This document shows positions 1 to 64,000 of a DNA stretch of 64,000 bases, piece after piece (position 1 is the stretch's first letter; the number at the start of each line of letters is the position of its first letter). The stretch is from IMG/VR virus record IMGVR_UViG_3300025011_000026. One strand, 5' to 3'. A program made the translations under genes and the position numbers. Below the pieces are notes generated by a model. The model did not search any database. It saw only the letters and a list, made by a program, of their open reading frames with translations, and was not told the DNA's origin. This stretch comes from a virus. Taxonomy: Duplodnaviria > Heunggongvirae > Uroviricota > Caudoviricetes.

Positions 1-273
1 GATTTCATTTATTATCTCAATAAAGAAGTAGATTTAGAGGAAAATGCTTATGATTTTGATATGCCATTACCTGACAGTACAAAAGAATATTTTTTAATCT
101 TTAATGATAAGATTTGGCTTTACATAATTATATCTGATGAATATATGGGAAGTGGAGAATCTTCAACTTATGCTCATATTAATAGTATTTTAGTTCCAGA
201 AGGTACAGACATTGAAGAGGTCAGAGAAATTAAGGATTGGTTAATTAAGGGTGGATTTAAGTTATTGAAGTAG
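1..273 (+). CDS. hypothetical protein, 5' end outside window
   Basis: Frame is open from base 1 with no stop. The track Met at 61 has no SD. Confidence 0.45.
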   Translation, partial: DFIYYLNKEVDLEENAYDFDMPLPDSTKEYFLIFNDKIWLYIIISDEYMGSGESSTYAHINSILVPEGTDIEEVREIKDWLIKGGFKLLK

Positions 274-383
274 GAATTTCTTGAAAAATACAAAGTAAAA
301 TATAATATTGTGTTTTCTGAAAGTGTTGCTACAGTAGGCTTTTAGAAAACACAATATGGCATAAAACTAATCATTTAAAGGAT

Positions 384-743
384 GTGAGTATAAATTTGAA
401 TTTGCTAGAATTAAAAACAAATGTTGACTACATAATTAATAATTTACGAGATTATCAAGACCCAAAAGATATTGTTGTTGCAATTACTTTGTCGGAAAGT
501 TCAATTGGTTCAAGAGCTTTTGCTAGAATTTATTCTGCAGGTATGGGGTTTGATTGGGAAAGTGGACAATTTAGAATTGAGCCACAAACTCCTATAGTTA
601 GAAAAGGAAACACTTTTAATGATATTAAAAATGTTGAATGTAAACCATTCGAAGGTAGGAAGTATTACTTTTGCCCAAGATGTGAGAGTAAAATAAGCAA
701 AGATGATAAATTTTGTAGATATTGTAGTCAGAAATTAAAGTAA
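384..743 (+). CDS. hypothetical protein with C-terminal double zinc ribbon
   Basis: CPRC-x12-CRYC at the C-terminus, with AAAGGA upstream. Start is ambiguous (GTG 384 or in-frame TTG 396). Confidence 0.55.
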   Translation: MSINLNLLELKTNVDYIINNLRDYQDPKDIVVAITLSESSIGSRAFARIYSAGMGFDWESGQFRIEPQTPIVRKGNTFNDIKNVECKPFEGRKYYFCPRCESKISKDDKFCRYCSQKLK

Positions 744-796
744 CGTACAATAGAATTAACCTTTGATTCGATTATTAGAAAGAAGGAGTAATACAT

Positions 797-1072
797 ATGA
801 AGAAAGAAACTTTTTATTGTGATATTTGTAATAAAGAGATAAGTGAATTAGATTTAACTAAAAAATTTATTCCGGTTATTAATAAAATATATGCGACTGG
901 TGGAAAAAGTAATATAAAACTTGCATATATGGGTGAGGCATTGGAATTTGAAGAAAAAGAATTATGTTCTAAATGTTTACAAATACATGATCAAGAATTT
1001 ACAAAATATGCGACAATGTTTGCTCAAGGATGGAAAATACAAGTGGATTTTATTAAATCTCAAACCGTGTAA
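797..1072 (+). CDS. hypothetical Cys-pair protein
   Basis: SD AGAAGGAG then ATG. CDIC and CSKC pairs. Confidence 0.6.
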   Translation: MKKETFYCDICNKEISELDLTKKFIPVINKIYATGGKSNIKLAYMGEALEFEEKELCSKCLQIHDQEFTKYATMFAQGWKIQVDFIKSQTV

Positions 1073-1101
1073 ATATTAAATAAAAAATAGGAGGAATACA
1101 T

Positions 1102-1491
1102 ATGAGTGCAGACAATGGTATTTATATTTTAGAGTGCAAAGATCAATACAGAGTAATCCATGCTCAAGCAATTGATAATCTTTACTGGACTTTTCTTGAT
1201 GGTATGATGTCTGTTGATAAACCTGTATCCACTAGAATAGTAGAAATGTATGGTGATTCTAGGTATACTAGAGATATTAATATGGCAAGAAATATTGCCT
1301 TCTCAATGGAGAAAAGGCATCCAATATTAGAATATGGAGTAAGTTCAATTCGAGTTAATAAAACGTGGTATGAAATTGTGCAAGAAGCAAAGAAGCTTGC
1401 TCCTTTGGAAATTGAAGCAATTAATAACACTAAAAAAGATGATAGATGGGATTGGAATATTAAACGATTAGAGAAAATTATTGCACGATAA
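1102..1491 (+). CDS. hypothetical protein
   Basis: SD TAGGAGG then ATG. The antisense ORF 1182-1505 is treated as a shadow. Confidence 0.6.
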   Translation: MSADNGIYILECKDQYRVIHAQAIDNLYWTFLDGMMSVDKPVSTRIVEMYGDSRYTRDINMARNIAFSMEKRHPILEYGVSSIRVNKTWYEIVQEAKKLAPLEIEAINNTKKDDRWDWNIKRLEKIIAR

Positions 1492-1568
1492 AAAACTGAT
1501 TTCAAGTGATTAGGAAGGAGTTTATTTAAGTGTTAAGAAAACTAAGCCATAGATTGACATAAATTGAA

Positions 1569-1724
1569 GTGCCAAGATCAATTAAATTATTATCTTACAT
1601 AGTAATATTTTTATCAGCAATATTTGTTCCAACTTATCTTCTTTTCTTAGACCATTATATATTTGCACTTATAGCACTTGTGTTAGGTATTTATGGAATA
1701 ATTGAAAGTTTAGAGTGGCAATGA
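1569..1724 (+). CDS. possible 51-aa two-TM membrane peptide
   Basis: Translation VPRSIKLLSYIVIFLSAIFVPTYLLFLDHYIFALIALVLGIYGIIESLEWQ has two hydrophobic helices. No SD lies at GTG 1569. A good SD+GTG at 1530 is in frame but separated by TAA 1560-1562. Confidence 0.3.
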   Translation: MPRSIKLLSYIVIFLSAIFVPTYLLFLDHYIFALIALVLGIYGIIESLEWQ

Positions 1725-1752
1725 AAAAAGAAATTCAAAGGATGGTGAATAT

Positions 1753-1989
1753 ATGAGAAGAGAATTAAAGAAACCATACATAATAGATAGAATAGTACCA
1801 TTATTTTTATGGCATAAATGCGATTTGTGTGGAAGTGAATTTAAGTATGAATACGGATGGAAAATTCGCTATTCAACTACATCTAGAATTATATGTAATA
1901 CCTGTGCTGAGTTTAGTTGGGTAGCAGAAAAACTAGCACTTACATGGGGAGAATCTGGATGTGACAAGCCAAGTGTAAGACTTAAATAA
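1753..1989 (+). CDS. hypothetical zinc-ribbon protein
   Basis: SD AAAGGATGG then ATG. CDLC ... CNTC pairs. Confidence 0.6.
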   Translation: MRRELKKPYIIDRIVPLFLWHKCDLCGSEFKYEYGWKIRYSTTSRIICNTCAEFSWVAEKLALTWGESGCDKPSVRLK

Positions 1990-2032
1990 TTATACTTCGA
2001 ATCTCATATTTCGTAGGAGAGGAGGACTTCTA

Positions 2033-2158
2033 ATGATTCCGTGGGAAGAACCAATTCCAGAATGTACTGAGTGTGAGAATCATAAACCACCATATACCTT
2101 TTGTCTGTGTTGCCATTTTGCATTTAGTGAAAACAAACTGCTTCAAAAAGGAAGTTGA
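2033..2158 (+). CDS. 41-aa Cys-rich peptide (below ORF-track size cutoff)
   Basis: SD GGAGAGGAGG, 8 nt, then ATG. Translation MIPWEEPIPECTECENHKPPYTFCLCCHFAFSENKLLQKGS. Confidence 0.45.
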   Translation: MIPWEEPIPECTECENHKPPYTFCLCCHFAFSENKLLQKGS

Positions 2159-2164
2159 TTAATA

Positions 2165-2488
2165 ATGATTAGAAAATTTCCATATTTATGTGAAATGTGC
2201 AAGAAACATTTCGATGAGCCGAACATTGTTAAAGAAAATCATTGTAAATATAATGTATGTCACATTGTAATAGTAAGTGGATTACACGACCATGTTTTAT
2301 TAATTATCGATAATATCACTATTCTTAGAATAGAAAGGAGTAATATATGTCTCTATTTACTAAACAACCAATGTTTTGCTGTATTTGTGGAACTGAAATT
2401 ATGTTTGATTTTAATTATCGTGGTATTCCAATTTGTGATGTACAATGTTGGGACGAATATCAAAGAAGAAAATCTTTATATATTTTAG
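2165..2488 (+). CDS. hypothetical Cys-motif protein, 3' end doubtful
   Basis: Good SD AAGGAAG and ATG. The last ~45 codons read through the SD and body of the next gene and look like out-of-frame junk. Confidence 0.3.
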   Translation: MIRKFPYLCEMCKKHFDEPNIVKENHCKYNVCHIVIVSGLHDHVLLIIDNITILRIERSNICLYLLNNQCFAVFVELKLCLILIIVVFQFVMYNVGTNIKEENLYIF

Positions 2489-2553
2489 GGAAAAAGTATT
2501 ATGTAAAATCACAGCAAACAACTTTTGGTTTGATGAAAGGAGAATTATTATAA
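2347..2553 (+). CDS. hypothetical zinc-binding protein
   Basis: SD AAAGGAG then ATG. CCICG ... CDVQC motif. Confidence 0.55.
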   Translation: MSLFTKQPMFCCICGTEIMFDFNYRGIPICDVQCWDEYQRRKSLYILGKKYYVKSQQTTFGLMKGELL

Positions 2554-2756
2554 TAAGATGTAAAAGAAGATTAATAAATTGTTATGAAGATTCGTGTAAA
2601 GAAGATATAATATCAAGTATTAAAGCATCTATATCATTTGAAGGTTTAGAACCTAGTGATTATGCTGTTAATTTAATTGACCAATATGCAGATGGTAAAA
2701 TCACTGTTGAAAAATATATTGCTAAAATAAAAGAAAAATATAATATTGGAAGTTAA
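2544..2756 (+). CDS. VbhA-like antitoxin-domain protein (start uncertain)
   Basis: SISFEGLEPSDYAVNLIDQYADGKITVEKY matches the S-x3-E-G inhibitory helix motif of VbhA/FicA-type antitoxins. No ATG/GTG/TTG follows the SD AAAGGAGA; only ATT/ATA codons do. The track Met at 2445 has no SD. Confidence 0.5.
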   Translation: MIIIRCKRRLINCYEDSCKEDIISSIKASISFEGLEPSDYAVNLIDQYADGKITVEKYIAKIKEKYNIGS

Positions 2757-2782
2757 AAATGTTAGTTGAAGGAGGAATAAAT

Positions 2783-2974
2783 ATGTCTAATAAAACATTA
2801 AGCAAATATCTTGAAGACAATATTAAAAATAATGTAATTGATCATGCTATTAGAGCGCATAAAGATGATTATGGCAATATAGTTTTCTATATTCATCCTG
2901 CAAATGTAAGTGGAGACACCTTAGATTTTCTAGTGGATGAAAACGTATTATATCAGATGAATTATGAAGATTAA
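2783..2974 (+). CDS. hypothetical protein
   Basis: SD GAAGGAGG then ATG at 2783, in frame with track ORF 2759. Confidence 0.55.
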   Translation: MSNKTLSKYLEDNIKNNVIDHAIRAHKDDYGNIVFYIHPANVSGDTLDFLVDENVLYQMNYED

Positions 2975-3018
2975 TATCCTTCGAATCACAAATTTTATTT
3001 GAAATGAGATGATTATTA

Positions 3019-3135
3019 ATGTGCAAATATAGAAACTCTGAATATTTTTGTGCAATCACAAAAGAAAAATGTAATCAAAAGTCTGACTATGAATGTATCA
3101 TATATATTTCATACGAAGAAATGATTAGAGAATAA
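3019..3135 (+). CDS. possible 38-aa Cys-rich peptide
   Basis: Translation MCKYRNSEYFCAITKEKCNQKSDYECIIYISYEEMIRE. The SD is weak. Confidence 0.3.
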   Translation: MCKYRNSEYFCAITKEKCNQKSDYECIIYISYEEMIRE

Positions 3136-3183
3136 CAAATTATAAAATAAATACTTGACTTAATACCTTGCCCATGTTATTAT
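3134..3183 (+). promoter_or_regulatory. sigma-A type promoter with extended -10 and conserved upstream 20-mer
   Basis: TTGACT (3155-3160), 17 nt, TGtTATTAT (-10 at 3178-3183). It is preceded by AACAAATTATAAAATAAATA, which recurs identically at 23526. Confidence 0.6.
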
Positions 3184-3255
3184 ATAAATATACCAAATAC
3201 ATAAATAAATACTTCGAATTATTTCTTTTAATTGAAGACAGAAAGGAGGTTAATT

Positions 3256-3399
3256 GTGGATAAACTAAATTTACTTATACGAGAAATATTTAAAGAGATG
3301 AATACTAATTATGATGAACATCAAGCAGTTAAAATTGGCGAATTAATAACTGATTATTGCATTGATAAAGATTGGGATATTTATAAAGAATATAATTGA
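3256..3399 (+). CDS. 47-aa hypothetical protein
   Basis: SD AAAGGAGG, 7 nt, then GTG. Translation MDKLNLLIREIFKEMNTNYDEHQAVKIGELITDYCIDKDWDIYKEYN. Confidence 0.4.
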   Translation: MDKLNLLIREIFKEMNTNYDEHQAVKIGELITDYCIDKDWDIYKEYN

Positions 3400-3419
3400 A
3401 AAGGGGACTAAAATACATA

Positions 3420-3580
3420 ATGCAACAAAAAGTTAAAGCAAAATCAAAGGTACATTTTGGGGAACTGCTACAGTTATCATAGACCATGACGGAACAATTA
3501 TTGAAGTAGAAGAAGTGGAAAACCTTGATGATTTCGATGATTGTGAAGTTAGAGAAATAATTTATAGGATTAGAGGATAA
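3420..3580 (+). CDS. small acidic protein split by an apparent frame change
   Basis: ATG 3420 opens a 20-codon frame. The protein-like body (GTATVIIDHDGTIIEVEEVENLDDFDDCEVREIIYRIRG) is in the -1 frame and has no start codon. The junction lies in A/T/G runs at 3437-3462. Confidence 0.35.
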
Positions 3581-3582
3581 AA

Positions 3583-3831
3583 ATGGAAACAATTACCCTA
3601 CAAGATAATCATAAAAAAGCTATGAGCAGTAAAATTACCAAAGCAATTAATTCTATTCCAGATGAAACAATTCAAGAAATATTTTTAGATTATATTGCAA
3701 ATGAGATTGACAATTTGTATTCTGAAAGTAATTTCCAAGACATTATAGAATCTCAATTAAGAGAAATTGTTAGAAATATGTTTATCGAAAAGGGATTACT
3801 AAAAGCAACAAAAATTGAGGAGAGTGTTTAA
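3583..3831 (+). CDS. hypothetical protein
   Basis: SD GAGGA then ATG, directly after the previous stop. Confidence 0.6.
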   Translation: METITLQDNHKKAMSSKITKAINSIPDETIQEIFLDYIANEIDNLYSESNFQDIIESQLREIVRNMFIEKGLLKATKIEESV

Positions 3832-3834
3832 TAA

Positions 3835-4131
3835 ATGGAAAAGAAAATTACACTTAAATATCTAACGCCATTAGAATTTATTGCTACATACACAAGAGAA
3901 GAATTTTTTAGAGGAGAACATGATAGTGAAAGAAAATGGTTAGAAGAGGATGCAGGAATGCCTATATTGAATATTATTGCAAAAATTACAACTGGCAATT
4001 ATGATCAACTTATTATGAAAACTTTTGATAAATTCGCTCCAAAAGTAGGATTTTTGTATTGTGGAGAACACGATATATTTCATGAGTATGTAAATTGTCC
4101 ATTCTGTCAGTTAGACATACGAGTTGATTAA
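3835..4131 (+). CDS. hypothetical protein
   Basis: SD GAGGAG upstream. C-terminal CGEH ... CPFC pair. Confidence 0.6.
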   Translation: MEKKITLKYLTPLEFIATYTREEFFRGEHDSERKWLEEDAGMPILNIIAKITTGNYDQLIMKTFDKFAPKVGFLYCGEHDIFHEYVNCPFCQLDIRVD

Positions 4132-4185
4132 ATAGTTGAATGGTATATTTTCTAGCAATTTAAGAAAGAAAGGAATTGATACATA

Positions 4186-4515
4186 ATGGATAAAGAATTG
4201 TTTAAAGAGTTAGAAGAAGCATCAAAACCATTGCAGGACTTCTTAATGAAACATTTTGATCAAATGACTAAAATAGAGGTAGAAATTGGTCATATTAATG
4301 TGTTAAACGGAGTAATGGGAATGCCTACTGAAATTGATGATTCTGTAAAACAAATTGATAGATATATGAATGATAAAGAGAATTGTGATAATTGTAAATA
4401 TAATTTTATTGATTTTAATTTGGGTTGTTATGATAGGTGGTATGAGATGAATAGGATTTATACTAGAAAAATTGGAGATAATAGTGAAATGATTAATTGT
4501 TGGGAGCAAGGATAA
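4186..4515 (+). CDS. hypothetical protein
   Basis: SD AAAGGAA then ATG. The antisense ORF is treated as a shadow. Confidence 0.6.
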   Translation: MDKELFKELEEASKPLQDFLMKHFDQMTKIEVEIGHINVLNGVMGMPTEIDDSVKQIDRYMNDKENCDNCKYNFIDFNLGCYDRWYEMNRIYTRKIGDNSEMINCWEQG

Positions 4516-4570
4516 ATCAATTGAATAGTCGATTTCCAATGAAAATAAATTAAAAAGGAGAGATTAATAA

Positions 4571-5341
4571 ATGAATTATGATGATTATGACTATGAAACC
4601 CAATATGAACCAAGCGAAGTAGATCAATTAGTTGAAGAGTTTAGAGATAAAATTAGGGAACATTTATTACCTAATATTCAAGAAGAAATTGATCGCCTAA
4701 ACAAAGAAAATATTGAACTTAGACAAAAATATAATGAATATAAGACTAAGGAATCCGAATTAAGTAATAAGGAAAGAGACTTAAAATATAAAGAAGATAA
4801 TCTTAAAAGAGAAGTTGAAAGAGAATTTTATGCAAGTAACATAGGCGACACTTTGAAAGATTACATAGAAAATGCAGAAGTGTGGTTCGCGGATAGTAAG
4901 GGATTTCAACAAGATAAATGTCATTTATGTAATGATAAACGTAAATTAGTTGCTGAATTCCCTGGTGGTAAAACAACAGAAATAAATTGCGATTGTAGTA
5001 GAATAATATCTAAGTATGTTCCAGAAATATCTGAGTTATCTACTATTAGATTTAGCAAAAGAGATAGTCAATATCAATCAGAAAGAAAATTTTATTTATG
5101 GAAAACTTTTGTACCATCAGGAAAATCTAGTTATTATGATGATCACAGCTATAATGATTTTAAACTTTGTCAAATAGTAGACGAATTTAATGATAGTACT
5201 AAAGAACTTCATGAAGATAAGAAATGGGATACAAAAATTGGATTCAAAATTAAAGAAGAATGCCAAAAATATTGCGATTGGTTAAATAGAGACAAGACGG
5301 AAGAAATTGAAGAAGAAAACGATGAGGGAGATGAAGATTAA
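4571..5341 (+). CDS. hypothetical coiled-coil / Cys-cluster protein
   Basis: SD AAAGGAGAG. Heptad-like EEIDRLNKENIELRQKYNEYK, CHLC ... CDC cluster, acidic C-tail. Confidence 0.65.
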   Translation: MNYDDYDYETQYEPSEVDQLVEEFRDKIREHLLPNIQEEIDRLNKENIELRQKYNEYKTKESELSNKERDLKYKEDNLKREVEREFYASNIGDTLKDYIENAEVWFADSKGFQQDKCHLCNDKRKLVAEFPGGKTTEINCDCSRIISKYVPEISELSTIRFSKRDSQYQSERKFYLWKTFVPSGKSSYYDDHSYNDFKLCQIVDEFNDSTKELHEDKKWDTKIGFKIKEECQKYCDWLNRDKTEEIEEENDEGDED

Positions 5342-5403
5342 ATCCGAGGAAAAATTAGATTCGAGGGATTTTAGAAATAATTAAAATGAAAGAAGGAAAC
5401 AAT

Positions 5404-5970
5404 ATGGAAATATTTGATATTGAAAAACACTGGGATGATTTCAAAAACAATAAATTGGTGGTAAATTGTCCAACTCAAGAATTAGCAAATGAGTTTCATG
5501 ATTATTGTAGCAAACAAAATATTACATGGTTTGGTCACTCAATAAAAAATAATTATTGGAGTGACGAAAGTACTTGTTATAGACACCAAACATCACTTAC
5601 TTTTGCAGATATAGAACATTATGAAAATGAACATTATACAATAGTTGAATTCCAAGGACTTTCTAAAGACAAGATAAAAATTGAGATAAAAATTCCAACA
5701 GAAACATCCAAAGAAATCATTAAAGTAATCTATCACAATAAAGAAACAATTGTATTAATCAAGTCAGATGGCAGATATTATAAAGGCGTTGTCAGTTGTC
5801 ATTATCAAGATACATATGATAAAGAAATTGGATTTCAAAGAGCGTATGAAATTGCAAGAGAAAAATATAATGAATTTAAGGGATGTGAAAATAAAGTAAT
5901 CACCAAAACAAAAAATATTAATGATGATGACTTATATCCTATAAATTTGACTTATGGAGAATTGAATTGA
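5404..5970 (+). CDS. hypothetical protein
   Basis: SD AGAAGGAA then ATG 5404. The in-frame ATG at 5386 lacks an SD. Confidence 0.6.
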   Translation: MEIFDIEKHWDDFKNNKLVVNCPTQELANEFHDYCSKQNITWFGHSIKNNYWSDESTCYRHQTSLTFADIEHYENEHYTIVEFQGLSKDKIKIEIKIPTETSKEIIKVIYHNKETIVLIKSDGRYYKGVVSCHYQDTYDKEIGFQRAYEIAREKYNEFKGCENKVITKTKNINDDDLYPINLTYGELN

Positions 5971-6169
5971 ATTTAATTTTTAATATAATTGGTAGTGTTA
6001 ATGATAGAGGTAGTTATGAAAGATATTATGATGATCAAATTAAAAATGAAATTGATAGTATGTTGAATAAAATAGATATTGTTAGAGATGCAATTTGTAA
6101 TAAAGATTAAAGAGTATAATCCTTCGAAAGTTTCAGTTTATCTGAATTTAAGAAAGGAATGATAAAATA

Positions 6170-6355
6170 ATGCAAATCAGAATTATTAAAAATGATCCTC
6201 CTGTTAATGGAGCAAGTGATATTAGTAAATATGTTGGTCAAATTTTTAATGCACAAAAAGATGGAGACGGAGATGTTTCAATAGTCGAAGGGCTATTATA
6301 TGCAATGACAATATTTAATGGAGAATATGAAATTGTAGAGGAGGAAAATAATTAA
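6170..6355 (+). CDS. hypothetical protein
   Basis: SD AAAGGAA then ATG. Confidence 0.55.
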   Translation: MQIRIIKNDPPVNGASDISKYVGQIFNAQKDGDGDVSIVEGLLYAMTIFNGEYEIVEEENN

Positions 6356-6684
6356 TGAAATGCGAATTGTGTTTACTTCGTGGAGAAGATGAAAAAGAAG
6401 AATATTTAAATTTACATCTAATTGTAAAAGAAAATCACTATCAAAAATTCATTCTTAAAGATGATGGAACACTAGAATATGAGGATTCTGATGCAGATCA
6501 AACAATGTATTTAGAATGTCCTCTATGTGGAACTAAATTTGATTTAGATACAGATTATAAGAACTTTTCATTACAAATGGAAGAAAGACATGTCATTACG
6601 AGATTAGATTTTAACAATTATAAAAGTGAAAATCCTATTGTTAATTTGAATGATTATAAAATTATAGAGAGGATGGGCGATTAA
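6355..6684 (+). CDS. hypothetical zinc-ribbon protein
   Basis: TAATG overlap with the upstream stop. SD GGAGGAGGA. CELC and CPLC pairs. Confidence 0.6.
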   Translation: MKCELCLLRGEDEKEEYLNLHLIVKENHYQKFILKDDGTLEYEDSDADQTMYLECPLCGTKFDLDTDYKNFSLQMEERHVITRLDFNNYKSENPIVNLNDYKIIERMGD

Positions 6685-7019
6685 TGAAAATTGAATTCAA
6701 CTTATTCAAATTAAAGAAAGACAGTAAAACTTATCAACAATGGTCAACAAAAGATTATATGAAGAAAGAATTAGACCTTGACATTATCATTGTTGGAAAA
6801 GAGAAATTAGGTGATAAATTATACCTTAGAGGTTCTACCATTGGTGATAAAGGATTAACTTTGATTGGTGGTTTAATGCTTGATGAAAGTGGTTATTTAA
6901 TTCCAGAAGAAGATTTGCAATATACATCTTGTTCAATGGAATTCAATATCCATAAAAAGTATTTGAATGTTAGAATTATTGAGGATATTCAGAGAATCAA
7001 TGATAGGTTAATTGGATAA
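6684..7019 (+). CDS. hypothetical protein
   Basis: TAATG overlap with the upstream gene, suggesting translational coupling. Confidence 0.6.
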   Translation: MKIEFNLFKLKKDSKTYQQWSTKDYMKKELDLDIIIVGKEKLGDKLYLRGSTIGDKGLTLIGGLMLDESGYLIPEEDLQYTSCSMEFNIHKKYLNVRIIEDIQRINDRLIG

Positions 7020-7034
7020 ATAAAATTAAAGGAA

Positions 7035-7208
7035 GTGAAAATAATTATCTTAGCAGAAAAGATTATTGCATACATAAAAAATGAAGCAGATAAAGAAGTT
7101 GCAAGAAAAGCTAAGGCAATGGATAAAGATATAAGAGGATGCATTAGTCAAAGCATCTATAGAAATCAGCGTATGCTTAAAAGATTTATTGGGTGTGGTC
7201 AGAGGTAA
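7035..7208 (+). CDS. 57-aa hypothetical protein
   Basis: SD AAAGGAAG then GTG. It fills an otherwise empty 220-nt gap. Confidence 0.35.
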   Translation: MKIIILAEKIIAYIKNEADKEVARKAKAMDKDIRGCISQSIYRNQRMLKRFIGCGQR

Positions 7209-7241
7209 TACATATATAAACTAAAGAAAAAGGAGTTTAGT

Positions 7242-7529
7242 ATGAAGAAATTTTTCCACATCGTATTACCAATCATATTATCAATTGGTTTAACTGGCTG
7301 TGGTAGTAAAGGTACAACAGTAACTAGAATAAGTCAATATGATGGAGTTAAAGTTGTTTTTACGGGTAGCGTAGATAATCAATATGCTACATATGAATGG
7401 AAACTTAGAGATTATGATTTTACTGAAAAAGGAATGGAAGAAATCGTAAAACTAAATCCTAAAAACGGAGATAGAGTTAAAATAAATACTATAGGGTCTT
7501 TAATACTAAAATTGACCATATTGAATTAG
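7242..7529 (+). CDS. lipoprotein
   Basis: N-terminal MKKFFHIVLPIILSIGLTGC carries signal peptide II with lipobox LTGC. SD AAAGGAG. Confidence 0.75.
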   Translation: MKKFFHIVLPIILSIGLTGCGSKGTTVTRISQYDGVKVVFTGSVDNQYATYEWKLRDYDFTEKGMEEIVKLNPKNGDRVKINTIGSLILKLTILN

Positions 7530-7559
7530 TTCCTTAAAAACTAAAGAAGGAAACAATAA

Positions 7560-7967
7560 ATGCTTACAAAACCAGAACATGGTTGGACTAACCTACAAAT
7601 TAATGACTTCTCAGAAAGAGCGAGTTACATGACAAACATACCAAATGAATTTCTAGATGCTTTTATCAGTGCTTTACAAAATAGCACTCCTGCTGTAGTT
7701 TTCTTTGATGCTGAAGGTTGGGGCTTTCATTTGGTTGCATCATACTATTGTAGTTATATTATTGTAGATAAGGATGATGCAAAATTATTTACAGTTAGCA
7801 AGAATATTCATGCATTAGCAAAAGAATTATATGATGATATAAATAATAACCTTGATGATTGGACTAATTGGTATTTAGATGAAAGCGATACAGAGGAAGA
7901 AAGAAAAGAGTATAGGATGGTGTTGGAAGATAAATTAAATCAATTAAATATAGAGATTAACAAATAA
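7560..7967 (+). CDS. hypothetical protein
   Basis: SD AGAAGGAA then ATG. Confidence 0.6.
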   Translation: MLTKPEHGWTNLQINDFSERASYMTNIPNEFLDAFISALQNSTPAVVFFDAEGWGFHLVASYYCSYIIVDKDDAKLFTVSKNIHALAKELYDDINNNLDDWTNWYLDESDTEEERKEYRMVLEDKLNQLNIEINK

Positions 7968-7983
7968 AATGGAGAGTGATTAA

Positions 7984-8454
7984 ATGTCAATGACCATAGG
8001 TGTAATTTCAGGTATGGTAGCATTAGGTGCTTTTGGTATAGGATATTATTTATACAACTCTAAAAACAAATCTATTCCTAATTCTAATTCTAAACCAGAA
8101 ATCAAAGTAAAAGAAATCAAACAAAAGCAAAAAGTTGAATTATCACAGAAAACATATGCTCCATTAAATTATGTTCCTAAAAATACAAAACCAACTCCTA
8201 AGACAACTTATAATTCTAATTCTAATCAAAATCGTAAGAATAATAATCATGTTGAAGATGATTATTTGTTAAATACTTCAATAGGTTTTGGAATTATTAG
8301 TTCTGCATCAGATGATCATGATAGTCATAAACATTCATATCATAGTTCGCATAGTTATCATGACTCACATGATAGTGGTAGTAGTTCGCATAGCTCGTAT
8401 GATTCTGGTGGCAGTTCTGACTCAAGTAGTTGTGATTGTGGAGGATGTGATTAA
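7984..8454 (+). CDS. membrane-anchored protein with His/Ser/Asp-rich tail
   Basis: One N-terminal TM helix (IGVISGMVALGAFGIGYYLY). C-terminus is DDHDSHKHSYHSSHSYHDSHDSGSSSHSSYDSGGSSDSSSCDCGGCD. Confidence 0.6.
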   Translation: MSMTIGVISGMVALGAFGIGYYLYNSKNKSIPNSNSKPEIKVKEIKQKQKVELSQKTYAPLNYVPKNTKPTPKTTYNSNSNQNRKNNNHVEDDYLLNTSIGFGIISSASDDHDSHKHSYHSSHSYHDSHDSGSSSHSSYDSGGSSDSSSCDCGGCD

Positions 8455-8703
8455 ATGGAAATAAAGATTAATACAAAATTTGAGGATTCTGACAAAGCAT
8501 TTATGATTCTTGAGAATAATACTTTTATGCCAGTCGAAGTGACAACAGTTATTGCAATCGATCATGAAGTAAATGCATATAATGTTGATATTTATAGAGT
8601 AAAATATGAGGTTAAATCTCTAAAGCCATTCAAGCATTATTCAGTATACGAAGATGAACTTTATACTGCTGAGGAAATGGTAGGCGTTTTAGGTAATTGG
8701 TAG
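8455..8703 (+). CDS. hypothetical protein
   Basis: ATG immediately follows the previous stop. An SD-like GGAGGATG lies upstream. Confidence 0.55.
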   Translation: MEIKINTKFEDSDKAFMILENNTFMPVEVTTVIAIDHEVNAYNVDIYRVKYEVKSLKPFKHYSVYEDELYTAEEMVGVLGNW

Positions 8704-8738
8704 TAAAAACTGTTTATAATGAAAGGATGTGATGTAAA

Positions 8739-8864
8739 TTGTTTGTATTATTTATTCTATCTATAGTTGCAATACTACTATTCTTAGCAATACCACTATA
8801 CGGTAAAATAGGCCAGAAGATTGAAAATGTAGAAAATAAAATTAAAGAGGAGATTAAAAAATAA
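8739..8864 (+). CDS. 41-aa single-TM peptide coupled to the SPFH gene
   Basis: TTG start after AAAGGATG. Translation MFVLFILSIVAILLFLAIPLYGKIGQKIENVENKIKEEIKK. Its stop overlaps the SPFH ATG (TAATG). Confidence 0.45.
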   Translation: MFVLFILSIVAILLFLAIPLYGKIGQKIENVENKIKEEIKK

Positions 8865-9775
8865 TGAGAAATAATATTAATATTGATATGAGTAATTTTA
8901 AAATAAATAAATTCACCAAAGGTTTGATTGCTACCGGAGTATCAGCAGTTGTTTTACTTGCAGGATTTGGAATGTCAACTACAAAGATTAATCCAGGACA
9001 TGCAGGAATCATTTATAACATGCGTGGAGGTTTAGAGGAAAATACGCTATCACAAGGATGGCATATAGTCGCTCCTTGGAAATCAGTTAGAGAATATCCT
9101 GTATCAACTGAAACAGTATGGTTAACACAATCAAAAACAGAAGGTTCTCCAAATGATGATTCGTTCAATACCTCAACAATGGAAGGAAAACCAGTTTCAG
9201 TTGATGCATATTTTACATACCATGTTGATGTTGATAAATTACCTGCCATATTTACTCGCTTCAAAGGTGCTTCAATTGAAAGTATTTCTGGAGGATATTT
9301 AAAACAACAAATAAAAACAGCATCTCAATCAATTACTTCTGGATATAGTGTTATGGATTTATATGGAAATAAGCGTACAGAAATTCAATTAAAAGTACAC
9401 GAATTATTAATCAAAGAACTTACTCCATTTGGTTTGGTAATTGAAACATTTAGTTTTGGTGAAATTCGTCCTGATGAAGAAACCAAAAAAGCAATTCAAT
9501 TAAAGGTTGATGCACAGCAAAAATTACAACAGATGGAAACAGAATTGATGCAATCTAAAGTATTAGCTGATAAAGCAAGAGTTGATGCTCAAGGTGTTGC
9601 AGACGCAAGTCTTATCAAAGCAGAAGGTGAAGCAAAAGCAAATCAAGTATTACAAGCATCTTTGACGGATGCACTTGTAAGATATCAAACTGTTTTGAAA
9701 TGGAATGGTGCATACCCTCAAGTTGTAGGTGGTAATCAAATTATTAGTTTGCCAATGGCAGATGCAGGGAAATAA
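8864..9775 (+). CDS. SPFH / band-7 (prohibitin-HflC-like) membrane protein
   Basis: N-terminal TM helix, then PGHAGIIYNMRGGLEENTLSQGWHIVAPWKSVREYPVSTE, typical of the SPFH domain start. The C-terminus is an Ala/Gln/Lys-rich coiled coil. Confidence 0.75.
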   Translation: MRNNINIDMSNFKINKFTKGLIATGVSAVVLLAGFGMSTTKINPGHAGIIYNMRGGLEENTLSQGWHIVAPWKSVREYPVSTETVWLTQSKTEGSPNDDSFNTSTMEGKPVSVDAYFTYHVDVDKLPAIFTRFKGASIESISGGYLKQQIKTASQSITSGYSVMDLYGNKRTEIQLKVHELLIKELTPFGLVIETFSFGEIRPDEETKKAIQLKVDAQQKLQQMETELMQSKVLADKARVDAQGVADASLIKAEGEAKANQVLQASLTDALVRYQTVLKWNGAYPQVVGGNQIISLPMADAGK

Positions 9776-9790
9776 TAAGAATCTTAGTTA

Positions 9791-9827
9791 GTGAAACCCT
9801 TGCCAGAGTAAGGGTATAGGGTTTCAC
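9791..9827 (+). terminator. stem-loop after the SPFH gene
   Basis: GTGAAACCCT ... AGGGTTTCAC forms a 10-bp stem. The T-tract is weak. Confidence 0.4.
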
Positions 9828-9914
9828 ATTTGGTTAAAATTACGTTATTGTTGTTTAATATAAATAATTACATTTAAATTATAATTAAATTTTAATAAAG
9901 GAGAATGATAAATT

Positions 9915-10238
9915 ATGAACACAATAATTATCAATGGAACTAAAATCCAAACAAGTGGTAATAATATTTCAGTTGTAAATGGAATTATATATTGTGATGG
10001 AAAGGTTGCTTTATCTGGTTTATCAGGTGACGTAAATATTAAATTTGAAGGCGATTTGGCATCTTTAAAATGTGATGGAAGTGCTGAGATAAGTGGTAGT
10101 ATAAAAGGCAATGTAGATGTCGGAGGATCTTTAGAGTGTGGTGATGTCGGAGGAAATGTTGATGCAGGTGGAAGTATACGATGTGGCAAGGTGTCTGGAG
10201 ATATTGATGCTGGAGGTAGCGTTAAGTGTAGTCGGTGA
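9915..10238 (+). CDS. beta-helix repeat protein (bactofilin-like / polymer-forming type)
   Basis: Iterated G(D/N)V(D)xGGSxxCG units (GNVDVGGSLECG, GNVDAGGSIRCG, GDIDAGGSVKCS). SD AAAGGAGA. Confidence 0.35.
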   Translation: MNTIIINGTKIQTSGNNISVVNGIIYCDGKVALSGLSGDVNIKFEGDLASLKCDGSAEISGSIKGNVDVGGSLECGDVGGNVDAGGSIRCGKVSGDIDAGGSVKCSR

Positions 10239-10273
10239 TTCAATAAATTATTCATAAATACTAAAATAATTAT

Positions 10274-10302
10274 TTGACATGTAGGAAGTAAAATGTTATA
10301 AT
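10274..10302 (+). promoter_or_regulatory. near-consensus sigma-A promoter
   Basis: TTGACA, 17 nt, TGtTATAAT. Confidence 0.65.
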
Positions 10303-10350
10303 GAATAAGTAGAGAAGTTACATAAGAATCGAGGAGGTGATAAATCTTAA

Positions 10351-10914
10351 TTGAATTTTAACAGACCAAAGAATGAATCAGAAACACATTTTCTACTAAA
10401 AGAAATATCTAAATACATATTATTTGGTTGGGGATATAAAATGATTGGAACAGAAGTCCATGGCATGTGGGACTTAGACATTGGTAAAAAGAGAAAAGAA
10501 ATTATAGATTGCGTAGGACTTAAAAAGATATCAGAAGGCAGAGGTAAATTTCATTATGATATCAAAGGAATTGAAGCAAAAGCAAGTTTGTCAGATTATA
10601 ATAATGGATTTTGTTGCGCTCCTGCAATGAGTTATGTTATAAGTACAGTAAATACTATTCCAGTTAATATTTTGCCTCAATCTGTAGGATTAATTGAAGT
10701 AGATTTTGATATCTTTGAATTAAAGAAATATTCACAGAAAATCCCTGATATGCAAGGAGTTAAGTTAGTAAAAAGAGCAAAAAGAAAAATTGATAGTAGA
10801 TTTAAAAGTGAAGAAAAGTATAGGAAGTTTTGTAGTGATTGTTTAGAGAAAGTGGCGTATAGAAGCAGTTCAGAGTTGTTGTTTTGGAGAAATTATATAG
10901 AGTTTGTCAATTAG
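10351..10914 (+). CDS. putative PD-(D/E)XK nuclease (MmcB-like)
   Basis: E..H in the first helix, D in IIDCVGL and GIEAKASLSDY fit a D...E-x-K core like MmcB/DUF1052 proteins. SD GAGGAGGTG then TTG. Confidence 0.4.
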   Translation: MNFNRPKNESETHFLLKEISKYILFGWGYKMIGTEVHGMWDLDIGKKRKEIIDCVGLKKISEGRGKFHYDIKGIEAKASLSDYNNGFCCAPAMSYVISTVNTIPVNILPQSVGLIEVDFDIFELKKYSQKIPDMQGVKLVKRAKRKIDSRFKSEEKYRKFCSDCLEKVAYRSSSELLFWRNYIEFVN

Positions 10915-10943
10915 ATAAATAAATATATTGGAGGAATAATGTA

Positions 10944-11318
10944 ATGGAAATCGGAGATAAAGTTTTAATCACAGATAATCTTAAAGAACTTAGAGAAAAA
11001 TTTAATCAAGATATTACTTTTGAAATGCTAGAATATGCAGATAAAAAAGCAAAAATTACAGAAGTATTAAGTGATAGTTGGTATGAATTAAATATTGATG
11101 ATGGAGTTTATTGGTGGTCAGAAAAATGGTTAAAACCAGTTAAGAATAATATTACCGATGAGTTTATAACATTTAATGAAGTAATTGGTAATATTCAAAT
11201 GTTGTGGTCTAATATGAGTGAAGACGATAAAACAGAATGTATTCAATTATTCTTTGGATTAAAAAATAAATATGAGATGATTAATTTTATTGATAAGTAT
11301 ACACCTGTAAAACATTAG
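10944..11318 (+). CDS. hypothetical protein
   Basis: SD TGGAGGAA then ATG. Confidence 0.6.
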   Translation: MEIGDKVLITDNLKELREKFNQDITFEMLEYADKKAKITEVLSDSWYELNIDDGVYWWSEKWLKPVKNNITDEFITFNEVIGNIQMLWSNMSEDDKTECIQLFFGLKNKYEMINFIDKYTPVKH

Positions 11319-11357
11319 AATTTATACTTGGTTATTAATTTTAAGGAGGTGAACAAT

Positions 11358-11519
11358 ATGGAAACAACATCACGCAAAATGATTAATGAATATAAGAACA
11401 ATCCTAAGAAAGCAATTGAACAATTAGAGTTTTGTGGATATGAAACTGAAGGTGGAATATTGATTAATAATGTTGCATTTATTGCATTGAAGGAATTGAT
11501 TATGGAGGATGATAGATAA
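11358..11519 (+). CDS. hypothetical protein
   Basis: SD AAGGAGGTG then ATG 11358, in frame with track ORF 11328. Confidence 0.5.
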   Translation: METTSRKMINEYKNNPKKAIEQLEFCGYETEGGILINNVAFIALKELIMEDDR

Positions 11520-11705
11520 TTGCATAAAATAATATTCTTGCAAGACTTCAACTCATTTAAAAAAGATACTTGTCGAGTAATTATGGAAGAAACTGAACTT
11601 CATTATAGGATTCAAATTAAATTGGATAGTAATGAGTTGTATTGGATGCATAAAAGTGATAATGGGATTGTTTATAGGGTTGTAGAGAGGGGTTAGATAA
11701 TTAAT

Positions 11706-12399
11706 ATGAAATATAAAAATTGCAAAATAGGACAAAAAGTAGTTCCTCATTCCAAAAGTGTATTTGATTATGGTGATTTAGAAAATAGTCATCATTGGGG
11801 ACAAGCGAAATCAATTAATCAACCTTATTTGTTTATTACTAAAATTAAAGAAGAGATAATTGTTTTAAGTGTTGACAAAAGTGATGGAGATTATTTCTTA
11901 CCAGAAGATTTTGAACCATACATAGAAATTAATAATGAAAGTAGGAATATTAAAATGAAGAAATCTGATTTACATAGTTCAATGTTATTTAAAATGAGAG
12001 ATAATAAATTATATGTATTGCTTCCTGATCATGAGGAAGACTTGGTTTTTTTATGATGTAGATGATATTAATGCAGGATATACTGAAGGAACTGTATTTC
12101 TTTATGATTTATATGAAAATTTAGGACATTGTGACAATGACGATTATGATATTGTTGCTATTAAACAATATGAAAGTTGTGTAGAAGTTTTATCAAAGGT
12201 ATTGTGTAATAGAGAACCTAAAGAATGGGATTGGGTTGAAGAGGTTGAGAAGGAAGAACCAAAAGTAGAAGAACCACAAATTCCTGTTATTAATAATATT
12301 ACAATTAATTTAACTTTAGATTCTGATAGTTTTAATCCTGAAAATTTCTTAAAACAACTTAATGATGCTTTTAATATACTTAAGAAAGAAGGAAGGTAA
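11706..12399 (+). CDS. hypothetical protein, two ORFs separated by a +1 frame change at a T7 run
   Basis: ORF 11706-12056 ends just after GGTTTTTTTA (12045-12053). The downstream frame (YDVDDINAGYTEG...) has no SD-preceded start. With one T fewer, the sequence would read ...HEEDLVFYDVDDINAGY... continuously. Confidence 0.4.
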
Positions 12400-12401
12400 T
12401 A

Positions 12402-12611
12402 ATGGCAAAAGAAACAAAAACCCAAGAAAGTATAAGTAAAACTTGGATTATGACAGTTGGAGTTGTTTTCAATAGTGAAGAGACTAAGGAATCGGCTATG
12501 AGAGATTTTCAAGAATCATTGAACGATTATGTAGACAGTTGTAGGATGATTGAAGTTGTTAATGCAAAAGTAGGCAGTCTTAGTTTTAAGATTGTTGAAG
12601 ATGAGTTATAG
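12402..12611 (+). CDS. hypothetical protein
   Basis: SD AGAAGGAAGG then ATG. Confidence 0.55.
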   Translation: MAKETKTQESISKTWIMTVGVVFNSEETKESAMRDFQESLNDYVDSCRMIEVVNAKVGSLSFKIVEDEL

Positions 12612-12628
12612 AATAAACGTGAGATTTC

Positions 12629-12699
12629 GAAGGGTTTTGGTTGAATTAGGTTGAGGTTGTGAAATGTTTTTATGAATTGTAAAATAAATATATATTTGA
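12629..12699. repeat. C-free tract, inverted copy of the G-free element family
   Basis: The reverse complement CACAACCTCAACCTAATTCAACCAAAACCC resembles CAACCTAATCCAATCCCAAACCA at about 60475. Confidence 0.4.
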
Positions 12700-12725
12700 C
12701 ATGGGTTTGAGTAATATGGTATAAT
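12696..12725 (+). promoter_or_regulatory. strong promoter of the replication operon
   Basis: TTGACA, 18 nt, TGgTATAAT, with an A/T-rich UP-like AAAATAAATATATA upstream. Confidence 0.6.
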
Positions 12726-12898
12726 GATTAAGAGGTTAGAAAAATAATTGATTAAGAAGAAAGGATTGATTGGTTGAAGAATAAAGGTAAATGCAGAAGA
12801 CCTATCAAATTTAATAAAAGTCCACCTCTTTCAATATATTTTTAAAACTACTTGTATAAATAATAAAATAAAATTATTGAAAGAAGGAATTAATACAT

Positions 12899-14005
12899 AT
12901 GGCATTTTATAACAAGTTTATTTTCATTGGTGATATTGGTATAGCGAAAGATAAAGAAAAATTTTATAATTCATTTTTAAATGATAAAGGAACATGGAGA
13001 TCATCTAAGATCAATTTCATGATTAAAGAATCTGACCATAATGCAGTATTTGTAGAACTATTTGGTGGGTATATGGCTGATGGAAAAGGGAAAGTATTCT
13101 CAAAGGATTTAGAAAATAATAATATTGAAATTCCTTGGGCAGATCGTAATAATACAGAAACTTTAAAAATGGTAGCAGATATGAAAAAATTTAAAGTTAA
13201 TTTTGGAGAACAAAAAGAATTTATTACAGAGTTCGATATGATTGAGTGTTTAAAAGATGAACTTCCCAAGATTACAAAACCAGTTGTAATTACAGGACAA
13301 ATTAAACATAAAGAATATAAGGGAAAATATACGGATGTATTCATCATTAAAACTATAAGACTTGCTAAAGAAGATGAAAAGAATAAACTCTCTGCTAATA
13401 TAGAAATTTATTACTCTAAAGATTCTTTAGACACAGATGATTTTAAAGAAGAAAAAATTATTAAACTTGCAGGATTTGTTCCTCAATACATAGATAAAGA
13501 GACTGGTATAAAATATATGCCACATCCATTTATATTGAGTGCTAAGAAATTAGATTTCACAAATGAAAAGCATGTAGAAAAATTTGAGTTCTTAAAGAAA
13601 TATCTTACAGTAAAAACTAAAACTTATGTGCATATTCCTTGGCAAATGACAGTCTTTAGAGGTGCTGATGAAGTTGATTGGAATGAATCAATGCTTACTA
13701 AGGCACAAAAAGAACAGGTTGCGTTTGGTCTTTCTTCTGTAGATGATTTTAAACCTAAATCAAATATGCTTGGAGGCAACATATATGAGTATCGTTTAAC
13801 TAAACCATTATTGGTAGGAGATTTTTCCGAAGGAGTAGTAGATTCTGAGATTAAAATTGAAGAATTCGAAAATAATAATGTATTCACTCCAGTAGAAAAA
13901 ACTGAAAAATTTAAAAAACCTAAAGAAGAAAAACTCATTGAGCAGAAAGTGGAATCAAAGGTTGATGAAGTCATTAGTAAAGATGATGAAGATTTATTTT
14001 CTTAA
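12899..14005 (+). CDS. putative single-stranded DNA-binding protein (divergent)
   Basis: First gene of the replisome operon. The acidic C-terminal tip DDEDLFS resembles the SSB DDDIPF partner-binding tail. No canonical OB motif could be verified by eye. Confidence 0.4.
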   Translation: MAFYNKFIFIGDIGIAKDKEKFYNSFLNDKGTWRSSKINFMIKESDHNAVFVELFGGYMADGKGKVFSKDLENNNIEIPWADRNNTETLKMVADMKKFKVNFGEQKEFITEFDMIECLKDELPKITKPVVITGQIKHKEYKGKYTDVFIIKTIRLAKEDEKNKLSANIEIYYSKDSLDTDDFKEEKIIKLAGFVPQYIDKETGIKYMPHPFILSAKKLDFTNEKHVEKFEFLKKYLTVKTKTYVHIPWQMTVFRGADEVDWNESMLTKAQKEQVAFGLSSVDDFKPKSNMLGGNIYEYRLTKPLLVGDFSEGVVDSEIKIEEFENNNVFTPVEKTEKFKKPKEEKLIEQKVESKVDEVISKDDEDLFS

Positions 14006-14014
14006 TATAACTAT

Positions 14015-14040
14015 AGAGGGAAGAGTAATAGCTTCCCTCT
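14015..14040 (+). terminator. GC-rich stem-loop
   Basis: AGAGGGAAG ... CTTCCCTCT forms a 9-bp stem with no clear T-tract. Confidence 0.35.
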
Positions 14041-14097
14041 CAATTGGTAAATAGAAAAATAAAAATAATAAAATAAATATAATGGAGGAATTTTATA

Positions 14098-15198
14098 ATG
14101 GCATTTAAAAAGAATACGGTTAAGGTTGAACTGGCATCATATCCACCATACATCATCATGGGCCAAAGAAAAATTGGAAAGACATCTTTATTTTATAAAT
14201 TGCTATTAACTCACTATAAAACATTTGATGCAGGACTTTTAATTTCTTTTGGAGATGAAGAAGGATATCATAGTTTAGATGGATTACAATATGAGCGTGT
14301 CGTAGAATGGGATGCTGATACAGACGAAGAAACTAATCTTCGTGGTTTTATTCAAGTAGTAGATGATTTGGTTGAAAATAGAAAAGAATATGGAATTAAA
14401 GCTATTTGTTTAGATACTCTTGATGAAATGATTTCTATTGGTACTACAGAAATGCTTAAACAACATAAAAGAGAAAAAGGTACTGTATGTAAATCTCTTA
14501 ATGATGCGTTTGGTGGCTTTCAGAAAGGAAGAGATAGACTTCTAGAATCTGTAAATCTTCAAATTACTCGTCTAAGAAATGCAGGATATGCCGTATTTAT
14601 CCTTTGTCATACCAAATTAAAGAATGTTAAAGATGTAATGACAGGAGAAGATTATGAGCAATTAACAAATAATCTTCGTGCTGATTTCTTTGGTAGTGTT
14701 GCAGATAAAGCACAAATGATAGTAAATATTACAATGGAACGTGAAATAGTTGAAGGAAAACAAGTTGGAGAAAAGAGAATGATGTATTTTAGAAACACTT
14801 CTATTGTTGATGCAGGAGGAAGATTTGTTGGATTGCCAGAAAAATTAGAACTATCTGCTGAAAACTTTATGTTAGCATTTGAAACAGGTGTTAAAAACTC
14901 AATGATTAACCCTGTATCTGATAAAGATATTGAAGATCAGAAAAAGGTAGAGGTAAAAGAAATTGATTCTGCTGCTGAAATTGCATGGAAAAAAGAGCAT
15001 AAATTGATTCAGGCAGAAATGAGCAAAGATGATAATTTAGCATTTGTAACTACAATTCAATTAAAATATCCTAAAGCAACAGAAGATATTAAAGAAATTG
15101 TAAAAGGAATTATGTCTGAATACAAAATTGAAAACTTTAAATCTCCAGAAGAACTTTCAACTGAAGGATTAAAGAAAATAGTAACAACTTTAGGTTAG
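14098..15198 (+). CDS. AAA_24 / Sak4-like RecA-fold ATPase
   Basis: Walker A MGQRKIGKTS, Walker B-like ICLDTLDE, and a later ILCHTK strand. This matches the typical layout of phage Sak4-type recombination ATPases. Confidence 0.6.
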   Translation: MAFKKNTVKVELASYPPYIIMGQRKIGKTSLFYKLLLTHYKTFDAGLLISFGDEEGYHSLDGLQYERVVEWDADTDEETNLRGFIQVVDDLVENRKEYGIKAICLDTLDEMISIGTTEMLKQHKREKGTVCKSLNDAFGGFQKGRDRLLESVNLQITRLRNAGYAVFILCHTKLKNVKDVMTGEDYEQLTNNLRADFFGSVADKAQMIVNITMEREIVEGKQVGEKRMMYFRNTSIVDAGGRFVGLPEKLELSAENFMLAFETGVKNSMINPVSDKDIEDQKKVEVKEIDSAAEIAWKKEHKLIQAEMSKDDNLAFVTTIQLKYPKATEDIKEIVKGIMSEYKIENFKSPEELSTEGLKKIVTTLG

Positions 15199-15211
15199 AA
15201 TAATAATTAAG

Positions 15212-15236
15212 GGGATAGGTGAAAATACCCTATCCC
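15212..15236 (+). terminator. stem-loop
   Basis: GGGATAGG ... CCTATCCC forms an 8-bp stem. Confidence 0.3.
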
Positions 15237-15263
15237 TAATTAATATATAAGGAATTGATATGT

Positions 15264-15758
15264 ATGGCAAGAAAATGTATATGTTCAGCAACTAAGGAAA
15301 GTGGAACAACTGATATATTTTATTGTATTAATGATAAGGGCAAAAATAAATACTATAAATCAGAAGAAGTGTATAATGAATACATGAAGGATCAGGAATA
15401 CAAACGAAAAACTATTGAGTATTTTCTATCATTGTTAGGATATGAATATTCAAATTATCTCAAAAAGAGATTAGGAGAATTAAATGAACATTTTACATAT
15501 GAAATAATATATCTCGCATTTATCAAGCAAACAGACAGAATTAAATACGTACTAAATGATAAATTAAGATATTCTACTGAGCAACAAAAAATAAGTTATA
15601 TTATTAAAATAATTGAAAGTGTTATCAATGACATAAAACCATTTAAACAAGTAGAAGAAAATAGTGTTGAAGTAAATATAGAAGAATTAAATAATATTAA
15701 AATTAAATTGATTAAACGTGTTGATATTAGGCAATATCTAGATGAGGAGGATTTATGA
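15264..15758 (+). CDS. hypothetical protein (position suggests a helicase partner)
   Basis: SD AAGGAA then ATG 15264. Its stop overlaps the helicase ATG (ATGA). No motif was recognised. Confidence 0.5.
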   Translation: MARKCICSATKESGTTDIFYCINDKGKNKYYKSEEVYNEYMKDQEYKRKTIEYFLSLLGYEYSNYLKKRLGELNEHFTYEIIYLAFIKQTDRIKYVLNDKLRYSTEQQKISYIIKIIESVINDIKPFKQVEENSVEVNIEELNNIKIKLIKRVDIRQYLDEEDL

Positions 15759-17218
15759 AACTAGAAGAATACCCAGAATCACTTACAAAAAATCGTCAAA
15801 TGGTTGAAGCATCATTTATTTTTTCTCTCTATAAAAATCCTTCACTATATGATGATTACCACAAAAATCTTAAAATTGATTTGGAAGATAGCGATATACG
15901 AACTGATGACGGAATTTTCTATTATAGCTTAGGATTGCAGATGTTTAAATTAGGATATCAAACTTTCGATAGTTTAAGTGCATATGCTTTCTTAGAAAGT
16001 AATCAAGTATTAAAGGATGGATTTGAATCAAGAGGTGGATATAAATCCGTTGAAGAAATGAAGAGTTTAATCAACTTAGAAAATCTAGATAAATACTATG
16101 ATGAATTAGTTAAATACAATATGTTATTAAGATTATATGACAAAGGATTTAATGTTGAAAATAATATTGATAAATTTATAAAAATGACTAGCGATGAAGT
16201 ATATGCTTTTTATGATTACCAATTAAATAATATTGCTTTAAATAAATCTGTGCAAGCTAATATTGCAGATTTAAACGAGAATTATGATGAATGGATTGAT
16301 AAATGGGATCAAGGAAATTCAATGGGATATAAGATGGGATTTCCACTTATTAATTATCATATGGCTGGAGTACATAAAGGAAATTTAATTCTTCATGTTG
16401 GAGGAATTGGTCAAGGTAAAAGTACATCTGCAATTTTGTTTTATGTGCTTCCAACTATTGAATCAGGAGAAAGCATTGTAATTATTGGAAATGAACAAGA
16501 TGAAGATGCTTGGAGACAAATGATTTTATCTTCTGTATTGTTTAATAAAATTAATTATAGAAAAATGAATAGACAAAAATTTATGTTTGGAGGATTTAGT
16601 GACGAAGATAAGGAGGGATTACAAAAAGCAACAGAATGGTTAAAAAAATCTAAAGGTAAAATATTTTTTGCTCATTTGCAAGATTATAATATTAATACAG
16701 TAAAGAAAATCATTAAGAAATATAGTAAGAGAGGCGTAGGAGTATACTTATTTGATACTATGAAACCAGAAGATGACTCCTCAGACAAGGCTTGGGCGCA
16801 GTTCAGTGAAGTAGCCAAGGAATTATTTTTGATAGCTCACAAAGAAGATATAGCTCTTATTGCTACTGCACAATTATCAGGAGAATCTAATAAACGTAAA
16901 TATTTAGATTTATCATGTATTGGAAAATCAAAAGCAATTGCAGAGACAGCAGGGCAAGTATTAATGTTTAGGCCAGTAAGAAATGAAGAAAAAGAAAAAA
17001 TGAAGGGTTATTCATATAAAAAAAATAACGAAGGTAAATATACTAATATAAAAACAGTAATTGACTTATCGCCAGATAAAGATTACATCATTATGTTTGT
17101 CTCTAAAAATAGATATGGTAAAGCAAATATTTGTATACTCTATGAAAGGAATATGGACTTTAATTCGATCCATGAATTGGGTTATGTCGATATCGAATTT
17201 GATGGATGGGGAAGGTAG
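15755..17218 (+). CDS. dnaB: DnaB-like replicative DNA helicase
   Basis: RecA-type C-domain with Walker A HVGGIGQGKSTS. The N-terminal helical domain, length and position next to the primase fit DnaB. Confidence 0.75.
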   Translation: MKLEEYPESLTKNRQMVEASFIFSLYKNPSLYDDYHKNLKIDLEDSDIRTDDGIFYYSLGLQMFKLGYQTFDSLSAYAFLESNQVLKDGFESRGGYKSVEEMKSLINLENLDKYYDELVKYNMLLRLYDKGFNVENNIDKFIKMTSDEVYAFYDYQLNNIALNKSVQANIADLNENYDEWIDKWDQGNSMGYKMGFPLINYHMAGVHKGNLILHVGGIGQGKSTSAILFYVLPTIESGESIVIIGNEQDEDAWRQMILSSVLFNKINYRKMNRQKFMFGGFSDEDKEGLQKATEWLKKSKGKIFFAHLQDYNINTVKKIIKKYSKRGVGVYLFDTMKPEDDSSDKAWAQFSEVAKELFLIAHKEDIALIATAQLSGESNKRKYLDLSCIGKSKAIAETAGQVLMFRPVRNEEKEKMKGYSYKKNNEGKYTNIKTVIDLSPDKDYIIMFVSKNRYGKANICILYERNMDFNSIHELGYVDIEFDGWGR

Positions 17219-17227
17219 TAATGATGT

Positions 17228-18241
17228 ATGGATTTAATCTCAACAAAAGAATTCTTAAAGGATGATGCAGAAAAAATTATAGAATTACTTAATGATGTTG
17301 GATTTTGCCACATAAAACACAATTATAAACATAAAGAAATACGGTGTGCTGAACACGAACATGGAAATCCTACAGCAATTAAAATTAACACAGAAACTCT
17401 AGGATGTGTAAATTATAAAAGCAGTAAAAACGGAGATATAATTTCACTTATTCAGGAATTCAAACAAATAGGATATAGATCATCATTAGAATACATAATT
17501 GATTATTTTAATCTTGATTTAATACCACATAAAAAGATTCAATTACCATTTGGAGGATTTTATAAAAAAATAATTCCTCCAACGTCTTTGGATCAAATAG
17601 AGTTAAAAACTTATCCAGAAAGTATTTTAGATGAATACTGTAATAATCCTAATATTAGATTTTTTAATGATAGAATTGACTTAGATATTCAAAAACAATT
17701 CAATATTGGTTATGATATATCATCTTTAAGAATTACTATTCCTTGGAGGAGTGCAGAAGGAAAATTGATAGGAATCGTAGGAAGATTAAACGATGATGTA
17801 GTTAATGAAGATAATCCTAAATATTTAGCACTCCTTCCATTCTCAAAATCATATAGTTTATATGGATTTAGTGAAAACTATCAGAATCTAGTAGGCCAAA
17901 CTATCTGGATCTGCGAAGCAGAAAAAAGTGTGATGATTGCTAAAGGTATGAACTTGAATAATGTAATATCCGTAGGAAGTCATAGTATTTCTGCAATCCA
18001 AGTACAACTAATTAAATCACTTATGCCAAAAAGAATAATAATTTCTTTTGATGAAGGAATTGAAAAAGAGAAGCTGATTATAGAGTGTAATAAATTTAAA
18101 AATAGTTTCCTGAAGTATAATATAGGGGTTTTTGATACCACTTGTTTACCTAAAGATTCAAAAATGTCTTTGTTTGACTTAGATGATAATAAAAAAATAA
18201 TGCAATTAGCAAAGGAGAATATAATTTGGCTAGAGAATTAG
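17228..18241 (+). CDS. Toprim-domain DNA primase
   Basis: Toprim glutamate context WICEAEKSVM and acidic IISFDEG. N-terminal Cys/His cluster CHIKH ... CAEHEH. Confidence 0.6.
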   Translation: MDLISTKEFLKDDAEKIIELLNDVGFCHIKHNYKHKEIRCAEHEHGNPTAIKINTETLGCVNYKSSKNGDIISLIQEFKQIGYRSSLEYIIDYFNLDLIPHKKIQLPFGGFYKKIIPPTSLDQIELKTYPESILDEYCNNPNIRFFNDRIDLDIQKQFNIGYDISSLRITIPWRSAEGKLIGIVGRLNDDVVNEDNPKYLALLPFSKSYSLYGFSENYQNLVGQTIWICEAEKSVMIAKGMNLNNVISVGSHSISAIQVQLIKSLMPKRIIISFDEGIEKEKLIIECNKFKNSFLKYNIGVFDTTCLPKDSKMSLFDLDDNKKIMQLAKENIIWLEN

Positions 18242-19332
18242 AACCAATAGTAAAAAAATTAATAGAAGAAGGTAATATAGTTTATAGTTTTAGTAAATTA
18301 GGTTCATTTAATCAATGTGAATATGGATATTATAATACATATATACTTAAAAATAGAGGCATTGATAATATTTATAGTGTTTGCGGAAGCAATATTCATA
18401 ATGATTTGGAGCAAATATATAATGGTAAAGAAGTAGATTTAACTAAATCATTAAATAATACACTTTCAGAATTAGACATGTTGGGAGTTAATTTTGCAAA
18501 CGATAAAATTAGAAACGCTTGGGTGGCTGACATGGAACATTTCACTAAAAACTTTAAAGCAAAAGAAGGATCATATATTACTGAGGAAGGGTTTATATTT
18601 GAAATAATGCCTAGAGTTTATATACAAGGGTATATTGATATGGTGGAGCATCATGATGAAAATAATATTTCAATTATTGATTTCAAAACAAGCAGTAAAT
18701 TTGATAAAAAGAAATTAATTGGAGCAGGAAGACAGTTGGTGTTATATGGAATAGCAAAACAAGATAAATATACGATTAATAAAATAGCATGGTATATGCT
18801 TAAATATCTTTATGTTTGTTCTAAATTGAAAAACGGCAATATTAATAAGAAAATGTGTAATAGAGGGAAATGGGTTAAGGAAATAGGGACTGATAAAAAT
18901 ATAAAAGATAAAAAAACTAATACATATAAATTAACCAAAAGTGCTTTAAAAAGAGAATTAGAATCTTTAAAATATAAAGATTTTGAGATCGAAATATTAA
19001 TTAACGAAGCAATAAATAATAATAGTTTATTAAATATGCCAAAAGAAATTCAAGATAAGTATTGGTTAGAGGATTGTATTCTTGAATATGAGTTTAATGA
19101 AGAAACAAAGAGCGAATTTATGGAATTTGTGAAATCTACACATGAGAAAATTATTAAGAAAGATGTTGAGAATGAAAACGATTGGAAACCTTTAGATATT
19201 GAGAATGATAACTTTTTCTGTAGTAATCTTTGTGGGTTACGTCAATCATGTCGATATTTATTAGATTTTTATGAGAGATTAAAGTTAGGTGTTACTAAGA
19301 AAGACTCTGAGTGGGAAGATTTATTTGGATAA
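18226..19332 (+). CDS. PD-(D/E)XK exonuclease, Cas4/RecB-like with Fe-S cysteines
   Basis: GYIDMVEHHDENNISIIDFKTS gives the D ... D-x-K core. One N-terminal Cys (FNQCEY) plus C-terminal FCSNLCGLRQSC fits the 1+3 cysteine cluster pattern. Confidence 0.65.
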   Translation: MARELEPIVKKLIEEGNIVYSFSKLGSFNQCEYGYYNTYILKNRGIDNIYSVCGSNIHNDLEQIYNGKEVDLTKSLNNTLSELDMLGVNFANDKIRNAWVADMEHFTKNFKAKEGSYITEEGFIFEIMPRVYIQGYIDMVEHHDENNISIIDFKTSSKFDKKKLIGAGRQLVLYGIAKQDKYTINKIAWYMLKYLYVCSKLKNGNINKKMCNRGKWVKEIGTDKNIKDKKTNTYKLTKSALKRELESLKYKDFEIEILINEAINNNSLLNMPKEIQDKYWLEDCILEYEFNEETKSEFMEFVKSTHEKIIKKDVENENDWKPLDIENDNFFCSNLCGLRQSCRYLLDFYERLKLGVTKKDSEWEDLFG

Positions 19333-19346
19333 GAAGGAGGACTATA

Positions 19347-20318
19347 ATGAACTGTAGTATTTGTAATATTGATGAAAAAGATTCACCAAAATTTTATTAT
19401 AGTGGAATTTATGGGAATAATCTATGCAATAAGCATTATCTTCAAATGAGAAGGCATGGCAAAATTACTGATGATACTCCAAATATAAAATTAAATTTAT
19501 GTGAAGTTTGTGGTCATACTGAAGGGTTAAAAAGATGTGGGTTAGACGGAGACTTCAAAGGTAAAACATTGTGTGGAAAACATTATTCTCAAATATTTGA
19601 AAAAGGAATAATATTTGATGAATTACCAACTCATAAAGATATATTAAGGGTTTGCGAAATTTGTGGGGAAGATAAATCTACTGACGTTATTTTTTGTGCT
19701 GAAACAAATCAAATGCTCTGTAGAAAACATTATAATCATATCCGTACATATGGCAATATATTGGAGAGAAGTATTCATGATAAAAATACATATGTTTTGA
19801 AAGAGGATGAATTTGGAGAATATGCAGAGATAATATTAAGGAATATAGAACACAATGAAATAGCAAGAACGACAATTGACATTGAAGAATTGGAAAGGGT
19901 ATTACAAAGAGTGTGGGGTCATAGCACATGGGGATATGCGACCAGTAAAACTCAAGAAAGTTTTACGATGTTACAAAATTTTATTTTAAATCACGTAGGA
20001 TTAATTGATCATATTGATAGAAATACATTAAATAATAGGAAATATAATTTAATGCCCTCGAATAAATCATTAAATGCATTAAATTGTGGATTAAGAAATA
20101 ACAACATAAGTGGTGTTACTGGAGTTTCTTTTAGCAAAACTGCCAACTCATGGAGATCGTATATAAATTGGGAGGGCAAAAGATTAGAATTAGGAAACAG
20201 AAAAAGCAAAGATGATGCGATTATATTAAGACTATCTAAAGAAAATGAGTTATTAGGAATATTATCACCTCAAAAACAATTATTTGAAGAATATGGGATA
20301 GAGGTGAGAATTATATGA
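19347..20318 (+). mobile_element. free-standing HNH-AP2 homing endonuclease gene
   Basis: Three tandem Zn-knuckle repeats (CxxC ... C-x-KHY-x3-R-x-G). HNH_3-like HIDRNTLNNRKYNL. AP2-like ISGVTGVSFSKTANSWRSYINWEGKRLELG. SD AAGGAGG. Its stop overlaps the Pol III alpha ATG. Confidence 0.7.
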
Positions 20319-23300
20319 TTAAATTTCAAAATTTTCACCGCCATTCCAGCGATAGTAACATCTTCACAGCCGATAGTGCAATGGTTGTAGAGGACTATGC
20401 TAAAAGAGCAGTTGAATTAGGTCATACTATTCTATCTTCTTGTGAGCATGGTTTTCAGGGCCGATATTATGAAGTTTATGAAATGGCAAAAAAATATAAT
20501 CTCAAATTCATTTTTGGAACAGAAGCATATTGGGTTAAAGATAGATTTGAGAAAGACAGAACTAATGGGCATATTTGCATATTTGCTAAATCAGAGATTG
20601 GCAGAAAATCCATTAATAGAGTTCTATCAGAAGCAAACATTGATGGGTATTACTATAAACCAAGAGTGGACATTGAATTATTATTATCTCTTCCTCAATC
20701 GGAAGTATTTATTAGTACAGCATGTATGGCTTTTTGGAAATATGATGATATAGAAGATATTATATGGAAATTGCATAAACATTTTGGAGATAATTTTTTT
20801 CTTGAAGTACAATATCATCATACAGATATTCAACGTGAAATTAACAAAAGAATCCTTAATCTAGGTTTAAATATTGTAATGGGTTGTGATTCTCATTATA
20901 TATATCCAGACCAAGCAAAAGGCAGAGATGATGTTTTAGAAGCAAGAGGGATAAGATATGAAGGAGAGGAGGGGTGGTTCTTAGACTACCCCGATGGGGA
21001 TACTGCATATCAGAGATTTGTAGATCAAGGGATATTAAATCATGAACAAATAATGAGAGCAATCAATAATACTAATATTTTTCTTGAATTTGAAGATATA
21101 GAATTTGATAAAAATATTAAATTGCCATCACTTTACCCCAATTTATCTTTAGAAGAAAAGAATAAGATATATACAACATTATTAACTGAAAAGTGGAAAG
21201 AGTTCAGTAAAGATATTGATCCAAGTAAACATGAATTATATCTTCAAGAAATTCAAAAAGAAGTTAATATTGTTAGGAATACTGGCATGGTAGATTATTT
21301 CTTAATGGATTATGAGATTGTAAAACAAGCAATTGCAGATGGAGGAATTATTACTAACAGTGGCCGAGGTTCAGGCGTGTCCTTTATTACTAATACATTA
21401 TTAGGATTTAGTAAAGTAGACAGAATTTCATCACCTGTTAAATTATATCCTGAGAGATTTATGAGTGAAACAAGAATATTACAAACTAAAAGTTTACCTG
21501 ATTTGGATTTGAATTGTGGTACTCCTGAAATATTTGTTCAAGCACAAGATAAAATTCTTGGTGAAGGTCATGCATATCCTATGATTGCATATGGAAAATT
21601 TAAAATTAAATCAGCATTTAAGTTATATGCAAAATCGCAAAGTATGCCATTTGATACTGCAAATGAAATCACTAATCAAATTGAAAAATATGAGAGAGAT
21701 TTAAAATATGCAGATGAAGATGATAAAGATTTAATTAATGTTTATGATTATGTAGAAGAAAAACATCATGAAATACTTAAAGGTTCAGAAAAATACATGG
21801 GCATTATTGCTTCTAAATCTGCTCATCCATGTGGATATCTTTTATATCAAGGCAATATTAAAGAAGATATAGGATTAATCAAATGTAAGAGTGAATCAAC
21901 AAAAAAAGAAGTAGTTACCACTGTAATTGATGGTTATGTGGCAGAGAAATATAAGTTCTTAAAAAATGACTTACTTAAAGTTGATGTTGTATTATTGATT
22001 GATAAGGTTTATAAAAGAATTGGAATTAAACCTCATACAGTGAATGAATTATTAACTATTATTAAAAATGATTCAGAGACATGGGGTATATATGCTAAAG
22101 GATTGACTATTGGTGTTAATCAAGTAGAAAAACCATCTACGACACAAAAAGCAATGAGGTACAAAGCTAGTAATATTTCAGAATTGACCGCACTAATTGC
22201 TGCCATTCGTCCTGGGTTTAAATCAATGTATCATACATTTGAAACTAGAAAACCATTTAACTATAATACTCCAAGTTTTGATAAATTAATTCAAACTGAA
22301 GAAATGCCATTTTCTTTTGTATTATATCAGGAGCAAACAATGGCAACATTGCAATATGCAGGATTCCCTATGGATGAGAGTTACGGCATATTAAAAGCTA
22401 TCAGTAAGAAAAAAGCAGAAATTATTATTCCTTTAAAGGAGAGATTTTTAGATGGATTTAGTAAAAAACTAGTATTAGATGAGAATATTACGTTAGAGTT
22501 AGCATTAGAGAAAAGTGAGGATATATGGCGAATTATAGCGGATTCTGTCAATTATTCGTTTAATGCGTCACATGCTTTAAGTTATGCCATTGATTCAGCT
22601 TATTGTGCATATTTAAAAGCACATTACCCTTATGAATTTTACGAAGTTATGTTACAGTCTTATTCAGATAAAGGCAATAAGGATAAAGTTGCATTATTTA
22701 AAAAAGAAATGATAGAGGGGTTTGGTATATCCGAAGGAGAATATACGTTTGGATTAGATAATACTAAATTCTTAGCAGATAAAGAAAATAAAACTATTTA
22801 TCCAGAGATGCTATCAATTAAATTCTTAAATAAAGAAATGGCTCATACTTTATTGAAATTATCAAAGAAAAAATATGATAGTTTTTATGAATTATTACGA
22901 AACATTAAATCAACTAAGGTTAATTCAAGACAATTAAATATTTTAATTAAATTAGGTTATTTTAGAGATTATGCTGATATCAAAAAAATACAAATATTTA
23001 ATGATTACTATGATTTATTAGGAGATTCTAAACAAATATCTAAAGAAAAAGCAATATTGTCTGAATTACCAATAGAATTAATTGAAAAATATTCAAGATC
23101 AACAGATAAAACTTATGTAGAATTAGATGTTGACAATATTTTATTGGGGTTATGGGATAATATACCTAATGAGTCATTAAATATTAGAGAACAAATACAA
23201 AATGAAATTGAATTATTAGGATATGCAAAATCAATAAATCCAAATATCTCTCCTGACTATGGAATTGTAGTTGAACTCAACACTAAATATTCTCCAATTC

Positions 23301-23527
23301 CTACAATTTATCGAATCAATGATGGAAGTATTGAAACTATTAAAACTGATACAAGAAAGTATAAAGCAAATCCATTTCAGCAATTTGATATGATTAAAAC
23401 AATCACTAAGGAACCGAGAAACAAAAAGAAATATATGGGTAAGAATGAGAAAGGTAAAGGGATATATGAAACATTAGAAGAGAAAGAAGACATATTAACC
23501 CAGTGGACGATAGTGACATTTGATTAA
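20315..23527 (+). CDS. dnaE: DNA polymerase III alpha subunit (DnaE-type)
   Basis: N-terminal PHP motif FHRHSSDS. Catalytic-core strings GRGSGVSFITNTLLGFSKVD and LPDLDLNC. 1070 aa. Confidence 0.85.
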   Translation: MIKFQNFHRHSSDSNIFTADSAMVVEDYAKRAVELGHTILSSCEHGFQGRYYEVYEMAKKYNLKFIFGTEAYWVKDRFEKDRTNGHICIFAKSEIGRKSINRVLSEANIDGYYYKPRVDIELLLSLPQSEVFISTACMAFWKYDDIEDIIWKLHKHFGDNFFLEVQYHHTDIQREINKRILNLGLNIVMGCDSHYIYPDQAKGRDDVLEARGIRYEGEEGWFLDYPDGDTAYQRFVDQGILNHEQIMRAINNTNIFLEFEDIEFDKNIKLPSLYPNLSLEEKNKIYTTLLTEKWKEFSKDIDPSKHELYLQEIQKEVNIVRNTGMVDYFLMDYEIVKQAIADGGIITNSGRGSGVSFITNTLLGFSKVDRISSPVKLYPERFMSETRILQTKSLPDLDLNCGTPEIFVQAQDKILGEGHAYPMIAYGKFKIKSAFKLYAKSQSMPFDTANEITNQIEKYERDLKYADEDDKDLINVYDYVEEKHHEILKGSEKYMGIIASKSAHPCGYLLYQGNIKEDIGLIKCKSESTKKEVVTTVIDGYVAEKYKFLKNDLLKVDVVLLIDKVYKRIGIKPHTVNELLTIIKNDSETWGIYAKGLTIGVNQVEKPSTTQKAMRYKASNISELTALIAAIRPGFKSMYHTFETRKPFNYNTPSFDKLIQTEEMPFSFVLYQEQTMATLQYAGFPMDESYGILKAISKKKAEIIIPLKERFLDGFSKKLVLDENITLELALEKSEDIWRIIADSVNYSFNASHALSYAIDSAYCAYLKAHYPYEFYEVMLQSYSDKGNKDKVALFKKEMIEGFGISEGEYTFGLDNTKFLADKENKTIYPEMLSIKFLNKEMAHTLLKLSKKKYDSFYELLRNIKSTKVNSRQLNILIKLGYFRDYADIKKIQIFNDYYDLLGDSKQISKEKAILSELPIELIEKYSRSTDKTYVELDVDNILLGLWDNIPNESLNIREQIQNEIELLGYAKSINPNISPDYGIVVELNTKYSPIPTIYRINDGSIETIKTDTRKYKANPFQQFDMIKTITKEPRNKKKYMGKNEKGKGIYETLEEKEDILTQWTIVTFD

Positions 23528-23577
23528 CAAATTATAAAATAAATATATTTGACTTATTATTCCCAATATGTTATTAT
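23526..23577 (+). promoter_or_regulatory. promoter, paralogous to the one at 3134
   Basis: Identical 20-mer AACAAATTATAAAATAAATA, then TTGACT (23549-23554), 17 nt, TGtTATTAT. Confidence 0.6.
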
Positions 23578-23603
23578 TAATACATAGAGAGGAGGTAATA
23601 CTC

Positions 23604-23855
23604 ATGGAAGAGCAATATAGCAAAGTTAAAGAAATTAATGATATATGGTTAGAATTAACCAAGTTTTGCGACAGCATGAATTGTCATGATGGTATGGTTG
23701 ACGCTAATGATTTACTTGACAATGCTGAATATGTTAAAAATTTATTAGAAAAATACTTGAAGTATAATAAATTACTTATATCCCATAAATATCCAACCCT
23801 ACAACCCTACTCTCACAACACTTTCAAAATCATAAAATCTCATAATTTCCAATAA
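23604..23855 (+). CDS. hypothetical protein (3' third runs into the G-free element)
   Basis: SD GAGAGGAGG then ATG 23604. The C-terminal part is encoded by the repeated G-free tract, so the true stop and function are uncertain. Confidence 0.45.
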   Translation: MEEQYSKVKEINDIWLELTKFCDSMNCHDGMVDANDLLDNAEYVKNLLEKYLKYNKLLISHKYPTLQPYSHNTFKIIKSHNFQ

Positions 23856-23858
23856 AAT
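23763..23858 (+). repeat. 96-nt G-free tract (element copy A)
   Basis: No G from 23763 to 23858. CCATAAATATCCAACCCTACAACCCTAC is shared with copy B. Confidence 0.6.
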
Positions 23859-23899
23859 GTTCCATTTCTGGGATATTAATTTAAGGAGGTGAAAAATAA

Positions 23900-24049
23900 A
23901 TGCAAACTCAAAAAATCATCAATCGAATCGATGGAATTTGGACAGAATGCTCTTCTCAAGAGTACAATTCCAATGACAAATCAAACTTCATGTTCATTTC
24001 CAGCACATTGACCAATACCACTACATACCTGAAAAAGATTTCCCAATAA
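23900..24049 (+). CDS. 49-aa protein, paralog of 24139-24345
   Basis: SD AAGGAGGTG then ATG. IDGIWTECSSQEYNSNDKSNFMFIS aligns with DGDWIQCTQEEYENNYTDKVNYAFIV in the next gene. Confidence 0.5.
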   Translation: MQTQKIINRIDGIWTECSSQEYNSNDKSNFMFISSTLTNTTTYLKKISQ

Positions 24050-24138
24050 ATCATAAAATAAATGGCAAGGATTTAATCTCACAGATTATTCATTCAACTA
24101 ATTAAATTCTTGCTACACAAAAAGGAGTAATAATACAT

Positions 24139-24345
24139 ATGAAAGATAATCCTAAAATTCTACATGGCAGAGATGGCGACTGGATTCAATGCACACAGGA
24201 AGAATATGAAAATAATTACACTGATAAAGTTAATTATGCATTTATTGTGGATCAAGATTCTAACAAAGGCTCTTACTATAAAAAATTAATACTTGAGTCC
24301 TTAGAAAATCAATTTGAAATTAAAAATGAAAGGATGGAAGATTAG
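24139..24345 (+). CDS. hypothetical protein (paralog pair)
   Basis: SD AAAGGAG then ATG. Confidence 0.6.
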   Translation: MKDNPKILHGRDGDWIQCTQEEYENNYTDKVNYAFIVDQDSNKGSYYKKLILESLENQFEIKNERMED

Positions 24346-24348
24346 TCA

Positions 24349-24561
24349 GTGTTCGATTTCTGTTTATGTGAATATTCAGATTGCCCACAATCAATGATAT
24401 GTAGTAGATTTTTGTATAAAAATAGTTCTAATCCAGTTTATATTAAATTTAAGAATATTTGCAGTCTAGATGATGACTTTCAATGGTTTTATGGCGATAG
24501 GAGTAAGATGGTTAAGGTGGAATTGATTACTGAAATTGAAAACAAAGAAGGTGATACATAA
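24349..24561 (+). CDS. hypothetical Cys-containing protein
   Basis: GTG start 3 nt after the previous stop. Confidence 0.5.
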   Translation: MFDFCLCEYSDCPQSMICSRFLYKNSSNPVYIKFKNICSLDDDFQWFYGDRSKMVKVELITEIENKEGDT

Positions 24562-24732
24562 TAAGAGAAATTTATATAGTAGGACAAATTATTCTATTGC
24601 TTAATAATTATTATAAACTTAATTTGAAAGAATTAGATCAGTTGAGAATATTGTCTAATTTGCTAAGTTCGAGTCTTGGAGAATATCTTTATGATAAAAG
24701 AATTAATGGTTATTTGGAAGGAAGTAAAAATA

Positions 24733-24933
24733 ATGAAAACAGTTGATGAATATAACCAAGAAAGACAAAGACAATTTCAAATAGAAAATCCACAATGGAG
24801 AAATTGTAATATTGCTTGCAGCAAATGTGGTAATGAGTTGTTAATGGATATGTGGATTATACTTTGTTCAGATCCGCCACAAAGAAACGTTAAATGTAAT
24901 AAATGCAGTTATTATGGTAGTGTGTTGGCATAA
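24733..24933 (+). CDS. hypothetical zinc-ribbon protein
   Basis: SD GGAAGGAAG then ATG 24733, in frame with track ORF 24676. CSKC ... CNKC pairs. Confidence 0.55.
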   Translation: MKTVDEYNQERQRQFQIENPQWRNCNIACSKCGNELLMDMWIILCSDPPQRNVKCNKCSYYGSVLA

Positions 24934-24993
24934 ATGAAGATTTTCATTGTATTTACAAATAGATAAAAATAAAATATATTGGAGGATACATAA

Positions 24994-27237
24994 TTGACAG
25001 AGATAGATAATAATGTTCAGAAATTGTTGGAAAAGAGATATTTTTTAAGAGATAGTGAAAAAAATTTAATTGAAAATTCATGGTCTGATATAGCTATGAG
25101 GGTTGCAACAAATATTGCTCAAGCTGAAAATGAAAAGGATATTCCTTATTACATAGAAAAATTCTATACAATGATCAACAATATGGACTTTATTCCTTCA
25201 AGTCCTTGCATCTTTAATGCAGGAACTTCTTCACAGTCTTTAAGTTCTTGTTTTATTGTTGACATTGAAGACAATATTGAAGGAATATTTCAAACAGTAG
25301 CAGAATGTGCTAAGATTTTTCAAATGTCTGGTGGAGCAGGATTTTCAATGAGAAAGATTCGTCCTAATGGGGCAAGTTGTAAGTCTTCTGGATCTAATGC
25401 TTCGGGTGTAGTGTCATTTATGTTTATCTTCAATGAAGTAGTTAATAGAGTTAAGCAAGGAAATAAGAGAAATGGTGCAATTAAAATTGATCTACCATGT
25501 GATCATCCAGAAATTTTTTCATTTGTACACTCAAAAGATGATACTAAAGAACTAACCAATATGAATATTTCAGTCAGTATTACAAGAGAATTTATTGAGG
25601 CAGTAGAAAAAAATAGTGATTGGGAATTAAAATTTAATGGATTGATATATGAAACCGTCAAAGCAATCGACCTATGGAACGAAATTATGCAATGTGCTCA
25701 TAAAACAGGAGAGCCAGGTCTAAGTTATCAGACAAATATGGACGAAGGAAATATGAATCCGCATGTTAATTTGGAAGTATATGGTAATCCTTGCCATGAG
25801 TTTGTTAATGTTCCATATTCTAGTTGTAATCTAGCTTCTGTACACCTTAGAAAAATAGTTAAAAATAGCATCATTGATTGGAACAAGTTAAAAGAAAACA
25901 TTAAATTTACATTTAGGTTCTTAGATAATATGATCACAATGAATAAACTTCCTTTGAAAAAGATTGAAGAAATGACTAAAGCACTTAGACCTATTGGACT
26001 TGGAACAATGGGATTTGCCCAGTTGCTTTATGAGTTGAAAATTCCTTATGATTCTCAACAATGTTTGGATTTTGTAGACGAATTATATGGATTTATAGAA
26101 CGTACATGTTTAGAATATAATATTGAACTAGCCAAAGAAAGAGGAGTTTATCCTGCTTGGAAAGGTAGCAAATGGGAAGAAAAAGATATTGAGGTACGTT
26201 GTTCGAGTATGACAAGCATTGCTCCAAATGGTTCTATTGCTTTTATTGCTAAAACAACTGGTGGAGTTGAACCACAATGGTCTTTAGGAACAATTCGCAC
26301 AGATAACGATAATGATAAATATTATACTTTTGATTCTGTTTTTGAAAAATATTTAAAGGATAATAATTTATATACCGAAGAAATTTTAGACAGAATAACC
26401 AATAATAATGGTTCAATTCAAGGATTAGACGATATTTTTACAAAAGAAATCCAACGTATATTTGTTACTGCAAATGATATTTCTCCTGAATGGCATGTAA
26501 AAGTATTGGCACAAATTCAAAAGTATGTGAGTTTAAGTATTTCTAAGACTGTTAATATGCCTAGTAATGCTACACTAGAAGATGTTGGTAATGTATACAT
26601 AATGGCAGCAAAAAGTGGAATTAAAGGAATTACCGTCTATCGAGATGGTTGTAGAGAAAATCAAATATTAAGTACAGGAAACAATAATACAACAGAAGAA
26701 ATTATTGAAATCATAGATCGAGGACATGTAATAAAAGCCCCATCAGTAGCAGATAGCAGAACTTATAAATTTGTTAGTGGTTGTGGCAATGCTTATGTTA
26801 CAGTTACATGGGATGAAAAAGGCAATATCAATCAAACATTTACCAACAAAGGAAGTAGCGGAACATGTAAAAGCAATCAAGAAGCAGTTTCAAGATTAAT
26901 ATCGCTATCATTGCGTGGCGGTATTCCAATCGAGAAAATTATTGATCAATTAGAAAGCGTAGATATTTGTTCTTCATATACAAACGCTAGAGTTAAAGGA
27001 AAACCAGTTAGCAAAGGTGCTAGTTGTCCTCATGCCATTGCTAATATTCTTAAGCAAGCAATAAAAGACGTTAAGAGTAAATTTGATAATATTGACATAA
27101 AACAAGAGCGCAAAACTGAGTTGGAAGGCACAGAAATTATTAATGATGCTAATTCTTGTCCTGAATGTAAAGAACCACTAATTAACGAGGGTTCATGTAT
27201 ATGCTGTAAATCATGCGGTTATAGCAAGTGCTCATAA
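24994..27237 (+). CDS. nrdJ: class II (adenosylcobalamin-dependent) ribonucleotide reductase
   Basis: Active-site region GNPCHEF ... SSCNLASV. VYRDGCRENQ. C-terminal TSCPD-like segment GCGNAYVTVTWDEKGNINQTFTNKGSSGTCKSNQEAVSRLISLSLRGG and terminal Cys4 finger CPEC ... CKSC. No glycyl-radical RVCGY tail. Confidence 0.8.
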   Translation: MTEIDNNVQKLLEKRYFLRDSEKNLIENSWSDIAMRVATNIAQAENEKDIPYYIEKFYTMINNMDFIPSSPCIFNAGTSSQSLSSCFIVDIEDNIEGIFQTVAECAKIFQMSGGAGFSMRKIRPNGASCKSSGSNASGVVSFMFIFNEVVNRVKQGNKRNGAIKIDLPCDHPEIFSFVHSKDDTKELTNMNISVSITREFIEAVEKNSDWELKFNGLIYETVKAIDLWNEIMQCAHKTGEPGLSYQTNMDEGNMNPHVNLEVYGNPCHEFVNVPYSSCNLASVHLRKIVKNSIIDWNKLKENIKFTFRFLDNMITMNKLPLKKIEEMTKALRPIGLGTMGFAQLLYELKIPYDSQQCLDFVDELYGFIERTCLEYNIELAKERGVYPAWKGSKWEEKDIEVRCSSMTSIAPNGSIAFIAKTTGGVEPQWSLGTIRTDNDNDKYYTFDSVFEKYLKDNNLYTEEILDRITNNNGSIQGLDDIFTKEIQRIFVTANDISPEWHVKVLAQIQKYVSLSISKTVNMPSNATLEDVGNVYIMAAKSGIKGITVYRDGCRENQILSTGNNNTTEEIIEIIDRGHVIKAPSVADSRTYKFVSGCGNAYVTVTWDEKGNINQTFTNKGSSGTCKSNQEAVSRLISLSLRGGIPIEKIIDQLESVDICSSYTNARVKGKPVSKGASCPHAIANILKQAIKDVKSKFDNIDIKQERKTELEGTEIINDANSCPECKEPLINEGSCICCKSCGYSKCS

Positions 27238-27262
27238 AAATAAATGAAAAGAGGAAATTAAA

Positions 27263-27862
27263 ATGAATAAAGAGCAACTTAAGGCTAAATATGGTGATGT
27301 AGAAGTATTTGTAGTAAGTAACGAATTAACAAAGGACTTTGATACATTTATGCAATTAGACAAAAATAATAAGTATAGTGAAATTTTTAATGAACTTGGT
27401 AAATTTATTCCTAGATATGACGCAGAATTAAATTTCGAACATAGACAAATAATTCCGTATTGTTTAGTTAGATGCGGAGGAAATTATTTTATCACTCGCA
27501 GACTTGAAGGTGACTCAAGACTAACAGGTAAATATTCTTTAGGAATAGGTGGTCATTTAGAAAGATTAGATAATTCTAATAATTACATTACATCAGGAAT
27601 GTTGAGAGAATTAGATGAAGAAATTGATATACAATCAAGTATTAAATCTATTGACTTGATTGGTATGATTTGCTCCAACAATACAGAAGTGGACTCAGTT
27701 CATCTCGGTTTGGTATACGTAGTAGAAGTTGCAGGATTTTCAGTTAAAGTTAAAGAGACAGAAACACTGACTGGTGATTGGATCTCTACGGAAGCATTAT
27801 TAGAATTTGATGGAGAACTGGAATCATGGTCAAAAATTGCTGTAGATGAATTTATTAAGTAA
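27263..27862 (+). CDS. Nudix-family hydrolase (degenerate Nudix box)
   Basis: GIGGHLE ... GMLRELDEEIDI resembles G-x5-E-x7-REUxEExGU, but with altered spacing and Asp in place of the final Gly. Confidence 0.5.
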   Translation: MNKEQLKAKYGDVEVFVVSNELTKDFDTFMQLDKNNKYSEIFNELGKFIPRYDAELNFEHRQIIPYCLVRCGGNYFITRRLEGDSRLTGKYSLGIGGHLERLDNSNNYITSGMLRELDEEIDIQSSIKSIDLIGMICSNNTEVDSVHLGLVYVVEVAGFSVKVKETETLTGDWISTEALLEFDGELESWSKIAVDEFIK

Positions 27863-27873
27863 ATATTATAAAT

Positions 27874-27924
27874 AGACACTATATGTAGTATAAAATTAAT
27901 ATAAAACCACTACATATAGTGTCT
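27874..27924. repeat. perfect 16-bp inverted repeat
   Basis: AGACACTATATGTAGT, 19 nt, ACTACATATAGTGTCT. No flanking T-tract. Confidence 0.7.
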
Positions 27925-27975
27925 AAAACCACACCAAATAAACATTTCCAAGGATTATTGAAAGGAGATACAAAT

Positions 27976-28110
27976 ATGCAATTTTTATTAGAAGTCTACA
28001 TAGACGTTGACACTATAGAAGATGCAGAAGAAATAGCACATGATTTACATGAGATATTGGGCGATAATGGGATAACCAATAGTGTTAGTGTAATTGAAGA
28101 GGAGGAATAA
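27976..28110 (+). CDS. 44-aa acidic protein
   Basis: SD AAAGGAGA then ATG 27976, in frame with track ORF 27919. Confidence 0.5.
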   Translation: MQFLLEVYIDVDTIEDAEEIAHDLHEILGDNGITNSVSVIEEEE

Positions 28111-28118
28111 GTTTTAAA

Positions 28119-28316
28119 ATGAAAAGCGAATATAGAAAAAGATTAGAATACAATTCTGAAGATAATAAAGTAGAACTATCTGAAGCAAGAGATATAATGG
28201 ATGATATTGAAATGCAAGTAAATGACATTAAAGATAGACTTGAAGAATTTGCAAATCTAACTGAGATAAGTAAAATACATGAAATTTTAGAAGATTTAAG
28301 TAATAAATTATATTGA
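28119..28316 (+). CDS. hypothetical acidic helical protein
   Basis: SD GAGGAGGAA upstream. Confidence 0.55.
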   Translation: MKSEYRKRLEYNSEDNKVELSEARDIMDDIEMQVNDIKDRLEEFANLTEISKIHEILEDLSNKLY

Positions 28317-28331
28317 AAGGAGAGAATAGCA

Positions 28332-28562
28332 ATGAAAACATTAAATACACAAAAATCAGAAGAACTATGGAATGAAATTAAATCAATAGAATATCTTGTT
28401 TCTAAACTAGGTGGTTGTGTCCAAAATCCAGACTTTGTAAACGAAGAAAATGCAAGAGAAAATTATAATTATTTTATAAATGATTATTATAAAATTATGG
28501 ATAAATTAGTTGAGTTAAAAAATAATATACTTATATTACATGATGAATTAATTAATTTTTAA
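28332..28562 (+). CDS. hypothetical protein
   Basis: SD AAAGGAGAG then ATG. Confidence 0.55.
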   Translation: MKTLNTQKSEELWNEIKSIEYLVSKLGGCVQNPDFVNEENARENYNYFINDYYKIMDKLVELKNNILILHDELINF

Positions 28563-28646
28563 TAAAAATATCCAATATCCATAAATATCCACCTCTACAA
28601 TCCTTATACCATAAGGATCTTAAAATCCTAAAACCCTATAAAAATT
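28546..28646 (+). repeat. G-poor tract (element copy B)
   Basis: G-free at 28546-28614 and 28617-28646. CCATAAATATCCACCTCTACAATCCTTAT is shared with copy A. Confidence 0.55.
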
Positions 28647-28689
28647 GAATTTGGTTGGATTTATTAAAAAGAAAGAAGGAACACAATTT

Positions 28690-28956
28690 ATGATGGATAT
28701 AAAATTAATCAAAGCATTAGAACCAATTGAGGAAGAATTCGAGGTAGATTTATTTACATTTGATGAAGCACTTGACTTTTATAAATCAGATATTGAAGAA
28801 TATAAAACTTTTGTAAATCAAATAATTAAAACTACTCGACAAGGAAGAAAAGATGAGGAATTAAATACTGACGAATCATGTTATATTAGAGGGTTAAAGG
28901 ATAGTTTAGAAGCAGTTGATTTAATTTTTGGAGGAAGAGTAGAAGAAGGTTTTTAA
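28690..28956 (+). CDS. hypothetical protein
   Basis: SD AGAAGGAA then ATG 28690, in frame with track ORF 28645. Confidence 0.5.
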   Translation: MMDIKLIKALEPIEEEFEVDLFTFDEALDFYKSDIEEYKTFVNQIIKTTRQGRKDEELNTDESCYIRGLKDSLEAVDLIFGGRVEEGF

Positions 28957-28976
28957 TTGAAAGGATGTTGTGAAAA

Positions 28977-29288
28977 ATGAAACAACAATGTGTTCACTTT
29001 GATGGCGGAGTTTGTTATTCAGATGGATGGGTAGACCCATATGGAGAAGGTTGCGAATTAAACCATAAGGATTCTTGTCCTCACTATAAGTCAAACAAAT
29101 TAGTTAAAGTAAAATATAAAAATTGGCAAGGCGAAATATCAATCAGAACAATCATTCCTCAAAATATATATTATGGCAACACCGAATACCACAAAGAAGA
29201 CCAATGGTTGTTAGAGGTATGGGATGTAGAAAAAGATGCTCCAAGAACTTATGCCATGCTTGATATTATTGAATTTATCAAAGAATAA
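28977..29288 (+). CDS. hypothetical Cys-rich protein
   Basis: SD AAAGGATG upstream. The N-terminal region carries several Cys and His residues. Confidence 0.55.
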   Translation: MKQQCVHFDGGVCYSDGWVDPYGEGCELNHKDSCPHYKSNKLVKVKYKNWQGEISIRTIIPQNIYYGNTEYHKEDQWLLEVWDVEKDAPRTYAMLDIIEFIKE

Positions 29289-29455
29289 ACTAAAAATTAA
29301 AGTTTACAACAAACACAAAACTAAGTGATATTACATACAATATATAAATAAAATACGCAAAAATGTAATGTCGCTTCCTAGAATCACCATGAACTAACAT
29401 AATAAAATAGACAGAAAGGAGGTGATAAGTTAAGAAAGGAGGATAAACACATAAA

Positions 29456-29611
29456 ATGGAAGAATTAAAAAATTGGCTTATTTATCAAATAAATCAACCA
29501 ACAGAAAAATATAATGAAAATACTTTATTATGGAGTAAAGGTTTTAGAAAAGCATGTATAATAATTTTAGAATTTATAAAAAATATTGAAAAACAAAATG
29601 AGGGGAAATAA
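29456..29611 (+). CDS. 51-aa hypothetical protein
   Basis: Tandem SD AGAAAGGAGG repeats, then ATG. Translation MEELKNWLIYQINQPTEKYNENTLLWSKGFRKACIIILEFIKNIEKQNEGK. Confidence 0.45.
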   Translation: MEELKNWLIYQINQPTEKYNENTLLWSKGFRKACIIILEFIKNIEKQNEGK

Positions 29612-29783
29612 TGGAAAATAAACTGTTAGAGTTGAAAGAAGAATTTGTAAATATTATTGTCTTAACAAAGTAACTGGAATTGAAGATTATGATGGATATT
29701 TATTAGACAGACAATTTGTTTGTAAAATTTGTCAAATTAATGATTATATTAAATTTATCAGAGACGAAATGGGAGGGGAATAA
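29611..29783 (+). CDS. zinc-ribbon protein split by an apparent frame change
   Basis: ATG overlaps the previous stop (TAATG) but that frame stops after 20 codons. The -1 frame encodes RICKYYCLNKVTGIEDYDGYLLDRQFVCKICQ... and has no start. One extra A in the AAA run near 29620 would join them. Confidence 0.35.
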
Positions 29784-29786
29784 TAA

Positions 29787-30011
29787 TTGAATAAACGTCA
29801 AAACAAAAAGAAGATAAAATATATTTTAAATAATATTCAAACAATAAATCTTAAAGAAAATGAGTTCTTATTATTTAGATTTGATACAAACAAATGGAAG
29901 CCGAAAGATTTGGCAGACTTTTCTCAACAGATTTCTGAAAATATAACTAGCAAGATAATTTTTATACCATCAGATCTTGAAATGAAAAAAGTAATTGAAC
30001 AAACAAAATGA
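29787..30011 (+). CDS. hypothetical basic protein
   Basis: SD GGGAGGGGAA then TTG. Confidence 0.5.
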   Translation: MNKRQNKKKIKYILNNIQTINLKENEFLLFRFDTNKWKPKDLADFSQQISENITSKIIFIPSDLEMKKVIEQTK

Positions 30012-30495
30012 TAGTTTCGTATGTTCAAAGAAAGAAGGTAATATTATAGAAAATCTATTGCAATTCCAAGAAGAATTATCTCTCAAATATAAATACAGAA
30101 AACTTAATAAAACTCTATCGGCAGAAGTTAGACAAAAATATCTGGATAATTTACCTCAACAATTAAATGTAGATGGTGATATTAATTTCAAAATACATAG
30201 TTTAGAAGGTACATTAATATCCAAAGGTTACAATCGAATCGTTATTGGTGACTATGGAGCGTTTATTGAATTTGATAAAAATCAAATTAAAGGAAAACTT
30301 AAAGTAAAAGTTGGTCAAGAATATAGAATTGATAATCCTAAGTATAGTGAGAATGTTAAATACTATTGGTTAACTCCTAAAGATAATAGCGATATGAAGA
30401 TATATTATCAAAAAAGAACTGTAAGTTATGCAGATTATAAACCAGAGATGTATTATGTTTCACCTTATGAAGTTTTATTAGAAGGTGAATTATGA
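29995..30495 (+). CDS. hypothetical protein (start uncertain)
   Basis: Long open frame. TTG 29995 has a weak SD. A better SD AAGAAGG is followed only by ATT/ATA codons. Confidence 0.5.
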   Translation: MNKQNDSFVCSKKEGNIIENLLQFQEELSLKYKYRKLNKTLSAEVRQKYLDNLPQQLNVDGDINFKIHSLEGTLISKGYNRIVIGDYGAFIEFDKNQIKGKLKVKVGQEYRIDNPKYSENVKYYWLTPKDNSDMKIYYQKRTVSYADYKPEMYYVSPYEVLLEGEL

Positions 30496-30830
30496 AAAAT
30501 ATAATCGTTTATGGTTCTACTAAAGAAAAAGCATTTAATAAATTACAAGAATTACTTGATAATATAAACCAAGAAGATATCCATAAAGTTATCAAAACAT
30601 CTCCTAATACTGGTATATTTACTATTGAATTAAAAAATGGAGATTATTACAAGGCAATTAGTGCAAATGATAATGCAAGAGGTTATAGGTGGCAATATGC
30701 CTATATCGACAGAAATATAAGTAAAGTGTCACTTGACCATGTTGTTTTTTGTAAGTTTATACCTGAGTATGGTACTGAAGATTATTATAATCATGATAGA
30801 AATTTTAAAGATTACTATGAGTGGTATTAA
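30492..30830 (+). CDS. hypothetical protein
   Basis: ATGA overlap with the upstream gene. Confidence 0.6.
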   Translation: MKNIIVYGSTKEKAFNKLQELLDNINQEDIHKVIKTSPNTGIFTIELKNGDYYKAISANDNARGYRWQYAYIDRNISKVSLDHVVFCKFIPEYGTEDYYNHDRNFKDYYEWY

Positions 30831-30855
30831 TTAATTATGAAAGGAAGTAAACAAA

Positions 30856-31221
30856 ATGATAAAATCAAAAAATAGAGGAAACGATATTGAATTTATTAAC
30901 GATGTATGGGTCTATTCTGATACACAAGAATCAGTTGCTAATAATCATACGCATAAACCTTGTGGAAATTGTGGAAGAACTTATACAACAGAAGGACACG
31001 ATGGTTGTCTAGGAACATTGCAAGGGGTGATGAATGCATGTTGCGGTCATGGAGTGTCGAAAGAAGCATATGTCCAATTTTGGGATGGTTCATGTGTTAG
31101 AGGGCAAGATGCGAAAATAATACAAGATATATTAAAAAAATATCAATTAGATATTAATGGCGAAGATTATCAAAATCATATGAAGTTGATAAAAATATTT
31201 ATGCAATCTAATAAAAGTTAA
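30856..31221 (+). CDS. hypothetical Cys/His-rich protein
   Basis: SD AAAGGAAG. CGNCG ... GHDGCLG ... ACCGHG cluster. Confidence 0.6.
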   Translation: MIKSKNRGNDIEFINDVWVYSDTQESVANNHTHKPCGNCGRTYTTEGHDGCLGTLQGVMNACCGHGVSKEAYVQFWDGSCVRGQDAKIIQDILKKYQLDINGEDYQNHMKLIKIFMQSNKS

Positions 31222-31253
31222 TAAGTAGTTTTAAATAAGGAGTGAAAAATAAA

Positions 31254-31937
31254 ATGCCAATAAGAACTGAACAAATTGACGTATCTTTTAACCTCAAACT
31301 TCAAAAAGACCTCCAAGAACATGAAGTAATTTGCTCCCACTGTGGAGGCACAGGACTCCAAATAGATAATAATCCATTTGGAATTAAAGAAGAAAATAGT
31401 AAAGTTCATTTTCCATATAAGCAACAAACAATTATAGGTTGTAGACATTGTTACAATGGAGTTCAAAGTAAATGTTTACATTGTAATAAAATATTAGATA
31501 GAGGAACATCTCAATGCAATTGTGAAAAATATATACAAGAACGTACTCAAGAGCGACATAGTAAAGATTTGGGAACATGGAATAAAGCAAAGAAAATATC
31601 ATTTGAACAAGCAAGTGAAAAATATACAATGTTTTATATTTCTGAACATGATAAGTATATCAATGTTGAAGATTTTGAAGATTGGATACATGATAAAGGT
31701 TATGAGGAAGACGAGGTTGCATCATTAAGAGTTTATGGCACAAGTGTAATTGATTTATCGATTGATGCTTCTGATGTTATTGAAAACGCTTGTAGCGACT
31801 TACACGAAGATGCTAGAGATAATATTTTGGTGCAAGATGAAGAAAAACTTCAAGTGTTATTGGACAAATGGTGTGAAGAAAATAATGCAGGAACAACGAC
31901 TTATTATGCTGATTTTAATGTCGGGATAAATATGTAA
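31254..31937 (+). CDS. hypothetical protein with DnaJ-like CxxCxGxG zinc motifs
   Basis: SD AAGGAG, 11 nt, then ATG 31254. CSHCGGTG and CRHC ... CLHC motifs. Confidence 0.6.
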   Translation: MPIRTEQIDVSFNLKLQKDLQEHEVICSHCGGTGLQIDNNPFGIKEENSKVHFPYKQQTIIGCRHCYNGVQSKCLHCNKILDRGTSQCNCEKYIQERTQERHSKDLGTWNKAKKISFEQASEKYTMFYISEHDKYINVEDFEDWIHDKGYEEDEVASLRVYGTSVIDLSIDASDVIENACSDLHEDARDNILVQDEEKLQVLLDKWCEENNAGTTTYYADFNVGINM

Positions 31938-31956
31938 AAGAAAGGATGTAAATTAA

Positions 31957-32253
31957 ATGACCACATATAAAATCACTACACAAGAAGAGCTAGATAAATT
32001 AAACACAGATTATCTCAAACATTGCCCTCAAGAATCAAATTTAAAATGGTCTGGATGTAATTATTATATAAATCAAGGTAGCAATAAGCATGAACCTCTA
32101 GGTACAGCACAATCTATGCATGACTGTGATAATTGTGAAAGACTAGACTATTGCGAAGCTAATTTTGATACTCCTACTTGGTTTTGGGATAATGAAATTG
32201 AGCAGAGATTAAAAAATATTATTAATTCTTATATAAGAAAAGATGTGAATTAA
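31957..32253 (+). CDS. hypothetical protein
   Basis: SD AAAGGATG then ATG. Confidence 0.55.
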   Translation: MTTYKITTQEELDKLNTDYLKHCPQESNLKWSGCNYYINQGSNKHEPLGTAQSMHDCDNCERLDYCEANFDTPTWFWDNEIEQRLKNIINSYIRKDVN

Positions 32254-32254
32254 A

Positions 32255-32626
32255 ATGAAATTATGGGAATATGTTCTTGCGAATGACAAAGAAGCAGATT
32301 TTATAAAATGGAAAAGTGGAAAAAATAAATCAGAAGATAAAATATTAATCTATGATTATTGTCCTATGTCTTTTGAATGTTTGACTGACACTGAGTATAA
32401 TACAGCATATAAATTAAAAAATAAAAAGGGAGATTGTAAATATCAAGAAGTTAATCATGAAGATATTCGATTAGAATATTACGACAATAAAGATCAATTT
32501 GAAAAAGCTTTTCTTAAAGAGTATAAGATTTGTAGTGAATGTTGGAATAGGGAGATAAAGGATAAAACAGATGAAGAATATGAAATGTATTTAAAACTTA
32601 AAGAAAAATTTGATCCTAGCAAATAA
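32255..32626 (+). CDS. hypothetical protein
   Basis: ATG 1 nt after the previous stop. Confidence 0.55.
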   Translation: MKLWEYVLANDKEADFIKWKSGKNKSEDKILIYDYCPMSFECLTDTEYNTAYKLKNKKGDCKYQEVNHEDIRLEYYDNKDQFEKAFLKEYKICSECWNREIKDKTDEEYEMYLKLKEKFDPSK

Positions 32627-32708
32627 TGATTTTATGTTATATTCATTAGGTATTAATGCTTTCCTATCAAGCATTTAATATAATAAATTAATAAAGGATT
32701 GGTTAAAT

Positions 32709-32963
32709 ATGAAAGCTCTAGAAGACATACTTAATATGGTAAATCGAGAAAATAGACTATCAAATTCAATTACTAACAATATTATTAAAGATATTTATCA
32801 AAATTATCATGTAATGAAAGATTTTGAAGATAAAATTACAGAACCTGCACGAGGGATTAGACAAATGCTTGAATCTACTCAACAAATATTTGAAAAACAA
32901 AACCCTCATATAGATAGAGGACTCTCTTTATTCTTATCATCAATCAATAAACGATACCTATAA
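32709..32963 (+). CDS. hypothetical protein
   Basis: SD AAAGGATTGG then ATG. Confidence 0.55.
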   Translation: MKALEDILNMVNRENRLSNSITNNIIKDIYQNYHVMKDFEDKITEPARGIRQMLESTQQIFEKQNPHIDRGLSLFLSSINKRYL

Positions 32964-33045
32964 TATAAGATTGTAACCTATTGAGATAGGCATTAGGTAC
33001 AATTAAGTATAAACTATTAGAACCTTATTGAAAGGAGATATTAAT

Positions 33046-33225
33046 ATGCAAGATAAACAAGTAACATTTACAGAGGCGTTAACCGCAAAGAAACTAGGAT
33101 TTGAAATTTATGGTGTTACAGATAAGGGGACACCTACGAATTGGAATCCAGACGGTCAGAATATGGTTTCTTGGTATGCAATAGAAAATGGCAAATGGTA
33201 TATTAAAAATAAGAATGAACAATAA
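33046..33225 (+). CDS. hypothetical protein
   Basis: SD AAAGGAGA then ATG 33046. Confidence 0.5.
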   Translation: MQDKQVTFTEALTAKKLGFEIYGVTDKGTPTNWNPDGQNMVSWYAIENGKWYIKNKNEQ

Positions 33226-33253
33226 AGAACCTATTTGAAAGGATGGTAAAATA

Positions 33254-33484
33254 ATGAATATTGAAACTGCTAAAATAGTTGAGAAATTATTATATGAATT
33301 AAAAATTGCAGAGCAACGATTAAAAGATTTACACGAAAACATAGAACATGATGATTTACATATATGTGGTAGAAATTCTATTTATTTTAATGGTAATATG
33401 GAAATAAAAAAGATTGGTAGTTTACTTGAAGATTATTATAAAGAAAAAATTGAACAAATAAATAATGAAATTTCGGCACTTTAA
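33254..33484 (+). CDS. hypothetical coiled-coil protein
   Basis: SD AAAGGATGG then ATG. Confidence 0.55.
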   Translation: MNIETAKIVEKLLYELKIAEQRLKDLHENIEHDDLHICGRNSIYFNGNMEIKKIGSLLEDYYKEKIEQINNEISAL

Positions 33485-33525
33485 ATACAATAGATGATAA
33501 ATTCTATTGGAAAGGAAGTAAAAAT

Positions 33526-33663
33526 ATGTTTAGATGGTTGGTTATTTATGGAGATGGAAGTTCTGATGAAAAATTGGCAAGTAATTTAGAAGATGCTCTA
33601 TTTCAATCTGTTAATAATTGGTTAATCCATTCTATTATTAAACTAGGAGAAGTGAAAAAATAA
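33526..33663 (+). CDS. 45-aa hypothetical protein
   Basis: SD GGAAAGGAAG then ATG. Translation MFRWLVIYGDGSSDEKLASNLEDALFQSVNNWLIHSIIKLGEVKK. Confidence 0.45.
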   Translation: MFRWLVIYGDGSSDEKLASNLEDALFQSVNNWLIHSIIKLGEVKK

Positions 33664-33709
33664 TACTGTTAAAAATAAAGTTTTTAAATTATAAAGGAGC
33701 GATAATAAT

Positions 33710-33916
33710 TTGAGCACAAACAACATTGACATTCTACTATACAATTCCAAAGACGAGGTAGTAACAGCATACACATCTAACAATCCTAATTATCAAAATG
33801 GCGAAGCAATTACCATCAAAGAAAGCAATAAAAATTATAAAGTAGTAGATATTAACAAATACAGAATCATGGGATTGAGTGAGCGTATTGCTTTAGAGTT
33901 AAAAGTAGTAAAATAA
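33710..33916 (+). CDS. hypothetical protein
   Basis: SD AAAGGAGC then TTG. Confidence 0.5.
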   Translation: MSTNNIDILLYNSKDEVVTAYTSNNPNYQNGEAITIKESNKNYKVVDINKYRIMGLSERIALELKVVK

Positions 33917-33936
33917 TTATAAAGGAGTGAATAACC

Positions 33937-34140
33937 ATGGATGAAAATACTCGCGTTACATGTACAGATTGTATCCATTGGGAACATCTTAAAAAGAATC
34001 AAGAAAAATACTTCGGTTGTCAAGTGCTTTGTAACAAATGTCCGTGTGGCGAGTGTAGTTGCTACGATCCAACCAGTACAAGGAAATTTTCTCACAGACC
34101 TAAGTTTGTAATAAAAGAAAAAGAAATGATTAATTTATGA
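33937..34140 (+). CDS. hypothetical Cys-rich protein
   Basis: SD AAAGGAGTG then ATG. Nine Cys residues, including CTDC and CPCGECSC. Confidence 0.55.
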   Translation: MDENTRVTCTDCIHWEHLKKNQEKYFGCQVLCNKCPCGECSCYDPTSTRKFSHRPKFVIKEKEMINL

Positions 34141-34301
34141 ATCAAAATTGTAATCTAATTAAATGTATTCATAATTTACATAATTCCATTTCGCTATGTC
34201 TAAATATTTCTGAGCTAGAATATGATTATTTAAATGTTTGTTGGTTGAATCAAGGAATAACACCTAATAATTTTAATTGTACAAAGTACAAAATAAAATA
34301 A
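34137..34301 (+). CDS. 54-aa Cys-containing protein
   Basis: ATGA overlap with the upstream stop. Translation MNQNCNLIKCIHNLHNSISLCLNISELEYDYLNVCWLNQGITPNNFNCTKYKIK. Confidence 0.4.
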   Translation: MNQNCNLIKCIHNLHNSISLCLNISELEYDYLNVCWLNQGITPNNFNCTKYKIK

Positions 34302-34317
34302 AAGGAGCTTGGTAAAT

Positions 34318-34506
34318 ATGATTGAAAACAATACAAAATTATCCACAACTGAGGAATTAGAAACAAAACACTACAATCGCATGAAAAGATTTCTGACTGC
34401 TGATTTTGAAGGTAGGAACTTCGAGGAATGCGATATCATTCTTAGACAAATCATAAAAGTAGCATACGATTTACTCAATGAACCAGACCTAATGAATCAG
34501 AAATGA
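34318..34506 (+). CDS. hypothetical protein
   Basis: SD AAAGGAGC then ATG 34318. Confidence 0.5.
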   Translation: MIENNTKLSTTEELETKHYNRMKRFLTADFEGRNFEECDIILRQIIKVAYDLLNEPDLMNQK

Positions 34507-34631
34507 TATGTAAGCGACAGAATGACACGTAGAATGGGTTAGAAATTTGTTGAGGTATGATTGTTCAAAAACAAATTTCTAAGGTCTTAGAATCAAAATT
34601 AAGAGTTGATTAAGAAAGGATTGATATTTAT

Positions 34632-34838
34632 ATGTTGGTAAAAATTGGAGATATTATATACGATTCTACCAAAACTCCTATTATGTTAATTCTTAATGAT
34701 AAGGAAATTGAACATATGCAAGGGATTGAAAGCAATAATTATAAATATTGTTCGTATCCTGAAGATTCTAAAGAAGAGGATATTGTTGAGTTCATGAAAG
34801 TGGATGAAGTTGATAAGATAGGTTTTTTGCAATATTAA
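34632..34838 (+). CDS. hypothetical protein
   Basis: SD AGAAAGGA then ATG. Confidence 0.55.
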   Translation: MLVKIGDIIYDSTKTPIMLILNDKEIEHMQGIESNNYKYCSYPEDSKEEDIVEFMKVDEVDKIGFLQY

Positions 34839-34839
34839 T

Positions 34840-34868
34840 TTGCATGTAAGCAAAAAATAATGTATAAT
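34840..34868 (+). promoter_or_regulatory. promoter upstream of the homing-endonuclease gene
   Basis: TTGCAT, 17 nt, TATAAT. Confidence 0.55.
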
Positions 34869-35019
34869 CAATTCAGTGGGGATAAATACATAAAGCAAAG
34901 AGGTGTTCATTCTGGAACAAAACAATCAAAATACATATAACCCAGATTCTCTTGATTCTCTAGATTCTTTAGGCATATTAGGGGGAGTCAGGGCAAAACC
35001 TGCAAGAAAGGATAAAATT

Positions 35020-35970
35020 ATGACCAAAGGTAAAATAGTGAATATTGGAGATAAATTTATAAGTAATAAAGGATATGAATACGAGGTTATAAATAAATTA
35101 AAAGGAGGAAAATATGAAGTTAGATTTAAAGATACAGGATATATAGCTAAGTCTGACAAAAAAGAAGTTTTAAATGGATGCATACGAGATTGGGAGGCTC
35201 CTTATGTCGTTGGTATAGGGATAGTTGGAAAAGAAATAGATCATCCCCAAAAGCATTATTTATATGATAGATGGAGAGATATGTTAAGACGGTGTTATGA
35301 TAATAGGTGTAATAGTTATTGTACATATGGAGCAGTAGGAGTAACAGTTGATGAAAAATGGTTTAGATTTATTAATTACGTAAATGATATCGAAACTAAG
35401 GAAAATTTTGAAAAATTAAAGATAAAAAATTGTGGTTGGGAAATAGATAAAGATTTAAAAGGGAATGGTACAAAAATATATTCTAATGCAACAACTTCAA
35501 TAATAAGAGAAGAAGAAAATATTAAAGAAAGAAATATCAGGCAAGATAATCCAGCAATAAAGCTTAAAATAAAAGTCATGCAATTTACAACAGAAGGCAA
35601 TTTTATTAAAACGCATGAGAGTATTACTGAAGCTATGAAGTTCATCGGTGTTATAAATGGTAGTGGCTCATGTATAATTGATTGTTGTAAAAGTAGAGCA
35701 AAGACAGCTTATGGGTTTGCATGGATGTATGAAAAAGATTTTATAGATTTTGAATCAGCTCGTATAAAAATAATACATAGATTAGAATATATTCCAGATA
35801 AGTATCGTAAAATAGTTTTGAAAATGGACAATGACTATAACATTATAGATGAATTTAAAGGGTTAAAAAGAGCATCTGAAAGTTTAGGTGCTACTGTTGG
35901 TGCAATAGCAAATGCCATAACAAGAGGGAACAAATGTAAAGGATTTATAGTGAGATACAAGGAGGAATAA
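35020..35970 (+). mobile_element. free-standing homing endonuclease-like gene with two NUMOD-type HTH modules
   Basis: YLYDRWRDMLRRCYD ... YGAVGVTVDEKW core, common in phage HNH/AP2-type endonucleases. Two C-terminal modules (ITEAMKFIG ... KTAYGFAWMY and LKRASESLG ... KCKGFIVRY). It has its own promoter and lies immediately 5' of the topoisomerase gene. Confidence 0.55.
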
Positions 35971-35973
35971 AAT

Positions 35974-37965
35974 ATGAGCGACAAAATAACCGTACTATCA
36001 TACAAACAAAAGGCCAGAGAAAGAATTAATGTCTTTCATGGTTCAGCAAATCATTTTTTGAACATGGTGAAAGAATTGATCGCAAATAGTTTCGACATAT
36101 TTAGCAAAGACAAACTAAATACTATTAAAATTATATTACATAATGAAAATAAAATTGAATATATTGATTCTGGAATAGGCATTCCAATTGAGGGTATTGC
36201 TAGTGATGGTAGTCCTAGTTATCAAGCTATATTTGAAAGAGATTTTGCAGGAAGTAGATACGGCAATACAGAGCAAACAGCAGGTCAAAATGGCATATTT
36301 TTGTATACCCTAACAATGACATCAGAAGATATTGAATACTTTATAGCTAGACCAGATGGAAATTTATACAATATAAAATATCATAAAGGAGATATGGTAT
36401 CAGATTTAAAAATTATAGGTAAGGAGGAAACTACTTATTCAAGAATGATATTTTCACTTGATGGAGAAGTATGGAATAATCCTAAATTTATATTTCAAGA
36501 AATATGTGATATAGCACAAACACAGTCTTCATTATGTAATGTAAAAATTACAATAGAAGACAAAGAGAATAACTTAACAAATGAATTTTACTATGAAAAT
36601 GGGATATTAGATTACTTTAATGACACAACTCAAAACAAAGATATTGTTACAGATCAAATTAGGATTTCCCAAATTAAAAAACCAACAATAGAGAAGGTGA
36701 TCAAAGGAATCCCTAAAAAAATTGAAGATATTGTTTCGATTGATTTTATATTTTCTTATTCAAATGATTCTAATGAAGACTTTAAAAAAGAGTTTTTAAA
36801 TACTGCTGATTTATTGTTGCATGGAACAATTCAAGATGGTATATATGCTGGATTAAAAAATTGTATCAACAAATGGTTAAAAGATAATGGAAAATATGCT
36901 AAAAATGAAAAACAAATATCTATTGATGATATTTCCACAGGACTAAACTATATTTGTAACGTATTTAGTTATTATGTAGAATATGATAATCAAATTAAGC
37001 AGAAAACATCAGCAAAGCACTATAAAACTGTTTTACAAGAAACAATTGAAGAATTTATGGAAATATATTTTATTGAAAATAAAGAGGAAAGTGAGAAATT
37101 AGCCAATGCAATCCTCTTAAACAAAAGAATCCGTGAAAAATCTGAAATCAATAGGAAAAATATCAAGAAAGAATTAGAAGAGAAAATAACTAATCAAGTT
37201 AATAGACCTGCTAAATTTGTACCATGTAGAAGCAAAAATCCTTTAGAAATAAAATTCACATTGATTGAAGGTGATTCTTCCTTAAATAGTGTCAAATTAG
37301 CTCGTAATGCTTATGATACTTGTATTTTACCATTGAAAGGGAAACCGATAAATCCTTTTAAATGTAAAATAGATGCTTTATTAAATAATGAAGAAATAAA
37401 ATCTATTTTTAAAATATTGGGTTGTGGTATGGAATATAAAGGTAAATCTATAAAAGGAGTTCCTAAATTTAATATTGACAACTTACAAGTTGATAGAGTA
37501 CAGATTGCGACAGATTTTGACAATGATGGTTATCACATACAAGCATTATTGATTGGTATATTTTATACTTTATCACCTGAACTATTAAAACAGGGTAAAA
37601 TTTATATTCTTTATACTCCTTTATACGTAATCAAAACAAAAAAGCAGACAGAATACAAAAATGAAATCACAGATACTTTATTAGCTTATAGTGAAATGGA
37701 AAGGAATGAAATTGTAAATAAACTTCATGATGAAGATATTTCATTCAAAGAAACAAGGTTTAAAGGATTAGGAGGGTTACCTGTTTCTATCATGTCAAAA
37801 GCATTAAGTGAAAACAGTATGATTATGAAACAAATAACTATGGATGACGTTGAAGAAAGTAAAAAATGGTTAGAATTATTCCTATCAGAAGAAAAATTAA
37901 AAGATAGAAAAGAATATATTGAAACTCATGGTAATAAATATTTCGACTATTCTTTGTTTGAATAA
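35974..37965 (+). CDS. type II DNA topoisomerase, ATPase/Toprim subunit (GyrB/ParE/T4 gp39-like)
   Basis: GHKL motifs ELIANSFD and DSGIGIP. Toprim EGDSS, PLKGKPINP and IATDFDNDGYHI. Confidence 0.8.
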   Translation: MSDKITVLSYKQKARERINVFHGSANHFLNMVKELIANSFDIFSKDKLNTIKIILHNENKIEYIDSGIGIPIEGIASDGSPSYQAIFERDFAGSRYGNTEQTAGQNGIFLYTLTMTSEDIEYFIARPDGNLYNIKYHKGDMVSDLKIIGKEETTYSRMIFSLDGEVWNNPKFIFQEICDIAQTQSSLCNVKITIEDKENNLTNEFYYENGILDYFNDTTQNKDIVTDQIRISQIKKPTIEKVIKGIPKKIEDIVSIDFIFSYSNDSNEDFKKEFLNTADLLLHGTIQDGIYAGLKNCINKWLKDNGKYAKNEKQISIDDISTGLNYICNVFSYYVEYDNQIKQKTSAKHYKTVLQETIEEFMEIYFIENKEESEKLANAILLNKRIREKSEINRKNIKKELEEKITNQVNRPAKFVPCRSKNPLEIKFTLIEGDSSLNSVKLARNAYDTCILPLKGKPINPFKCKIDALLNNEEIKSIFKILGCGMEYKGKSIKGVPKFNIDNLQVDRVQIATDFDNDGYHIQALLIGIFYTLSPELLKQGKIYILYTPLYVIKTKKQTEYKNEITDTLLAYSEMERNEIVNKLHDEDISFKETRFKGLGGLPVSIMSKALSENSMIMKQITMDDVEESKKWLELFLSEEKLKDRKEYIETHGNKYFDYSLFE

Positions 37966-37982
37966 AGGAGGATTATATCAAT

Positions 37983-40175
37983 TTGGCAAACATTACAAAA
38001 ATAGAAGCAGGATTGCATACAAAAGAATCTTATATGCCTTATGCTATGAGTACAATATTAGATAGAGCATTACCTGATGTTAGGGATGGCATGAAACCAA
38101 TCCATAGAAGAGTTCTTTATTCTATGTATAAAGCTGGAATTACATATGATAAAGATAGGGCAAAGACAACTGAACCTATTGCAGAAACAATGAAAATACA
38201 TCATCATGGAGACGCTTCTATTTTGGAAGCTCTTGCTTTAATGACTGAGCAAAATGAATCATTGTTACATCCGTATATTGATGGAGAAGGTGCTTTTGGA
38301 AAAGTTTATTCAAAAGATAGTCCATCAGCCCCAAGATACACATATTGCAGATTAAATAAATTCTCTGAAGAATATTTTAAAGATGTTGATAATGGAGTTA
38401 TTCAATTAATTGGTGAAGACAAAAAACACTTACAACCAATTGTTTTAAGTTCTAGTTTTCCTAATATTCTTATTAAAAATAATTCTGGAATCGCTTGTGC
38501 TGAGGCATGTAATTTCCCTAGTTTTAATTTGTCAGAAGTGTGTGATACAACAATTGAATATATCAAAGATGAGAATGTCTATTTGCTAAACACATTAAAA
38601 GCTGTAGATTTTTCTACTAGAGGAGAATTAATTTACAATGAAAATGACTTGAATAAAATATATGATACAGGTCAAGGATCAATTCTACTAAGATCAAAAT
38701 ACACTTATGACAAAACCAATAATTGTATAGATGTATATGAAATTCCATATAGTACAACTGTTGATACTATAATATCTAAAATTACTGATTTAATTAAAAA
38801 AGACAGTGGTTTTAAAGATATTTTAGATATTAGAGATGAGACTGGATTTAATACAAAAACAAGCAAAGAAGAAATGAAGATTACAATTGATGTAAAAAAG
38901 AATACAGATGTGGATTTGTTAATGAAAAAACTTTTTAAGAAGACTCCATTGCAATCATATTTTTCAGCAAATATGAATTGTTTGGTTGATTATAAACCAA
39001 AAGTATTAGGCATTAAACAAATACTTGATGAGTGGCTTAAATTCAGATATGAGTGTGTTAATAAAGGATTAGAATATAATATTAATACATTATCAGGTAA
39101 ATTACATTTACTCAAAGGATTAGAGAAAGCATTATTGGATATTGATAGTGTTATTGCAATTGTTAGAAATTCTGAAAATGATAATAATGCCATACAAAAA
39201 TTAATGAACAAATTTAATATTGATAATGAACAATCTGAACATATAGTTGATATAAAATTAAGAAACATAAACAAAAATTATATTGTCAATAAAATTAAAG
39301 ATATTCAATTATTTGAACAAAATATCAACGACTTAAAATACAAGCATGATAATAAAGAAGAAATTGATAAAATTATTATTGATGATTTGGAAAGAATTAA
39401 GAAAGCATATGGCGTACCTCGTAAAACAGAAATAATTTACTCAGATTCAATGGAAGATGTATCAGAAGTGCAATTGATCGAAGATTATAATATCAGATAT
39501 TATTTAACCAATGATGGTTATTTAAAGAAAATTCCTTTGACATCATTAAGAGGAAGTTCTGAGCATAAATTAAAGGAAAAAGATTATATTATGTCTGAAA
39601 TTGATTCAACTAATAAATCTGATTTACTTTTATTCTCTAACAAAGGAATAGCATATAAATTAAAATCATATGAATTGCCTGATACAAAAATATCAAATCA
39701 AGGAGAATATTTGTCCAATATCATTGACTTAGACAAAGATGAAAAAATAATATATATGATTTCTACTACAGACTACTCAGGTTATTTATTACTTGCTTTT
39801 AAAAATGGTAAAATTGCTAAGATTAATTTATCCTCATATGCTACAAAAACAAACAGGAGTAAATTAATTAATGCTTATAGTACAGATAGTGAAATTGTAA
39901 ATATGTTACATTTAGAAAAAGATGTTGATTTATTGTGCAAGAGTAGTATTAATAAGGTATTAATTATTAATACAAATCAAATTGCAGTTAAATCAAGTAA
40001 GATGAGCGTAGGGGTAAGTGTATTGAAGAGTAAGAATGAAAGTTGTATGGATTTATGTGTTTTGTTGGAGGTGGTTAGTGGATTAGATGATGAGGGAATT
40101 AAGTATTATAGTGGGAATGTTAATTCTGTTGGGAATTATTTGAAAAAGGGAGATGTTATTAATGTTGTAAGGTGA
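37983..40175 (+). CDS. type II DNA topoisomerase, DNA-cleavage subunit (GyrA/ParC-like)
   Basis: RALPDVRDGMKPIHRRVLYSM, HHHGDAS, and active-site Tyr context SAPRYTYCRL. SD AAGGAGG then TTG. Confidence 0.85.
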   Translation: MANITKIEAGLHTKESYMPYAMSTILDRALPDVRDGMKPIHRRVLYSMYKAGITYDKDRAKTTEPIAETMKIHHHGDASILEALALMTEQNESLLHPYIDGEGAFGKVYSKDSPSAPRYTYCRLNKFSEEYFKDVDNGVIQLIGEDKKHLQPIVLSSSFPNILIKNNSGIACAEACNFPSFNLSEVCDTTIEYIKDENVYLLNTLKAVDFSTRGELIYNENDLNKIYDTGQGSILLRSKYTYDKTNNCIDVYEIPYSTTVDTIISKITDLIKKDSGFKDILDIRDETGFNTKTSKEEMKITIDVKKNTDVDLLMKKLFKKTPLQSYFSANMNCLVDYKPKVLGIKQILDEWLKFRYECVNKGLEYNINTLSGKLHLLKGLEKALLDIDSVIAIVRNSENDNNAIQKLMNKFNIDNEQSEHIVDIKLRNINKNYIVNKIKDIQLFEQNINDLKYKHDNKEEIDKIIIDDLERIKKAYGVPRKTEIIYSDSMEDVSEVQLIEDYNIRYYLTNDGYLKKIPLTSLRGSSEHKLKEKDYIMSEIDSTNKSDLLLFSNKGIAYKLKSYELPDTKISNQGEYLSNIIDLDKDEKIIYMISTTDYSGYLLLAFKNGKIAKINLSSYATKTNRSKLINAYSTDSEIVNMLHLEKDVDLLCKSSINKVLIINTNQIAVKSSKMSVGVSVLKSKNESCMDLCVLLEVVSGLDDEGIKYYSGNVNSVGNYLKKGDVINVVR

Positions 40176-40275
40176 TTATGTAAGTGATAAATAATTTTTA
40201 TGTTGTGTTTAATTATTAGTTAAAAGTATATAGCATTGATTGATAAATATAATAAATGAAAGAAGGAATTAATAA

Positions 40276-40902
40276 ATGAAAATTATTAAAGCAAGCGTAG
40301 AAGTATTAGACCAAATTAATGGAGATGAAATCCTTAAACATATTGAAATAGTCGGACGAACTTGTTACAAAAGTGAAGATAAAATAACTCCCGACTCGTC
40401 ACGTAAATTCGTTGCAGACCTAATTAAAAGGAGTCATGAGGCTATGATTGAGCACTTCAATATCTCTGTTAAGTTTATTTGCGATAGAGGTGTTACACAT
40501 GAAATTGTAAGACATAGAATAGCTTCTTATGCTCAAGAAAGTACAAGATATTGTAATTATAATCAAGAGAAATTTGGTAAAGAAATTACAGTAATTAAAC
40601 CTTTATTTTGGGATGATGGTTCTAAATTATATCAATCTTGGAGAATAGGATGCCTACAAGCTGAGATTACATATTTTGAATTATTAGCGTTAGGAGCAAG
40701 TCCTCAAGAAGCACGATCAGTATTACCTAATTCCCTTAAAACCGAAATTGTTGTTACTATGAATCTTAGAGAATTGAGGCATTTCTTTAGATTAAGAACT
40801 GCTAAAACAGCTCATCCTCAAATGCGCGAAGTTGCTATTATGTTATTAGAAGAATTAAAAAATAAAATTCCTGTAATTTTTGATGACATTGAGGTGAAAT
40901 AA
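40276..40902 (+). CDS. thyX: flavin-dependent thymidylate synthase
   Basis: ThyX signature RHRIASYAQESTRY. 208 aa. Confidence 0.85.
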   Translation: MKIIKASVEVLDQINGDEILKHIEIVGRTCYKSEDKITPDSSRKFVADLIKRSHEAMIEHFNISVKFICDRGVTHEIVRHRIASYAQESTRYCNYNQEKFGKEITVIKPLFWDDGSKLYQSWRIGCLQAEITYFELLALGASPQEARSVLPNSLKTEIVVTMNLRELRHFFRLRTAKTAHPQMREVAIMLLEELKNKIPVIFDDIEVK

Positions 40903-40903
40903 T

Positions 40904-42463
40904 TTGAATAAATTAAAAAATAAAATTGTTGTAGTTAGTGGTTTTAGTGCTTGTGTTGATGGGGATACAGAATATTTCAATGGTACGAGATGGATAAAAA
41001 TAAAAGATTATTCTGAAGGGGATGAGGTTTTACAATATCATTCAGATGGGACTACAAATTTAACATATCCACAAAAATATATCAAAGAACCTTGTAAAGA
41101 AATGTGGTATTTTAGAACGAAACATGGATTAAATCAATGTTTAACAGATGAACATGAAGTTTATTACATTACATCAAAAAATAATTTATATCATAAGACG
41201 TTTAAGGAGATAAGAGAGCAACATAATTCTAATAAAAATGGTTTTAGTGGTAAATTCATAACTACTTTCAATTATGGAGGGAAAGGAATTGAATTAACTG
41301 ACAATGAGATAAAATTAATGTGTGCTGTAATTTGTGATTCTTCTTTTCCAAACGGTACAAATAAATGTTTTTTTAATCTTAAAAAAGATAGAAAAAAAAA
41401 TGCTTTAAGAAAATTACTTAAAGAAATGAATTACGAATGGGAGGAAAAAGAATATGACTCAATGAAGGGGTATACAAGATTTTTCTTAAATGCTCCAAGA
41501 AAAGAAAAGGAATTTTCCCCATACTGGTATAATTGTAATCAGCACCAACTCAAAATAATTTGTGACAACATTATTCAATGGGATGGTAGTACATCCAGTG
41601 ATAGTATAAGATTTTTCTCTACTTCAAAAGATACTGCTGATTTTATTCAATTTGCTTTTTCGGCTTGTGGAATAAGAGCGAATTTATTAGAAAATGATAG
41701 GAGGGGAAGAATAAAGTATAATGAGACGACAAATAAAGAATATATTACTAAATCTATTGATTATGTGATAAATATTTGCAATAGTAAATTATTATCATTA
41801 ATAAGAGATAAAAATAAAAAAATCGAATTTAGCAAATACATAACTAAAGATGGATTTAAATATTGCTTTACAGTACCTAGTGGAATTTTAGTTTTAAGAA
41901 GAGATGGTTGTATATTTATAACTGGCAATTGTGGTAAAGACTCAATTCAAAAATACATATCTGATAATTACAATTACCAAATGGTGATATCACATTCATC
42001 TCGTCCTATGCGTCCAAATGAAGATGAAGGTAATCCATATTATTTCATTACAAGAAAACAATTTGAAGATATGATTAAACAAAATGAATTTATTGAGTGT
42101 AGGAAATATAATACACTTGTAAATAATGTGAATGATGTTTGGTATTATGGAGTTAGTAAAAATTCTATTGACTTAACAAAAAATAATTACATAGTAGTTC
42201 TGGATATTTTGGGATTAATAGAGATTAAAAAATATTTCAAAGATAATGTAATTTCATTCTTTATTGATGTTGATGAACCAATTAGAAAACAACGTGCTAT
42301 TAATCGACAAGGATTTGACCCCACAGAATGGGATAGGCGTTATCAAGATGATATTAAAAGCTTTTCTCAAGAAGTAATAAATAAAGAAGTTGATTATATT
42401 ATTGAGAATTATGATTTTGATAAATGTGTAAGTGAAATTCTTAGTAAGATTGGAGAGATTTAA
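40904..42463 (+). CDS. guanylate-kinase-like (d)NMP kinase interrupted by an intein
   Basis: Exteins join to VVVSGFSA|CGKDS (P-loop GxxxxGK). Downstream HSSRPMRPNEDEGNPYYFITRKQFEDMIKQNEFIE matches the guanylate kinase TTRxPRxGExDGxDYxF core. Confidence 0.7.
   Translation: MNKLKNKIVVVSGFSACVDGDTEYFNGTRWIKIKDYSEGDEVLQYHSDGTTNLTYPQKYIKEPCKEMWYFRTKHGLNQCLTDEHEVYYITSKNNLYHKTFKEIREQHNSNKNGFSGKFITTFNYGGKGIELTDNEIKLMCAVICDSSFPNGTNKCFFNLKKDRKKNALRKLLKEMNYEWEEKEYDSMKGYTRFFLNAPRKEKEFSPYWYNCNQHQLKIICDNIIQWDGSTSSDSIRFFSTSKDTADFIQFAFSACGIRANLLENDRRGRIKYNETTNKEYITKSIDYVINICNSKLLSLIRDKNKKIEFSKYITKDGFKYCFTVPSGILVLRRDGCIFITGNCGKDSIQKYISDNYNYQMVISHSSRPMRPNEDEGNPYYFITRKQFEDMIKQNEFIECRKYNTLVNNVNDVWYYGVSKNSIDLTKNNYIVVLDILGLIEIKKYFKDNVISFFIDVDEPIRKQRAINRQGFDPTEWDRRYQDDIKSFSQEVINKEVDYIIENYDFDKCVSEILSKIGEI
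40952..41929 (+). mobile_element. intein (326 aa) with LAGLIDADG-like endonuclease domain
   Basis: Starts with Cys1 (CVDGDT, block A). Block B is CLTDEH. Central KLMCAVICDSSF and FIQFAFSACGIRANL look like LAGLIDADG motifs. It ends ...FITGN, followed by +1 Cys. Residues 17-342 of the host ORF. Confidence 0.65.
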
Positions 42464-43042
42464 TTGATAGATAAAACTAAGTTATTTTTGGACTGTGATA
42501 ATTGTCTCACAGCAAGCACTAGAAGTTTTTGCGAATCTTACAACATTCTATACAAATATCATAAAGATTTTAAACCTGCAAATTGGGAACTAGTTAATGA
42601 GTGGAATATGCAAGATCAGTGTCCTATTCTTAAAACAGATTCAGATGTATTAGAAATATTTGAAACTCCAATATTCTTCAAATTACTCAAACTCATAAAC
42701 GACAATACATACGAAATAGCCAGAGAATTAAATGAAAAATATCATATAATTATAGCGTCAATTGGAACTCCGATTAATTTATCTAGGAAAGCAATGTATT
42801 TGCAAGAAACTTTGCCATTTATTAAAGACTATATTCTAATGTATAATAATGGGATAAAAATGAATAAAGAGATTATCCAAATGAATTATCCTGAATCAAT
42901 TTTTATAGATGACCATATATCAAATTTAATTTCAAGTAATGCAATAAATAAATATGTGTTTGGTAAGGATTATCCTTGGAGTAAAACAAATGATTATGAT
43001 AGATTATGGAATTGGACAGATGTTGCCAATAAATTGTTGTAA
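42464..43042 (+). CDS. HAD-family 5'(3')-deoxyribonucleotidase-like protein (NT5C type)
   Basis: N-terminal HAD motif I LFLDCDNCLT (DxDx). Late acidic FIDDH motif. Confidence 0.45.
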   Translation: MIDKTKLFLDCDNCLTASTRSFCESYNILYKYHKDFKPANWELVNEWNMQDQCPILKTDSDVLEIFETPIFFKLLKLINDNTYEIARELNEKYHIIIASIGTPINLSRKAMYLQETLPFIKDYILMYNNGIKMNKEIIQMNYPESIFIDDHISNLISSNAINKYVFGKDYPWSKTNDYDRLWNWTDVANKLL

Positions 43043-43077
43043 AAGTTAAAAATAAAATATATGGAGGTAATAATAAT

Positions 43078-43356
43078 ATGTGTAAAGACGAAAATGATGA
43101 CGAAAATAAAATTGAAGATTTTCTAGAATATGATGTTAGTAATATTGAGTGGTTAAGAGTTTGTAATTCTCAAATTCCCTATAGTGAATTATTGGATAAA
43201 AATGCATTAGGTGAGTATTTTAAAAATGAGAATAAGAAATATTGCGAACAAAATGGTTTATGTGAGATTTGCAGGAATCCTTTACAAGAACGTGTAGAAT
43301 ATGAAGATGGAATGATTAGTGAAAAATATTGGATTTGTAAATATGGATGCAATTAA
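43078..43356 (+). CDS. hypothetical Cys-rich protein
   Basis: SD TGGAGGTAA then ATG. CEIC ... CKYGC. Confidence 0.55.
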   Translation: MCKDENDDENKIEDFLEYDVSNIEWLRVCNSQIPYSELLDKNALGEYFKNENKKYCEQNGLCEICRNPLQERVEYEDGMISEKYWICKYGCN

Positions 43357-43519
43357 TAATTATCTAAAAGATGTAATAAAGAAATACGAAGATATACAAA
43401 AATGGAAGATAGAGAATAACTATTCTAATCTTTTGTTTGAAGATTATGGTACTCCTACTGATTATGAAGATTGGATTAATGAATTTACTAAATTTTGTAT
43501 AGAAATTAATCATAGATAA
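43343..43519 (+). CDS. hypothetical protein (start uncertain, GTG 43319 or ATG 43343)
   Basis: It overlaps the previous gene's end, and neither start has a clear SD. Confidence 0.4.
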   Translation: MDAINNYLKDVIKKYEDIQKWKIENNYSNLLFEDYGTPTDYEDWINEFTKFCIEINHR

Positions 43520-43594
43520 GGTACACTTAATCCTAATTATAAAAAATAAATTAAGTAATAAATAAAATTAAAAAACGAAAGAAGGATTTATATA

Positions 43595-44080
43595 ATGGCA
43601 AAATTTAAACAAATTGGTGGAAACCCTAAAGAAATCGCGTATGATGCAAAAGATATATTGATTTGGATGAAATGCTTAGAAAATAAATCTCATCCATCAT
43701 ATCTAATTACTCCTTATGCTGTAACGCATGTAAAATTAGGATGTCCATTGTGTGAAGGTAGAGAAGTTATTATTCCTTATCAAGTGAGATTTGGAATTAA
43801 ACTATACAATGATGATAGCAGTAATGGATCAGTTTTTGGTAGTAATTGTTATTTTACTACAATTAATGAAGCAAAAAATGAAGTAATGAATACATTTAAT
43901 ACAGCAATTAAGGAAATGTTTTCTGATGCAGAATGTGGTGAATTAATTATGGTTAGTGATTTAAAGTGTGATTGTGGATGTGGTTTTGAATCTGCTAAGT
44001 ATAAGGATGAGACAGAACTGGTTGGCAGAATGGAGGTAGAATTTGAGGGAGGGGAAGGGTATGTTGAGATTGTAAAGTGA
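43595..44080 (+). CDS. hypothetical Cys-motif protein
   Basis: SD AGAAGGA then ATG. CPLC and CDCGC motifs. Confidence 0.6.
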   Translation: MAKFKQIGGNPKEIAYDAKDILIWMKCLENKSHPSYLITPYAVTHVKLGCPLCEGREVIIPYQVRFGIKLYNDDSSNGSVFGSNCYFTTINEAKNEVMNTFNTAIKEMFSDAECGELIMVSDLKCDCGCGFESAKYKDETELVGRMEVEFEGGEGYVEIVK

Positions 44081-44087
44081 TAAGAAT

Positions 44088-44867
44088 CTACTTCTTTTTA
44101 ACAATTTCAGTAACTTTTAATTCAATAAAATACTCCTGATGATCTTCACTCAAAAACATAGACAATCTCTGTAGAAAGTTTTCTAATTCCAAGGTATTAA
44201 ATTTCCTCTTAATATTAATCAAAGCATTATTCACTTCAATTTCTTCTACTTTTTTTATAGAAGGAGTTGAAGTAAAATTTTTATCATTAATTTCTTTAAC
44301 ATCTTTATCATTTACCTGAGAAACATTAATATGTCTATTATATGCACGTTTCTTATGATCATCTTGTTCATTAATTTTAGGAAATCCTTTAGCAATTCTT
44401 TCATTGTTCAAATAATCTATGGCAGATTGACCAATAAAAACATTATTACCTTTCTTACTTTTTGCAACTTGCATTGTTAGAAAGTAAGAATTAAGAGAAA
44501 CTGATGAACATTTCCATTGTTTTACAATATCATGATTAGTATGAAGTCTTCTCAATTCTGCTAATGCTTTCTGACTATTTTCAAAATCCAGTGCTTCAAA
44601 TTCTGATTTAGGTGGAATTTCACCTGATTTAATCTTTTCTAGAAGTTCATTCATTTTCATTTCTCCAATCGTTGTTGAGTGAATTACTCCAGCGTTCATG
44701 ACAATTTTTCTTTCAATACCTGTTAAACTCTCAGAAGGGGTTCTTACTGATTCATGTTTTCTCAATCTTAATGCACGACCATGAATTCCATTTCCTGTTC
44801 TCTTTTGCTGTCGAATATCATCTTTTAACATTCTTTCAATTTCTGATTCTTGTTCATAGTCGAACAT
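44088..44867 (-). CDS. hypothetical protein downstream of the origin
   Basis: 259-aa ORF, the last gene of the minus-strand maintenance block. Basic N-terminus, no recognised motif. Confidence 0.55.
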   Translation of the reverse strand: MFDYEQESEIERMLKDDIRQQKRTGNGIHGRALRLRKHESVRTPSESLTGIERKIVMNAGVIHSTTIGEMKMNELLEKIKSGEIPPKSEFEALDFENSQKALAELRRLHTNHDIVKQWKCSSVSLNSYFLTMQVAKSKKGNNVFIGQSAIDYLNNERIAKGFPKINEQDDHKKRAYNRHINVSQVNDKDVKEINDKNFTSTPSIKKVEEIEVNNALINIKRKFNTLELENFLQRLSMFLSEDHQEYFIELKVTEIVKKK

Positions 44868-44946
44868 TCTGCACTAACTTTCTTTTTGCTACATAATTAT
44901 TGATGATACCATATCATGATGCTTATCTACTATCGGATAATTTTAC

Positions 44947-44956
44947 CTGTGGATAA
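44947..44956 (-). promoter_or_regulatory. DnaA box (perfect TTATCCACAG)
   Basis: The plus strand reads CTGTGGATAA. Confidence 0.6.
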
Positions 44957-45020
44957 CTTTCTAATAAAATGGTAATAATAGTAAGATATATACACCTTGT
45001 ATTAGTTTCTTTTGTGGGTC

Positions 45021-45124
45021 TAAAGTTTAGACTGGTCGGGTATAAAACTTAGACGGGTCTAGAATTTAGACAGGTGTTTTCTGTGGATAAGCATCATATA
45101 ACCAGTATAGAATTTAGACAGGTT
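45021..45124. repeat. iterons (4 direct repeats, core TTAGACnGGT)
   Basis: AGTTTAGACTGGTC, AACTTAGACGGGTC, TAGAATTTAGACAGGTG and TAGAATTTAGACAGGTT, with cores starting at 45027, 45049, 45066 and 45114. A variant TTCGACAGGTTGA lies at 45944-45956. Confidence 0.65.
45081..45090 (-). promoter_or_regulatory. DnaA box (perfect TTATCCACAG)
   Basis: The plus strand reads CTGTGGATAA, between iterons 3 and 4. Confidence 0.6.
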
Positions 45125-45130
45125 GACATT

Positions 45131-45523
45131 TTAACTATCTCTTTCTTCCATCATTTTTTCATATAATTTGTCTGCACTAATAACTCCTTCTTTAAAAGAT
45201 TGTTCAATAATTTCTGTTTCTTCTGAGCATAGAAAAATCATCTTTTTGATGTTGCCATTTACACCAGCACTTGCAGTCCACACATAACCATTCTCTTCTA
45301 GCCAATTCAATCCATTTATACAAGATTGGCGAGATAAACCAGTAAGTTTAATTAATTGAGAAATGCTGATCCAATCACCTGTTTTAGCAAATCCCCATGT
45401 TTTTCTAATCATTAAGAGATAAACCTTTAAAGCTGAGAAATTACTAATTCTAGGTATCAATTCATCAAATACAATATTAGGAACCTCCATATAATTTTTC
45501 TGTGGTTTAGGTAATCTGAACAT
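45131..45523 (-). CDS. replication initiator, phage_rep_O-like winged-helix protein
   Basis: YMEVPNIVFDELIPRISNFSALKVYLLMIRKTWGFAKTGDWISISQLIKLTGLSRQSCINGLNWLEENGY matches the N-terminal domain pattern of lambda-O-type and plasmid replication proteins. ATG 45523 has SD AAGGA. The TTG at 45559 in the track has none. Confidence 0.65.
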   Translation of the reverse strand: MFRLPKPQKNYMEVPNIVFDELIPRISNFSALKVYLLMIRKTWGFAKTGDWISISQLIKLTGLSRQSCINGLNWLEENGYVWTASAGVNGNIKKMIFLCSEETEIIEQSFKEGVISADKLYEKMMEERDS

Positions 45524-45570
45524 GTTTTCATCCTTCTTTCTAGCAATAAAAACAGGCAATGCTAGAAGAG

Positions 45571-45598
45571 TTGACGAATTTCTAAAAAATGATATAAT
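45571..45598 (+). promoter_or_regulatory. near-consensus promoter facing away from rep
   Basis: TTGACG, 16 nt, TATAAT. Confidence 0.55.
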
Positions 45599-45604
45599 GG
45601 GTAT

Positions 45605-45680
45605 ATAGAAATTTCATCTAGTCTTCTGGGTCTCCTAAAGCGATGTGTCGGCAAAACTCTACGCTTTAGGAGATTTTTCA
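45605..45680 (+). ncRNA. candidate small RNA 1 (promoter + terminator unit, no ORF)
   Basis: Perfect 12-bp stem TCTCCTAAAGCG/CGCTTTAGGAGA (45631-45673), then TTTTT. About 75 nt from the predicted start. Confidence 0.35.
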
Positions 45681-45793
45681 TTTGCTTATTTAATTTAAGT
45701 TAGTTACAACACAATAAAAAAGTTGATAGCATGTTCCATTACACACTACCAACTTTTGACATTCTTTTACTAAATTATTACCAAAATATAGAC

Positions 45794-45821
45794 TTGATTT
45801 TTTTCTATATCTGACTATAAT
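45794..45821 (+). promoter_or_regulatory. promoter
   Basis: TTGATT, 16 nt, TATAAT. Confidence 0.45.
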
Positions 45822-45827
45822 TAATAT

Positions 45828-45920
45828 CAAGAGCGTCAAGTAAATGTTGTGTTGGAACATTACTTGATCAAAAGCCTGTCAAGTCCTTGCAAGACCTGAT
45901 GGGCTTCGCTTATTTTATTG
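45828..45920 (+). ncRNA. candidate small RNA 2 (two hairpins, T-rich end)
   Basis: Hairpin TCAAGTAAATGTT/AACATTACTTGA at 45836-45867. Long imperfect hairpin at 45872-45906, followed by CGCTTATTTTATT. Confidence 0.3.
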
Positions 45921-45982
45921 AGTTAATTTGTTAGAGTTATATATTCGACAGGTTGATACATTTCTCCTTTAAAGAATTTAAA

Positions 45983-45992
45983 TTATCCACAG
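45983..45992 (+). promoter_or_regulatory. DnaA box (perfect TTATCCACAG)
   Basis: Read directly. A one-mismatch box TTATCCCCA follows at 46012-46020. Confidence 0.6.
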
Positions 45993-45997
45993 GTATT

Positions 45998-46026
45998 ATT
46001 ATACATGAAAGTTATCCCCATGTGTA
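45998..46026 (-). promoter_or_regulatory. possible minus-strand promoter for the rep leader
   Basis: The minus strand reads TACACA, 17 nt, TATAAT. The -35 is weak. Confidence 0.3.
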
Positions 46027-46071
46027 TAGAAATTTTGACAAAATATTTAATCGTTAGGCCGTACAACAAAA

Positions 46072-46110
46072 TCGAAAAAATAAACACTATCCAAAATTAA
46101 CTGGATAGTG
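46072..46110 (-). terminator. rho-independent terminator after parR
   Basis: 9-bp stem CACTATCCA/TGGATAGTG, followed on the minus strand by TTTATTTTTT. Confidence 0.6.
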
Positions 46111-46143
46111 CTTTTGTATTTCAATAAAATTCAATGAAATTAA

Positions 46144-46515
46144 TTATTCAGACATGAGATTGTTCATAGTTTTAAGAAAAATACTATCTTTCTTTTTATC
46201 AGAGACTTCAGGAACCATCTCAACCAGCTCATCTCTATCCACAATAACTTCATTTTTCTTTCTCGTTTTCTTCGGAACTTTTACACTATTTACAGAAACC
46301 TTAATATTGCCTGACACAATGTTATCTGTAATTTTTTCATTAAATTTATCCAATTTAAGTTTTTTTGGATAATAATCCATGTAAAATTTTAAACAAGTTT
46401 TAACCAACTGTGAATTAGAAATTCCTTGTTCTTCAATTTGATTAACATAATCAATTAGAATTTTGTCATTTTTTGAACTAAGGTTTGTGCCAACATATTT
46501 TCTCAGGCTACCCAT
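46144..46515 (-). CDS. parR: ParR-like ribbon-helix-helix centromere-binding protein
   Basis: Starts 2 nt after the parM stop. The N-terminus KYVGTNLSSKNDKILIDYVNQIEEQG fits a beta-strand plus two helices. The tail is basic. Confidence 0.5.
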   Translation of the reverse strand: MGSLRKYVGTNLSSKNDKILIDYVNQIEEQGISNSQLVKTCLKFYMDYYPKKLKLDKFNEKITDNIVSGNIKVSVNSVKVPKKTRKKNEVIVDRDELVEMVPEVSDKKKDSIFLKTMNNLMSE

Positions 46516-46517
46516 AA

Positions 46518-47495
46518 TTACTCATCCATATCCCAATATTGTTTTCCTCCATCAAGATATGCTAAAGCATTAGTCAATTGAGGATGTTCACTTGATAACT
46601 TTGCTGTATTATCAAGTTTAATATTAAGATAAGGTAACAATACTTCGGCAGGGCCTCCCATGACACAAGTTTCTAATGCCTGTTGTAAATCAAATGTTTT
46701 TTCCAAAGAAGAAATTACATTATCGATATAATCTATAAGAATTTCATCTTTTGTCCTATCTAGATCATAACTTTGCTTTCGCAATGTAATCTCTGACCGT
46801 TTAAGATATTGCAATAATTCATGAGGTTTAAATCTAGTTCCATTCTTAGAATTAAAAGTTGTTGTAATTTGCTCTAGTATTTGATCAAAACCAAATTGTG
46901 TATAACTTACTTTAGAATCTAAAATTACTTCAGTATTTTCAGGATTAATATCGTCACCTTTACGCCATAATGAAGCATCTAAAGTTCCACCACCAAAATC
47001 TAAAACCAATAGGGGATATTCATATCTTCCTTTTTGAGAATCAGTTATTCCAGATTGAATGTAGCAAATAGAATCAGTTATTTCAATATTGATATTACCT
47101 CTATCATCACCGATATTAATAGTTTGTGCTTTCATAGTTTTTAATTTTTCAAGATATGCATTTGCATGTTGTTTGTAATAACCAGCCGGAGTACCAACTA
47201 CTAATTTAACTTTAATATCTTTACATTCTGGAAAACTTAAAGCAATAGAAGTTAATGTACATAAATCAAAATGTGTTGTGGTGTATTTATCTGGATTGAT
47301 ATAAATTTTTCCTTCTGGATCTCCTACAAGATGACTTAAGCCATCTTTTTTAACTAAGTAAGTATTACTTTTTAGTAGACCATCGCCCTCAGTATTAAAC
47401 TTAATTCTTGCTCTCAATACTATCCCTTTACTGGTTTTGTAGTACGAATTTCCTGCATCAAGACCTAAAATTTCTTCATCGTTCATCTCATTCAT
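46518..47495 (-). CDS. parM: ParM/StbA-type actin-like segregation ATPase
   Basis: Phosphate-1 LGLDAGNSYYKT and phosphate-2 LVLDFGGGTLDASL motifs. 325 aa. Confidence 0.8.
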   Translation of the reverse strand: MNEMNDEEILGLDAGNSYYKTSKGIVLRARIKFNTEGDGLLKSNTYLVKKDGLSHLVGDPEGKIYINPDKYTTTHFDLCTLTSIALSFPECKDIKVKLVVGTPAGYYKQHANAYLEKLKTMKAQTINIGDDRGNINIEITDSICYIQSGITDSQKGRYEYPLLVLDFGGGTLDASLWRKGDDINPENTEVILDSKVSYTQFGFDQILEQITTTFNSKNGTRFKPHELLQYLKRSEITLRKQSYDLDRTKDEILIDYIDNVISSLEKTFDLQQALETCVMGGPAEVLLPYLNIKLDNTAKLSSEHPQLTNALAYLDGGKQYWDMDE

Positions 47496-47566
47496 TTTAA
47501 ATTCCTCCTAAATAATATTTCAATGTATGCGAATAGTGTATCATTAATTGTGTACTTTTACAAGTT

Positions 47567-47659
47567 TTCAATTGTAGGTAAATATATCTACAGTTGTAAG
47601 TATATATACTTGTCTACAAATGTAAGTATGTTAATATAGACAAACTTATCTATATTAAC
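47567..47659. repeat. parC-like centromere repeats upstream of parM
   Basis: TTGTAGGTA (47573), TCTACAGTTGTAAGTAT (47587-47603) and TCTACAAATGTAAGTAT (47613-47629). Also an 11-bp inverted repeat GTTAATATAGA-N8-TCTATATTAAC (47630-47659). Confidence 0.55.
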
Positions 47660-48156
47660 ATATCTATTAATTAGAAAAGTCAGAAACTTCAGAGATGATT
47701 CTATCTTATATGATTATTTTTTAAAGATCAGGGCAAAGTAATGCTAGAGGACGAGGAAAGTTAACATATAGAAGGAGTAGTTTGATGATTAAGTCCTGAG
47801 AAATCAGAGCTTTTCTTTTTTTGTAAAGTATACTTGGGTATATTGGTAAACATTTAGTATACTCATATTTTATAATAATATTATTTATATATTAAACCAT
47901 CATACGTACTCCTATAAACACCTAATTATCCATTTTTAAACCATTAATATAAGCTATTTTCAGGATGTAAAATTTAAGAAAAGATGAATTATCATCAATC
48001 TAAGCCTTTGAAAATAATGTTTGGTGTGATTGTGTTAGTATGATTAGTTAAGGTTGTTTTAGGTTAAAGATTTCCCATTTATTACTATACATAACGTACA
48101 AACAATACTCAATAAGATTAAACATATCAACACCACACAAAGGAGGTCACAAAGCA

Positions 48157-48408
48157 TTGATAACTGACAAACTCAACAAATCAGAGATTAAAGTTCTTCA
48201 AGTTCTTCAGGAATCAAATATCACTAATGATATGAATGCTATGAAAATATCAACATTGTCAGAAAAAACTGGATTAAGTTATTTCATTGTTAGAAATATT
48301 ATCAAAGCATTTTATATTGCTAATATTTGTAAGAAAGGGAGGAGAGAGGGGAATGGAGAGACATATTATTTGAGCAAAGGAATTGATGATATTGAAACAA
48401 AAACCTGA
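48157..48408 (+). CDS. small winged-helix/HTH regulator, first gene of the T4SS-like operon
   Basis: SD AAAGGAGG then TTG. ISTLSEKTGLSYFIVRNIIKAF looks like a helix-turn-helix. Confidence 0.5.
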   Translation: MITDKLNKSEIKVLQVLQESNITNDMNAMKISTLSEKTGLSYFIVRNIIKAFYIANICKKGRREGNGETYYLSKGIDDIETKT

Positions 48409-48616
48409 ATGTAGACTTATTTGTAATCAAAATGACGATGACAATTTTAATTCTGTTTTTACTATTACTGATGAAGTTGCAAAATGTTTAATCAGAGCAA
48501 AAAGAGATTATTCTGCTAAAAGTTATATTGATCAAATTTGTGATATTGAATCTGTTGAAGAAGTTTTGAGATTGAGTTTAGGTTATGTTAATTTTATTTT
48601 TGTATATGAATTTTAA
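48386..48616 (+). CDS. hypothetical protein
   Basis: It overlaps the previous gene's end, with AAAGGA upstream. Confidence 0.45.
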   Translation: MILKQKPECRLICNQNDDDNFNSVFTITDEVAKCLIRAKRDYSAKSYIDQICDIESVEEVLRLSLGYVNFIFVYEF

Positions 48617-48630
48617 GGAGGAGGATGATT

Positions 48631-48894
48631 ATGAAGAAACCTGAAATTGGATTAGTTAAGAAGAAATTTTTTGATTATTTTAAATATCCAGAAGCAAAAA
48701 AGGTTGTTATTCCCACTCGATGTCCTAATTTAAAGTGTAGGAGCAAGAATATTATCGGCAGAGGATTAGTTATTGGAATGGCTTATGTAAGTCTTAAAAC
48801 TATGGATGTTGATGAATTAGGTGATGATTTTGAGATTTTGGATAAGGATGGGATAAAGTTTAGATGTTTTGATTGTGGTGAAGATTTTGAGTAA
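48631..48894 (+). CDS. hypothetical zinc-ribbon protein
   Basis: SD AAGGAGGAGG then ATG. CPNLKC ... CFDC. Confidence 0.55.
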   Translation: MKKPEIGLVKKKFFDYFKYPEAKKVVIPTRCPNLKCRSKNIIGRGLVIGMAYVSLKTMDVDELGDDFEILDKDGIKFRCFDCGEDFE

Positions 48895-48923
48895 ATTTTA
48901 ATGAATTTAAAGGAGTGGTAAAT

Positions 48924-49130
48924 ATGGCAAAAGTAAAAGTAATTAAATCAAAAAATCTAATCAAAATCGAAGAGAAAACTGATGCAGAATTGTATGAAGA
49001 CTTTACTAGAAGAATTAATGACTTATATACTGTAAGCAAATATTATGAGGAAAATAATCTTAAAATGCCTAAATGGATTGAGAATAAGATTATTAAGATG
49101 GGCGAGGTTATTGGGCAATTGGGATTGTGA
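48924..49130 (+). CDS. hypothetical protein
   Basis: SD AAAGGAGTGG then ATG 48924. Confidence 0.55.
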   Translation: MAKVKVIKSKNLIKIEEKTDAELYEDFTRRINDLYTVSKYYEENNLKMPKWIENKIIKMGEVIGQLGL

Positions 49131-49142
49131 GGAGTGGTCAAT

Positions 49143-49448
49143 ATGAATTACAGACTTCCAAACGAAAAGAAAATGAGAAATTATTTAGATCAATTTAGTT
49201 ACAGGAAAGTTACTGAAAAAGAATGGGAAGATTGTATTGAGAATTTTGTTGGTTTCGCAGAGTATATTGAAGAAGAAATGGAAGGCAAACAATTAATTCA
49301 AGAAGGAGCATCTACTGAAGTAGATATTGGAAAAGATAGTTATGAAGTATGGATTATTTTCAATTGGGTTTATGAACATGGAGTTAAAATTGTGCTGATT
49401 GATTTTGATTATAGTTATTCATTAGGAATTGTGAATGGAGAGTATTAA
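49143..49448 (+). CDS. hypothetical acidic protein
   Basis: SD GAGGAGTGG then ATG 49143. Confidence 0.55.
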   Translation: MNYRLPNEKKMRNYLDQFSYRKVTEKEWEDCIENFVGFAEYIEEEMEGKQLIQEGASTEVDIGKDSYEVWIIFNWVYEHGVKIVLIDFDYSYSLGIVNGEY

Positions 49449-49465
49449 TTAAAAGGAGGATTATT

Positions 49466-49657
49466 GTGAAAACATACAACATTCTAAAACCTAAAAATGA
49501 CTTTTATGAAAAGGTAAAAAATCGTCTTCATGGTAGAACTTGTACTTGTGATTTGTGTAAAACTAAAAGTCCTCTTTTAACCAATAAATCAATTGTCACA
49601 AAAGATACTGAATCCCAGTTCATTCATGTTTTAAATTATTGCCCTAATTGTCAGTAA
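49466..49657 (+). CDS. hypothetical zinc-ribbon protein
   Basis: SD AAAGGAGGA then GTG. CTCDLC ... CPNC. Confidence 0.5.
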   Translation: MKTYNILKPKNDFYEKVKNRLHGRTCTCDLCKTKSPLLTNKSIVTKDTESQFIHVLNYCPNCQ

Positions 49658-49784
49658 CGAATGCCAATTAGAATTGATTTTATTGAAAATACTCTTTCTT
49701 TTGCTTTTCCTTCTTGGGATGATAAAGATGGTATTTATCCTAAAAGAAGAGCAGATTAAATTAGTTTAAAAGGAGGAATTAATT

Positions 49785-50024
49785 ATGCTAATCAGTGGGT
49801 TTTCTATTAACAAAGGCAAAGAAAAATGTTTTTCATATATGGTTAAACCATCTACAATTGTTTCATTATTATTAATAGGAAGTTTTAGTGTAAATTTATG
49901 GCATATTCTTACATCTTCTGGATTAGAGTTATCAGGTGGCAAAGACATTTATTCATTTTTAGATAGTGTGAAACTTGACGGACAGAATATTAATTATGAA
50001 TATGTTTTTATGAAATTTAGGTAA
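49785..50024 (+). CDS. hypothetical membrane-associated protein
   Basis: SD AAAGGAGGAA then ATG. Central hydrophobic stretch TIVSLLLIGSFSVNLW. Confidence 0.5.
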   Translation: MLISGFSINKGKEKCFSYMVKPSTIVSLLLIGSFSVNLWHILTSSGLELSGGKDIYSFLDSVKLDGQNINYEYVFMKFR

Positions 50025-50060
50025 ATTGTGAAGGATGAGATTAAGGAGGGTTGATTAATT

Positions 50061-50273
50061 ATGAAAATTCGCGTATCAATACTGATTAATCAAGGTCGTA
50101 AAATTCATGACATTATCAATCATTTGGAATTTGAGAATACTGATGATTTTGTTGATTATAAACATGATTTTTATGACAATCTTTTTGACAGAGGATGGAG
50201 AAGAAATGGTATGAGTGCTAATCAATGTTATAAGGGGAATTTGACTTTGACTCCTTATTTTATTAGGGAATGA
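50061..50273 (+). CDS. hypothetical protein
   Basis: SD AAGGAGGG then ATG. Confidence 0.55.
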   Translation: MKIRVSILINQGRKIHDIINHLEFENTDDFVDYKHDFYDNLFDRGWRRNGMSANQCYKGNLTLTPYFIRE

Positions 50274-50279
50274 TTGATT

Positions 50280-50837
50280 ATGAAAAAACCAAACAAAAAA
50301 TTATTATTCTCTCTTGTATTATTAACATTATTATCAATACCACATCCTGTATCTGCCAAAGGAGAATTAACTACTAAACAAGCAAAAAGCATTTTAAACA
50401 TCATTATTGATAAAACTTATACAATTCTCACATATTCGTCTTCTCCTTGGATTTATCCTGTAGATGGAATTGTCACAAGTCCTTATGGGCCAAGAGAATC
50501 TTCGATAGATGGATTTCATCATGGGTTAGACATCTCTGCAGTAGAAAACACTCAAGTTCATTGTTCTAAATCAGGGATCGTAGTTAAAGCAGAATTTAAT
50601 GAAATGGTTGGAAATGTTGTGTGCATTAATCATTCAGATGGATTTCAAACTATGTATGCACACAACAATAAATTATTAGTCAAAGTTGGAGATAATGTAA
50701 ATCAAAATGATGTTATTGCATTGTCCGGTAATACTGGATTATTGTCAAGAGGAGCGCATGTACATTTTGAGATTCGTACCAATAATGGAACAAATTCATT
50801 AAATCCAATGAATTATTTACCTGCTAAACAAAAATAA
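50280..50837 (+). CDS. secreted M23 (LytM-type) peptidoglycan metallopeptidase
   Basis: Signal peptide MKKPNKKLLFSLVLLTLLSIPHPVSA. HxxxD motif GFHHGLDI and HxH motif AHVHFEI. Confidence 0.85.
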   Translation: MKKPNKKLLFSLVLLTLLSIPHPVSAKGELTTKQAKSILNIIIDKTYTILTYSSSPWIYPVDGIVTSPYGPRESSIDGFHHGLDISAVENTQVHCSKSGIVVKAEFNEMVGNVVCINHSDGFQTMYAHNNKLLVKVGDNVNQNDVIALSGNTGLLSRGAHVHFEIRTNNGTNSLNPMNYLPAKQK

Positions 50838-50855
50838 ACCCCTCAAAATGAGGGG
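50825..50855 (-). terminator. terminator for the minus-strand peptide gene
   Basis: 7-bp stem CCCCTCA/TGAGGGG, followed on the minus strand by TTTATTTTTGTTT. Confidence 0.5.
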
Positions 50856-50881
50856 ATGAAGTAGGATCATATTGATATTCA

Positions 50882-50983
50882 TTATTGAATTAATCTTCCT
50901 AATTGTTGTGCAATATCAACTAATTGATATGATCCATACCCTATTAATCCTACTCCAATTGCTGTTCCAAATATTAAAAACAT
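50882..50983 (-). CDS. 33-aa hydrophobic glycine-zipper peptide, antisense-oriented inside the T4SS operon
   Basis: Minus-strand SD AAAGGAG, 9 nt, then ATG. Translation MFLIFGTAIGVGLIGYGSYQLVDIAQQLGRLIQ. It has its own terminator. Confidence 0.4.
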   Translation of the reverse strand: MFLIFGTAIGVGLIGYGSYQLVDIAQQLGRLIQ

Positions 50984-51227
50984 AAATTTTCACTCCTTTA
51001 AATCATATTTCATTAACTGTATTATTACCAAACTATATGTCGAATATACATGAATTGATGTAAATTTTAAGACAAGAACCCTATATTAGCCACCTATACC
51101 AAGGATAATACACCCTAAATCCTACAGTCCTTTAATATCAATGGTCTTAGACTTGAAAATGTGGGGTCTTCTTATATAAGGAGGCAGATTTGCCGACTGT
51201 TTTAATTTTCAAAGGAGGTTGTTTACA

Positions 51228-51479
51228 TTGAATGAATTTTTAAGTTGGTCAACAAAGATTTGTTTGGCTATGACTGCTCTTGGTGGAGGATTGGCTATGC
51301 TCATGATCGTCTGGTCTGGGGTCATGGACATCATCGGAAATGGGCAATGGAAAGCTCAAGCAAAAGAACTGAAAGAAAGTGTAATTCGTGGATGTATCAC
51401 TATAGTCGTTGGGCCTTGGATCATAAAAATCTTGTGGAGTATATTAAAAGGAATCTTTCCAACACTTCCTACATTTTAA
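51228..51479 (+). CDS. VirB2/TrbC-like two-TM protein
   Basis: SD AAAGGAGG, then in-frame TTG 51228 (TTG 51219 abuts the SD). Two hydrophobic helices flank a polar loop, and it lies just before the VirB6-like gene. Confidence 0.35.
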   Translation: MNEFLSWSTKICLAMTALGGGLAMLMIVWSGVMDIIGNGQWKAQAKELKESVIRGCITIVVGPWIIKILWSILKGIFPTLPTF

Positions 51480-51509
51480 TTATTACAATTATAAAGGGGA
51501 TGATCATAA

Positions 51510-52544
51510 ATGCTTACAGTTGGAGAAGTAGGAGATGCAATTATTAACTTTTTTATTAAACCACCATCTCCTGAAAATGTTGATATAATACATGGGGCAT
51601 TATTCAATGCTCCTTCTCCAGAAACAGTAGAGAGTGTCAATAATGCTCTATTTAATGCACCTACACAACAAGATATTACAACAGTCAATGGAAGATTAGA
51701 GCATTTTATTACTGACTCATTAGTACAAAACTTTGCACAATTATTTCTTCATACACCAAATGTATTGGCAGAAAACCCAACCATATTATCTTTATATACT
51801 TTCTTTTTAAAAATAATTATTTCATTTTCATTTGCAGGAATAGTATATTTTGGAATTATGCAAATCATGAATAAGGGTAGTAAACACAATACAACGGAAT
51901 ACATTGTTAAGATAGCTCAATCAATGGTAATTATAAATATAGCAATTATAGCATTGCCATTGCTAATTGAAGCAACAAACAAATTTACTATAGCAATTCT
52001 TTCTCTTGGTGGATCTGAAGCACAAATGGTAAAAGCATTAAGTCCTCAATATGGATTAGGATTAATCATATTCACATTAATTTTTGCATTAATTCTAATT
52101 AATCTAATATGGTTCTATTTCATGAGAATGATTTCTATTATGTTTCTAATTGCAACTGCTCCTATATTCTTCTTTTTATGGTTATTCCCTAAATATCAAA
52201 ATATGAGACAGGTTTGGATTGATGAATTATTAGATAATCTAATTGCACCAATTATACATGCAATAATTATGGTTATTTGGTTAGGGTTTGAATCATCAGT
52301 ATCAAAATCAAATCATGGAGCACTTTATCATGTAATGCTTTCCATAGCTGCTGGTTCATTTATGTTAAAAGCACCTTCTTATGTCCAACAATGGATTTCT
52401 CATGGTCATCAATCACCAAATCCTATACAAATGTTTAAAGAGATAAAGTATGGGTTAAGTCCTAGAAAACTTATCGGTTATGGAGGATTTGGAAGAATGG
52501 GAGGAAGTATGTTTAGAGGAAGAGGGACTACAAAAAGGAGGTAA
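51510..52544 (+). CDS. VirB6/TrbL-like polytopic membrane protein
   Basis: At least 5 long hydrophobic segments. N-terminal three 16-aa repeats (PSPENVDIIHGALFNA / PSPETVESVNNALFNA / PTQQDITTVNGRLEHF). Gly/Arg-rich tail. Confidence 0.5.
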   Translation: MLTVGEVGDAIINFFIKPPSPENVDIIHGALFNAPSPETVESVNNALFNAPTQQDITTVNGRLEHFITDSLVQNFAQLFLHTPNVLAENPTILSLYTFFLKIIISFSFAGIVYFGIMQIMNKGSKHNTTEYIVKIAQSMVIINIAIIALPLLIEATNKFTIAILSLGGSEAQMVKALSPQYGLGLIIFTLIFALILINLIWFYFMRMISIMFLIATAPIFFFLWLFPKYQNMRQVWIDELLDNLIAPIIHAIIMVIWLGFESSVSKSNHGALYHVMLSIAAGSFMLKAPSYVQQWISHGHQSPNPIQMFKEIKYGLSPRKLIGYGGFGRMGGSMFRGRGTTKRR

Positions 52545-52548
52545 TTCA

Positions 52549-52896
52549 ATGTTTAATAATGAGATGTTTGAAACTAATCAAATCATTGAAATGAAAGACG
52601 AAATATTTTATGGACTTACAGGAAAACAAACTATTTATTTATTAGGTGGAATAGTGCTTAGTTTATCTGTATTTAATACTGCATTACCTATTATTGCAAA
52701 ACTATTCATTCTACCAAATATAGGTATTCCTACTGCAATTTTAACTAAAACTGATGTAGATCAAGGGATAGTTTCTTTCTTTAAATTCAAATGGAGAGGA
52801 GTGACAAAACAAAATGTTACAATACAATCTTTACCCAAAAGCAAATTATCTTTTAGTAACAAAAGAAGAGCAGACGCTACTTCGATCAAAGTTTAA
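52549..52896 (+). CDS. PrgI/VirB3-like small membrane protein
   Basis: SD AAGGAGG then ATG 52549. KDEIFYGLTGKQTIYLLGGIVLSLSVF matches the conserved (F)GLTxRQ-TM start of PrgI-family proteins. It lies directly upstream of the VirB4-like ATPase. Confidence 0.45.
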   Translation: MFNNEMFETNQIIEMKDEIFYGLTGKQTIYLLGGIVLSLSVFNTALPIIAKLFILPNIGIPTAILTKTDVDQGIVSFFKFKWRGVTKQNVTIQSLPKSKLSFSNKRRADATSIKV

Positions 52897-54322
52897 GTAT
52901 TTATTAAATTCTCTAAATGAACCATTTAAGATTATTTGTAAAACTGACTTAAATCAATTAAACAAAGAAATACAAGTTAATGAGTCAAGTTATTCTCTTA
53001 CTACTAATGCAAATATTTACGAAAATTTGCGTAATTCTGGAATAGACTATACTCAAAATCAATTACTAATTGCAAGTAATATTCAAATAAAGGAGTATAG
53101 AAAGTACATTGGTGTTACTGAAAACAATGTAAAATATTTTGCTAAATCAATCAAGGTTATCCAATTTCCACAAATGCTTTCTACTGGATTCATAAACAAC
53201 TTAATGATTTCTGACACTGAAATTGCTCTTACAATCTTTCCATTGCCACAAGAAGAGGCTGTAAAGGCAGTAAAAAAGAGAATTGATACTACTGAAGCAA
53301 ATGCTAATTGGAAGGCCGTAAAGAACCCTAATCAAGAGTTTTATGTAGAAGATGAAATTGTATCAAAACTTCAAAAGACTATGGTTGATCTTATGGGTAA
53401 TGAGGAAAAACTTTGTATGGTTGGATTATATATTTTAATTAAAGGACAAACACTTGAACAATTAGAAACAAAATCAAAACAAATATCAATGCTTTTAGAT
53501 GGAATGCAAATCAGATTCAAATTCGCTAATTGTGAACATTTTAATTGTTTCAAGAATTTTAGATCATATAAAGAAATTGACTATGTAAAGGAGTTAAAAG
53601 TGTTTTTAACAAGTGTGATTAGTAATTTTTATCCATTTGTTAGATATGTATCAGGTGATGGAATTATAATTGGATATGATTATCAAAATTATCAATTAAT
53701 TAAGATTAATTTTGCAGAGCAATTCAATCTGTCATGGTTCATTTTTGGAATTTCAGGAAGTGGAAAATCATTTGCTGTGAAATCAATTGTCAAGAAAATA
53801 TCTAGTCATAAGAAGATTTATATTCTTGATATTACTGGTGAATACGCCAAATTAAAATCAAAGAATATTATCATTATATCTAAGGATTTTGAGAAATTCC
53901 TACTGTACACCGATTTTAAAGATTGCATGATTGTAATTGATGAAGCATGGGATATTTTAAAAACTGATGCAGTTATTAAAAGAGTGGTAGCAATTGCCAA
54001 AGGATACAGAAAACGAGGAGTAGGTGTTTTAGTCTGCACACAAAACATTGCTGATACAAGTAAAGAGGATATTGAATTAATTATTAAAAACTGTGCTAAT
54101 ACTTTAATTCTTCACTTAACCTCCTTAGAACTTCAACATATTAGTGAATACATGAATATACCATCTCATATTGTCGATTATCTTTCTAGGATTGAAAAAG
54201 GACAAGGATGGATGACCATAGGAACAAAGAAATATGCTTTTAGCCCCATATTTAGTAATGAAGAATATTTATTATTTAATACCAATTATGAGGAAATGAA
54301 AGGGGTTGGTTATAATGGGTGA
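52814..54322 (+). CDS. VirB4-like T4SS ATPase (short form)
   Basis: Walker A FGISGSGKSF, Walker B MIVIDEAW. SD GGAGAGGAG 11 nt upstream. It overlaps the PrgI-like gene by 83 nt. Confidence 0.65.
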   Translation: MLQYNLYPKANYLLVTKEEQTLLRSKFKYLLNSLNEPFKIICKTDLNQLNKEIQVNESSYSLTTNANIYENLRNSGIDYTQNQLLIASNIQIKEYRKYIGVTENNVKYFAKSIKVIQFPQMLSTGFINNLMISDTEIALTIFPLPQEEAVKAVKKRIDTTEANANWKAVKNPNQEFYVEDEIVSKLQKTMVDLMGNEEKLCMVGLYILIKGQTLEQLETKSKQISMLLDGMQIRFKFANCEHFNCFKNFRSYKEIDYVKELKVFLTSVISNFYPFVRYVSGDGIIIGYDYQNYQLIKINFAEQFNLSWFIFGISGSGKSFAVKSIVKKISSHKKIYILDITGEYAKLKSKNIIIISKDFEKFLLYTDFKDCMIVIDEAWDILKTDAVIKRVVAIAKGYRKRGVGVLVCTQNIADTSKEDIELIIKNCANTLILHLTSLELQHISEYMNIPSHIVDYLSRIEKGQGWMTIGTKKYAFSPIFSNEEYLLFNTNYEEMKGVGYNG

Positions 54323-56021
54323 AAAGATAAGCAAGATTAAAGATATGGCAATTAAATCAGGTAAATATTCTGCTTTGTATACTGGACAATTTATTTTAGG
54401 TGGATTAGGCTATGCTGTTCAAATTGCTTCAAATGGAATATTAGGAATGAGCATTCCAGATTATAAACTGCCTAATTTGAAGTTTGGAGATGATAAAACT
54501 TCATTAGGAGATAGGGTAGTGTTAACTCCTAGTAAATTTCTTCTTAAAGGAAATGGCATAGTAATTGGCAAAGACTATAATACAAAAAATGTACTTACTT
54601 ATCCTGTAGATCATTTTGACGATCTTATGAAAAATTTTATTTATGTTGGGTCTCCTGGAAGTGGAAAATCAAATTTAGCAGAAAATATAGCAGTTCAAAT
54701 ATCTAAAATTAATAATTTACCTAATTTTAATACAGCAGGATTTTGTGTGATAGATGTAGCTGATGGAGCATTGATTGATAATATTTTAATGTCTATTCCT
54801 GAAAACAGATTGGAAGATGTAGTTTTATTAGATTTCTCTAATAAAGATTTTCTGCCAGGAATTAACCTTCTAGAATTCGATGAAAAAGTAGAGAAACAAT
54901 TCCCACACTTTATTCATGCTGAAATAATCTCATTCTTTAAAAAACGATTTGGTGAACAAATTGGTTATGCTAGTGAGGATCTTTTATCAAACTCGTTGAA
55001 CGCAATTCTGAAACAAACTGACTATCCTAAAACACTATTAGGAATTATCAAAATGCTAACTGAAGTAGAATATCGTGAACAAATAGTTGCATCTTTGAGA
55101 AAAAATAAAAGGAATGCTTCAGTAGTCAGATATTGGGATAGATTTGAAGCTCAATCTCCTTCTGTTAAAAGAGATATGGTTAAGCCTTTATTAAATAAAG
55201 TTGGAAATTTAACCAATAATGATTATTTAAAATCTATTATATGTCAAAACAAATCTACCATAGATTTTAGAAAAATTATGGATAGTGGCAAAATTCTTCT
55301 TATAAAAGCACCAAAGGTTGCTGTCGGAAAAGTTAATATAGAAATATTGATACCATTGATTCTTTCAAAGTTTTGGATCGCTGCTTTATCAAGATTTGAT
55401 ATTACTAATACTAATTTACGCCGTCCATTCTTTGCCTTTCTTGATGAACCTCAAATGTATCTATCAAATGAAGCAGGAATAGAAGAAATGTTGACGGAAA
55501 TGAGAAAGTATAGATTTGGACTTCATTTTTTCTTTCAATCCCCTGAACAAACGCAACTTCAATCAGTTATCAAAATGATGTTAGAAGTCAATCCTCAAAT
55601 TATATCATTTGCTATGGGTAGAGGTGGAGCACAAACATTATTTAGAGAATTTGAAACTGGTGATGAAGAAAAAGACATGTCAAATAGATATGCAATTCTT
55701 AATCTCCCAAAACATCACGCACTTTGTAGATTTTTATATAAAAGCGAAAAGAGTGTATCTATTATTAAATGCGATCCTCCAATTAAACCTTTGCGTAAAA
55801 AAGTACCTGATATTATTACTGAAAACAGTCAAATGTATTTACGTTCTGTTGATGAAATTATGGAAGAAATTCTTGAATCGGATTATATCCCTGAACCAGA
55901 TTTTAGTTTAGGGGAGGTGAGCAATAATGAACAGCAAAGATTTAATGTTGAAAAAATTGATTGTGGGCCAAAAATACGCCCATTTAACGGCGAGAGATTT
56001 AGAGATAATAAGAAGTATTAG
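54315..56021 (+). CDS. VirD4/TraG-like type IV coupling protein
   Basis: N-terminal hydrophobic segment. Walker A VGSPGSGKSN, Walker B FAFLDEPQ. ATG 54315 has better SD spacing than TTG 54306. Confidence 0.6.
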   Translation: MGEKISKIKDMAIKSGKYSALYTGQFILGGLGYAVQIASNGILGMSIPDYKLPNLKFGDDKTSLGDRVVLTPSKFLLKGNGIVIGKDYNTKNVLTYPVDHFDDLMKNFIYVGSPGSGKSNLAENIAVQISKINNLPNFNTAGFCVIDVADGALIDNILMSIPENRLEDVVLLDFSNKDFLPGINLLEFDEKVEKQFPHFIHAEIISFFKKRFGEQIGYASEDLLSNSLNAILKQTDYPKTLLGIIKMLTEVEYREQIVASLRKNKRNASVVRYWDRFEAQSPSVKRDMVKPLLNKVGNLTNNDYLKSIICQNKSTIDFRKIMDSGKILLIKAPKVAVGKVNIEILIPLILSKFWIAALSRFDITNTNLRRPFFAFLDEPQMYLSNEAGIEEMLTEMRKYRFGLHFFFQSPEQTQLQSVIKMMLEVNPQIISFAMGRGGAQTLFREFETGDEEKDMSNRYAILNLPKHHALCRFLYKSEKSVSIIKCDPPIKPLRKKVPDIITENSQMYLRSVDEIMEEILESDYIPEPDFSLGEVSNNEQQRFNVEKIDCGPKIRPFNGERFRDNKKY

Positions 56022-56691
56022 GGATTTTAAAATATTCTCCAGAACTCAAATTCAAATAATGTTCTTTCAATCCAAACAAAGTTTAACTATTTGCAATCGA
56101 AGGCTGGCTGAAATTGAAAGATTAGAATTTATAAAAAGGACACCAATAGCATTAAATGGGGAATCATTAGTCACTGCGGGAAAATTGCTTTGTCAAATTG
56201 GTGGGGTATATATATCAAAATTACCATCCGACTATACGCATCAACTATTAATAAATGAAATTTATGCTTTATTGTTCAGAGAGCAGAATTTAAATAGAAT
56301 TACTATCAAGCAATATAAACCAGAATTTGTTTACAGATACAAAGATAGAGAAAATGGCAAACAATATATTTTTAGGTCTGATATATTAGTTGTATTAACT
56401 AAGAATAATCAAGATACCACTTTGCTATTCGAAATTGATGCCGGAACAGAAAGCAAGAAACAATTAAGAGAAAAGATTGCTGTTTATGAAAAAGTGTCTC
56501 AAAAAGTGAAAGGGTTTCCTCGATTATTCTGGTTGACTAATACATTGGGATATCGAAAATTAACAAATTTAGATAAACAAATTAATATTGCTCAAGTAGA
56601 AGAATTGAGAAACGACTTTTATATTTTTACTCGTTACCCAGATATGAAGAAGATTAAATTAATTCCTGATATTGTGGTCTGGAAAATATAA
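55927..56691 (+). CDS. replication-relaxation (Replic_Relax) family protein, candidate relaxase
   Basis: LTARDLEIIRSIRDFKIFSRTQIQIMFFQSKQSLTICNRRLAEIERLEFIKR is the typical N-terminal wHTH pattern of the family. Strong SD GGGGAGGTG. It overlaps the coupling-protein gene by 95 nt. Confidence 0.6.
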   Translation: MNSKDLMLKKLIVGQKYAHLTARDLEIIRSIRDFKIFSRTQIQIMFFQSKQSLTICNRRLAEIERLEFIKRTPIALNGESLVTAGKLLCQIGGVYISKLPSDYTHQLLINEIYALLFREQNLNRITIKQYKPEFVYRYKDRENGKQYIFRSDILVVLTKNNQDTTLLFEIDAGTESKKQLREKIAVYEKVSQKVKGFPRLFWLTNTLGYRKLTNLDKQINIAQVEELRNDFYIFTRYPDMKKIKLIPDIVVWKI

Positions 56692-56712
56692 CTGGAACGG
56701 AGATGTTTAATT

Positions 56713-56880
56713 ATGGGATTTATAAGTAATTTAATTAGTGGTTTTGATAAGCCAGAAATTGATATTGATGAATTAGTAAATTTTATAATTGAAGAAACAC
56801 ATGTTAGTAGAGATATTATAGAATTGATTTTAGATACCGAGGAAATTTATTTAAGGATGAGAGGAATTATTATTGATTAA
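56713..56880 (+). CDS. 55-aa acidic protein, last gene of the operon
   Basis: SD GGAACGGAG then ATG. Translation MGFISNLISGFDKPEIDIDELVNFIIEETHVSRDIIELILDTEEIYLRMRGIIID. Confidence 0.45.
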   Translation: MGFISNLISGFDKPEIDIDELVNFIIEETHVSRDIIELILDTEEIYLRMRGIIID

Positions 56881-56886
56881 GATTTT

Positions 56887-56914
56887 AAGGATGATTTAAT
56901 TATCATCCTTTTTT
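56887..56914 (+). terminator. rho-independent terminator of the T4SS-like operon
   Basis: 9-bp stem AAGGATGAT/ATCATCCTT, then TTTTT. Confidence 0.7.
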
Positions 56915-56956
56915 AATATATTTTATAAAAAAATGATTGACAAGGTATTATTTGCC

Positions 56957-56984
56957 TTGTTTTTGTGTATATTTAATGTATAAT
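56957..56984 (+). promoter_or_regulatory. promoter of the DGQHR gene
   Basis: TTGTTT, 16 nt, TATAAT. A perfect TTGACA at 56937 is too far upstream to pair with this -10. Confidence 0.4.
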
Positions 56985-57006
56985 GAACGGAAAGGACTGA
57001 TTTGAG

Positions 57007-58557
57007 ATGAAAATTCTATTTTCTGATAAAGTTAAGGATATTAAATTGGAAGGAGATATACATGATATGAGTAGGAAAAGTAAGGAGAGATTTACACAGA
57101 TGGATATTGGTTTGGTTAATGCAGTAAAGGAAGAGGTGATGAACGGAATGAGTGATAATCACTCAGAAGAAGATCAAGAAATGATTCAGGAGATGGAAAG
57201 CATCACTCGTGAAGAAACTGCCGTTGGTTATGAGAGTGCAAATAGTTTTGAAGAGAATAGTAAAAGTGGAGATGTTATTAATTTGGGTGAGAAATCTATG
57301 CCAGCATTTGGTAGTTTAAGTGAAAAGACTAAAATAGAAGAGTCAAATGGGGATGATAAAGAGCAAATGTCAACTGAAGAATTTAATGAAACTAGAAATG
57401 AAGTTTTAGATAGTAAGAGTGAGTTCGAAAAGAAAAAGGAATTAAGAGAAGCAAATAAATTGAAACGAGATATGAGAAGTAAATTAAAGCAATTAGACAG
57501 TGAAAATGATGATAAATCATGGGAACTAAACAATGTCCAAATCGTCTTGCGTGATGGTAAGCCTTATAAATATTTGGTATCACTATCTTGTATGCAGTTG
57601 GCTGAGTGGTATATCTCTAAAAAGCTGATTTACGATTTTGGCGTACAAAGAGGCAGTAAAACCAATAAAAAAGGCGAGGAAGTACCTATACTTTTTCTAA
57701 AACATTGCAATGATATCAAAACTGCAATTTTAGATGGGTCAATTCACGGGGGAACATTGAGTCTAAATTTGCCTACTGACAATAATACACAACTTTTTTA
57801 TGACGAAGACAATATGACTTTAAGTTCTGACGTTCCCTTAACCATAAATGATGGTTTTCACCGCATATATGCAAGTTATTTGTGGTATAAGGAATTTGTT
57901 AAACCAAATAGTACATGTAAAAGTCCTGAAACGTTCTATTTTCCAGCCAATATTGAGCATATTAGTAGACAAGCGAGTTGTGATTTATTCAAAGAATATG
58001 CGGTTATGGGGAAATCTATTAGTAAGAACAGGATTAGTGTCCATAATGTATTTGATAAAAATTATGAAATCACACAGAGGGTTGCAAAATCATCTCAACT
58101 TCGTGGACGTATAGAAATGATTTCTAATTCAATTAAAAGAAGTAGTCCTTGCATTTTTACTTATGGTACAATATTAAATGGAGTATCTGAATTTAAGGTT
58201 ATTACTCAGGGGAAAGAAGAAGAAGTTGGTAATTTCATCATTGAGTTCTTAAATGAATTAATCGAATTATTTCCTAATCTAATGGGTCATGTTGATTCAG
58301 AAACAAGAGCGATAGAAAAACAAAAGAGTTTTGTACTCGAAAAAATGTTTCAAAATTCTTATTTTGTGTTAGCTAGTCAATTACAAGGTAAAGATGATTG
58401 GAAGAGTAGATTGGCTAAATTGACACAAAACAATTTCCTATCAAGAAGTAATCCAATGTGGGGCTTTTGCCTTAGAGAAGGCGAAAAAATAGTGAATTCT
58501 TCAAAGGTGCAAAAAACAATTACTGAGAAAATTATTGACTATGTGATGGCAAACTAA
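57007..58557 (+). CDS. ParB/Srx-fold DGQHR-type (DndB-like) protein with acidic disordered N-terminus
   Basis: FGVQRG ... LTINDGFHRIYASYLW resembles the QR ... DGQHR signature of DndB/DGQHR-domain proteins. The first ~170 aa are Glu/Asp/Ser/Lys-rich. Confidence 0.4.
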   Translation: MKILFSDKVKDIKLEGDIHDMSRKSKERFTQMDIGLVNAVKEEVMNGMSDNHSEEDQEMIQEMESITREETAVGYESANSFEENSKSGDVINLGEKSMPAFGSLSEKTKIEESNGDDKEQMSTEEFNETRNEVLDSKSEFEKKKELREANKLKRDMRSKLKQLDSENDDKSWELNNVQIVLRDGKPYKYLVSLSCMQLAEWYISKKLIYDFGVQRGSKTNKKGEEVPILFLKHCNDIKTAILDGSIHGGTLSLNLPTDNNTQLFYDEDNMTLSSDVPLTINDGFHRIYASYLWYKEFVKPNSTCKSPETFYFPANIEHISRQASCDLFKEYAVMGKSISKNRISVHNVFDKNYEITQRVAKSSQLRGRIEMISNSIKRSSPCIFTYGTILNGVSEFKVITQGKEEEVGNFIIEFLNELIELFPNLMGHVDSETRAIEKQKSFVLEKMFQNSYFVLASQLQGKDDWKSRLAKLTQNNFLSRSNPMWGFCLREGEKIVNSSKVQKTITEKIIDYVMAN

Positions 58558-58571
58558 AAATGGTAAAAATA

Positions 58572-58607
58572 AGAGTAATAATCACAAATTAAAGTGATTA
58601 TTACTCT
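58572..58607. terminator. bidirectional terminator between convergent genes
   Basis: Perfect 14-bp stem AGAGTAATAATCAC/GTGATTATTACTCT with A/T-rich flanks. Confidence 0.6.
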
Positions 58608-58620
58608 ATTATATTATTTA

Positions 58621-60339
58621 CTACTTATAAATTCCCCAAACCAATTTTTCACCAGTTTCAGGATGTTTACCAGCCGATTTTTGATTGCCACTGCAACATC
58701 TAGATATGCCATTCGCAGACATATTATATTTTATTGAAGCATCCAACATACTCTCAAAAATTTCATTTGTTGTTATACAAATTACCTTTTTCTTACAAGA
58801 ATCATAATTTTCTGCTTTAGCATTTTTTAAACTATATTCTATTTCATCTTCTGTTTTCAAAAGATATTTTTCATAATACATCCAAACCAATGGCTCACCA
58901 GTTATCGACTTACCTGCTGATTTATGCTTACCTTTACAACATGCAGATATATTTGGTCTTATTGATTCTCTGCCATTGAATGAAGCTTCATATATAGAAT
59001 CAAATATTTCTCCAGTTGTAATGCAAATCACTTTCTCGCATATTTCTTCTTTTGGGTTATAAGAACACCATCCTAATTCTGTTCCTTTTTTAAGATAACT
59101 CCTTATCGCACTACTACTCAAATTTAAATTTTCCCCTATTTTAACTGTGCTTTTAATTCCTTCATTCCATAAACTACATGCTGTTTTAACTAAATTTCTA
59201 CACCCTGCTTCTTGCACTCTTAACCAATCTATATCTTCTTCAGTAAAATTTAATAACTCTGGCAATTTACTATTCATAATACTGTCCCTTATCCACCCTA
59301 TTTCAGACGTTCTGCAATCAATTATTAAATAATTTTTAATTTTATTACTCCTAGCCAACCATTCCTTATCAAAATCATTGATTTGTATATCATCTAATGA
59401 ATCCCACTTACTTTTCGTTTCTTCGTAGTGTTGAATTCCTTGACACTCTATCACACCATTTATTTTATTTATGTATATGTCATATCTATAATTTTCACAC
59501 CATTTAAAAGTAGTTTTTGATAATTGAATGATAAATGTTTCGTGTAATTGTTCTAAAACATTTATCATAACCTTTTCGGGGATGCTCACACCATCTCCAC
59601 ATCTGTTGCAACCGAAACCGTGATTTACTAAGTTAGAAATTTTAATCATTTTTTCATAACCACAATCAGGACATTTAGTTAATACATATTCACCTGACCC
59701 AAAAGAATATTTATGTGCATCATTTATATTCACAAAGAAATGTGTTAAATGAGGATGTGTGACAAAAATAGTATTGCACATATCACAATCTAGACTACCC
59801 TTTTGTCCTCCTGTAAAAGAACTTATATGTTTTTGTTCAGGTTTGTGTTCTGGATTATCTAAACAATTAAACCAATATCCTTTTTTATCTATGCCTTGTG
59901 AAGCAAAACTTACATCTTTGGGAGATAATTTATTACCATCTTTATCAACATTCAGTTCGCAATTCCAACGATTAATTATTATATCTGCTTCATTTTTATT
60001 TTTATTATCATAGCACCATTTGTAAAAAGATGTCCATTGTTTATCTCCTGCGTTTGCACATCTTAAACAATAATATTTTCCATCTTCTCTAACTTGTGAA
60101 GTATAGTCAGACCACCTTATATTTTCTAATAATTTTCCACATCCATCACATTCAATATTTACAAATACTCTGGCCTTATCTTGTAGATCCTCTACTTTAA
60201 CTTTTATTATTGCACCTCGTATATATTTTTCTTCGCCATTCTTATTTATGTATTTTGGTATCTCATATCCTTTTGCTTCATACCATTTAATATTTTTACT
60301 ACCTAACCCAACCTCAGCCTCTTTTGTTATCAATCCCAT
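58621..60339 (-). mobile_element. Zn-ribbon / PD-(D/E)XK-like / NUMOD-like endonuclease gene (free-standing homing-endonuclease-like)
   Basis: Several treble-clef-like Cys pairs (CDGC ... CLRC, CDMC, CPDC ... CNRC). Putative nuclease core YRYDIYINKINGVIECQGIQHY. Two C-terminal repeats VICITTxEIF(D/E)S ... CC(K/S)G ... KSAGK ... LVW. Confidence 0.45.
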
Positions 60340-60487
60340 AAATCTATCCCCTTCCTTAATAGGTTTAAAAATGGGAATAAGACACTCAAACTCTAAGGAA
60401 AGTTCAAGTGTCTCGTTTTACGCCTAAAACTCTGGCCTGAATTTTAGACAACCATATTTATTCCAACCTAATCCAATCCCAAACCAT

Positions 60488-60528
60488 CACAAAACAAAAA
60501 GAGGAATTTATCTTCATAAATTCCTCTT
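60488..60528 (-). terminator. terminator downstream of the lysis cassette
   Basis: 12-bp stem AAGAGGAATTTA/TAAATTCCTCTT, followed on the minus strand by TTTTTGTTTT. Confidence 0.55.
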
Positions 60529-60572
60529 CAAACAAATTCCTTATTCCCAACCAAAACCCTATTTCTCCCTAG

Positions 60573-60705
60573 TCCCTAAATACAAAATAAAACATAAATA
60601 TCCTACAATACATAAAACAAATAAATACTTCATATCTTTAATATATTCCCACCTTAATTAAATCAATCTCTAAATAATTTAAATCCTCTCTAAAAACACC
60701 ACTCT
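60573..60705 (+). repeat. 133-nt G-free tract (element region D)
   Basis: No G from 60573 to 60705. It contains ATAAATATCCTACAAT and AAATCCTCTCTAAAAACACC, which relate to copies A and B. Further G-poor sequence extends from 60448 to 60790. Confidence 0.6.
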
Positions 60706-60856
60706 GTAACCCAATCATACCAACACTTTCAGACCCACAATAATTCCATTCGCACAAAAACAACCCTAGAATCAATCAGAATTATCTTCTAGTATAATTG
60801 TTCCACTCGATAAATCAAGACGCTTAAATGGTGGTTTAATTTGTGATATTTTAAAC

Positions 60857-61240
60857 TTATTTTGTTTCCTCTTTTACTTCTTTGGTATCTTCTACTACAA
60901 CTCCATCAATTTTAAATTTACCACTAATAAAACTGGATAATTTAACCAAAACTTCCTTACCATAATAAAGGTAGCCAGACATCATAAGTAAATAAGTTGC
61001 ATTTGATAAATTTATTTCTTTTCCATCTACACTTACAAGAAGTATATTGGGATTTAACTGTCCTATGAAGCAAACACAAATAAAAGAGATCGAAACTACA
61101 ATCCCTTTGAAAACTCCTTGCCATAACTTCGTCTTGTCAAATTGCTTTAAAAAAAATGAATTTACTGAACCCAAGACGATATTCAAAACTATTAAACCTA
61201 AAAGACTGCCACCAAGTAATAGGGTATTTTGATCAATCAT
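60857..61240 (-). CDS. holin
   Basis: 127 aa with three hydrophobic helices and a charged C-tail. It is the last gene after xhlA and the amidase. Confidence 0.55.
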   Translation of the reverse strand: MIDQNTLLLGGSLLGLIVLNIVLGSVNSFFLKQFDKTKLWQGVFKGIVVSISFICVCFIGQLNPNILLVSVDGKEINLSNATYLLMMSGYLYYGKEVLVKLSSFISGKFKIDGVVVEDTKEVKEETK

Positions 61241-61254
61241 TTAAATACATCTCC

Positions 61255-61728
61255 TTAAATTTTAATTCCATATTTCCCTGCGACAAACGCCGATATTAAT
61301 AGACTTATTACAGCCAACGCCTTCAAAACCATCTTCGTATTATTATTTAGTCTAATTTTAGTAATTTCATTTCCTCCTTTTGCTTCAACTTTTGCAAGTT
61401 CATTGTTGCTTTTAGAATTAGATTGTGCAATACTAGAAATTGTGGAAACAAGCAAATTTGTGGATTGATAATTATTGTTTTCTATTCTTGTCAAACAACT
61501 TTTAACTTCTGAAAATTGCAAATCTATTGAATTGAATCTCTCATCATTTGTGGCTCCTCTAATTTGAAGCGCAGTAATTTCATCATCATGGTGATTTATT
61601 TTTTGATCGTGTTTTTCTATCTTTTCAGAATTATAAGATATCCTTTTTTCATGATCCTCAAGTTTAACAATAATTTCATTTTCATCCACTTCCAACACCT
61701 CTTCCATAATTATATTTTTATTTTGCAT
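61255..61728 (-). CDS. xhlA: XhlA-like lysis-associated membrane protein
   Basis: Coiled-coil N-terminus (KLEDHEKRISYNSEKIEKHDQKINHHDDEITAL) and a single C-terminal TM helix (VLKALAVISLLISAFVAGKYG). It is adjacent to the holin. Confidence 0.5.
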   Translation of the reverse strand: MQNKNIIMEEVLEVDENEIIVKLEDHEKRISYNSEKIEKHDQKINHHDDEITALQIRGATNDERFNSIDLQFSEVKSCLTRIENNNYQSTNLLVSTISSIAQSNSKSNNELAKVEAKGGNEITKIRLNNNTKMVLKALAVISLLISAFVAGKYGIKI

Positions 61729-61964
61729 TTGACTTTTACCCCTTTCTGTGTTAAACTAACGTCAATGGATGCAATATTTAGAGTATTGCAAACAGGAGAC
61801 AGTCCAGATCGGGCAATAATCTGGCTGTCATACATACTACAACTGAATAAATAAATAAAATTAATTAGATTTACTAAATGTAAAAATAATATTAAATAAT
61901 TTAGTAGATTAAAAGAGATGTAAAACAAATTACACCTCTAATTTGGCATTAAATAAAAAAAATA

Positions 61965-62705
61965 TTAAGCAAGTTCTAATTTTTTGCAAGCATATCCCAT
62001 TTTAATGATTTGCTTAATTACTTCTTCAGATTTAGATTCAAGAACACGAACAGATAGATAAATATCTTTATCTGTTTTTATTGTTGTGTCTGTTTTTACA
62101 TCTGCCACTTTAAATACAACTCCTTCCTTATAAACTATTCCAAAATAAATACAAACACTTTTAGCAATATTCACAGCAATTTGTTGTCTAATATTTGCAT
62201 CTGCTAATTTAGCATTATCATTTTTATTATCTAAAAACGCAGTTTCTAATAATACTGCTGGCATATTTGTGTCCCTAATTACTGCAAAATTTGATACTTT
62301 AATTCCTCTATTATAGAATAATTGTCCCATCATAGGATTTAAAATTTTAGCAAATCTTTCTGCATTTCCATTCAATCCAAATACATGACAAGTTGTGCCA
62401 AATGCCTGAGAATTAAAGGCATCACAATGGACAGAAAGAAATAAATCTGTTTTATTTGAATTTGCTATTTGACATCTTGTATTTAATGAAGCATTAACTG
62501 AAGATCCATTTCCATTTACAGTCCCTCCATCACGAGTCATAATAACTTTAACTCCATTTAACTCAATTAATATTTTTGCACGTTTGCAAATATCTAAAAC
62601 TATATCTTCTTCATGAAGACCAAAGCCTGAACATCCTGTATCAGCATTTGTAATTGACTGATGTCCTGCGTCTAATGTTATTGAATAACTCATTTTTACC
62701 TTCAT
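61965..62705 (-). CDS. N-acetylmuramoyl-L-alanine amidase endolysin (Amidase_3)
   Basis: LDAGH, LSVHCDAF and VLLETAFLDN, in the order of the Amidase_3 Zn-binding/catalytic motifs. An extra ~70-aa C-terminal domain follows. Confidence 0.8.
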   Translation of the reverse strand: MKVKMSYSITLDAGHQSITNADTGCSGFGLHEEDIVLDICKRAKILIELNGVKVIMTRDGGTVNGNGSSVNASLNTRCQIANSNKTDLFLSVHCDAFNSQAFGTTCHVFGLNGNAERFAKILNPMMGQLFYNRGIKVSNFAVIRDTNMPAVLLETAFLDNKNDNAKLADANIRQQIAVNIAKSVCIYFGIVYKEGVVFKVADVKTDTTIKTDKDIYLSVRVLESKSEEVIKQIIKMGYACKKLELA

Positions 62706-62748
62706 CTCCTAAATTTTATTTATTAATTTACCATTTTCCTATTCATAC

Positions 62749-64000
62749 CTAAACATCTTCCCTAACAAATACAATCTTACTACCTTTATATCCCAATTCA
62801 TTCTTTATAATTTTATACAAATCATAAATCTCTCCTTTATTAGCAAAATCACCTATCATTACCTTATAATAATTTCCCCTTTCAAAAACATAAATATTAT
62901 AATCTAATCCTCTACTAATTAATTCATCCACTAAATTATCAGCATCACTTTCTATCTTTGTAGATAAAACTTGAACAGAATAATATTTATCGGTATCTAC
63001 AATTGTTATGTATTTAGTATCTGTTTTATTTAGGTATTTTGCTGTGATTTTAACTTTTCCTGTTTTATTTGAATTTGCAATTAAAAGACCATTGTTGTCT
63101 ATTGTTGCAATAGATGGATTTGAAGTTGACCATTCTGCTTTGTCGGTAAAATTATATTTGCCATCAACTATTGCTGATAATTGTAAATTAGAATCAACAA
63201 ACACTTTAGGATAATCTACTTCTATGTCTAATCTTTTGATTTTTGGCATTGGATTAGGAGGTGTTATTTCTTTTTCATTAGAATCAACTATTGCCCAATA
63301 TTCATTTATAGGATAACCTTCTGCTGGCATGTAACAATAACCAGAAAACTCTCCCCAGTCTTTACCCCATGAGTTTAAAATTTTAAAATATAATTTATTA
63401 TGTATCATCTTCCATCCAATAATTGAGGTCGCATGATTTCCGTTATAATTTTCTAGTGTTTTGTCAGGAACAGGAAGTATCCCTCCACGATAAAATGAAC
63501 TATACACCCTAAAACTAATATATACTGGCCCAATATTAACAAGAGATTTTTTAATTTCAGATATATTGTGTAATCTGATATAATCTTTTATCCTATGATT
63601 CTTTGCTTCATCAATCATAGACTGTGTTATTTTTGCCTTTAGCTCAGGGTAATTACCTTGATCTGAAAAGGATGAGTTTAAACATGTTCCATTTAATTTT
63701 AACGCAGAAATTGCGTCAATGCTATACATCCCTTCGCCTTCATATCCACCAATACGATGGGCATAAATAAATCCTGCTGAATGATCTTCATTAGGATTTT
63801 CATTATTCAGACCTAATATATCCTTTATTCCGCGAAGAGCATAACTTACGCAACTTGAATATGGCCCTTGATCTAGGACTTCAGGCAATAAATTTGGAAT
63901 TGTATACTCTCCTACATCTAAATTTATAGATTTTATTACATTATTGTTTTCTATAAAATCATTTAGTTCTATTGTGCCAGTTTCATTTTCAGATGCAGGA
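62749..64000 (-). CDS. papain-family (C1) cysteine peptidase - Big_2 - SPOR protein, 5' end outside window
   Basis: Q-x5-C (DQGPYSSCVSYA), His (NHATSIIGW) and N-S-W (ILNSWGKDWG). Big_2-like SNPSIATIDNNGLLIANSNKTGKVKITAKY. SPOR-like YYSVQVLS ... YYKVMIGDF. The frame stays open to base 64000, so the track start at 63888 is not the true start. Confidence 0.7.
   Translation of the reverse strand, partial: PASENETGTIELNDFIENNNVIKSINLDVGEYTIPNLLPEVLDQGPYSSCVSYALRGIKDILGLNNENPNEDHSAGFIYAHRIGGYEGEGMYSIDAISALKLNGTCLNSSFSDQGNYPELKAKITQSMIDEAKNHRIKDYIRLHNISEIKKSLVNIGPVYISFRVYSSFYRGGILPVPDKTLENYNGNHATSIIGWKMIHNKLYFKILNSWGKDWGEFSGYCYMPAEGYPINEYWAIVDSNEKEITPPNPMPKIKRLDIEVDYPKVFVDSNLQLSAIVDGKYNFTDKAEWSTSNPSIATIDNNGLLIANSNKTGKVKITAKYLNKTDTKYITIVDTDKYYSVQVLSTKIESDADNLVDELISRGLDYNIYVFERGNYYKVMIGDFANKGEIYDLYKIIKNELGYKGSKIVFVREDV

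Follow-up and report, generated by a model that had tools for sequence, protein, structure and literature searches.

A predicted Sec-exported C1A peptidase with Big_2 and SPOR domains is encoded beside the endolysin gene of a tailed phage

Gene content of the lysis module

The window (the whole 64,000-nt stretch of phage DNA that we analysed) ends inside a gene for a papain-family (C1) peptidase that also carries Big_2 and SPOR domains (Table 1). The open reading frame is cut by the window end, with its start codon and signal peptide lying beyond, and translation of the (-) strand over positions 62749–63999 gives an open frame of 416 codons with its stop codon at 62749–62751. We obtained the full-length protein of 456 residues (P0001) from identical metagenome contigs, and catalytic residues are numbered according to this full-length sequence. 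The C1 gene comes after the tail-fibre genes. Its GC content is in line with that of the window, a point against recent acquisition as cargo.

Table 1. Features of the lysis module in the window
Feature	Position	Strand	Basis or remarks
C1-Big_2-SPOR gene, 3' 1252 nt	62749..64000	(-)	Residues 41-456 of the 456-aa P0001
LGxIP-bearing N-terminal extension and papain-fold catalytic domain	63277..64000	(-)	Pfam/PHROG matches, invariant columns, AF2 model, xylellain 3OIS match
Codon of Gln84	63868-70	(-)	Catalytic
Codon of Cys90	63850-52	(-)	Catalytic
Codon of His229	63433-35	(-)	Catalytic
Codon of Asn249	63373-75	(-)	Catalytic
Big_2 Ig-like spacer domain	63037..63204	(-)	Pfam envelope, residues 306-361
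SPOR domain, C-terminal	62752..62988	(-)	Residues 378-456; beta-alpha-beta-beta-alpha-beta predicted
Amidase_3 endolysin	61965..62705	(-)	Pfam 2.3e-37; PHROG endolysin families
Terminator-like hairpin	61914..61939	(-)	Just past the amidase stop codon
XhlA-like 157-aa protein	61255..61728	(-)	Coiled-coil-like N-terminal region, one C-terminal TM segment; weak HMM support
Holin-like 127-aa membrane protein	60857..61240	(-)	At least 2 TM segments; weak Phage_holin_4_1 match
Terminator-like hairpin, 14-bp stem	60498..60529	(-)	Downstream of the holin-like gene

Directly downstream of the C1 gene, and in the same direction, is the Amidase_3 endolysin gene, as the original prediction had described; the gap is 43 nt and contains no terminator-like site. 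The likely start of the amidase is an ATG at 62693, preceded by AGGAG, and the protein has no signal peptide, no transmembrane segment and no wall-binding domain recognised by Pfam. We considered whether peptidase and amidase might have a SPOR-like domain in common, in the C-terminal tail of the latter, and dropped the idea on finding no similarity in the last 51 residues (E = 11). Of the XhlA and holin labels given earlier to the next two genes, the transmembrane topology fits both, but the profile scores are sub-threshold (XhlA 17 bits, cutoff 34.7; Phage_holin_4_1 14.8 bits, cutoff 22.2). Recognisable holins occupy the position of the holin-like gene in two homologous cassettes (L006 and L013), and the lysis unit probably ends at the hairpin downstream of this gene. 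The C1 gene had been placed at the head of the lysis cassette; it does lie in the lysis module, but not strictly at its head, because in the full contig, outside the window, a gene for a Peptidase_C92-like protein of 159 residues lies 48 nt upstream of it.

A xylellain-type C1A peptidase

All three domains of P0001 score above their Pfam cutoffs: Peptidase_C1 (PF00112) with an E-value of 4.2e-15 (56.9 bits, cutoff 20.7), Big_2 (PF02368) with 8.9e-9 (35.6 bits, cutoff 22.8) and SPOR (PF05036) with 9.5e-10 (39.1 bits, cutoff 21). The Big_2-like and C-terminal SPOR-like modules proposed from the sequence are thus both upheld. So is the intact Gln-Cys-His-Asn(SW) pattern, since none of Gln84, Cys90, His229 and Asn249-Ser250-Trp251 varies in two alignments, one of 15 homologues and one of 18, with identities down to 21–28%. 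The Gln-to-Cys spacing of 6 residues reads as papain-like, and the LGxIP motif of the N-terminal extension is conserved. No CHAP or NlpC/P60 profile in Pfam matches the protein at E ≤ 0.1.

The papain fold is confidently predicted by an AF2 model (mean pLDDT 84), and the top 50 Foldseek matches in the PDB are all C1 peptidases. In the same model the Big_2 region is all-beta (about residues 297–374), and the SPOR domain is made up of strands at residues 379–387, 409–414, 417–425 and 448–452 and helices at 390–402 and 431–441. Among solved structures the best match by both Foldseek (2.8e-15, TM about 0.75 on the target) and phmmer (6e-9) is xylellain, a C1A cysteine protease of Xylella fastidiosa (3OIS). 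The two proteins share the catalytic residues, a short N-terminal extension and the lack of a long I29 prodomain, but their identity is only about 23–24%, and xylellain has no signal peptide, Big_2 domain or SPOR domain and lies outside any lysis cassette. By profile, residues and modelled fold, P0001 is a family C1 peptidase of subfamily C1A, xylellain type, with predicted peptidase activity. Horizontal transfer of xylellain-type C1A genes into tailed phages has been noted before, and the phage copies carry no assigned function in that work (PMC10380794).

Predicted export

On the full-length protein, the N-terminus that is missing from the window is a Sec-type signal peptide, as identified by a hydropathy heuristic and by conservation. 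It is present in all members of the closest clade of P0001 and absent from most of the wider relatives. We rejected a lipoprotein signal in view of the poor lipobox and the lack of conservation of the cysteine at position 19. Because of this Sec-type N-terminus the C1-Big_2-SPOR protein is predicted to be exported and not virion-borne. The original prediction had called for the upstream sequence in order to see the N-terminus, and what it revealed agrees with the export part of the exported-protease reading offered there.

Canonical endolysins accumulate in the cytoplasm and depend on the holin for their release; with its signal peptide, P0001 would instead be of the exported type. This departure from the classical holin-dependent model counts against reading the protein as an accessory lysin.

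Linkage to endolysin genes

In relatives with identities down to 33%, the C1 gene adjoins an endolysin gene of the Amidase_3, Amidase_2 or GH25 type. C1 is followed by Amidase_3 in the loci of P0001, P0003 (56% identity), P0005 (55%), P0009 (41%) and P0020 (50%), and C1-SPOR by Amidase_2 in those of P0011 and P0012. The order is the other way round in the P0169 locus, where Amidase_3+PG_binding_1 precedes C1-SPOR, and in the isolated phage THSA-485A, where a GH25 endolysin precedes C1. The spacing between C1 and endolysin is 24–55 nt (100 nt in L018), and no terminator-like site separates them in the two loci scanned (the window and L002). The lysis-cassette position is conserved in L002–L020 and in IMG/VR loci, and linkage to the endolysin holds among phages whose tail modules differ, and with three endolysin types. 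In one locus (L009) an integrase gene lies between the tail genes and C1, and C1 stays beside the amidase. Because adjacency to the endolysin is conserved in divergent phages and survives this integrase insertion, the data support assignment of the C1 gene to the lysis module and not to the tail module. Membership of a separate transcription unit, such as a tail module, had been named in advance as a result that would speak against a lytic role, and the C1 gene segregates with the endolysin instead.

A recognisable peptidoglycan hydrolase gene is found at most two genes away in only about a quarter of 41 non-redundant viral loci. SPOR-bearing C1 genes are paired with amidases in 13 of 14 loci, although this pairing may carry little information because no endolysin type is commoner in Firmicutes phages than the amidases. 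Megablast of positions 60800–64000 against GenBank phages gave no match, and tblastn against 50,697 phage records matched only THSA-485A and three records of large or jumbo phages, two of them unannotated, so that the annotation of cultured phages offered little guidance. A search of genome contigs with the close clade found no relative.

A large family built from lysin modules

The Peptidase_C1 profile is matched by 144 of the 145 nearest family representatives. Many of these carry wall-binding modules–Cu_amine_oxidN1 in 42, SPOR in 19, SLH in 16 and PG_binding in 6–and other fusions among the 145 are to Amidase_2 (3), Amidase_3, Glucosaminidase, M23 and a GH-like domain. One C1 module is joined through choline-binding repeats to Phage_lysozyme, Amidase_2 or GH25. 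Labels of "GH25" and "Glucosaminidase" on short C1 proteins came from crude HMMs and were discarded as doubtful. In several phage contigs a C1-containing protein adjoins a confirmed holin; for example, fusion proteins with choline-binding repeats come directly after confirmed holins in L038 and L049. In L021 a Phage_holin_1 holin (6e-25) is encoded two genes away from a C1+Cu_amine_oxidN1 protein, and the 10.9 kb examined (5 kb each side) yielded no further peptidoglycan hydrolase; this one locus carries the whole argument that C1 can be the single lysin.

The C1A module turns up repeatedly in the lysis cassettes of phages and prophages whose hosts are of the Clostridia type, among them Clostridium butyricum with its fused lysin WP_058371781. 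It stands by itself, is partnered with classical lysin domains or is joined to them in one protein; a fused relative was also found in a Clostridiales MAG. These endolysin-type architectures in the wider family favour the suggestion, made from the sequence alone, that the protein could be a lytic enzyme. Public annotation calls family members "glycoside hydrolase family protein" or "peptidase", and Pfam misses the C1 domain in some of the fused forms. Relatives without wall-binding domains are often found among genes unconnected with lysis (NrdD, DNA polymerase, head genes), so we judge the family to be functionally mixed, the mixture lying in those relatives. A pooled PHROG scan of nine more loci, which does not resolve individual loci, gave a few endolysin matches and many to replication or head genes. 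Taken as a group, the evidence points to a large, uncharacterised set of C1 proteins that are built and positioned like phage lysins.

A candidate accessory lysin

Our favoured explanation is that P0001 is a Sec-exported, SPOR-anchored accessory lysin of the xylellain-type C1A class that cuts wall peptide alongside the amidase, and that it belongs to a large clade that supplies phages of Clostridia-like hosts with a catalytic module for their lysins. We lean towards this reading as a whole, clade included, though not strongly. It is in keeping with a location beside lysis genes and a holin or holin-like gene, seen in the window and in relatives, and with the combination of an enzymatic and a wall-binding module (C1 and SPOR here; Cu_amine_oxidN1, SLH, PG_binding or choline-binding modules in relatives).

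The peptidase would be made late in infection from the same transcript as Amidase_3, co-transcription being suggested by the short gap without a terminator, and would be exported through Sec by means of its signal peptide. In the wall it would be held by the SPOR domain, with Big_2 as a spacer. The established ligand of SPOR domains is glycan that has lost its stem peptides, which is what amidases produce, and by analogy we infer that the SPOR domain of P0001 binds denuded glycan. An N-terminal extension of about 50 residues, left after removal of the signal peptide, may keep the enzyme latent in the way that the pro-region of xylellain suggests. Once the holin gave the cytoplasmic amidase access to the wall, the peptidase would cut the peptide of the sacculus, and the two enzymes would dismantle it together. 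Candidate substrates are peptidoglycan peptides, or wall and S-layer proteins, and the choice between them is not settled; we regard the stem peptides or the cross-links as the likeliest target, and the enzyme may act specifically at septa, as the original prediction suggested. C1A enzymes are proteases of L-peptide chains. To our knowledge no C1-family peptidase is known to cut peptidoglycan, and we found none shown to do so in the literature searched.

Alternative roles

The strongest competitor is that the C1 enzyme is a true protease acting on a proteinaceous coat (S-layer, wall-anchored proteins or cellulosome scaffolds) while the amidase handles the peptidoglycan. It would open the last barrier to virion release, at the same place and time as an accessory lysin. 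C1A enzymes are proteases by default, and one of them, Cwp84 of Clostridioides difficile, is a wall-anchored protease that processes the S-layer precursor; Cwp84 is, however, absent from the 60 sequence matches listed and from the best 50 structural matches of P0001. The near-constant pairing or fusion of C1 with a true peptidoglycan hydrolase also suits a coat protease, as does the presence of cohesin- and dockerin-bearing phage proteins beside its relatives, but in L021 a C1 protein with a wall-binding module takes the lysin slot by the holin, and in the fused lysins C1 takes the position of the CHAP endopeptidase in known two-domain endolysins. The SLH and Cu_amine_oxidN1 modules of the relatives are typical of S-layer-bearing Clostridia and Paenibacillus (10.64898/2026.09.23.753664). 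On balance we consider a coat protease unlikely, while giving it real weight. A stricter form, which we hold only tentatively and as a shade less likely still, is that C1 is not a peptidoglycan hydrolase at all but a dedicated outer-coat protease, recruited by its SPOR domain to amidase-stripped glycan and constituting a separate lysis step in monoderms, a counterpart of the spanins of Gram-negative hosts or of LysB in mycobacteria.

It is improbable that the gene is cargo (a moron), coding for a secreted, wall-anchored protease that serves the lysogen in nutrition, competition or receptor trimming and that lies beside the lysis genes by chance. The signal peptide would suit such a protein, prophages of Gram-positive hosts commonly carry cargo between their tail-fibre and lysis genes, and an integrase adjoins the C1 gene in L009. 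Set against this are the tight linkage to three types of endolysin across different tail modules, the lack of any compositional anomaly in the gene, and the many relatives in which the signal peptide is missing and lysin domains are attached. A protease of the virion or tail that digests surface structures on entry, which the original prediction had allowed for, would fit the frequency of Big_2 on virion proteins, the tail and head proteins among the PHROG and BFVD matches of the Ig-like part and the position after the tail-fibre genes, but it is very improbable given a Sec signal peptide that argues against packaging into particles assembled in the cytoplasm, and a gene that segregates with the endolysin.

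Comparison with known enzymes

An accessory lysin of this kind would have its closest counterparts in two-enzyme or two-domain Gram-positive endolysins such as LysK and the lambdaSa2 type, in which a CHAP or NlpC/P60 endopeptidase is combined with an amidase or glycosidase and a wall-binding domain. The plan of an N-terminal clan CA cysteine peptidase followed by a wall-binding domain is shared, and the C1 module likewise has a neighbour near a holin, or in relatives a fusion partner, of the Amidase_2, Amidase_3, GH25, lysozyme or glucosaminidase kind. In contrast to those systems, the module of P0001 belongs to family C1 and not to CHAP or NlpC/P60, it is a separate Sec-exported product, and its lytic role is predicted.

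Sec-exported endolysins such as Lys44 of the Oenococcus phage fOg44 have a cleavable signal peptide and are exported before the holin fires. They too are lysis-cassette enzymes with an N-terminal signal peptide, but they are muramidases or amidases that act as the main lysin of the phage, whereas P0001 is a C1 peptidase with a cytoplasmic amidase as its partner. A C-terminal SPOR wall anchor on a lytic enzyme, in the setting of a Firmicutes-type host, is also seen in the amidases CwlC of B. subtilis and PlyGspY412. SPOR is a rare wall-binding domain among endolysins, PlyGspY412 being an example (PMC11674121). In the known SPOR lysins the domain is attached to Amidase_2 or Amidase_3, whereas in the window the peptidase carries it, and no wall-binding domain is recognised in the neighbouring amidase.

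Cwp84 resembles P0001 in being a C1A enzyme with a signal peptide and a wall anchor in a Clostridia-type envelope. It is a housekeeping protein of the host with CWB2 anchors and a prodomain, whose role is to mature the S-layer protein, whereas P0001 is the SPOR-bearing product of a gene in a phage lysis cassette; we know of no link between Cwp84 and phages or lysis.

That C1 is not a usual catalytic domain of lysins, as the original prediction noted, agrees with the endolysin surveys searched. We found nothing relevant on C1 or papain-type endolysins in the literature searched, and no functional description of the C1-Big_2-SPOR group in the searchable literature.

Implications for phage lysis

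The catalytic domains of endolysins form a short and well-catalogued list that provides the raw material for engineered antibacterial enzymes. Our results point to the phage C1 group as a class of lytic enzyme that the endolysin surveys searched do not list. The phage in the window is a phage of a low-GC anaerobe, and tractable systems for the family exist in the THSA-485A prophage of Thermoanaerobacterium saccharolyticum and in the prophage lysins of C. butyricum. If the C1A module is lytic, it would add a catalytic class to the endolysin list and show that public annotation has been hiding that class. If its target is instead a surface protein, it would reveal an undescribed step in the lysis of S-layered Gram-positive bacteria.

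A papain-family peptidase gene upstream of the endolysin gene

The protein encoded at the end of the window has Peptidase_C1 (4.2e-15), Big_2 (8.9e-9) and SPOR (9.5e-10) domains, all over the curated Pfam thresholds, and its catalytic region is matched along its whole length by a PHROGs 'peptidase' family. By protein search we found a full-length form, P0001 (456 amino acids), which is 100% identical across the window fragment; the groundwater-metagenome contigs encoding it match the window and reach 92 kb. Gln84, Cys90, His229 and Asn249-Ser-Trp (full-length numbering) form the papain catalytic set with the expected spacing, and none of them varies in two alignments, of 15 and 18 homologs, that extend down to 21–28% identity. 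The catalytic pattern, and the Big_2-like and C-terminal SPOR-like modules described in the original prediction, are therefore borne out. AlphaFold2, given 18 sequences, produced a model (mean pLDDT 84) in which the catalytic domain is confident, residues 297–374 are all-beta, and residues 379–452 have a beta-alpha-beta-beta-alpha-beta order. The top Foldseek match in the PDB is the Xylella fastidiosa protease xylellain (3OIS; 2.8e-15), followed by cathepsin B-type enzymes, and xylellain is also the top phmmer match among PDB sequences. With the defining features that computation can assess in place, the protein is a xylellain-type C1A member of family C1; we rejected a CHAP or NlpC/P60 identity.

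The N-terminus, which lies beyond the window, was recovered with P0001. Residues 1–26 (MKINKLILILVLSLTSLFCSNSIYSA) comprise a basic start, a hydrophobic core of 13 residues and then a conserved Ala-[Asn/Asp/Lys]-Thr; hydropathy and conservation throughout the close clade identify this stretch as a predicted Sec-type signal peptide. A lipoprotein is unlikely, since the lipobox is a poor one and conservation does not extend to the Cys at position 19. The signal peptide and the catalytic domain are separated by about 50 residues that include a conserved LGxIP(S)P motif, and full-length P0001 has no long I29-type prodomain.

Organization of the lysis cassette

On the full contig, tail-fibre-like genes are followed by genes for an 867-aa protein, a 159-aa Peptidase_C92-like protein, the C1 peptidase and the Amidase_3 endolysin, and then by a terminator-like hairpin, an XhlA-like gene, a holin-like gene, a second terminator-like hairpin and a 572-aa HNH-like endonuclease gene, beyond which DndB-like, Replic_Relax and TraG/DUF87-like genes lie on the opposite strand. 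The gap between the C1 gene and the amidase gene is 43–55 nt, according to which start is taken, and a scan for terminator-like sites found none between them. The GC content of the C1 gene is 29.8% and that of the window 28.6%, which we treat as equal. The predicted position of the C1 gene, upstream of and co-directional with an Amidase_3 endolysin gene, is confirmed. For the predicted XhlA and holin the topology fits (a single C-terminal TM segment in the 157-aa product of the gene after the amidase; at least two in the 127-aa product), but the names are weakly supported, the XhlA and Phage_holin_4_1 matches both being below the Pfam thresholds.

Peptidase_C92 is a family of permuted papain-like amidases of the YaeF/YiiX type. 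A hairpin and a strong RBS precede the 159-aa gene, and a homolog (27.3 bits) occurs near the C1 gene of another contig, L013; its product may add a third wall-active enzyme to the C1–amidase unit. L013 also has a related 562-aa endonuclease-like gene directly upstream of C1. Because such genes flank the cassette in the window and C1 in L013, the HNH-like element appears to change position relative to the lysis module. Judging from the plasmid-type genes facing the cassette, the whole element may be a phage-plasmid or the carrier of a mobilisation module.

Coordinates of features in the window and in loci with related C1 genes
Feature	Location	Strand	Details
C1-Big_2-SPOR open frame	62749-64000	-	416 codons; stop 62749-62751; runs past window end
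Amidase_3 gene	61965-62705	-	next after C1, co-directional; Pfam 2.3e-37; PHROGs endolysin families
Amidase residues 185-246	61965-62150	-	C-terminal stretch of the endolysin
Terminator-like hairpin	61939-61914		after amidase stop
Treble-clef/HNH homing-endonuclease-like gene	58621-60339	-	572 aa; phrog_4538, 3.8e-68; directly past lysis cassette
Plasmid/conjugation-type genes	52814-58557	+	facing lysis cassette; DUF87/TraG-like ATPase, 571-aa P-loop protein, Replic_Relax, DndB-like
Peptidase_C92-like gene	L002:9473-9952		contig carrying P0001; 159 aa; just past window end, 48 nt upstream of C1; 23.7 bits, cutoff 27
Genes after C1 (P0020 relative)	L019:8435-10465		96-aa Amidase_3 fragment, DUF5659, GIY-YIG homing endonuclease, full Amidase_2
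Cohesin/dockerin genes adjoining C1-SPOR	L012:133-897; L014:1970-2674		phage genes with cohesin and dockerin domains
C1 + choline-binding repeats + Phage_lysozyme	L038:4989-6623		545 aa; after holin (phrog_1129, 2e-24)
C1 + choline-binding repeats + Amidase_2	L049:4986-6590		after holin (phrog_297)
C1 + choline-binding repeats + GH25	L095:4001-5700		Clostridiales MAG

Conserved pairing with endolysins

Relatives of P0001 are encoded beside endolysin genes. The genes for P0003 (56% identity to P0001) and P0005 (55%) lie directly upstream of an Amidase_3 endolysin gene with holin-like genes after it; that for P0009 (41%) is followed by Amidase_3 and a Phage_holin_6_1 holin, and that for P0020 (50%) by an Amidase_3 fragment, with Amidase_2 three genes beyond. 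Among proteins without a signal peptide, P0011 and P0012 (C1+SPOR; ~35%) precede Amidase_2, and P0169 (C1+SPOR; 33%) follows Amidase_3+PG_binding_1. In the isolated Thermoanaerobacterium phage THSA-485A, a GH25 endolysin is directly followed by a 277-aa C1 peptidase (37%) with neither signal peptide nor SPOR. Membership of a tail unit, which the original prediction named as refuting, is answered by the P0005 locus: the C1 gene is not part of one, since there an integrase separates it from the tail-fibre chaperone gene and it remains with the amidase. Pairings with Amidase_3, Amidase_2 and GH25 thus tie the peptidase to three unrelated endolysin types, a pattern expected if it serves in lysis rather than riding along as a passenger in one lineage. 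In 13 of 14 distinct loci, a SPOR-bearing C1 gene lies no more than three genes from an N-acetylmuramoyl-L-alanine amidase gene (8 backed by Pfam, the rest by purpose-built HMMs). We take this as no more than suggestive, since phages of this kind commonly carry amidases in any case. At the P0020-type locus L019, the endolysin gene looks as if it was disrupted or replaced through a homing endonuclease.

C1 proteins in or beside the lysin slot of other viruses

Scanning IMG/VR yielded 74 viral loci (41 non-redundant), with genes called simply as longest ORFs and individual loci checked by Pfam and PHROGs. The fusions at L038, L049 and L095 join C1 modules to three second catalytic domains, a clear case of putative lysin domain shuffling. 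The L095 module is 86% identical to that of P0173, an L038-type protein; this type is a Clostridium butyricum prophage protein (e.g. WP_058371781) that is annotated in public records as 'glycoside hydrolase family protein' or as 'hypothetical protein'. Pfam does not report Peptidase_C1 in the L038 and L049 proteins (E ≤ 0.001) or the L095 protein (E ≤ 0.01), and its misses in the first two are part of the reason why the module has gone unnoticed. At locus L035, C1 is followed by a holin (phrog_199, 1.4e-30) and a Glucosaminidase. At L021, represented by seven related contigs, C1+Cu_amine_oxidN1 precedes a TM protein and a Phage_holin_1 holin (6.4e-25), and no other called gene in the 10.9 kb surveyed has a peptidoglycan-hydrolase match; this single-lysin argument concerns one locus type, over 5 kb on each side.

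Within two genes of C1 in the 41 loci, Pfam recognized only nine peptidoglycan hydrolases (Amidase_3, 3; Amidase_2, 4; GH25, 1; Glucosaminidase, 1) and six holin-family matches. In nine further loci, scanned as a pool, PHROGs matched replication and head genes along with a few endolysins. Because of these neighbors and the scarcity of hydrolases, relatives without a wall-binding domain, some of which lie on contigs of jumbo phages and giant viruses, probably do not all serve in lysis.

The wider C1 family

When 1.84 billion cluster representatives were searched by phmmer with the catalytic region, 765 proteins reached E ≤ 1e-10. Among the best 150, most lack a signal peptide and share a conserved GAIPSPxDxRDY start, the signal peptide being confined to the clade nearest the query. 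Pfam, run on 145 of these 150, detects Peptidase_C1 in 144, together with Cu_amine_oxidN1 (42), SPOR (19), SLH (16) and PG_binding_1/2/3 (6) modules and fusions to Amidase_2 (3), Amidase_3, Glucosaminidase, Peptidase_M23 and an Rv2525c-like glycosidase domain (1 each). Gram-positive endolysins and autolysins use these extra domains for wall binding and as catalytic partners: SPOR, although rare, is recognized as a wall-binding domain of endolysins (PMC11674121), and in Paenibacillus SLH and copper-amine-oxidase-N are predicted wall-binding modules of cell-wall hydrolases including phage endolysins (bioRxiv 10.64898/2026.09.23.753664). The best matches among predicted viral structures, uncharacterised phage proteins named 'Copper amine oxidase', 'Peptidase', 'Peptidoglycan binding-like' and 'N acetylmuramidase (fragment)', are these same combinations of C1 with a wall-binding or an enzymatic domain.

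Many short relatives (P0119, P0122, P0124, P0134, P0143, P0144, P0162 and others) end in a basic amphipathic helix of 15–30 residues, e.g. FWKWLVKIINTIINWIIHKK, where the wall-binding domain would be, recalling the C-terminal helices with which some endolysins act on membranes. The cohesin and dockerin genes at L012 and L014 suggest hosts with cellulosomes, and phage proteins that may plug into them.

Proposed function

At the level of sequence, the protein combines an intact C1A apparatus, a predicted export signal, SPOR, conserved endolysin adjacency and lysin-type family modularity, and it most likely works like an exported-type accessory or second endolysin. Its cleavage of peptidoglycan is putative, and we therefore stop short of classing it as a proven endolysin. 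The C1 gene would be co-transcribed with the amidase gene and the peptidase exported ahead of holin triggering, with SPOR anchoring it to peptide-free glycan; binding of denuded glycan is established for other SPOR domains (PMC6895207). Peptidase and amidase would act in concert, the former cutting the peptide component of the wall and the latter generating more SPOR ligand. The N-terminal extension could keep the peptidase latent, by analogy with xylellain, whose N-terminal region is reportedly described in this light in its structure paper.

The main rival keeps this picture and changes the substrate: a protease for S-layer or other wall-anchored proteins, forming a lysis step of its own, would suit the default activity of C1A enzymes, the precedent of Cwp84 (the wall-anchored C1A protease that matures the C. 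difficile S-layer protein), the SLH-type anchors on family members and the cohesin- and dockerin-bearing phage proteins adjoining some relatives, but two points count against it: how L021 is arranged, and the CHAP-like position that C1 takes in fused lysins. The close, conserved linkage to the endolysin and the normal composition make a cargo (moron) role unlikely, and a virion-associated protease, the other alternative in the original prediction, conflicts with the predicted signal peptide.

Xylellain-type C1A peptidases acquired by tailed phages have been reported with their function unassigned (PMC10380794). In the openly searchable literature, surveys of endolysin, autolysin and papain-like domains make no mention of C1 as a lysin module, in keeping with the expectation that C1 is not the usual phage-lysin peptidase. 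The putative C1 lysin gives lysin biology and enzybiotic engineering a solid lead that can be tested, and the finding would gain in interest if the substrate were a surface protein.
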